Below are positions 1 to 42,206 of a stretch of DNA of 42,206 nt, in pieces. Under the pieces are notes generated by a model, which made no database searches, was not told the origin of the DNA, and saw nothing but the letters and a program-made list of their open reading frames with translations. The DNA lies in the NCBI GenBank assembly GCA_025201805.1, contig MU619358.1, positions 1 to 42,206 of the forward strand, written 5' to 3'. The first letter of the stretch is position 1, and the number at the start of each line of letters is the position of its first letter. A program made the position numbers and the translations under genes. This DNA comes from Parasitella parasitica NRRL 2501. Its lineage: Eukaryota > Fungi > Mucoromycota.

Positions 1-694
1 TAGTACTGTATACGTGGCGCTAATCCCTAAGGATACCCCCTATATACCACAACTTTAGTAATTCGTAAAAACACCATTATTTTATTATATAAGATTAGTG
101 AACATGGCACCTACTGCCAGGAGAACAATTGCACCAAAGAAGGGGAGGTAATGCAACAAAGTGAATCTGGATAAATTCAAATCCCGCTAGATTATACATT
201 CATTTCACCACTTTATCAAGAGTTATATTATAAGGAAATGTGATTTTTCAGAGCTTTTCCTGCCTCTTGAGTATATTGTTCATTGCTTATCATTTTATTT
301 TTCTAAAAAACGTTAAAAATCGAGGCAACAAAGTATATTTTCGAAGGAGTATGTTACAGCCTAAATTGCAGTTAAAATTCAGATAAAATATCATCATTTA
401 GGGATACATCAGATATATTGATAAATCTGAAGCAACATCATTACAGAAAACGAACAGCATATTGAAGAATAGCACAAGAGACAAGTTTCTGGCTTTTTAC
501 TATCCAAGCAATTGTGTATTTCAGACGAACTCAAGTGTTGGAGAGTTACTACATACACCCTTTACTTGGTAAAAGTACGATTGCTTTAAAAAAAAATTAT
601 TGCTTCTCTTTTTACTTTTTTTACTATCGAAACATATTTGATTTAAAAATTGGAGTTTTCCTTTAGGTTTATTCATTATAGAAAAAGGTAAAAA

Positions 695-3600
695 ATGGAG
701 CAAGGTAAGTAACTCAAATGATTGATCTTTTACGAGATGGGGACTCATCAAGCAAACACGTACTACTTTTATTGTTTTGTGCTTAGAGGTATAACTAAAC
801 GACATTACCGGATTAAATTGAATGAATAACATGAGTGTGATAGTTGTATTACTTGATAGCAAAGTTTCTGGCATCAGGTCCTTGCAAAGATGCTGCACGT
901 GTGCTTGAAAATGAGTTGAAACAGAACCGTGAGCTTTTACCACACACAATCACCTATGAAGGCAAACAAGTTCCAATGACAATGGATCGACTGGTGAGAC
1001 ATTACTTACAGTACAGAAAACGAACATACAGCTAATTTCTTACTTCCAGTCAAGAGAGTATCCGAATGTTAGTAACAATTACCTGCTGGAGTTACTAGGT
1101 CGATTTTTGAGCCATTTTAAAGAGTCAGGAGATCCAACTATACTTCGAGTCAGTGCATTACGACATGGAGATAAATCACTTTTGACAATGCTATCAGCAT
1201 TTGTGCCCCATGAAGAAGTGGAACGTTGTAACTATTTGACCATGTCTCCAGCTCAGTTAGAAAAGCTCTCTACACGTAAGAGTTTTATTCTTTTGTTTAA
1301 CAATGTGAAAGTATGATATCCATCAATTTCGTTAGATCGTATGCTGATTGCAAGGGAAATGGGTGCTACAGTCATGAAAAAGAATGAAATGCCTACATCC
1401 CTGTCAACGTTTTACAGAGAGGTAAACATTGAAGCAATAGATACAAGGACAGATATTTATGCATTTCCTTTTTTGCAGCGTGTAACTATATCAGGACATC
1501 GTAATCCAGTGTATTCAGTTGTATTCGACAAGACGAACCGCAGATTATTTACTGGAAGCGACGATTTTCTTGTCAAAGTATGGTGCGTTAGAACAGGGCA
1601 TCTTATTCACACAATGCGGGGTCATCAAAACGTAATTACAGACATTGCTATCAACCAAGAGAATACGCTGATCGCCACTGCTTCCACTGACGGCTGCGTG
1701 CGTGTATGGACAATGGACGAATATAAACCTATCATGTGTTTACGGCCTAATGCGACAACCATCAAACCATTTACAACTGTCAAATTTTCGCCATCGCCGA
1801 AAGCAGAAACTCGTTACTTGATGGCAACAAACGAAGATGGATTTGTTAGACTGTGGAGATGGGATCGTGACACTCTACAGTTTTTTGATATTGATTCCCC
1901 TATTACATTCAGTTGTCGATTTAGAGCAAAGGACAGACTTAGATGCTCCTCATTCAACTATACAGGCACTAAATTTACAGTTGCCGGTGATGATGGCTTT
2001 GTCTATGTATTTTCAACGGTGCAGGTGCAAACATCACATGAGGGGGTTACGTCCCATGTTGATTTATCAAGCCAAGATAGACCTGTAGGCAGAGGAAGAA
2101 AAAAGTTTGCAAATGCTCTTTTCCCTGACAAAAATAGCCATTTAGAGCCACAGGCTGTCGTATCTATTGGTACATTGGAGGGGCATATGGGCAGTGTTAC
2201 TGATTTGACCTACAGTCATGATGGACAACGTATATTAAGTGGATGCCAGGACGGCACAGCACGTATTTGGAAATTCGATAAACAGCAAAGGCAATGGAGT
2301 TCTGTTATACGTAAGCTGAATTATCAATTTGATGATGCCCTAGCCATGCTAACCTACTTTTTTTTTTTGATACAACAAAGTAAGTTTAAAGGAGCCAATT
2401 AGTGTTGGTACCAAGATTGTAAAGCCCTCAACTCTAGGTTCCACAGTGATGAGCAGAACAGCATCTATGAATTGTCAAAATGGATTAACCAACACAGCAT
2501 CTACATCGACTGCAACTGAGGAATATGGGACTTTGATGCCTAATTTTGACGACAATGATCTCAATGCCATGGAGCCTACGGCAATGGCTATTGACGTGAC
2601 GGAGTCTTCGACCGCAAATGATGTAAACGCATCCCTTGACCCACCAAAAGTTTCCATGATTGCTTGGAGCGCAGACGATAGATGGTGTTTTGTAGCATCA
2701 AATTACGGCGAGATCAGGGTGTATTATGCTTACAGTGGAGAGATGGCGTGCGTTCTAAAGGGGCATGAAGGAGAGATATATGCGCTTGATAACCACCCAC
2801 TAGATTCCTCCACAATATTGTCTGCCGGCTATGACGGCAATGTTATACTTTGGGATGTACAGAAGAAAAAGGTGATCAACTGCACCAAACATGAAGGCAG
2901 AACGTTTACAGACTGCAAATTCTCAAAAGACGGTATGAAATACGCCATCACAGATGAGGAAGGTCATTGTACGTTATTCGGTATCGGCGGATTGGACAAA
3001 GATTACGAGCAAGTGAGAAGTTGGGAGAGAGGACAGTATTTCATGTCTGATTACCAAGCCTTACGACATTACGCCGATGGCTCCTTTGTGGACGAGCCAA
3101 CACAACAATTACCCTACGCTTTGCCGTTCTCACCGATTATTGACCTACAAGGGGTGGCATACCCAAACCAAAGAAGACTTGGTTATGGACGCAGCATTCC
3201 TACTACATCAGAAACATTTGAACTTGAGGACATCAAACGTTCTGCATGCTACAACCAAGAAGAAGAGGAGATTCGCACCATGAAATTGATTGTTTTACCT
3301 TCACTCGATCGTGCTACTGTTGCAAAAAAGAGACGGGAGTATGTACGATTTGATGATGAGGAGGAGGGTGATTTGGCTTCTGCTGCCAACATCCAGTTCC
3401 AATTTCCCCCTCCTGTACTGCCAGCATTGCTACCAGATGACTCAGCAGACGAAGATTACCATGATGATGAACCAGGAAATGCAGCTTACGCATCCAGTGT
3501 AAACAGCAGTGATGATGAACGCGGATCTGATGAATTTATCACTCAGGATATTGAGGATACTCATCACAGCGAGGATGAGAACGACGAAGAAGGTCCAGTG

Positions 3601-5647
3601 ACCCGTAGCCGTGCAGGACAAATACCCATGAGAGTGCCTCGTACTACATCTAGCAGCGCTTCTATTCGTCGAACCAACAATACCCGTAGACGTGGACGTG
3701 GACGTGGTGGAGGAGGAGGTATCGGAAGAGGTAGAGGCAGGGGTGGATCTCGTGCAACTCGTAAGCGTAACCGTGAAGCATCTGACGATGAAGAGGATCA
3801 GCCTGTACGAGCTAGAACAAGACGAAGAGTTGCTGAAATACCCTCCTATGTTGAAAGTGATTATGAGAGTGAAGACGAGGAAGAAGAGCTTGTCAATGTT
3901 GATAATGACGAAAGTGATGCGCAAGTTAGCGATAATTCAGAAGCAGGTCCTTCGAATAGAGCAAATTGCAACACGAATACTGGTGCTACCGCTGTCGCAT
4001 CTGCTTCCTCTTCATTCTCTACTTCTTCGAGTCGATCTGAACATTTTGAGCCCGAAGATCGCAAAGGAAAGAGAAAGCTTCGTTCTGCGGGATATATGGA
4101 CGATGACGACTTTGCTGATACATCTTACCAACAGCGACCGTATTACAACAACAACAATATTCCAAGCAATAGCAGTGGCATTGCCTCTGCGTCAACGCAC
4201 ACCGGTCGAGCCACAAGAAGTCGAGCCAACTTGCCAGACCTGCCAGTCATTCAAGAACCCCATATTACAATTCACAAGCCAGTAGTAGCGCCCCCCGCCA
4301 CAACAAAATCAATTAGTAAACGAGCTGTCAAAGTACGTGATGGCCCTCGTCAACTGACAGAGGAAGAAATCAAGGAGCATGAACCAATCCCTTGGATCAC
4401 AAACACTGAGCGAACGCTGGCAAAATACTTGCCTCAAGTAGGTGATATAGTTACTATATTGACAGAAGGCCACAAACAATATCTGAGAAAATCGGAAATG
4501 AGGCATCATTTCGATGAGAAGCATGGCGTAATTGACAAGCACAACCCAGTTTTATTTGCCAGAGTTACCAGTATCAGCTGGCTAGTTGGACCGCCTGCTT
4601 ATTGTAAAATGAAGCTGAACATGTTGGAACTTACAAACTTACAGAGTGTCCTTCAAGGACAGGAAGATCCAGTGTGGTCATCCATGCAGCAAGATGAAAT
4701 CATTGAATATACGGATGAAGACGGAAGCCCTGAATTTGTTGTGCTTTGGGAGCGATTTTTGGCATCAATGAACGTATTTTTGACGCTGCAAGTGGGTCAA
4801 AAAGTAGATGCTATTTATGACGAGGGGCAATACACTGGAACAGTGTCTAGCGTAAACAATCAAGGACAATACTGGAGGCGGGCTAACCTGCCTAGTCCTT
4901 GGGCTTTCTATCATGTCATTTGGGACGATGCCTCTTCAAATGCTGAAGATTTATCACCGTGGGAATTAGTCCCAACAGGCGAAGATTTCCGTACTCGATA
5001 CGATGTGGGATCCTCACTTACATCATCGCAGGTCAAACGAGCCAGAGAAACTTTAGAATGGCTTGCCAATGTTGATGATTTCTTTTTATATGTGCATCAA
5101 GTCAACTACTATGACTATCCACCTTATTTATCATTGATTGCCTATCCCATCTGCTTGGACACCGTCAGAGAGAGATTAAACAATGGCTTTTATCGTACCG
5201 TTGACGTGAGTCTATGTGGACAGCATCAAACTGTATGTGTGAATAACAGTCTTTTTTTGCGTAGGGATTAATTGACGATGTGGAATTGATCAAGAAAAAT
5301 GCAATGAAATACAATGCTGAGTCATCAGCAGCTCACAAGAATTCTATCCGATTAGCACATTTCTTCAAGACGCGTATCTTGAGTAAGTCTTATATATAGT
5401 AACCAGATAAGGATATGCTTATTCATTTGTTTTTATTACAGAGCCGTCAATGCCTTTGGCATTGTCGAGAGGTGGTGGGAGAAAAAAAATGGTTGTTGAA
5501 GAATCGGATGAAGATTACGATAATAATGTTGAAGAGCAAACGTATGAATCAGAAGAAGAGCCAAGAATATCTAGAAAAGAACGAGACTTCTCAGAGGAAG
5601 AAGACTTTGTAGATGATGATGACGACGAAGATGATTACTATGAATAG
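695..5647 (+). CDS. Bromodomain and WD40-repeat protein (BRWD1/PHIP/BRWD3-like), multi-exon
   Basis: N-terminal (E)LYYLIAKFLASGPC..AARVL..EL...ELLP motif; multiple GH...WD repeats (GHRNPVYSVVFD, GHQNVITDIAIN, GHMGSVTDLTYS, GHEGEIYALDNHP); QYFMSDY motif; PQVGD...LSPWEL domain; C-terminal bromodomain (YLSLIAYPICLDTVRERLNNGFYR...IKKNAMKYN). The start at 695 depends on a 2-nt microexon model. Confidence 0.9.
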
Positions 5648-6084
5648 CTTGGCGCTTAAATACACTTGCATATTGCAGATTACAAATGTTTAAGGTGTTA
5701 TGAGTTGCCATTTCTTGAATATTTCTAGACTCATTGATAGTGGTTTTAAAGATAAAAAAGAAACAGTATTACCGACTTGATGTACACTCAATGCATGAAA
5801 TTTATCTATTAACCATTGGCATACATTGCTTTGAACATGAATAAGCACTATTGAATGGTATGTTTGCCTGTTCATATAGCATTGTTCAAGGCGGTACAAA
5901 ACTTTGCGAGAATCCAACAATGCATATATGTAAAATTTCGTAAGCAACGAAAGGGGATGGGCAAAGTCTTGTATCTGTCCACAAATGGTGTAATGCATTT
6001 TATTTCGTTTAATTAAGTGTCCCTGTGCGTCCACTCGATGTATTTCTGTTTCTTTCATAAATTTCAAGCAAACCTTTTTACAAC

Positions 6085-6901
6085 GTGTCTAAGGAGCTCA
6101 TTGAGAGTGGCAAGAGACAAGCAGCTTACAGGGCTATTGACGAACACATCTCTCCTGATAAGCAAGTGGTTGACATTAGCTCTGGCTCTACCGTTGTCTA
6201 TTGATCCTTCAAAAAACATGAGTTGAAACATACTACGTATGTGCCTACCAGTTTCCAAAGCAAGCTACTTATTCTCGATAACGGGCTAATTGGGACCCAT
6301 TGAACAGTAAGTAGTGTACTTGGTTACAGTCTATGCCTGTGTGCGACAGTTTGAACCGTTCTCTAGAAAATAAATTTACGACGTGCTTGATGCAACTAAT
6401 GGTGGGGTTGACGAAGTTGATGATGAATTGAATGCAGTTAAGGGAGCGCATGTAAATTCCAAGAAAAGCTAAAAGCAGAGGCAGTTAAAAAGTTCATTCT
6501 TGTCGCAAGTTTGTGTATTTTATGTCACGTCTATAGACTCATTTCACTCAATATCATTTAGGTACGCAACGGACGCAGGGCGTCCCTATTGAAGTTGTAC
6601 CACTGTCTATAGAACTGTCATAAAGAAGATCAAAAATGAGTTGCCTATTAAGCCCAACAATGTAAATCTTTGAATGGCTGTCAACAAAGCAGTGCCCGTT
6701 GTTACAGACAATGGCAATTTTGTCGTTGATGCTGATTTTGGTCAAATACAGAATCCTGCTAGCCTATTGAGAGAAATCAAACTGCTGACTGGAGTATATA
6801 AAATAGGTCTCTTATATCGAATAGCTGCTAAGGCTTATCTTAGTGAAGAGGATGGGAGCGTCAATGTACTGAAGAAACATTTAAAAAGAAAGTTTATTTA
6901 G
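6085..6901 (+). pseudogene. RKI1: Ribose-5-phosphate isomerase A pseudogene
   Basis: RpiA motifs spread over several frames: KRQAAYRAIDEH..VVDISSGSTVVY*, VPTSFQS, GVDEVD..LNAVKG, FQEKL, GVPIEVVP, PVVTDNGNFVVDADFG, IKLLTGV. The start codon reads GTG, and there are several frameshifts and in-frame stops. Confidence 0.85.
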
Positions 6902-7756
6902 TTGCTGCCATAACGCTATCTTTACCCATGATTTGATATTTAATGTTTTTAAGCGTTGGCATATCATTATTGTCTTTAATGGCTGAAACTCCATCAGAGC
7001 CTATAAACATGGGCCCTGTAGTGATAATAAGCTGATCCCATTCATCCTTGAGACAGGATTGAATAATTTGCGATCCTCCTTCTATCATGAGCTTTTCGAT
7101 ACCGTTCGATTTTAGTACTCTAAATACCTCTTTGAAGGGCAAACGACCTGGAAAAGGTAAGCATACAATGTTGTATAGAGGCAGTATGTCTACAGTACTA
7201 ACCATTTGCAGATGCCTTGACAGGAATAATCTTTACGCCTGCATTTTCTAGTACTGATTTCTCGTCATTCTGCACATCAATATACTTTTCAGAAACAATC
7301 AACCATGGCTGCTTGCCTGTTCCATTTGCATAGTTTTTTACAAGCTTGCAATCTGGCGATAGTCTCAGTGAAGGATCTAATACAATCGGTTGAGGCTGCT
7401 TAATGCTGGTTTCTGATGCTGACAAATATCGCGCTTTATAAATAGTGAAAAAGAGCAAACTTAGCCTTCCTCTCAAATCGAAATCACGAACGCTAGACTT
7501 TACCATTGAGTTGAGGATCATCTATTAATGCAGTACCAATACCAACTAGGATACCATCGTGAAGTATACGCAAACGATGCGTCATGGCCATACTCTCCTT
7601 TCCACTGATAAGCACTTGTTGTCCTTGCTTGGCTATCTTTCCATCCAAACTTTGGGCAAAAGTTAGGGTGACGAATGGACGATCATCTGGTAGCGAGATG
7701 TTGCAGTATAATTGATCCAGAAAGTCTCCAGCTTGTTTGTATACAGTCTCGTCCAT
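6894..7756 (-). CDS. RIB7: 2,5-diamino-6-ribosylamino-4(3H)-pyrimidinone 5'-phosphate reductase (RibD C-terminal type), 3 exons
   Basis: RPFVTLTFAQSLDGKIA, MTHRLR..HDGILVGIGTALIDDPQLN, PQPIVLD and LMIEGGSQII motifs; two GT-AG introns. Confidence 0.9.
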
Positions 7757-7987
7757 GTTTTTGGTGAATGAGAATAACCTGCACTACTGCTGCTCCAGGC
7801 GGCGATGATTTTCATTTAAATTCAGGTCAAGTAGCACAATATGTTTGCTTGATTGGCAGATTAGCATTTTCAATACATCATGCCCAAAGGTATATCAATT
7901 CAATGTATTGCTGTATATCCCATTAGATTGTGTCGTAAACGCGTTTATTCATTTGAAAATGTAAATCCCAAAATAAATTATAATGAT

Positions 7988-8644
7988 TTAAGCCTTGGAA
8001 GCAGGAGATACCTTCTTCTTTACCACCTTTTTGGCAGGTGATTTAGCTGTCTTTTTTATGGGGACAGCTTTCTTTGACAAGCTAGTTGTCGACTTCTTCA
8101 CAGGAGCAACCGTCTTCTTTTCAGCAGGAACCTTCGCCTTTTTCCCGGCTCCATCTGTTTTCTTTTCCGCAGGAGCACTTCCCTTCTTTTCAGGCTTAAC
8201 AAGCTTAATAGTACCAGATAAGCCTTTTGATTTTACCAAGTATTAATTAAGCCCCTTTTAACACCCCTCATTGCATCTTACCTTTGGGAAGAGAAAATAC
8301 ATTCTTTGCAGTTCCACGTCGAATTGCACCAGAGATTTGTGAGTCAAAATGGGCACCTGGCGATACTTTGAAGTTTGCAAGAATGTATTTCTTGATAGCA
8401 GGACGAGAGCTACCCTTGCGCTCTTTGAGATTAGAGACTGCAGCTGTGCATCGTATTTGTAAACATGCGAGTTTTTTTGCGACTGACATATGGATTACTT
8501 ACCAATAATCATGCTTTCGTACTGTGATTTTCACAACGAATTCGCATCAATACGTGCGGCGAATATATTTTTAAAACATGATGAACTTACGGAAGGATGT
8601 TCTGCCAACTTTTTTGCTTTTAATTTTGTTTCAGCGTTCGTCAT
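7988..8644 (-). CDS. HHO1: Linker histone H1, multi-exon
   Basis: Globular domain HPSYESMII.AAVSNLKERKGSSRPAIKKYI...KG.SGTIKL followed by a Lys/Ala/Pro-rich tail. Confidence 0.92.
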
Positions 8645-9337
8645 TTTGTTAATAATATTGAAGAGAAAGACAGAAAGAAAGACAGAAAGAAAGACAGAAA
8701 AAAAAAGTGAAAACTTAGCTTTTTCAGGCAATTTTTGATCTCGCATTAGTCACCAATCAATGCTCATGCGTCAAGGGAAAAATGTTGCTAACTTATGCAG
8801 CTTCTCACAGCTGAAAAATAAAGGAGGCCATACATTTATGGAGCTACCAGCTGTAAAGAATGTATATCTTATTTGCAACAGTTTGACCTCTGTTTACACT
8901 GCTTATCTCTTTGGCGTCAGATACGCTTTATACTGAACAGAAATGAACAAAATGCTCCAGGGATTTTACTTGATTAAATCGTATGACTGGACAATAGAGA
9001 TTAAGCATTAAATGTTTAATACTGACATTTGTGATATGGCACAAAGAGCAAATGTTGGCAACCTTGAGAGAGTAAGCAGATTTAATTTTAAGGAAGTTAA
9101 ATAATCATTTGTTTCATTATACTCTGTAAGCAAATTAAGTTTTGCAATTCAAAAAAGACCATATATTCTCTTAATTTATAGATTAGCAACAACGATGAGC
9201 AAAGACAATGAAGCCAAGTAGCCCATTCGTATATATATGTGCCTATTGCAACTTTCCTGGAACTAATAATTCCAAAAATCCCTCAATTGAAAGAAGATGA
9301 CACCAATTTTCACTCGACTTGCTTTATCCAGGAAAAA

Positions 9338-11474
9338 ATGTCTGTTTTTTCCACTTTTATGCATCTCAACTGTGTGCTTCCCAACGACTTTTTCGCTGTT
9401 GGTTATTTGTGAGTATTTCCAAGTCTAATGCTTAAAGTGCTATATTAATCACCATGTAAAGTTTTTAGTCTTTTTGTAGTCAATGAACGAAAGTATCATG
9501 GTATGTTGAAACATAGACCACATGAACTCAAATATGCTAACAATAGGTCATTATTTAGCAATCAAAGGCGAAATGGAATCCAACGAAAAGGCGCACGGCG
9601 AAATTGTTACCAATCTCATGAAAAGACTTGATGCGTTTCAGGACGAAAAGAGAAGCATGCTCGATGATTTAAATGAACAAAAAGTAACCTATTTGAAGAC
9701 CAATAACCTTCAGTTCAATCATCTATTCAACAATATGCGCATTTTCGAAGACCAAATCAAAACCAAAAATTCAACCATTGATAATATTGTTACTAATTTG
9801 AACTCCCTCTATGAATCACTTGCCAGCATCAGGCGTGAGAGCAGCCAAAATAATCAGACTGACATGGGTGTCTCAACTGTGGTAGATGAAAAATTGATTG
9901 AAGATTACCAAAGGCTCAGTTATCAAGTCAATTCTCTTGAAACTACTACTGTTCAGCTAATCGCCACAGTCGATAAACTTCATGCTGAAAACGACGTTGT
10001 AATAGCCTACAAAAAACTAAACCAAAACATCAGGGAACACGAACCTGCCTTGAGCACGCAAGTCCTCGAATTGAAGGCTCAGATTGAGCGACTAAACAAA
10101 ACTGTCTTTGGTCAAAATTTTCCAGTTACAGCAATCTTTGGAGGCGAGTGCAGCAGAACTAAATCCGGACAATCTAAATTCAAGAGGACAATCCGTAAAA
10201 GCTTCAGCAGTATGATCCATCACAAAGCTAACAATAATTTGGGTACCATGGTGTCAATCCTAAAGTGCAACCTTACTACCGGCGAAACTCAAGCTCAACC
10301 TTACAGCCGTCATTTGCCAGATCCCAGCGGCATTATCAGAACAAATAATAGTAATCATGACAATAGCAGCGCTAGCAGTAGTGGCAAAGCAATCACTTCA
10401 ACGATCAAAGCCACTTCGACATCCACAGTTACTGAAGCCTACGAAACAGCTGCAACCACTGCAACCTCAATACCCATATTAGAATCTAGGATCGATGAAT
10501 TGTGCTCCAGCCAGGCTAAGATGAATGATCAAATAAAGTATTTGATCGTTAAATTGGATAACCTCCCAACCAAATCAAAGAAATCGACTACGACCACCAC
10601 CATACGTGATTCCCTCAGTTTTGGCAAGTCCAAAAGAAACTCCAATTCCAGCGATGAGCAAATTGACGCTATTCGTAAACATCTTGATAGCCTTCATAGA
10701 GAGTTTAATGGAGCAAAAGGGAGATACAGAGACAACATTCTAATGATACAAGATGAACTAGCCAAATCGAAGGAAAAACAAAAACTTCAAGAGGAATCAG
10801 CCGAGCACTATAGAAAGAAACATGTTAAATTTTCTAACTATGCCCAAAACAATATCCACACTCTCAGTGACACTAGTACAAGACAGCAGGCTTTGCTCGA
10901 TTCACTTGCATCAACTCTCGAACAGCTTGAGAGTGTGTTGACTAAAGATTTTCAGTGCTTATTCCCCAATAAGCAACAGTGTGGAACAGAAGAGCAGAAG
11001 CACTCATCTATGAAGTTTATTGACAGACTGTGCGCTTCGTTGATCTATGACAGAGCTATTCTGGAAAGCAACTGCGAACGGCTGAAAACTCTGACAAGCA
11101 AGCTTGACTCAGCAAGTGGTTTCAAAAAAGTGGTGGACGGGCTTCTCCATGAACAAGTGGAACTAGACGATAAAGTCAAGTTGGAACTGCAGCAAGTGGA
11201 AGAAATCAAAGTCAAATGTGCAGCGCAGGCTTCCAAGGCTGCTTTGATCTTGGCAGAAAAAAAGGGTCATTTCTTACATCAGGTATATACATCCACAAAT
11301 TTATCCACTGGTAAGAGCTCCACGCTAATTCTCATTTTGGCAGTAGTATATGGAATTTCACGAAAAAGCGATCGAATTAAACATCAAAATCATGTGTGTA
11401 TGTCCAGAACAAACAGTTCCTTTATAGAAACGGTGACTACTGAGATATAGCTGCTTTTGTGGTATTATAAATAA
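9338..11474 (+). CDS. Hypothetical coiled-coil protein, multi-exon
   Basis: 642-codon ORF (9522-11450) with heptad-rich segments. Short flanking exons join in frame through GT-AG introns (ATG 9338, TAA 11472-11474). No recognisable domain. Confidence 0.7.
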
Positions 11475-11889
11475 AAAATTAAATTACATAATATTCAAGC
11501 GGAAAATTGCAAGAGCACAATCACTTGGAATTGCTAGTATGAAAAGTGCTATTAAATTCTAATGACCTATCTAGGTTGATACAGAATTCAAAGGCTGATA
11601 GAAAACATTTAACAAAAATATGCCATGTTATATATAAGACTTATTTTTGGAGATATTGGCGCAAGTTGTAATGACAACATATTTCTGAGCTTGAATTCAC
11701 CACTGTGAATATAGGTCTATAGCAGTGAAGCACCTACTTCAATTGAGGAGCAAAACATGAACTCCATAAGCAATCTGGTTATGTATAAACATAAATCAAT
11801 AGCCAAGATGCTGTAAAATATGACTTCAAAAGCTATTTTTATGTAGCTTTATGATTTGATTAAAATAAATGCCACCTAATCATGACCAT

Positions 11890-12100
11890 TACCTTTTTCC
11901 CCGCTTAAAAGCATAATCTACAATCTCTGATATCTTTACAAACTGTTGAGCGATAGAGATGCAACGTTCAGCCAAAATATTTATTTTTTGGAGCACTTTA
12001 CAACAACATATCCGAGTTTTATGCACCTCTGGCCATTTTTCAGATTTTGCTATGTTTGGACCCCAAACCTCATATTCCAATTTCTGTTTTCAACTTTGGG
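11890..12100 (+). repeat. Dispersed diverged repeat, copy 1 (probable transposon end)
   Basis: Collinear similarity to 41640-41840: cttaaaagcataat, ctgatatcttta, ttcagccaaaat, caacatatccgagt, cacctctgg, tttttcagattttg, tgtttggac..aaacctca. Confidence 0.75.
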
Positions 12101-12594
12101 TCAACCTTCAGGGTCATTTTTAGGCACGGATTTGGGGTCCAAGCCAAGTATACATCCAAGTAATGGTATGATAACTGTACCTCACCACGTCTTCCAATTC
12201 TCGATATCTATCTTTGTTGTCGAGATATTGCCAAAACGAGATTTTGCAGATCTTGCAGATTTTACAGCATATGTTCCTATAACAAGTACCAAATTTTGCA
12301 ATTAAATCATGTTCAAGTTCCTAAGTAAAGTAATAAAGCACGTTTTGGTACATCTACTGGTAATAAACATGTCGTATTCAAGCTTGAATTCGACAAGCTT
12401 GAGCCAGTTTTGTCTTTTTATGTTAAACTTTGACCCCCTATTTCTCAATAAACCATTATGGTAACTTGGCCTGAGTAATTACTGAAATATTTTTAAAACT
12501 TGGTTCTCTCCTAGTTGTATTAGTGTTAGATAGATATGTCGAAAAAAATATTTTTTTAAATGTTTTTAGCAGAGGCTTCATTTATTTTTATAAA

Positions 12595-13053
12595 NNNNNN
12601 NNNNNNNNNNNNNNNNNNNNNNNNNNNNNNNNNNNNNNNNNNNNNNNNNNNNNNNNNNNNNNNNNNNNNNNNNNNNNNNNNNNNNNNNNNNNNNNNNNNN
12701 NNNNNNNNNNNNNNNNNNNNNNNNNNNNNNNNNNNNNNNNNNNNNNNNNNNNNNNNNNNNNNNNNNNNNNNNNNNNNNNNNNNNNNNNNNNNNNNNNNNN
12801 NNNNNNNNNNNNNNNNNNNNNNNNNNNNNNNNNNNNNNNNNNNNNNNNNNNNNNNNNNNNNNNNNNNNNNNNNNNNNNNNNNNNNNNNNNNNNNNNNNNN
12901 NNNNNNNNNNNNNNNNNNNNNNNNNNNNNNNNNNNNNNNNNNNNNNNNNNNNNNNNNNNNNNNNNNNNNNNNNNNNNNNNNNNNNNNNNNNNNNNNNNNN
13001 NNNNNNNNNNNNNNNNNNNNNNNNNNNNNNNNNNNNNNNNNNNNNNNNNNNNN
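12595..13053. other. Assembly gap (459 N)
   Basis: Run of N. Confidence 1.
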
Positions 13054-14142
13054 NGTTCTTGAGATATCTAGCAATGAACTATCCAAAAAAAAGCTCGAAT
13101 TTGGTTTGAGCCAAATGGACACACAATGCTGAGATTCAATCTACAGCCTTTTTTTTTTTTTTTGCTGTAAATGAGTGCAACATCTATTTTTAAATAAAAA
13201 GCAAAGCAAGATTCTAATAGGTAACTTGCGTATGTCTCAATATAAATCGATAGCCTGTATACTGCATAATACGGACTCAAAAACCATTGTAAGGACTGGT
13301 CCATGTATGTCATTTACAAATGTGTCAGAAACATCGATGTTAGAATACCGTACTTGATTATGTAAAATCAAATACAGACAAACTTGCATAACTGACAGAC
13401 AGACAATTTCCAACAACGAATATAAATAGAGTAGAAATGTCTAACCTTTGCACGTTATCCTATTTCAAAAATAAAGAAGGAATTAAATTGTATCTATTGT
13501 TGTTTTTACACTTTTTATTACAATAATCTTCGAAAGGAGATGTCATATCAATAACATGCCATAGAGCTTGTAGCAAGATCAAAGGGCTAAAGCCAATATG
13601 CGTGGTAAATCAGGGATTTACACCGCATGCTCTACATATAAATCTTGATTACAGTTGTGTATGATGATGTTAGCATATAATGTTAGTTTATATAAATACA
13701 TCCTCTGGATGTGCTTATAAAAGTGTAACTCTTGGCAGATTCATTTTACTGACTTATTTTAACATAAAAGGAGATTTTAGGGTAATTTTTTAATTATACA
13801 AGTCTCATGCTTTATGCTGCAATGCTCGAGTTTATAAGCTTTGCCTAATCAAAAAATAGGAACACTTTGATTTAAAAAATTAGAAACAGCGTATCACATA
13901 TGTAGAGTAAATCAGGGTAAAACAAATCAACTAACACTTTTTAATATAATACAATTTTTTTTTTGAAAGTTTGCAATGCTAATATTTAAAAAGAAAGAGA
14001 GATAGAGCAAATAGTAAGAGCGTTAAGTGTTATCGATTGCAGTGCCAATTAAATAGTTAATAGATGAAAGTAAAATGTAAATGATAATTGATTTGGTGTT
14101 TGTGTGTGTGAACAGTGCGTTTTATGCTGACAGAAAAGCCAT

Positions 14143-14753
14143 CTAATCTTCCATTTCCATCTTTTCGACCTTTTCTTTCTCTGCTTTGATGGCTTGAATT
14201 TTCTTTTTTGATTCGAGAGGAGCCAATTCGATATTTTGATTGACTACACGGATGTCTTCCTTCTTCTCCTTGTCCTTGTTACCAGCCATACGGTTCTTGT
14301 AGAATGCACGTTCACGTTTAGCACGAATTTCTTGCACACGCTTCATAGCCATGATGGTAGTTGCCATCATATTGCGATCATATCTAACAGGCACATTTCG
14401 ACGTTTTTCAAATTCAAAAGTGGAATCCTAACCAAACAATATGAATCAGTGTCCATATCTTTTTGACTACATCCACTAAAATCTTCTCCATGGAAACTTA
14501 CAATGACCATTTCCTTTCCACTGGCCTTTCTAAAGGCCTTGGTCCATCGAACTTTCCGAGGATTACGCTTCATTTTGAAATTTTTATGACATTTGGATCT
14601 GCAAAAACGGAAAGTCTGGTAATGAGCTTGAGTTAATATCATTAGAATTAATGGTTAACTATAAAGTCTTACTTTGCTGTCATTACGAACAAACATGGTA
14701 CCATGACCAGGATAGCAAGGCCCTGAACAGAAATAACAGCGGGTAATGTGCAT
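14143..14753 (-). CDS. RLP24: Ribosome biogenesis protein Rlp24 (eL24 family), 3 exons
   Basis: [26 protein letters not shown] / [35 protein letters not shown] / [10 protein letters not shown]. Confidence 0.95.
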
Positions 14754-16324
14754 TTGAAGAGAGTGTGCTTAGTTATTGCGGTGAGAAAGACAGTTTGTTT
14801 ATGTCTGTATAAAAAAAATCTTGGGAATGAGCCACTGCAATATGCTTTGCTTGTGATGGCGTGACAGATAATACTCTCGCCTCTGTTATGCATTGTAATA
14901 ATGGTCTTCTCCTTGATTTTCTTGGAATAGACCTCGGCTGGATCTTTATATAGTTATTGCCTTGCTACAACAAAACATAACACACATGGCATCAAGGAGC
15001 TATAATAAGTTCATGAAATTGTTCGGGAGGAATGACTCAACGTGGAAACGTTTCTTTCGCCCTGTAGACACGTAAGATCAATTCATTATCAACGTATGGT
15101 GTATATTTATATAAAAAACCGGCAAATAAAGCCAAGATTTTCTTCATGTATACAACACAAACCGGCTTGCTTCAACCTTAAAAATTACTGCAATCTCGGG
15201 ATTTTCCGCTCACTTTAAAGCAGTGGCAGCATGCACAAAATTTTTAGATAGAACAGCATCATCGGTAGATGTGCAAGTGTCAATAATTTTTTATGTTTCG
15301 AAAGTATTACGATAGGGGGGGGGGGGACAATACAATTGAGCACATCTAAAGCATCTTTCACTTATGCCTTACCGCCTATGCTTATGAAACTTTGATTATG
15401 CTTGTGTTGTATTTATATATTTTTGAAAACTTATCAGCTTTTTTGATCGATGAAATATTAATTATGTTTTCGTCTTGGCCATATCTAAAAGATAGCTTTG
15501 GATTAGCAGATGTTACTTCTATTGATTCCCCTGATAGTATAGTATGATATTGCCTCAACTCCCCTATTTGGCTAGTTAGTTGTGCAGTACGTACGAACCC
15601 TGTTTTCCCGTAAGTCATGCTATTATCAGGAGAGGAAGGCTTGATCTAATAATTCGGTTGCCAAGTCGCAGCAAATAACCAATCGCTATACGTGTAAAAC
15701 GCTGATAATACAAGACGGTGGTATTAAAGAGTGATATCATTCGTAAAAAGTAGGTCCTTTGATTCAACAAACAAACAAAAAAGCAAACAAATAAACAACA
15801 CAACTGAAATAATGATTCACAGGATCTTCGTTGCTTTTAGCACATAATAATACAAAAAGCATGCTCATGTAAGAAGCAACCCCTGACACCAATACATCCA
15901 TGATCTATTCCTGTTTGATGTTGTGTAAACATATGTATTTTTTTTTCGACATAGAAAGTTTAACGGTACGTGTATATATATAAATTCATGATAGGGAGCT
16001 TTTTCATTTTTAATAATAACAAGCGATACTTAAACATTACCATGTCCTATATATACTTATATTTTAATACTTTAGACTTTTTCTTTCATAGTTGCATACA
16101 ATTTTATTAAATCGGCAGGCATAAGGATATTGACATCCGGGTCCTTTTTTCAATATCATTCTATTATATTGAGTTTGCTAGCATGTTTTTTACCGGAATT
16201 CCTGATCGCCTACATTATGTATAATAAATTTATATATATTGCAACTTGTTGTCTTGAGTACTTTTCTCTTTTCCTTTTCTCTCTCTCTCTCTCTTTCTTT
16301 GTTTTTTCTATTTTATACAAAAAA

Positions 16325-19300
16325 ATGAATGAAGCAGCACGTGTTATACTGACCAAGTTTACGCTGGTTGATCCGACTACATCAGCATTTTCAGCATATC
16401 AGCAGAGCGCAGAGGTATATGGAAAAGTTTGCACCTAGCAATCTAATCATTAAGTTAAATCTTTATTAGATTCGGCAACTTTGGAAACTCATTGAATCTT
16501 CGATTAGTACAATACTATCAGTAACATCAAACAAATTCTCAGTAACCGATCCCTTTGATGCTTCGTCACAGCTAATCAGTATTTTAAGTGCATCTACATT
16601 GCTATCATCCATACTGCATGCTATTATAGCAACCCAAAAACGCATACAAAAGTCGGATGACAATATTGAAAGCGTAATAAAAAAAGAGATGCAAGTGATA
16701 TTGTACCATATCCAAATACTGAAACAAGATTTAAATCAATCAATGATACGAGCAGAGGTACGGTGTATAGACTAAAGGAAAAAAAACTACTACAGCAACG
16801 ACCTCATATACACTAATCGTAATTGCGTTTACAGTCTGCTCAAGAAGCCATTATTTATCACACAGATATTTTAATAGACTCACTAGTAGCCTACACGCTG
16901 TCTCCATCTAATGCGCAATTTCAAGTGCACCCTTACAAAGGCATGTTATTTTCATTAATTACATACTATGGGCATAGAGAGGAAGAGGGAAAAGAAACCT
17001 TTGTCTATATTTCAGGAACAAAACATATGCACCTACATAAAAAGGGGGAAAGAGAGATTAGAACGAGCAGTGCAGCGCACAGAGACAAATTGTATTGAGC
17101 AGGACAACTAATTTCATTTTTCTTCTTTCAACACAGTTTTATCCTGCTCTTCTTCGATTTCAACTGTTTTTACACCCCACAACAAAAATCTACAGCCTTC
17201 TTCTTCGATAGCTAGTTTTTACAGGACTGAATATACTGCTCCATCGTTAGATGATATTTCTGAATCATCATCAAAGACATTAGTAGATTCCCATCAATAC
17301 AACCAATTCTCTAGTAAAAACACCACGACTTTCAAGTAAGCCATTTGTTTCTATGTCTGTACCATACGTATCACTCATGTATTTAATTCTTGATAGGGAC
17401 ATAGTACACACAGACACAGGCAAGTGCATAGATCACACACATTTCAATGTAATGTGTGCTTATTTCTTTATTCATTTTATATATTAGTCGGCAAAAAATT
17501 CATGCGAAGCATTCACTCTCTCAAGGCTCGTCCATCATTCCCCATGACCCTCCTGCCGCATCGGCAAACGGTAGTACCGATGGATCCCGAGCAACCGCCG
17601 AAAAAGAAGCGCATATTTTATGATCGAATCAACGAAGAAGATTCGTACCACAGCGACGAAAGTCTGTGGGACGACACTAGTTCCAACTATTCATCTACAG
17701 CTGGCTCTACCGTCGTTAATGAAGCTGCAAACACGAGCAGCAACACGGCAACAATACGATCACTGTTTGCTACCAGCAACACATCTACTGCGAACAAATC
17801 ATCCAAAAGAGCCTCCAAAGGTCTAAGAGAGTTGTTTCAGTCGTCGTCTCATCTCAAAGGTCAAGCACAGCATGCAACGAAAAAGAAGCGAGAAAGCATC
17901 AGTGCGCTATTTACTAGCAACACTAACAAAAAACAGGTAAAAAGTCACTTGAGCGTGTGTGTGGGTGCATACATATCACATCACTACCATAGCTAACAAA
18001 TCCATTAAACTCCTTAAATATCCTATTCTGTAATAGTCATCAACGAAAGATGCGGAAAACCAACAAATCCAGGGCTCTCTTTACTCTTCCTCATCTACAG
18101 CTACATCCATCTCAACCTGTTCGACAGAAAGTATGAGCCAGCATTTCGAATCTGTGCCAATGGGCCCAGATATGGATGATAAACAGGACGCTCGACCCCA
18201 TTTAATACCTCCTTTTGCTAAAAAGATCAACATCCAGTGGTCAATGGAGGAGGAGGATGTGTCCAAAAATTGGAAGAGTCAACGAGAACTATACAGAGTA
18301 GAGTCCATTCATCAGCAAGAGCAGGAGGACGACGAAGAGGATGACAGCGAAGAGTTGCACGCATTGAAGCAAGAAAAGAGCAGAAAAAGAAGGAGCAATG
18401 GATCTCTTGTGCCTTTGCCTGTGAAGGCATTGCTATCAGAGCCAATGACAAGAGAAAACTCTCCATTGCCTCCCTTGCCTACAGTGGAGAATTTCTTGAC
18501 AATTATGAATGCGCCTACTTCGCCAGACTCTTCTTATTTTTCTGCGCGATCTATATCGTCAAATTCATCTTCACAGTCGACTTTAAACTCCATCCTTTTG
18601 GACGACGTTACTGAGGGATTAGCGAGCACACATATCATGGAGTCATGTCTTTCATCAGATACCCAAACTAGCAGTGAAGCAAATAGTATGGAGCCATCAA
18701 CCCAGTCCTCTTCCTCATCGCCTCCACCAGTTCCTCCCAAGGACCGCGAACTACAACACATGCTGATATTGGATCCTCAAGACAGCTCGACCATAAACAT
18801 AAAAAAAAAGCAAGAAAAAAGGAGTGGTGCCAACATGAATCCAGAACCACTAAAAAGGACCCATAGCACCAAAAAGAAAAAGACCAAATCGATCACAGAG
18901 ATGAGAGTTACCACAAGTGGCATTTCTAATGACCACCATGCAATCTTTGCACCCAAATCAGCCGATACGGCATCTTCCTTCAGACCTCCTATTCCGCCTC
19001 GTCGAAGCAGCATGCCTTTACCGCCCCCAAAGGTCAGCTCAAATGACACAGTGCCTCCACTGCCGACAGATGCAAAGAAAAAGGCCGATGCATACAATAG
19101 AAGACCGTCTATGGCTATATTGGACGATGCTAACTCTTGGACCTCATTTCTAGGTCTAAAAAAAGAAGATGCGGCAACCAATAATGCAAGTATTTGATGT
19201 TAACAAACATATATGCATATGTATTAAAAAAACATACACATTTCAAATCATATAGACGGTAAAGCGAGCCAAATTGGGAAGATCGTTAGGTACAGATGAA

Positions 19301-20965
19301 TCTGGAATAAACAGAGATTTACCATGTACTTATACATTGCATTACGTAGGGGCAACGCCAAAAAAACCAAAGAAAACCGACAGCAACAACCTGCTTAAAG
19401 TAACTGAAAATGGACAAGTAGTCCTGCTGTATGAAATGGTGCATGGGAAACTCCAGGTCATTGCCGGAACATCAGATAGGCTCTTTGAAAAGCTGGCTGA
19501 CGAAGCAGCACAGGATATGGAATACGTGGACACCTATCTAATGAATTACTCCAGCTTCACCACACCCATCAGCCTACTTAATCAATTGATAGGTCGATTT
19601 CATCTCGGTCCTTTGCCTGGCGAGTACGAATATTTCAAGAAATGGCAGCATTCGATTCAGTCCAAAGTGCTGACTGTCATCGATCGCTGGATTATACTGC
19701 AATATCAGGACTTCAAATACGACTTGGATTTGCAGAAAAAACTAAATCTGTTTCTATTCAACAACGACACTGTATTATTACAACAATTTAAGCAACAAGT
19801 AGAAAAGATCCAGTACAATCTGAAAGTCCAGATACAACAGTTTTCAAATCACCAGCATCATGTATCAATGATCACTTCGAGCAGTAACGTCTCGGCTCCA
19901 CCTTCAAATGCGTTCAACTTCCACTTTCCATTTGGCAGCAACAGCAATTCGCTGCCCCCTGTACATACAAATAACGCCAGTGCTCGCAGACCTTCCAATA
20001 GTGTAATTTCAGAATTGCCAACAAAAATTCACGATTCTAGTCCAATCAAAACTACTCTCCACACATCACTTGTATCGCTCGAGTCCAGAGACATTGCTCG
20101 TTATTTGACGCTGGCTGATTTCTATTTATTTAAATCAATCCAATCTCGCGAGCTGCTGAGTAACAATAGTAGTAACAAGAGCGACATAAATTATACTGAA
20201 TTAATGACGAAAAGAGCTAATATGGTATGTTGTACATGTTTATATGCATCTTTTAAATGCTAACTATGTTGTAGCTGAGCCATTGGGTTGTACATGAAAT
20301 CTGCAGTATCTCGTACCTGAAGCCAAAGCGAAGTTTATTGAAAAAGTTTATTGAAATTGCCAAGGTTTGTACAAGTCTACAAGTGCATGTATATGTATCT
20401 GTTTTGTATTAACCAAGGTTTTGTCAATTTTATCATATAGCTCTGCTTGGAGTTCAACAACTTTCATACATGTATGGTGATTACTATGGGGCTTGCCAGC
20501 GCACCCAAACTCAAAGAGGTGTGGGAAACACTATCGAACCGAGATACCAACACCTTTACATCACTACAAAAACTAATGGACGTCAGTATGAACATGCGTT
20601 ACTATCGACAGAAAATACAATTAGCTAAAGCACCATCTATACCATTCTTACCTGTGGTGCTCAAAGACCAAACGTTTTTTCGAGAAAACTCGACATTTCT
20701 CATCTCCCATCCTCACCTCATCAATTTTGCAAAGTTTACGTCGATACGACAATTTGTAGATAAAACCAAAGCACTGACAAAAGAGAATTACTATTTTGCG
20801 AATGATTTGACTCGATATCCGTTCTTTCCCATTAGCACGACTACAACAACTACAGTGCAAGCTCAGCAAGAAGGCTCCTTGGATTGCATTGCGGATTGGG
20901 TCGAAAACAGATTGAGCCAAGTCCAATCTTGTTATCTTCACTGTGATTTATTGTCTAAATTATAA
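16325..20965 (+). CDS. Ras guanine-nucleotide exchange factor (REM + Cdc25 domains) with long low-complexity N-terminal half, multi-exon
   Basis: REM-like IAGTSDRLFEKLA...YVDTYLMNYSSFTTP; Cdc25-like DIARYLTLADF.LFKSI, LSHWVVHEI, KKFIEIAK, FNNFHTCMVITMGL, PSIPFLPVVLKD, LINFAKF. Joining the upstream exons into one gene is inferred. Confidence 0.8.
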
Positions 20966-21000
20966 TATGTATACATATATATATTTTTTTACATATATAT

Positions 21001-21387
21001 TCATTCATTTCCAAATGTGTGTGGATCTCCTTTTCTTAATTTGCATTTTGTGCTCGGTAAAAGATAGCTGATAGTTTTGTTGCTACAGCTTCGTTTGGAG
21101 TGTGCTTCATTGATATTGTCTTGTTTAGCTTTGGGTATATTTTCTCGCTGTGTTTTCGCTGCATCAAATGTGCGTTTCTTTGGAGTAATCACTTTTCTTT
21201 TCAGTTTGGATTTTTTTACCTTATCCATGCGTAACTGAATGTTCTCTTGCTGTAGTTGTGTTACCACACTTTCCAGCATCGATATCCTTTCGTTAAGCCG
21301 TATATTTGTTTTGATAATGTCCACATTTTGCTCATGGTATTTTGTCAGTAGGCTAGATCCTGTCGTTGGTATATTCATTTTGCTCAT
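21001..21387 (-). CDS. SGO1: Shugoshin (very compact, 128 aa)
   Basis: N-terminal coiled coil QNVDIIKTN..L..RIS.LE.....LQQENIQLR and C-terminal basic SGO motif KRS....ISYLLPSTKCKLRKGDP.TF. Confidence 0.75.
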   Translation of the reverse strand: MSKMNIPTTGSSLLTKYHEQNVDIIKTNIRLNERISMLESVVTQLQQENIQLRMDKVKKSKLKRKVITPKKRTFDAAKTQRENIPKAKQDNINEAHSKRSCSNKTISYLLPSTKCKLRKGDPHTFGNE

Positions 21388-21643
21388 GTAAAAAGAGGAA
21401 CAGAGAGAGAGAGAGAGAAAAAGATAATATCGGCGCTTCTAGGGCAGTCTATACATCGAAAAGCTTGATTGGTGTGCTCTTTCCCTCTTTGAGCACTTGA
21501 GTATATAAGTTTCGTGTAATCATGGTGCAACCTCATCCCTTCTTCTCTCTCTTCTCCTCTTTTTATTTTTATTTTTATTTTTTTATTCTTTATTTTTTAC
21601 TATTAATACCCTCTCATTTCTGCTTTGCTGAGCAACGGGAAAG

Positions 21644-22926
21644 ATGCAGCAGCCTGTAAACGCCAATAAATACATTAGATATGGGCTAGTAGTTGGTGTG
21701 CTATTCACAATCTTGTTTGTCTATCAAATCGAATTCAGTAATCCTGTACTGAAAACCAACAAAACCTCGGCTGATTACTTGATGAATGATCAGACACAAC
21801 AGCAACATCATTTCCAGAACATAACGGAAATGTCACCGAGAAACAGCTCTGTTGACGCTTTATGCAATTGTCCAGCTCTTTTATCCAATGTCTCGTTTGT
21901 TCGACATGGCGAAAATTTGCCCATACTAGTGCCTGAAGATCTCTCTGTGATGCAGCTGGATGTGCTGGATAAATTGGAGCTTAATAAGCACAGTGACAGC
22001 ACTGTTGTAGTTACTGTAGCTGGCTATGGTATGCGACAAGAATTATACAACTGGATCCATTACATGCAGACAGTCAAAGAAAAAAAATACGTTGTGTTTT
22101 GCACAGATGCCAAATTATACATGCATCTAATTGTGGCTGGACATGAAGAGAGAGCAGCATTAATACCCGAAGATTGGTTCATTCATAGTCTGGACTTATT
22201 TCGAGACACAAAGCTATCCATTTTGGACGATGACCCCCGCTTATCTCATGTGAAAACCTGGATTTTGCAAAGATTGGTCTATTCATCTATCAATGCTTTA
22301 ATGCTCGATGTTAATCAATTCATGGTACACAGACGCACGAGAGAATACATACAGACTCTATTGCATATACGAGGAGATACTCAAATCATTGCTACACAAG
22401 ATGGCTTAGATCAGCGCACAATAAACACAGGATTGCTGCTGATTCGCGGTAATGCACCGGCAGCTAAACGAATCTTGGCCAATACTCTCCAGATCCAAGA
22501 ACAGCAGCCCAGCCTGAATCAGCAGGAAGCATTCAATCAGGCAATGGATCAGATGGAGCTCCATGTAAAGACTGGAATGACGGTATTACTAGACATTATC
22601 CATTTTCCAAACGGTCTCAATTACTTTGAACATAATCTTCCTGGATCCAAAGGTATTAAGCCTTATATTATTCACGCAAATCATAAGGTATAGTTTACAT
22701 ATATAGACTTGATACATGATGAAAGATGTCAACTATTATGCACAACTTGTAGTTTGGCCAAGAAAGAAGAGACTTGCTGAAAGAGAGTGGCTTTTGGAAA
22801 GTGAGTGAAGATTATGTGGATGGAGTCAGTCGTCAAGTAGAAGAAATTCTAAAGCGAACGAACCAGTTGACAGGACAAGACGACTTTCAAAAAGCAGAGC
22901 CACCAGAGGAAGCCCTCCATAAATAA
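21644..22926 (+). CDS. Type II membrane nucleotide-diphospho-sugar transferase (GT77/PF03407-like), 2 exons
   Basis: N-terminal TM helix; LMLDVN (DXD-like), INTGLLLIR, NQQEAFN, FPNG..YF and IIHAN motifs; second exon ends LLKESGFW...EALHK*. Confidence 0.75.
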
Positions 22927-23329
22927 AACCTAACACTGCTTTGCCATTTTGGGTTCCTGAATTTATGATATGTTTGCTAGTTTTTATATGAAATAATGTG
23001 TGCGTGTCCATCTTGGGATTATTCATAGTATTGTTTTGCCGCATTATCAATTCGTTTTTATAGTAACAATGCTTTCAATTGCACAATTTTCATCTTGGGC
23101 AGATTTATCAGCTGAAGAGTCTTTATTCTTGTGCATCTATACTTTTGTTTTTGCTGTTTATGATGATTAAAATTCATAATGACTTATATCTCATGTTAGA
23201 TAAACACCCATACATATAATTGGACCTGATCTGTATAATACAGCTTGCTCCTTCGTGGCTGAAAACCCTTTAAAAACATATCCTTCCATGTTCAAAAAGA
23301 CGGAAATTTCTTGCATGATGGGTATTTGT

Positions 23330-23570
23330 TGTTGTTGACCTCTTCTTGATAAAACAGGGCTGGAATAAAGATTAGAGCCTTGCCCAACGTATTTTGTTAA
23401 AATACTCCTTATGTTTGCAAAAGCATTGACATCCCTATTCTAGTACATTGAATAGGTAAAACACGCTACACCAATAGAATGAATATGACTTCTGAGTTTT
23501 TCTTCGATTTTGTCTCTCATAATCGAGTCCAGTTCTCTCAGAATATACTTACTATAGATATTGTAATATT
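23330..23570 (-). pseudogene. Highly decayed Fanzor/TnpB C-terminal relic
   Basis: Minus strand reads NIYSKYILRELD...HIHSIGVACFTYSMY*NRDVNAFANIRSIL, matching (I)CxxC...IHSxLxCxxC..WNRDVNAxxNI with Cys->Tyr and Trp->stop substitutions. Confidence 0.6.
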
Positions 23571-24439
23571 GGGCGATCAATTGTTGTATAACAATGATTT
23601 GTGAGAGCATTGAAGTGACAGATCGATTTGATAGATTGTGCTAACAGTATTGTCATTTTCGTTTGTCGTTACTGCGTGCGTCTGCAGAACAGTGTAATTG
23701 TTGTCTTGAAACTTCAGTACAAAGAAATTCAGTTGCTTATTGCTTGGACCTGACAGATTTTTCATGCAACTGTGGTATCTTTCGAGTCCGTATTTGTAAT
23801 TTGCATTAATGTTGCTTTATCATTGTACCTTGTACGGTTTGTAAGGGAAAAGGACCGTTTTCTACTTGTAATTAGATTTTTGATGTTATACTTAGAGAAC
23901 GAGAAGTGGGCTCTTGTGGAAGCTGTGTATCAGAAGGAGCAGAGTGTTTCTATCTTACTTTCCTAGTTCATTTATTATAGCAATCAATGTCAGTAGGTGT
24001 AACACCGTCAAAATCTCTGTTGTCGTACCTCTGTCTATTTAGGGTCTATTATCGTTCCTTTGGTGCCTTTATTTCTGCTTGATGTCGCTAGCGACTCTTC
24101 GTCCACTCCATCAATATACCTGGCCAGTCCACTGCCCTCTTGTCATTCCTGCTTAACTGCTTCACCCGTATGATGATGATGATTTTGAAGGGGCTTTATA
24201 TAGAAATATACCGATCCATTAGATATGCCAAGAGTGTTTTCGCTTGTGTCTACTTCTAACTTGCGCCGGAAGTACATATCTATCAACTGTAAATCCTTTG
24301 CTACTATTGTAAAGACAAAATCTGGTACAACATATGAAAATAAGAGACTAAGTTTGCACAAGCGATACTCTTTGTAAAAAATACTAGTATACGATATCTA
24401 CTTGTACACTTGCCTCGTCTATTCCAGCTTTGCAGCTAT

Positions 24440-25135
24440 CAACCTGCGCCTTTTTGATTCAATGAATACCAAGGAAGACAGAGAACCGATGATAAAACGG
24501 TAATTATACTTAACAATGGGATAAAAAGTACAAAAAGATGAAAAGAAAGAACATTAAAAAGAACAGAAAGCAGCAAAAGAAAAAGCATAAATTCAGGACA
24601 ATAACAAAAGATAAAGGGTTTGTTCAACTAAAACAGGGCACATGTATTAACAGTGTGATCTAGCGCTTTGGTAAAACTAATAAAACCTGGCAAAGTGGCT
24701 GAACAAGGGTACATTCAAAAATTCAGATGCCATGCCTCTCATTGTTTTTGGTGATGCTATGAAAAATAAAGATACGGTAGCAATCAAGGACCACGCTTCT
24801 GGTGTCACTGGAGTGCTTCAAAGAGTGTCTCAACTGAGGTCGAGAACCTGTGGGTCTTTGGTAGTAGATATCAGAATTGTTACTATATTTCAAATTTGAA
24901 GAAGTTTCTATTCCCAACATTTCGGTGTGCAACGGCTGCAAAAACAAAGAGCTAAAGCCGATAGAACTGCCCAAACAGAAACATTTTCAAGGTATATTAG
25001 TTTGCAAACTCTGCCATATACTTTGGGATCCAGATATAAAATGCCTGAAAAAACATACTTTCGGTTTGGGAGGGAAGACCTTTGGTCTCCAAAAGAGAAA
25101 TCGCGGTGGAGAGGGTTTTGTTCACTTCATCCTAA
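24440..25135 (+). pseudogene. Decayed Fanzor1 relic (RuvC/zinc-finger half)
   Basis: Fragments FNEYQGRQRTDDKTVIILNNG..KKYKK.KRKN.KKNRK, PLIVFGDAMKNKDTVAIKDHASGVTGVL, VCNGC, GILVCKLCHILWDPD and VWEGRPLV across several frames. Confidence 0.75.
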
Positions 25136-25537
25136 AAAAAAAATTCCACTTGTCTCAATCTCAAATTTAAAAATAAATCGTTTTGGACCAAAATTCTGAA
25201 AAAAAGGAAAAGCAGACAGATCCATCATATAATCATTTGCATGGCCTTAAATGATAATATATGCAATCTCTACAAGCTATTTTTCATATTATGCATTCAA
25301 TAGATATAGGGGTAGGAAATCCCTCCTTTGGCAGATTTGAACCTGTCACTACAAGAAACAAACATATTTGTGGGATCGAATGCTAGGTTTCAATTGATAT
25401 ATAATTAGATTATTCTTACACAAAATCCAATAGTTATTGGCGCGCAATTCAATTAAATTTCCACCATGGCTCGCAACAAGTCAGTAATGGCATAATATTG
25501 ACGCGTGTTATATGTGTATAATGGTTTCATACATTAA

Positions 25538-25558
25538 GAGCATCTCCAACGGAGGTGC
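25538..25558 (+). repeat. Terminal inverted repeat (Fanzor 3' end)
   Basis: GAGCATCTCCAACGGAGGTGC preceded by TAA. Confidence 0.9.
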
Positions 25559-25720
25559 TAATTTTAAAAGAAAATTGGTGAGAGGGTGATACTTTCTTTT
25601 TTTTTTGGACAATTTTACTCACCTTTAATGGTGTATAGGATAAACCGAATACCCATGGTGTATCAAAGAGTAATATCAATGACACACAATGCTTGCAATT
25701 ATTCTTTTGATTCAGAACGC
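25538..25720 (-). ncRNA. Candidate Fanzor omega-RNA scaffold
   Basis: Lies between the Fanzor stop codon and the element end, where Fanzor/TnpB guide scaffolds are encoded. Nested stems (UUACUC/GAGUAA, UUUGAU/AUUAAA, AUGGG/CCUAU) use G-U pairs that form only on the minus strand. Boundaries approximate. Confidence 0.5.
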
Positions 25721-26718
25721 TGGAATGGTGAAAGACGAGCGTCGTTGTTTCTTGCTGCATGTAAAAATATGTTAAGGATGTTTTTTGCAGCCACTATATC
25801 GCGATTTCAAATAATATTACAAGCGGTTTCTTGACACTGTAATACAGAACGTACTCTTCGCTTTGCTGATCGTTGCACAACGTTTTCAACATTTCTTTTT
25901 TTGCAGTTGTTGCAGACTTGACTGGTGAGGTATTCGTCTACCATTTGGACTGTAACACCACAATTTTCTTTACATTTTTGAAGAGCTTTTATGATAGTCT
26001 TTTTAGGTCCAGAACTTTTGCCTCTCATGGTAGGTGAAAACCTTCCATCTCCATAGGCAATGATGGTTTTATTTGCCTTCACTGATCCATCAAGTGGTGG
26101 AGGGCGAGAGTAAGAATTGTTGTTTCTCGTTGTTGTCTTCACATTGGTAAACACACCCGTACGATATTTGATGCTATCATGAGTAAACATCTTGACTATT
26201 TCGCTGAAAGCTTTTTGCTTCTTTCTATAACATCTAAACTTTAATTTTGAAGACCTATTCCATTTGGTTAACACATTTTTAAAATATGTATAAGAGTTTG
26301 CTACACTTACCTAAGGCCTCTGTTATAAAATTCATACATTATATCGTATGATTCAATACGCTTTATGCAAGCAATCAAGAATTTTGAAACTTCTCTGGTT
26401 TTTAATGAATCCAGTTCTGTTATCATTCTATGAGTGTTTGTGTGCTTCGCTTGATGAATCTTTCGAATGTGAGCTGCATCATTAAACCCACACAAGTGAT
26501 AATACTCCTTTTGACCTAGTGATCTCACTCTACCAGCTTGGTCAACTATAGTAGGAACCGTGCTAATTCCAGGGTCTACCACCCACACTTGGCACCCATT
26601 GTCAATATCTGTTTTCAGGTCAGATGGCTTTACGGGAAGAGAGTCTTTCTTTTTTTTTTGCTGTAATTATTGAGAAGAGAAAAGAAACTGAATAACCATC
26701 CGTGTAGATAGCATTCCT
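25699..26718 (-). pseudogene. Fanzor1 (TnpB-family RuvC endonuclease), N-terminally truncated, one intron, one premature stop, one frameshift
   Basis: IYTDGYSVSFLF; RuvC-I WVVDPG (D at 26574-26576); EYYHLCG; LKFRCYRKKQKA; IIAYGDG.F; RuvC-II VDEYLTSQVCNNC (E at 25933-25935); VLQCQETAC; *NRDIVAAKNI (RuvC-III D at 25798-25800). GT-AG intron 26255-26310; TGA in place of Trp at 25807-25809. Confidence 0.9.
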
Positions 26719-27148
26719 AATATAATTTGATAAGTTCTAAGGCATTACTAAATTAAAACTATATGAACTTGCTTAAAGATCTTCTTTCCATTGTATAAAG
26801 TTTAACTAACTATACAAACTTTATTAACATTTTCTAAAATGGCCAGCATTTCTGTCCTGAATGCTCATATTAATGTTAGAAGTGTGAGGTTTATAGTATG
26901 AGATATATAAATGTGGGTTGAATAAAAGTAGTGAGCACCAGCTCCTATTTTGAAAGTAGAACGACTTTGCATAAAGAAGAAAAGATAAGAGTAAAATAGT
27001 AAAAGAGAATACAATGGATTCAAGAGCCAAGGGAGTAATTCAAAGAGCTTCAGAGACAAAAAAGCAATGCAACAATAAGCAAGCAGAGACAATTACCAAA
27101 AAAGCAGACAAAACATTTCCGGGTTGAAAAAAAAAGGTGCTTTAAATG

Positions 27149-27169
27149 GCATCTCCGTTGGAGATGCTC
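27149..27169 (-). repeat. Terminal inverted repeat (Fanzor 5' end)
   Basis: GCATCTCCGTTGGAGATGCTC followed by TAA. Confidence 0.9.
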
Positions 27170-27308
27170 TAATTGACTCAAAAAATAGATACGAACCCCG
27201 TTCCGTGGATGATTGCTATATCGCCCTATCAAAGTGCAAATGCTATAAATACTAGAAAACTTTTTCAATGATATATAATCATCTCTTTGTTTACAAACCC
27301 TCATTATC

Positions 27309-28826
27309 ATGACCATTGCTTCGCCATTACCTCTCTCTGATATCGAAATCAAAGCACTGAAAGCCCGTTTTGAAAATGCAGGCCAAGGGCATGTCTTCAA
27401 ATTTTTCAATGACATCTCTCAAGTGGAACAAATTGAATTTTTGAATCAAATCGTCAGCATTGATGTCGATAATTTGAACGCCATCTATGACAAAGCTATT
27501 GAGGGTGCTGCTGCTTCCTCAAATTGCCAGAAAAATGACTTGCAGCCTTTGTCTCAGGATGTGTTTGATTCTGTATTGAAACAAAATGCGTCTACGTTGA
27601 AGGAATGGGAGTTGACCGGTCTCGAGGCAATTGCTCAGGGAAAGGTAGCTGTTATACTAATGGCTGGTGGCCAAGGCACTCGTCTTGGTTCCTCAGCTCC
27701 CAAGGGCTGTTATGACATCAATTTGCCATCCGGCAAGACACTCTTCCAGTTACAAGCTGAGCGTATCTTGAAAGTGCAGCAGTTGGCTCACCAGCATCGT
27801 AGAGAGCAAGACCCTGCTGAAACCATCATCCCTTGGTACATCATGACCTCTGGCCCTACCAATAAGCCCACATTCGATTACTTCAAAGAGAACAGCTTTT
27901 TTGGTCTCAAGCAAGAGAATGTGGTCTTCTTTGAACAAGGAGTTCTTCCCTGTCTGACAATGGATGGTAAAATTATCCTGGAATCCAAGGGCAAGATTGC
28001 AGTTGCTCCTGACGGTAATGGTGGTATATACAAGGCTATCCAAGATAGAGGCGTTATTCAGTCATTAAAGGAACGTGGTATTGAGTACTCTCATTGCTAC
28101 TGTGTTGATAACTGCTTGGCCCGCGTTGCCGATCCTATTTTTATTGGTTACAGTATCTCAAAGGGCACTGACTGTGGTGTTAAGGTAGTTGGTAAGGCTG
28201 CACCAGAAGAACCTGTCGGCGTTGTCTGTGTCCGTAATGGCAAATATGGCGTTGTTGAGTACTCTGAAATCTCTGATGAAACAGCTCATGAACGCCATAT
28301 CGATGGTTCATTAAAGTACGGTGCTGCCAACATTGCCAACCACTTCTTTTCCACTGCATTCCTGGAACGCGTCCCATCTTTCCAAGGTGAACTGGAATAT
28401 CATATCGCCAAGAAGAAGATCAAGTACATTGATCTTGAAACAGGTGAGCAGATTACTCCCAAAGCCAATTCTGGGATGAAACTCGAATGTTTTGTATTCG
28501 ATGTCTTCCCCTATGCCCAAAATATGTCTGTTCTCGAAGTGGATCGCGTTGAAGAATTCTCTCCTTTGAAGAATGCTCCTGGCACTGGTGTCGACTGTCC
28601 TGAGACTTCTCGTCGCGATATCGTCTCTCAACATGTTCGCTTCATTAAAAAAGCCGGTGGCAAGGTTGCTGGTATTAATATGGAAGATTGTGAAAAGCTC
28701 TTGTTTGAGATTTCCCCATCTGTTTCGTATTCTGGTGAAGGTTTAGAACATATCGTCCGCGGAAAAACTGTCAGAGCCCCTGCTACTATAGAATCATTGC
28801 AAGACTTGATTCGTGCTATTTGCTAG
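27309..28826 (+). CDS. UAP1: UDP-N-acetylglucosamine pyrophosphorylase (intronless)
   Basis: LMAGGQGTRLGSSAPKG, IPWYIMTS, FFEQGVLPC, APDGNGGIY, CVDN.L..VADP.F.G, VVEYSEI, KLECFVFDVFP, EFSPLKNA. Confidence 0.97.
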   Translation: MTIASPLPLSDIEIKALKARFENAGQGHVFKFFNDISQVEQIEFLNQIVSIDVDNLNAIYDKAIEGAAASSNCQKNDLQPLSQDVFDSVLKQNASTLKEWELTGLEAIAQGKVAVILMAGGQGTRLGSSAPKGCYDINLPSGKTLFQLQAERILKVQQLAHQHRREQDPAETIIPWYIMTSGPTNKPTFDYFKENSFFGLKQENVVFFEQGVLPCLTMDGKIILESKGKIAVAPDGNGGIYKAIQDRGVIQSLKERGIEYSHCYCVDNCLARVADPIFIGYSISKGTDCGVKVVGKAAPEEPVGVVCVRNGKYGVVEYSEISDETAHERHIDGSLKYGAANIANHFFSTAFLERVPSFQGELEYHIAKKKIKYIDLETGEQITPKANSGMKLECFVFDVFPYAQNMSVLEVDRVEEFSPLKNAPGTGVDCPETSRRDIVSQHVRFIKKAGGKVAGINMEDCEKLLFEISPSVSYSGEGLEHIVRGKTVRAPATIESLQDLIRAIC

Positions 28827-29607
28827 CTACTTTACTTTTGTCTCTCTCACTTTCCTTTTCAAACTCCCACTCCCACTCTCTCTAATGTTTTGCTTTGTAG
28901 CCTATATTCCAGTTTTCTATTTTTCATCATTGTTTAATATCTCATGACATTTTACTCATTTTACCTTGCTCTTTTCTTAATAAATTTCTTCTTGCCCATA
29001 AAAAATAATAATATATTTGTTTGTGATTTTGATTAACTTTGTAAAAATCTATGTAATTTGCATATAAGTTTGGATCATCAGCGATTTCCAAGGACCTTTC
29101 ACTTGTGATTTATTAAATAATTAACCACTATTTAACGTACAATACTGCTCCTCCCAGTTTGTATATTTAACAAGTATAAACATACCAATATTCTATATCA
29201 ATAAATCATTGTTCAATTTGATTAATTACTGTATTACAACTTTGAGCATTGCGTTCATGCATGGAAGCCCATGGAACTATATATAGTGTTTAGAGAGCTA
29301 GTCTTATTCTTAAAATTGATGAACAAAGACTGGGTTAAAGTCTTTTTATCAATATTAAATATAATGACATTTCGAAATTAAGATGATTAAACAAAATAAC
29401 CGGCTTTTATTGATTATACATTTATACTCTTCAGGCTATTAATGGCTAATGTTTTGATTCGCTGCTCTCATGTGAAACGAGTATGCAAATCATGCTGAAT
29501 CTTGTTCATATGCGCATTAAATTTATTGGTGCAACATCGTCCACAGAGTGCCACCAAGATTATAAATTGTGGTATATCTTCAATAATTTGCGTTTATTAC
29601 CAAAGAT

Positions 29608-31236
29608 TTAAACAAGCTCCATATAACGCTTCAATTCGTAATCAGTTACGGCATTTTGCCATAAATTCCATTCATGTTTTCTAGTGCTAACATAGTGGTC
29701 GACAAACTCGTCGCCCAACACTTTACGTGCAACCGAATCCTTTTTGTCCATCTCCACAGTCGCTTCTTGAAGAGTACGTGCCAATCTTTCATTGCCTGTT
29801 TGGTCACCAGCAGTTTGGCTAGGGCCTGTCGGGAGTGCTTGCTTTGTTTCAATGCCCCAATAACCACACTTAAGAACAGCGGCTAAGGCTAAATGAGGAT
29901 TGATATCTGCTCCTGATACTCTCTGTAAACAAACAATTAGATAATATATATACCACACGCAGCATGCATTAAGCCTATCTTTACCATTTCCATCCGAGTT
30001 GAACTTGCAGATGTGCTGGGTGGCGCTATTACACGCACAGCACTATGACGCGAATCCATACCCCACGAGACACTCACAGGAGCCCAATAGTTTTCGACTA
30101 GGCGTTTATAACTATATATATATAGAGCACACAATATATCAAAAATCTAATGAAAGATACTGAACAAACAAAGCTTACCTATTCACTGTTGGTGCCAAGA
30201 TGGCGAGTATGCTGGGTAAACCTCTCAGCACACCGGCCAAAAACCAGACAGCATTTTTGGTCAAGTTGGGTATATTATCGCTAGGTTCACCGATGGCAAA
30301 CACATTCTCGCCTTCTCTATTTTTTAAGCTAAAATGCAAATGACCTGAGCAACCTGGTTGATCACCATAAGGCTTTGCCATGAAAGAAGGCATGACATTA
30401 TGCTTTAGACCAATTTGCTTCATGCTAGTTTTGAAAAGTGTGCCACGGTCACCCATTTCTTTCGCCTCCTGATACAAGATGGCTGCTTCAAATACACCAG
30501 GGCCTGTTTCTGTATGCCAACTCTCAATATCCACGTTGAATTGCTTAAGCCAGTCAAAGGCATTGTAGTAAAAGTCTTGGTTGTGCAAAGGCCTTAAAAC
30601 TGAATAACCGCACATGCCCAATGTCAGCGGAGTGAGCTGGCTATGGCCCTTTTTGCTCAAGCTTTCAGTCGATTCTAAACAAACGGGTTACTATACTACC
30701 TTCATGCATGCTATGTAAACACTATACCTTTAAAACAAAAAAATTCAAATTCGACACCACAATAAGGCGATAAGCCAATCTCATGGAATTGGTCAACAGC
30801 ACTCTTTAGCAGATTGCGAGGACAACAGTAGAGAGGTTTGTTTGTAACAGGATGAAAGAGACTTACGAAAAAGAATGGTATATTATCCTCCCATGGTATA
30901 CGGCGATACGAGGACAAATCAACCTTGGCAATCAAATCAAAGTACTGGCAATCTTTACCAGCGAATTCGCTAGGTGTTGTGTAATTTTTATCTTGAATGT
31001 CCCAACCAAATATAACAGAACAGAATCCTGAAAGATATTGGTATGAGTAACTCAGGATGTGCTATTTAAAAACGTAACCTACCAAAACCACTTTTTGCAA
31101 CGTGTAAGAACTTGTCCTTGTGCATCACTTTGCCCCGTAATAGCCCATCAATGTCGACAGCAGCTACTTTGACTTTTGTATCGTTTGTGAGACTTTCTTC
31201 AATGTTGTCAAGCGTTAAAATCGATTGATTAGTCAT
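29608..31236 (-). CDS. Type I glutamine-synthetase-family (gamma-glutamyl ligase / FluG-like) enzyme, multi-exon
   Basis: VDIDGLLRGK, GFGFCSVIFGWD, GVEFEFFCF, WHTETGPGVFEAA, FMAKP...PGCSGHLHFSL, APTVNSYKRLVENYWAP..VSWG, RME.RVSGADINPHLA. Confidence 0.9.
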
Positions 31237-31584
31237 TTTTTGTGATGAATAAGGAAGAAAAAGAAAGAGAATATATTAAATGTTCAGAATATTTATGCAC
31301 TCTCTTAACATAGCTCTATACACAGAAATGCTGAGCTGCAATGTTCCTAGCTGCTAAATATCGTCATCCTCCTTCTAGCGCTCAAATTAGGCAAATTTGT
31401 GATTACGCACTTGGCAGATGTTATGAGAGGGCCCCCACCCCTTCGACTGCTACACAATAGAGTAGTACGAGCTGGTTAATTTGGTGGGCCACGTCAAATT
31501 AGGTATAAAAATCTCTCGTCTTTCGTTTTTATCATCCTCTTGTTTATTTATTCTACTATATACTTACATTTACCTACTGTTGAC

Positions 31585-32337
31585 ATGTCTGCTGCCACCA
31601 CGACCGAGACTATTTATTCCTTGGATGATGTTTCCAAGCACAACACCAAGAGTGACTTATGGATGACTATTCATAACAAAGTGTATAATATTACTGATTT
31701 CGTTTTGGAGGTAAGTATATATGTATATAAAAAATAAGAAAATGAACCGAGATCAATGAGCTCACCCATGGTCTTTTTTTCTTTGTGTGCTTTATCAGCA
31801 TCCTGGAGGTAAGTGCTTTTTCAACAGATAAACGCCTCACACGTAAGACTAAGAAAAAAAAAACTGGGGTAATATAAACAATTAGGTGAAGAAGTTTTGC
31901 TTGATGAAGCAGGTAAATAAGATTGACAGAAAAAAATAACATAGGGACTCAAGTTGGAAACGATAGGAAAGGATGCTACCGAGTCTTTTGAAGATATTGG
32001 TCATTCAGATGAAGCTCGTGAGATCTTGGAAAAGTATTTGATCGGTACCTTGGATGAAGCTGTAAGTGCACCCATTTTCAAATGGATAAAAACATGTTGG
32101 AAAGCTGATAACGTTCAAATAGTCTCAAAAGAAAACCCACAACTTTAATGTTATTCGTGCCGGTGAACTTCCTGAAGAGAGAAAGAGCTCTGGATCGTAA
32201 GTTTTTGGCTGTTGGCGTATCAGCGTATACAGATGATACTCATTACATGTCATAGATTCCTTCGTGTTATTTTACCTGCTCTTGCTGTTGTAGGTGTGAT
32301 TGCCTACAAGTTTATCCTCGCTCCTCAACGTCAATAA
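31585..32337 (+). CDS. CYB5: Cytochrome b5 (tail-anchored), 6 exons
   Basis: [53 protein letters not shown] plus C-terminal TM ([16 protein letters not shown]). Confidence 0.93.
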
Positions 32338-32512
32338 GTAAGAAACAAGCCTAAATAAAAACACTATTTGCTAAGGCCGATCAATTGGATTGCATATTAT
32401 AAACAAATCAATTTCAAATAACCTTGAAATGCACATTTGCATATATATATTGCACATCTCCTTCTGTGTCTTTAGCTTTGCTTTTTCTTCTTGTTCTTTT
32501 TATCTTTTTGGA

Positions 32513-34012
32513 ATGGGGGCATTTGTAAAACAGCAACCATATAGTACATCATCGTACCAGATTATCTTGCACCAACTTGGATTTCTACTTACAGGGTTAT
32601 GTACGACATTGGGTGTACAATGGTTATTTTATAGAGGAGCTGCTAGTAAGTTTTTTTTGCTGTAAAAAGTGTCTACATCTGTTGATAAAAATGCAAGCTT
32701 CGATGAGCCTACTGCCTCAATTGTCCTCGTATACAGGCATGTTACTTGTTGGGCTATTTGTGCCTGTTCTTCTGAAGAAAAAAGAACAGATGGCACTGCA
32801 ATATAAGTTGATTCTTTCAGAGGAAGAAGCAGACTGCCATTTATTTAAAGACCATGTAATGTAATATTACTACCCCTGATCCCGTTGCTGGGCTAATCAT
32901 TCCCATCTCCTTAGTTAATATCGTCCAAATTGGATTCAAATGCCATAGTAGAGACAGGACATCAAGATCAACAAAGTGATTTAAGGCTACCAATACCTGC
33001 TTTCATGAAAGAGGAAGGCCCAATTCCACATTTTTCAATCATTAAACTAGCATCCTTGGATATAATCGCTAGTTTTGCATTGACTATTGGGTTTTCGATC
33101 ATTGGCAGTGGAATGTATCAAGTTATTTACAGCAGCGTTGTAATTTGGTGTGCAATTTTCACTTGGTTTTTCATGGGCAGAGCATTGTCTCATATGCAGT
33201 GGCTAGCTATTATCGGCACAAGTATTGGATTAGGAATTAGTTCGCTAGATAGCATTCAAGGATCGCCACTACAGGAAGATGCCTTTGCCGCACCAACAAC
33301 AACGGTATCGGACCAAGATGGTAATACTATTAGTACATATTGGACGAAAGATAAAGAATGTGTACTTACTACATTTCAGATATATCAAGAAACTCATTAT
33401 TCAATGGCACCTTAATGACATTGGGAGGCACACTGGTATCAGGTACAAAACACTGGCGAAAAATTTACGATTTTTACTTGGACTGATTAGACGTGAAACT
33501 ATTTTTTTTGTTTGTATTTTAGCGTGCATCTATGTGTATGCTGATAACATTCTCTCTAAAAGTGATAGACAGCCTTTGCCTGCAAGAGTGTGCTGTTGGA
33601 TAGGCGTTTACACATCCCTTTTTACTTGGCTATGGATTTCTGTATATACGTTGCCTCAATTTAACGACATTATCCATGTGGATGCAGACATATCTACTGC
33701 AAAAGTGGCTTTTATGTATTTTATGGTTACAATCGCAAATGCATTGCACTCTTGGAGCTATTATGAGTTGATTGAGCGCACTGGAAATGTTGCTACAGGC
33801 ATTTTACAAGGAATACGTGCTATACTAGTATATTCAATTAGTCACGTTTGGTACTGTCAAGAGGATTCAGCACAATGTGAGTCTTTTGCATGTCTTGTGG
33901 AAGTAATAATCAATAACTAACGATATGACAAATAGGTTTCACGACTTCCAAAGGATGCGGATCAATTATTGTTATCGGTTGTGTCCTGATTTTCACATTA
34001 GGTAAAAAATGA
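32513..34012 (+). CDS. DMT-superfamily (SLC35F-like / nucleotide-sugar transporter-like) membrane protein, multi-exon
   Basis: Many TM helices; GSGMYQVIYSSVVIWCAIFTWFFMGRALSHMQWLAI; VATGILQGIRAILVY. Confidence 0.8.
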
Positions 34013-34810
34013 GATATGCCCTAATACTCTTGAAACAAAAGACACAGCTAAATCATTTAGTTTTGAGGAAAACGTCCTTTAATAAAATTTACTTGCTTAA
34101 CCCAATACATGAAAGAACGTTTGTTTGTTCAAAAGTGAAAATGTGCAGCCGATTGGAGACTCTGGGTGGTGAACTCGATCGATTTTCAATAAACCAATCA
34201 ATCACCCAACGTACTATGATGACCATGGAGGTTTTCCATATGCATTAGTCTTGCACGTTCGCAATAGAAGTTCAGGCAAACACAAGACGAAAGAAAAACT
34301 CTTTCTTCAAGTGTACACGAAAATCAAAATCACCCTGGGATAGGTCGTTCATGTCCCGAAGCAAAAGTTCTACCACATTTGCGCTTACATGGGTTGAAAA
34401 CACTAGGGATAAATTTTGAATATCCTATTCAATTCTTAGTACCACCAAATTGTGGTTGACTCGTGCTTGTATTAGTGGTAATAACTATATATGAACATGG
34501 AATTAGAGGAATTAAAATAGGCTTTACAATGATAGGAATAATCTGATAAAATGATTACAAGACATGGAGGAAAAACAGGTATCTCATACAAGTAGATGGT
34601 TCTTGCCTAAATAAACGAAACAGCCTATGAAAACGGCTGGGAGAATCTTCCCCCAGGTTTTTCAAATTGTCCAAGGGGTGAGATCAACAGGATGTCTCGC
34701 GGGAACAATAGAAAACTCTAATCCTTATATAAATGGCGGTTAATCCTTTTCAAGTTTCCCTCTCTTTTTTTCTCGCTTTCAACTAAATTATTACCGATAC
34801 CTTCATGTGG

Positions 34811-35694
34811 ATGGAAACAACAGAAAATACTACATACGGTACTTGTCATATACAAATTGAATGTAAAACAATTTCCTAATGCTTTGAAAAACATGTTTAG
34901 AGAAGAACCAAATTCGACCAAAAATCCAGCAACAAGCACCCGAAGTATTCGATTGCTATCTGGAAGATGATGACACTGCTACAGACACGGGCAGAACTAT
35001 GAGCAGCATCGCAGACAGCCAATTTCACCACCATGAATCTCCATCCATTATTGATAATGCTGAGGAAGCATCCACTTCACACTTTGAAAGCTTCATGAAA
35101 GACCCTGATAATAGTCGTGTATCCAGGTATCAAAATACTTATTTTATGGATGGTGGGAACCGTTTTATTTCTGTAAGTTCTAGGTAAAACATGATTTTTC
35201 TCACATTCATATTTATCACTGTTATTTAGTTGCCAACATTGGGTAACACAAGCACCAAGGCAGCATCTCATATTTCAAGAATATTTGAGGATTGGCTCCA
35301 AAATAAACTTTATTACCAGAGTGCAAATGATGGGCTTGAAAGACTGCCGATCTTGGAAGATTCTGTAGAATTGCTTGCTGAAGATGTTGTCAACAAGTTG
35401 AAATCACGAAACTCGATTCGAGGTTTATCAGGTCTTTCTCGTATTCTGATCAAGATTAGAACGGGCCATGTCTATACCTATCATCAATTAGAAGATGGCC
35501 AACCACTTATCACCGCTGATATGGAGGATTTCTTTCAACAATTTCCATTATTTGTCGAGATCATCATTTATACAATGCCAAAAGAGTCTGATCAGTCATC
35601 TGATGATGTGCAGCTTTTATTAGCGGTTGAAAATATCACGGTCAATCCATCTGATCCTTATCAAATCAAGGAAGATATACAACTGATTGCTTAA
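34811..35694 (+). CDS. Hypothetical protein, 3 exons
   Basis: ATG at 34811; two GT-AG introns join the ORFs in frame (METTENTTYEKNQIRPK...QIKEDIQLIA*); no recognised domain. Confidence 0.65.
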
Positions 35695-36264
35695 TAAGTT
35701 TTTTTTATAGGTCAGCATGATAAATACCCTCCTTCTCCCCTTTTTTGGTTGAAATAACATCAACCTTTCTGTATATACCGCTCAAGTCGTAAATTTCTTT
35801 GACAGATCAACTAATTTTTGTCTGACCTCCCTATATATTTGATATAAATTAATTTGCCACAGATGTAATTATGATTAATAGCATCATCTAATGAAATAAA
35901 CGTGTAAAAGCTTAAATTTATTTTAACAAAAAGAGGCTGCAATACACATATATATTCTATATTATGGAGAATACCCATTACTATCTGATCTACAAAAAAA
36001 AAAGAGTGTACATGAGAACACATGTGTATGCGCGATAATTTTACCCAAAGCATTTATCCAATTGTATTTTGACATATGTATATCATATACACCGTCGATC
36101 TTACTGTACACATTATTAATTTTATTAACCATTAAAAATACAATGCAGTAATTGTGTGGAAATTATTTTCATTGAGAAGAGTTACCAGAAAAGTTATTTA
36201 TTCGAATAAAGCATCTCGCACGTTTTAATTGATAATTTTCAGCCAATAAATAATAGTCGTACAA

Positions 36265-38884
36265 TTACAATCTAGCAGACTTGATGTATTCCAGGTTGTT
36301 TCCGCGATGAAGGATTTGCAATACCAAATTCTACAGGAAGGTTATTGTTAGTGTTTGTAATGCAATAGATTAATACCGAGCTCTTACTCCAAGTTTTGCT
36401 TTTTCTTCCTCGTCATTGACAGGGTTCTTTTGTACAGCATCCCATAAGGCTTCATAAGCACGACCATCTTGCTTACCCAAAGCTGAGTTGAGTTCTCTAT
36501 CAGTAAAGCCAAAGCTATCTGTCAATGGTACAGCGTTATTAGAGATCTTGTTGATAGATTCACGATATTTTTCGTTTAATTTGCTTAGATCAGAAGGATG
36601 AATAGTAGCCGTAGACAAAAATGTGGCCAAGGATGAATAGCCCAAAGTTGACAAACAAAACTAGGAAAAATATTCATTCACAATAAGCATGAAAGCCCTA
36701 ATTGCTTTGAAATAAAAACCAACTTACCAGGTCTGAAATAGACTTCAATGTTGAAGCCAAGCCAGCATATTCGGAAGCTTCAACGGATTTTACCTTGGTA
36801 ATCAAACTCTTCAAGATCAGATATTCAGCATGAGCAAGATTGATTGCCCAGCATTCCATATTCAAATCAGACCATTCTCTTCCATCTTGTAATTGCTGGC
36901 CGAGGTCAGCAACAAGACGAGCAGAGCGTATACTGAAAAGCTTCAGTTGTATCTCAGGATCCAAAATTTGTTGGCCAACGTTGTCGAACTGGAATACCTG
37001 ATCCGTGCCCTCTGCTAAAGTATAGAGATACTCGGCAGTATTAGACGTAACTGACTTTCCTTGAACAACATGTTGTAGTTGCTTGAGCAAGAAACGGGCC
37101 ACCTGTTGTGCCAGTACAAAGTTATCGCCCTCATAAGTGTTGGAAGGGACGAATGTAGCAAACAAATCAGCAACACCGCTGAAAATAGAGTAGCCATGAC
37201 CACCCATGGCTTTACGACATTCTTCAATACCATCAGTAGAACGGCGAGTACTCCAACTTTTGAGAGCGCATGACGTAGCATGGATTTCAGGCAATAATTT
37301 GGCATTATTTGACTCAAGTTGGGTCATAAGCTGATTGAATTGAGCATACAGTCCTTCACCAGCTACAATGAGAGCATAGGCAGTGGCCAGAAGAGGCATC
37401 AAGCGGTGCTGAACAGATGAATAAGAGATGACTTGAGATTCCAGTGTATTACTATCGGCTTTGAAGCTGGGAGGATTATGGAATTGGCGACGGACAGTAC
37501 AATAGCGAATGGCAATGGTGGTTGCTTTGGCCAATTTCCAACCAGCATCGGTAACAATGTCAACACGAAGCTTTACCATACTGCCATAAGAAAGTTTATT
37601 ATGGACAGGTGGAGTATACTTGCCGTCTTTTGTCACTTGGGCAAATTTCATGAGCATATTTTCTCGAGGGATACGAACATGGTCAAATAGAGCATCTATT
37701 TAAATTTGAATTTAGTAAGAGACAAGTGTGTCTCAGATACCAACTTACATCCATTATCTGTAGTGGCAAACCCGCCATACGCTTTTGGGCCAATGTCACC
37801 TACTCGAACACCTTTGCAAGGCTTCAAATCGACTATGGGATTTTAAAAAGTTGTTACCATATATACTAGCAAAATAATAGCTCTCATGATTCTTACTTGG
37901 TGATCTAATGGGAACAATAAATAAATGAGGACCGTGTGATTTTCCATCAATCATTAATTGAGCCTAATATATTCAACCGAAATGTTTTCATACAACATGT
38001 CTTCAAATAAAGCTAAGTAATATTACCTGTACTACGGCATGCGTACTGGCGACGCCTAAACCTCCAATCCACCACTTGGCAGCCTATATCTAATTTTTAA
38101 TAATCCTAAAGTAAGTGTTCATACTAAAAATTACAGTTAAATCTGGGCTATGAATGATGAATTCGTCAGACTGTAGATCATAAACAGCTATAGTGTTCAA
38201 GCCCAAGACATTGGAACCATGGCTATTTAGCGTTAGCAACTAAATTCACATCAATTATATAATATGCATTCACCTTAATTCAGTCTGTGCATAGCAACCT
38301 ATAATTGCATGTCGTTTGGATGCATTGTACCACTTTTCAACCTGGTCAGCAGTTCCTTGAGATTTAACGACAGGCATAAAAGCTACTCACTGCAAGATCA
38401 GCATTTTGGTAAACAAAGATTAACGAGTTGTTAACGTATACCTGAATAATGAAGAGCAAGCTACAGCAAATGATCAATACCATGGAAATAGCATAATTTA
38501 ACAATACTCACTGGTGTCAACATTTCAATCTGTCTGAACAAAGTAGCAAACTCTTCATCGCCCAAATTCTTTTCTTCTATCAAGTCAATCAAACGCTTTG
38601 AAATTAGCAAAGATTGATATAATTGCTATGCAAAGCGATTAGAATATGGTACTTTTTGGGAATTATAGCAATAATATATATACTTCTTGACGGCTTTGAA
38701 ATGGCATCTTGGATTTATCAAACAATGGCTCTTGTTCTGCTAATGCTCTCACTTGATTCAGCTTTTCGACAGCCTTGGGACCACCGCGAAGTAAATAAAG
38801 CATGGATTTACTGGAGAAATCTGCCTTTTTACGAGCATATTCAATGTCTGCATTCATTTGGATCAAGTGTTTATTCTCTGCCAT
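36265..38884 (-). CDS. POX1: Peroxisomal acyl-CoA oxidase, multi-exon
   Basis: GCYAQTEL.HGSNV, AAKWWIGGLG...THAVV, GVRVGDIGPK, AIRYCTVRRQF, EECRKAMGGHGYS, TYEGDNFVLAQQ, NSALG..DG..YE; C-terminal PTS1-like ARL. Confidence 0.95.
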
Positions 38885-39226
38885 TTCTAGTATGATTTGA
38901 CGATATGAAAAGAAGAATAGAGAGAAGAAGGCTTCGAGTACCTCAATTTATAAGAAATCAAATTGGCCGTTTCCTTTGTATCACATGACATGTGTAATTC
39001 ATTCCACAACTTTATGCTGTTATATTGTAGGAAACCCAACTTAATATGATACCTTATGATAATCATTGTAGTTCTTAGAACGTGTACAAGACATTGTGTC
39101 AGCTAAGAAAATTCGAAAAAAAAAAGAAAATAATTTAATACGGTTTTTATAGAGTTACGTGATAACTTTTCACACGAAATAGTTTAAATGAAAGAAGAAT
39201 AAGGTTTTTCCCATTAGAAATAGTAT

Positions 39227-40887
39227 TTAGGCAGTGCTTGCGTTTGAGTCAAACTTATGTGTTGCCGTCCATTGATAATAGTACAGTAAAGCTATTGTAG
39301 GTTGGCCAATCACACAAAATACGATCCTATTATGAGATTAATTAATAATTAAAAAACCAACAGACATGCCACATTTTAAAAACTCACCAGAATATAGTGT
39401 TGCCAAGCGATGTACCTTTGCCTCTCCATTTTTCAATGCCATGTGTAATGGCAATCAATGGTATTTGACCTAGCATCCCCCAGAATGCAAAGCCGGTGAT
39501 TTGATGAGTTGGAATACCTACAAATACTTCATGCAATACCGCAGAAATCAAAAACACCAATAGCTGACATACTGCTGGTGGAACGCCACGGTGCACAGCA
39601 GGGATATAAACGTGGCGTTTGAAGAAAAGGTACACAGGTCTGTTCCAAAGACGCCAATAGGTTGCCAAATTACCAGAATTCCACCACGCTAAATAAAAGG
39701 TACGATCACCAAATCTCAAAACTTCCGCTAAGGCATTCAAGAAAGCGTGAAAGAAAGCATAAAACATGAGCAACCAAATGACGACGGCTGATGTGGATAA
39801 TTTCAGTACACGCTCGACAATAGTAACAAATTTCCTGTCTTCTAAAGCTTGAATTGAATTGGCCAACGTAGGCTTCGCATACTGCTCCGTTAACACATAC
39901 ATCATGACAAGACATGTAATCAGTTCGCCAACACGTTTAAAGAAAAATGTCTTGCGAAACTTTTGAGAGCGAGGATATGATGGCTGATAGCATAAGGTAG
40001 GAGCAAAGAAAAAATACAAGAGGTTTTTGGCATTGACATTGTTTGGATAAGCAGAAGCTTCGGTGTAAAACTCTTCGGATTTCCCCTGTACAAAAGCCTG
40101 GCGCAATTCTTGATTGACGAGTGCAAATGATGTCAGTTTCAAGAAGGCGATTAAGCAAATAATGATAACACCCGAACCAACTATCGGAAAAGAAGATGAA
40201 TGAGTGCAGGGCCCTCCTTCACAAGATTACATTAGATTGGCCTTACCCAAAGGATGATAGATTTGTGTATAAGCAAGATAAGAGGGAAAGGTCAACAGAA
40301 ACACAAGATGAGAAACGTGTGTTACTGCGACAACTCTTTCAAGAATAGTCAGCTTCTTCACAAAATCAGGTTTGGCATCTTTGGCAGCGACAGCTAATTT
40401 ACCCATTCCATACTCCACAATTAGAGATATCACTAGACTAAGAGGGACACATAACCAAGCCAGCAAGAAGAGGCCGATGTCTCGAACGGGTATATGACTA
40501 TGATGAGGGACTCCAATTAAAAGGCCATATTTCATATAATTTTCAATGATTAGTCTAATATTGCTTGCGCCCAATACAAGCACTTTGATACAGAAAGGAT
40601 CAGTACATCTAGCAAATAACCCCTTACATAAACTTACTGCCTAATCTTAGAAAACCACTGTAGTTTTCTGGTGGTGCCTCTTTTGACAACACAGAAGCTT
40701 TGGTTATTGTGTGAATTGGCAAAGTATGAGAAAAGCCAGCATATCCCTTCTTTTTGTCTTCCTTCTCCTCTGTAATTGTCGATACTCTTTTGCTTGTGAT
40801 GTGCAAGTCTCTCCTCTGTCTTGAGTCGGACTGATCATCCTCGCTGTCTGTTACTACCTTCAAAGGTCTTTTCCTAACACTTGCCAT
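39227..40887 (-). CDS. DGAT1: Diacylglycerol O-acyltransferase 1 (MBOAT family), multi-exon
   Basis: NIRLIIENYMKYG, LKLTSFA, YPNN.....L.YF..APTLCYQ.SYPRS, ERVLKLS, AEVLRFGDRTFY.AWWNS, YWRLWNRPV, SAVLHE, GNTIFW...GQP. Confidence 0.93.
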
Positions 40888-41639
40888 GATTATAAACAAC
40901 AAAAGAGAAAGAGAGAAACGCTCTGACAATATTGCCTATTTATTTGAAACGCCGTGTTGTGTGTCCATGGTAAACAGATCCTTATCACATGCTTATTCGA
41001 TACTCGTTATTTTTTCCCTTTTTTCATGACATATAGACATGAAACTTGTTTAGAAACCAGAAATGTAACATAATTTTGTATGTTAATATCTCTTAATCAT
41101 CTTGATCCATGTTGTTTTATGCGTCTACGATATATCCATATAGAGCTATGATGCCAACAAGAAGCATGTGTGAACGAGCTGTTGACTCCGGTTGAATGCA
41201 ATAGTTGCAGGGTCGTTGTTGCTTTTGATACTTGCACATATATTTTTCTTGAATTGAGATGTATCGCATATTTAAAAATTAGTAATATAAAAATGTTCTT
41301 GCATAGTCTTGCAATCTACATAGTTGGATGCAGAATTCATCTGTTGCAAAAAAATAATTAGTATATAAGTTTGATTTATTTATTACTTTCTTGATATCAT
41401 TTAGCAATGAAGGTTCCCTTACCTGCTTAGGTCCAGAAAGAGACACACTGCTGAAATTGAATTCACAGCCTACATAGTCACTGTGTATAATACAATGTGG
41501 CACCATCTCTTTTCAACCAAAGAGCAAGACATGATTGCAACAGGCAGCACGGAAATGTCTTGATACAAATTAATAGTTAAGATTCTGAAATCCATTTTTT
41601 CATAGCTTCATTTTTGGCTCAACTTACCCCCCACACAAT

Positions 41640-41840
41640 CTAAACCATTCCTTAAAAGCATAATTTAACTCCCTGATATCTTTATAAGATATTAAGCGAT
41701 AGGGACACAATCTTCAGCCAAAATCTACTTTTTTGCATCTTCCCACAACATATCCGAGTCTCATTCACCTCTGGTTATTTTTCAGATTTTGATCTGTTTG
41801 GACTCAAAACCTCAAACTCGATTTTCACTTTTCCACTATT
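41640..41840 (+). repeat. Dispersed diverged repeat, copy 2 (probable transposon end)
   Basis: Collinear similarity to 11890-12100. Confidence 0.75.
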
Positions 41841-41998
41841 GTTTGTCGTACCTATAACAATCTCAGTTGCCTCCGCTTCGGCTTCCAATGTGGTAAATGC
41901 TCTCAGAGCCACGCTTTATTTTTCATATATATAGTAATAATAAATTTGAATCCCTTTCTTCCCTATATCTTTCAAAGCCGCGCATCGTGGAACAAACT

Positions 41999-42206
41999 AT
42001 GAGTGATATCAATGATGATCAAACAACAAAATACCTTACTACTACCGAGGCATTTGAATTATTTAAGCGCCTCCAACTGGAAGAGCGACAACAAAGAGAA
42101 GAAAGGGTACATGGCTCAGAATTGCCATTGGACATATCACAATATCTTGATAGCACGCCAGCATATGAACTCAAGGAGGAATTTAAACAATTTAAAAGAC
42201 AGGTTG
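41999..42206 (+). CDS. 5' part of an ORF running off the window end (possibly transposon-encoded)
   Basis: ATG at 41999, stop-free to the window end: MSDINDDQTTKYLTTTEAFELFKRLQLEERQQREE...ELKEEFKQFKRQV. Confidence 0.45.
   Translation, partial: MSDINDDQTTKYLTTTEAFELFKRLQLEERQQREERVHGSELPLDISQYLDSTPAYELKEEFKQFKRQV

Follow-up and report, generated by a model that had tools for sequence, protein, structure and literature searches.

The window, which is the whole stretch of 42,206 nucleotides of Parasitella parasitica NRRL 2501 (contig MU619358.1) that was analysed, contains an element of 1,632 bp at 25538-27169. TAA flanks the element on both sides, at 25535-25537 on the left and at 27170-27172 on the right, and is read as the target-site duplication. 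The left terminal inverted repeat (25538-25558), which adjoins the 3' end of the Fanzor gene carried by the element, is identical at 20 of 21 positions to the reverse complement of the right repeat (27149-27169), the latter being included in a longer right terminal module (27097-27169). Each of the two ends is a small palindrome in its own right, its arms of 8 nt being separated by a 3-nt loop, and palindromic inverted repeats of 21-22 nt are likewise the ends of the family to which the element belongs. In the 32.8-Mb P. parasitica assembly that was searched, a 17-nt end motif with at most two mismatches occurs 65 times, compared with a single occurrence of the reversed control, and the element ends are therefore far beyond chance. 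The outline given in a preliminary description of this DNA, namely 21-bp terminal inverted repeats and TAA enclosing 1632 bp, is thus confirmed by both the end comparison and the motif counts, and its reading as a non-autonomous terminal-inverted-repeat element with intact ends also holds.

The insertion lies 137 bp upstream of the start codon of UAP1 (27309-28826), a UDP-N-acetylglucosamine pyrophosphorylase-type gene (Pfam UDPGP, 2.4e-51), the transcripts of which are still abundant in RNA contigs.

The Fanzor gene and the state of this copy

The minus strand of the element encodes the C-terminal half of a TnpB/Fanzor protein, which is the sole gene in the element. The motifs DPG (RuvC-I), VDEY-TS (RuvC-II) and NRD (RuvC-III) follow each other in this order, together with two Cys pairs, and a zinc-ribbon TNB domain is present between RuvC-II and RuvC-III. 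RuvC-II (VDEY), the zinc ribbon (TNB) and RuvC-III (NRD) are all contained in the last Fanzor exon (25699-26252, minus strand), with the normal stop codon at 25699-25701, and an upstream exon remnant (26309-26736, minus strand) contains part of the WED domain and RuvC-I (DPG). The Pfam profile Cas12f1-like_TNB (PF07282; cut-off 26.3) scores 21 bits against the stop-truncated ORF of the window and 41.8 bits when the premature TGA is read through, and it scores 36.9 bits against the sibling copy L031. A single-sequence search reaches the Guillardia Fanzor1 GtFz1 (E 0.0037), an exhaustive HMMER search yielded 459 relatives, and pieces of the family are linked to database relatives at E values down to about 1e-18. 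A Fanzor profile of 621 positions, made from the family pieces and 13 full-length database relatives, was compared with the solved Fanzor1 structures SpuFz1, GtFz1 and PpFz1, with the gene being searched exon by exon. The match to SpuFz1 (E 2.2e-54) runs nearly end to end, from profile position 7 to 615, that to GtFz1 has an E value of 5.9e-48 and that to PpFz1 (E 7.6e-38) lies mostly in the C-terminal RuvC/TNB part; bacterial TnpB is matched weakly. The Fanzor identity proposed in the preliminary description, which had suggested a profile comparison with TnpB/Fanzor, is borne out by the TNB scores, the relatives and all three structure matches. Judged from its sequence, the window gene is a Fanzor1 relic, the membership of which in Fanzor1 is well founded. 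A second Fanzor fossil, which had been considered at 24730-25170 on the plus strand, was dropped, as it gave no Pfam or profile match.

In the window copy, 1,759 bp of L031, the longest copy, are absent, the start codon and the N-terminal half of the gene among them, and so are another 273 bp close to the right end. What is left covers only profile positions 330-618 of 621, in four frame pieces, with about 330 of the 621 positions missing. The last exon is interrupted by a premature TGA at 25807-25809, ahead of the NRD motif, and the upstream exon remnant by a frameshift in an A/T run near 26623-26666, where the window copy differs in length by 1 nt from other copies at 26653. The D-E-D residues noted earlier are thus all present, but the catalytic motifs are split by the TGA and the frameshift and do not stand in one frame. 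On this reading of the sequence, the window copy is dead and unable to make a nuclease.

The same holds for the other members: among the copies read, no intact one was seen and each is broken, the longest having TTG at the position of a sibling's ATG and no fewer than three breaks of its frame. The expectation that an intact nuclease of this family exists elsewhere in the genome is therefore not met by these copies; other Fanzor lineages with long frames are indicated in the genome. Two long open frames over family copies are suspect: one of 554 aa over L027 crosses a run of N, and one of 1,124 aa over L017 probably has the same cause, since L017 holds 1,500 N.

Copies of the family and the nature of the mover

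The element has at least 35 relatives in the 32.8-Mb genome. With the whole element as DNA query, about 50 matches of 75-97% identity were obtained on other contigs, and queries with the left end only and the right end only gave 34 and 29 further places, respectively. TAA or TTA stands directly outside 36 of the 39 unique family ends (background 4.3%). The longest copy (L031:1496-5150, contig C70) measures 3,655 bp and is flanked by TTA at either end. The internal deletion of 1,759 bp has its junction at 26793-26795 in the window, and the same junction occurs in L002, L003, L005 and L006, which cross it (window position ~26794) at 95-96% identity. Three of these four loci have flanks of their own, and the ends of L003 were not found; including the window copy, the deletion form of about 1.5-1.6 kb is present at at least five loci. 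Because an identical deletion junction recurs at four other loci with different flanks, the dead form has transposed, which requires a transposase supplied in trans, and no transposase is contained in the family copies in which one was sought, including the longest (3,655 bp). The earlier view of a deletion derivative mobilized in trans is thus supported by the junction common to the four other loci, and its description as young stands only in a relative sense, as the siblings differ by 3-8%.

Paralogous empty sites were absent among 60 loci, every flank being unique. In the DNA runs X1 and X2, zero-difference contigs enter both element ends from the flanks, which shows that the insertion is present in those runs. 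An empty site upstream of UAP1 was not seen in any of the three covering runs (X1, X2 and X7), all of which carry the insertion, and this absence is neutral with regard to the duplication.

In run X8, which bears another species label, a contig of 3,956 nt aligned over window positions 25566-27096. The run contains a 3.3-kb, near full-length copy of the family, with a 1,230-nt piece at 95.7% identity, and this copy includes the segment that is deleted from the window copy; the neighbouring UAP1 gene and flank show less than 90% identity. The combination of a close family copy with a UAP1 gene below 90% suggests, at the level of sequence, horizontal transfer of the transposon, or it may reflect contamination. 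Parasitella is a fusion parasite of other Mucorales.

The superfamily of the mover was approached from the flanks and the ends. At 16 of the 39 unique ends AT is found beyond TWA, and as this occurs on gene-proximal and on gene-distal ends, the target reads AT-TWA-AT. The middle base of TWA agrees on both sides in eight of the 12 complete copies in which both flanks are TWA. L002, L012, L019 and L023 have flanks that differ in the middle base, with TAA on one side and TTA on the other, and two copies have TAC on one side. A simple gap-fill duplication is no explanation for the middle-base mismatches; as a speculative idea, excised elements may carry TWA overhangs from the donor site in a piggyBac-like manner, piggyBac being known to carry TTAA overhangs from its donor site.

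The Harbinger DDE domain (DDE_Tnp_4, PF13359) has seven matches in the genome, the best with 89.7 bits, the longest open frame being 376 aa. The preliminary description had envisaged a partner with a Harbinger DDE transposase sharing the ends of the element; among the end matches listed, none of the seven lies within 5 kb of a family end. It had also called the Harbinger character of such ends established, for which the searched literature gave no match, the end motif itself returning only primers.

A 407-bp MITE on plant-like metagenome contigs (L067:1008-1414, L068:1680-2085 and L069:10422-10827) has its first 12 nt identical to the family end, the same palindromic build and TTA on both flanks, and it adjoins a plant-type RVT_3 ORF; its interior has no match in the P. 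parasitica genome. Tourist/Harbinger MITEs are common in plants, and the 407-bp MITE would be of Harbinger type. The PIF/Harbinger label of the preliminary description is probably correct as far as the sequences go: the TWA flanks, the AT-TWA-AT target and the end of the plant-like MITE speak for it, and the distance of the PF13359 matches and the agreement of the middle base in only eight of 12 copies speak against it.

The superfamily of the ends might instead be one whose transposase is related to Tc1/mariner (DDE_3) and makes a 3-bp duplication, for example a Zator-like one, with an element on contig C89 as the autonomous partner, a reading that we consider unlikely. The element in question (C89:127240-129485) comprises 2,246 bp bounded by family ends, with zero and one mismatch in 17 nt, and contains a DDE_3-type match at 128474-128842 (E 1.6e-17); since it is without the subterminal sequence of the family or the MITEs, it is more than a family copy into which something has inserted, and it could be the true partner. 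Its size, however, is compatible with a MITE carrying a nested mariner of about 1.6 kb, the genome contains more than 130 mariner-like matches, mariner pieces do insert into the family, as at L032, and the DDE_3 frame is interrupted by a stop. In addition, a plant-like contig has ends of this very type flanked by TTA, and Zator is not known from plants. L032 was itself considered as an autonomous partner: at L032:1470-4945 (C2:171469-174920), family ends and the initial ~85 codons (MSYY...) continue in frame into a transposase. This candidate was rejected, as its transposase is a fragment, truncated at the 5' side, from an unrelated mariner family that has ends of its own.

That the element is simply a Fanzor carrier of Tc1/mariner type that duplicates TA, in the manner of MCi-1 and ROr-1 to ROr-3 of Mucorales, appears very improbable, even though most of the described Mucorales Fanzor1 families are of mariner type with TA (PMC3627910), TA lies inside every TWA and the relative L061 ends in CTGT...ACAG. 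TA abuts only 17 of the 39 unique ends, compared with TWA at 36, which argues against a mariner-type TA duplication; the ends of the mariner family read in the genome are unrelated to those of the Fanzor family, and the sole mariner transposase inside a copy is the 5'-truncated chimera at L032. The TnpB of IS200/IS605 cuts empty sites and in this way helps the element to persist, and transcripts of the present family lead from the candidate scaffold across the element end to flanking sequence, so that a spread by Fanzor-guided homing instead of a transposase can be conceived; it is hardly credible here, as homing copies an element into homologous sites and not into new ones, and the deletion form without a working nuclease still reached at least five unrelated loci with TWA flanks. 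Movement by a PIF/Harbinger-type transposase is kept as the preferred reading.

As a separate observation, many Tc1/mariner transposase matches were seen as inverted pairs, 5-9 kb apart, on contigs C74, C29, C128, C25, C30, C46, C66 and C4, and L042 and L043 have in common a stretch of 1,109 bp, 100% identical but oppositely oriented, which spans the 5' part of the transposase gene. Such inverted mariner pairs may be long-armed composite elements with cargo.

A proposed exchange of ends, transcripts and a candidate guide RNA

The right terminal 74 nt (27096-27169) match MITEs of about 600 bp at 76-81%, with nothing else in common, and the long family copies carry a divergent version of this module. 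MITEs of about 600 bp lie at C46:34720-35305, C37:28060-28696, C112:67523-68156 and C116:78822-79446. The nearest relative outside the family, L061, is found on a metagenome contig and encodes a protein that is 56% identical. DNA homology with L061 extends beyond the stop codon and halts exactly at ...TTACAG, which is the position of a splice donor; the L061 element ends at this TTACAG and has its inverted partner about 3.4 kb upstream, so that its ends read CTGTAA...TTACAG, and in the window family GTGAGT stands after the same point. L071 and L062 were too divergent for alignment of the 3' untranslated region, and a remnant of the old (inner left) end was not found on the 5' side of the longest copy. 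These comparisons suggest that the Fanzor module had its origin in an element bounded by CTGTAA...TTACAG and would now lie inside Harbinger-type modules common to small MITEs.

Run X7 behaves as RNA, its contigs skipping four minus-strand GT-AG introns. One of these is a 56-nt coding intron (26253-26308, minus strand), for which the joint 26252->26309 is seen in X7 and which fits the profile matches on either side. Another is a 65-nt GT-AG intron (25558-25622, minus strand) with the joint 25557->25623, read at a depth of 89 in one contig of this one RNA-like run, at 90% identity, which may therefore derive from a sibling copy. The 65-nt intron removes the subterminal segment, so that no more than the final 20 nt of the end remain in the RNA, and both of its splice sites are conserved in nearly all copies. 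Between the normal stop and this intron lies a 3' untranslated stretch (25623-25698, minus strand) that is conserved with L061 and is a candidate for the core of an omega RNA scaffold; the fold of the 3' sequence before splicing and a single compensatory pair relative to L061, the latter judged by eye, are only suggestive.

At the level of the family, RNA contigs show continuing transcription from the right end, and they are abundant over the 5' leader of the family transcript (26796-27096, minus strand), one of them ending in adapter sequence at 27089. A zero-difference contig runs from the left end into the unique flank, which indicates that transcription of the Fanzor strand crosses the left end of the window copy itself. 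A spliced, non-coding-looking transcript was also observed at 24414-25559 on the minus strand, with introns at 24967-25058 and 25349-25419; it is continuous with the left end and could represent transcription running out of the element or, alternatively, a host RNA initiated within it.

A further proposal, which we put forward tentatively and hold to be unlikely, is that the transplanted Fanzor1 module from the CTGTAA...TTACAG element kept a usable guide RNA by the splicing out of the new subterminal segment, the segment past the scaffold reading either the flank or the terminal repeat. If so, splicing would return the conserved scaffold core to within 20 nt of the element end, and if the terminal repeat were read as the guide, the nuclease would be aimed at the ends of elements of the same type. 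Should the spliced RNA be the guide precursor, this would be a eukaryote-specific route to an omega RNA.

Relation to known systems

The window element (25538-27169) is best explained as a dead and non-autonomous copy, with an internal deletion, of a multi-copy P. parasitica DNA transposon family with Fanzor1 as its sole gene, probably moved in trans by a PIF/Harbinger-type transposase. In the RNA contigs, the family transcripts lack the 56-nt coding intron and the 65-nt intron, the latter covering most of the presumably newly acquired 3' end, and enter the flank. Taken as a whole, this explanation seems to us reasonably likely. The window copy by itself is ordinary, as a dead remnant in the promoter region of UAP1 in a species with Fanzors that have already been studied, and the family is a modest variation on known Fanzor1 transposons. 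Fanzor1 is known in several transposon superfamilies, and the window family would offer a concrete case of a change of vehicle in which a guide RNA might stay anchored at the element end, with the old 3' terminus recognizable inside, new ends common to MITEs and an intron bridging both.

The Mucorales Fanzor1 elements described by Bao and Jurka in 2013, MCi-1, ROr-1/2/3 and others (PMC3627910), resemble the window family in that a Fanzor1 of few exons is the sole or main cargo of a 3-5-kb element with terminal inverted repeats, which occurs in several copies, is often degenerate and, being non-autonomous, depends on a transposase acting in trans. They differ in their TA (mariner) or 9-bp (MuDR-like) duplications and in their ends (PMC3627910), and the ends of the window family occur in none of the families in the supplementary table of that study. 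PBl-1 of Phycomyces, with a 3-bp TAN duplication, was considered as a member of the same family and rejected, as its ends are unrelated (PMC3627910). MCi-5 of Mucor circinelloides (PMC3627910) is a Mucorales element in which Fanzor1 is linked to the Harbinger superfamily, but it encodes a transposase, is without recognizable terminal inverted repeats and has a putative 6-bp duplication, whereas the window family shows the reverse, with canonical-looking ends and TWA flanks and no transposase. PpFz1, the characterized and active Fanzor1 of Parasitella parasitica (PMC11423790; PDB 9cf0), comes from the same species and, as the profile match given above indicates, from the same protein family. 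It belongs to another lineage, however, and was not reached by a single-sequence search with the C-terminus of the window family; PpFz1 is active, whereas every copy of the window family that was read is broken.

The likeness to mPing/Pong and to Tourist MITEs lies in the TTA/TAA flanks, the short terminal inverted repeats, the deletion derivatives moved in trans and the AT-rich extended target. Unlike in these systems, the ends of the window family are palindromic hairpins and the cargo is the gene of an RNA-guided nuclease, and, in contrast to mPing/Pong, a partner transposase was not identified among the end matches listed. In comparison with IS200/IS605 TnpB and its omega RNA, the window family has an intron between the conserved stretch and the end, and its guide RNA is a candidate only; in both, conserved non-coding sequence extends from the nuclease gene as far as the element end, and transcripts read into the flank.
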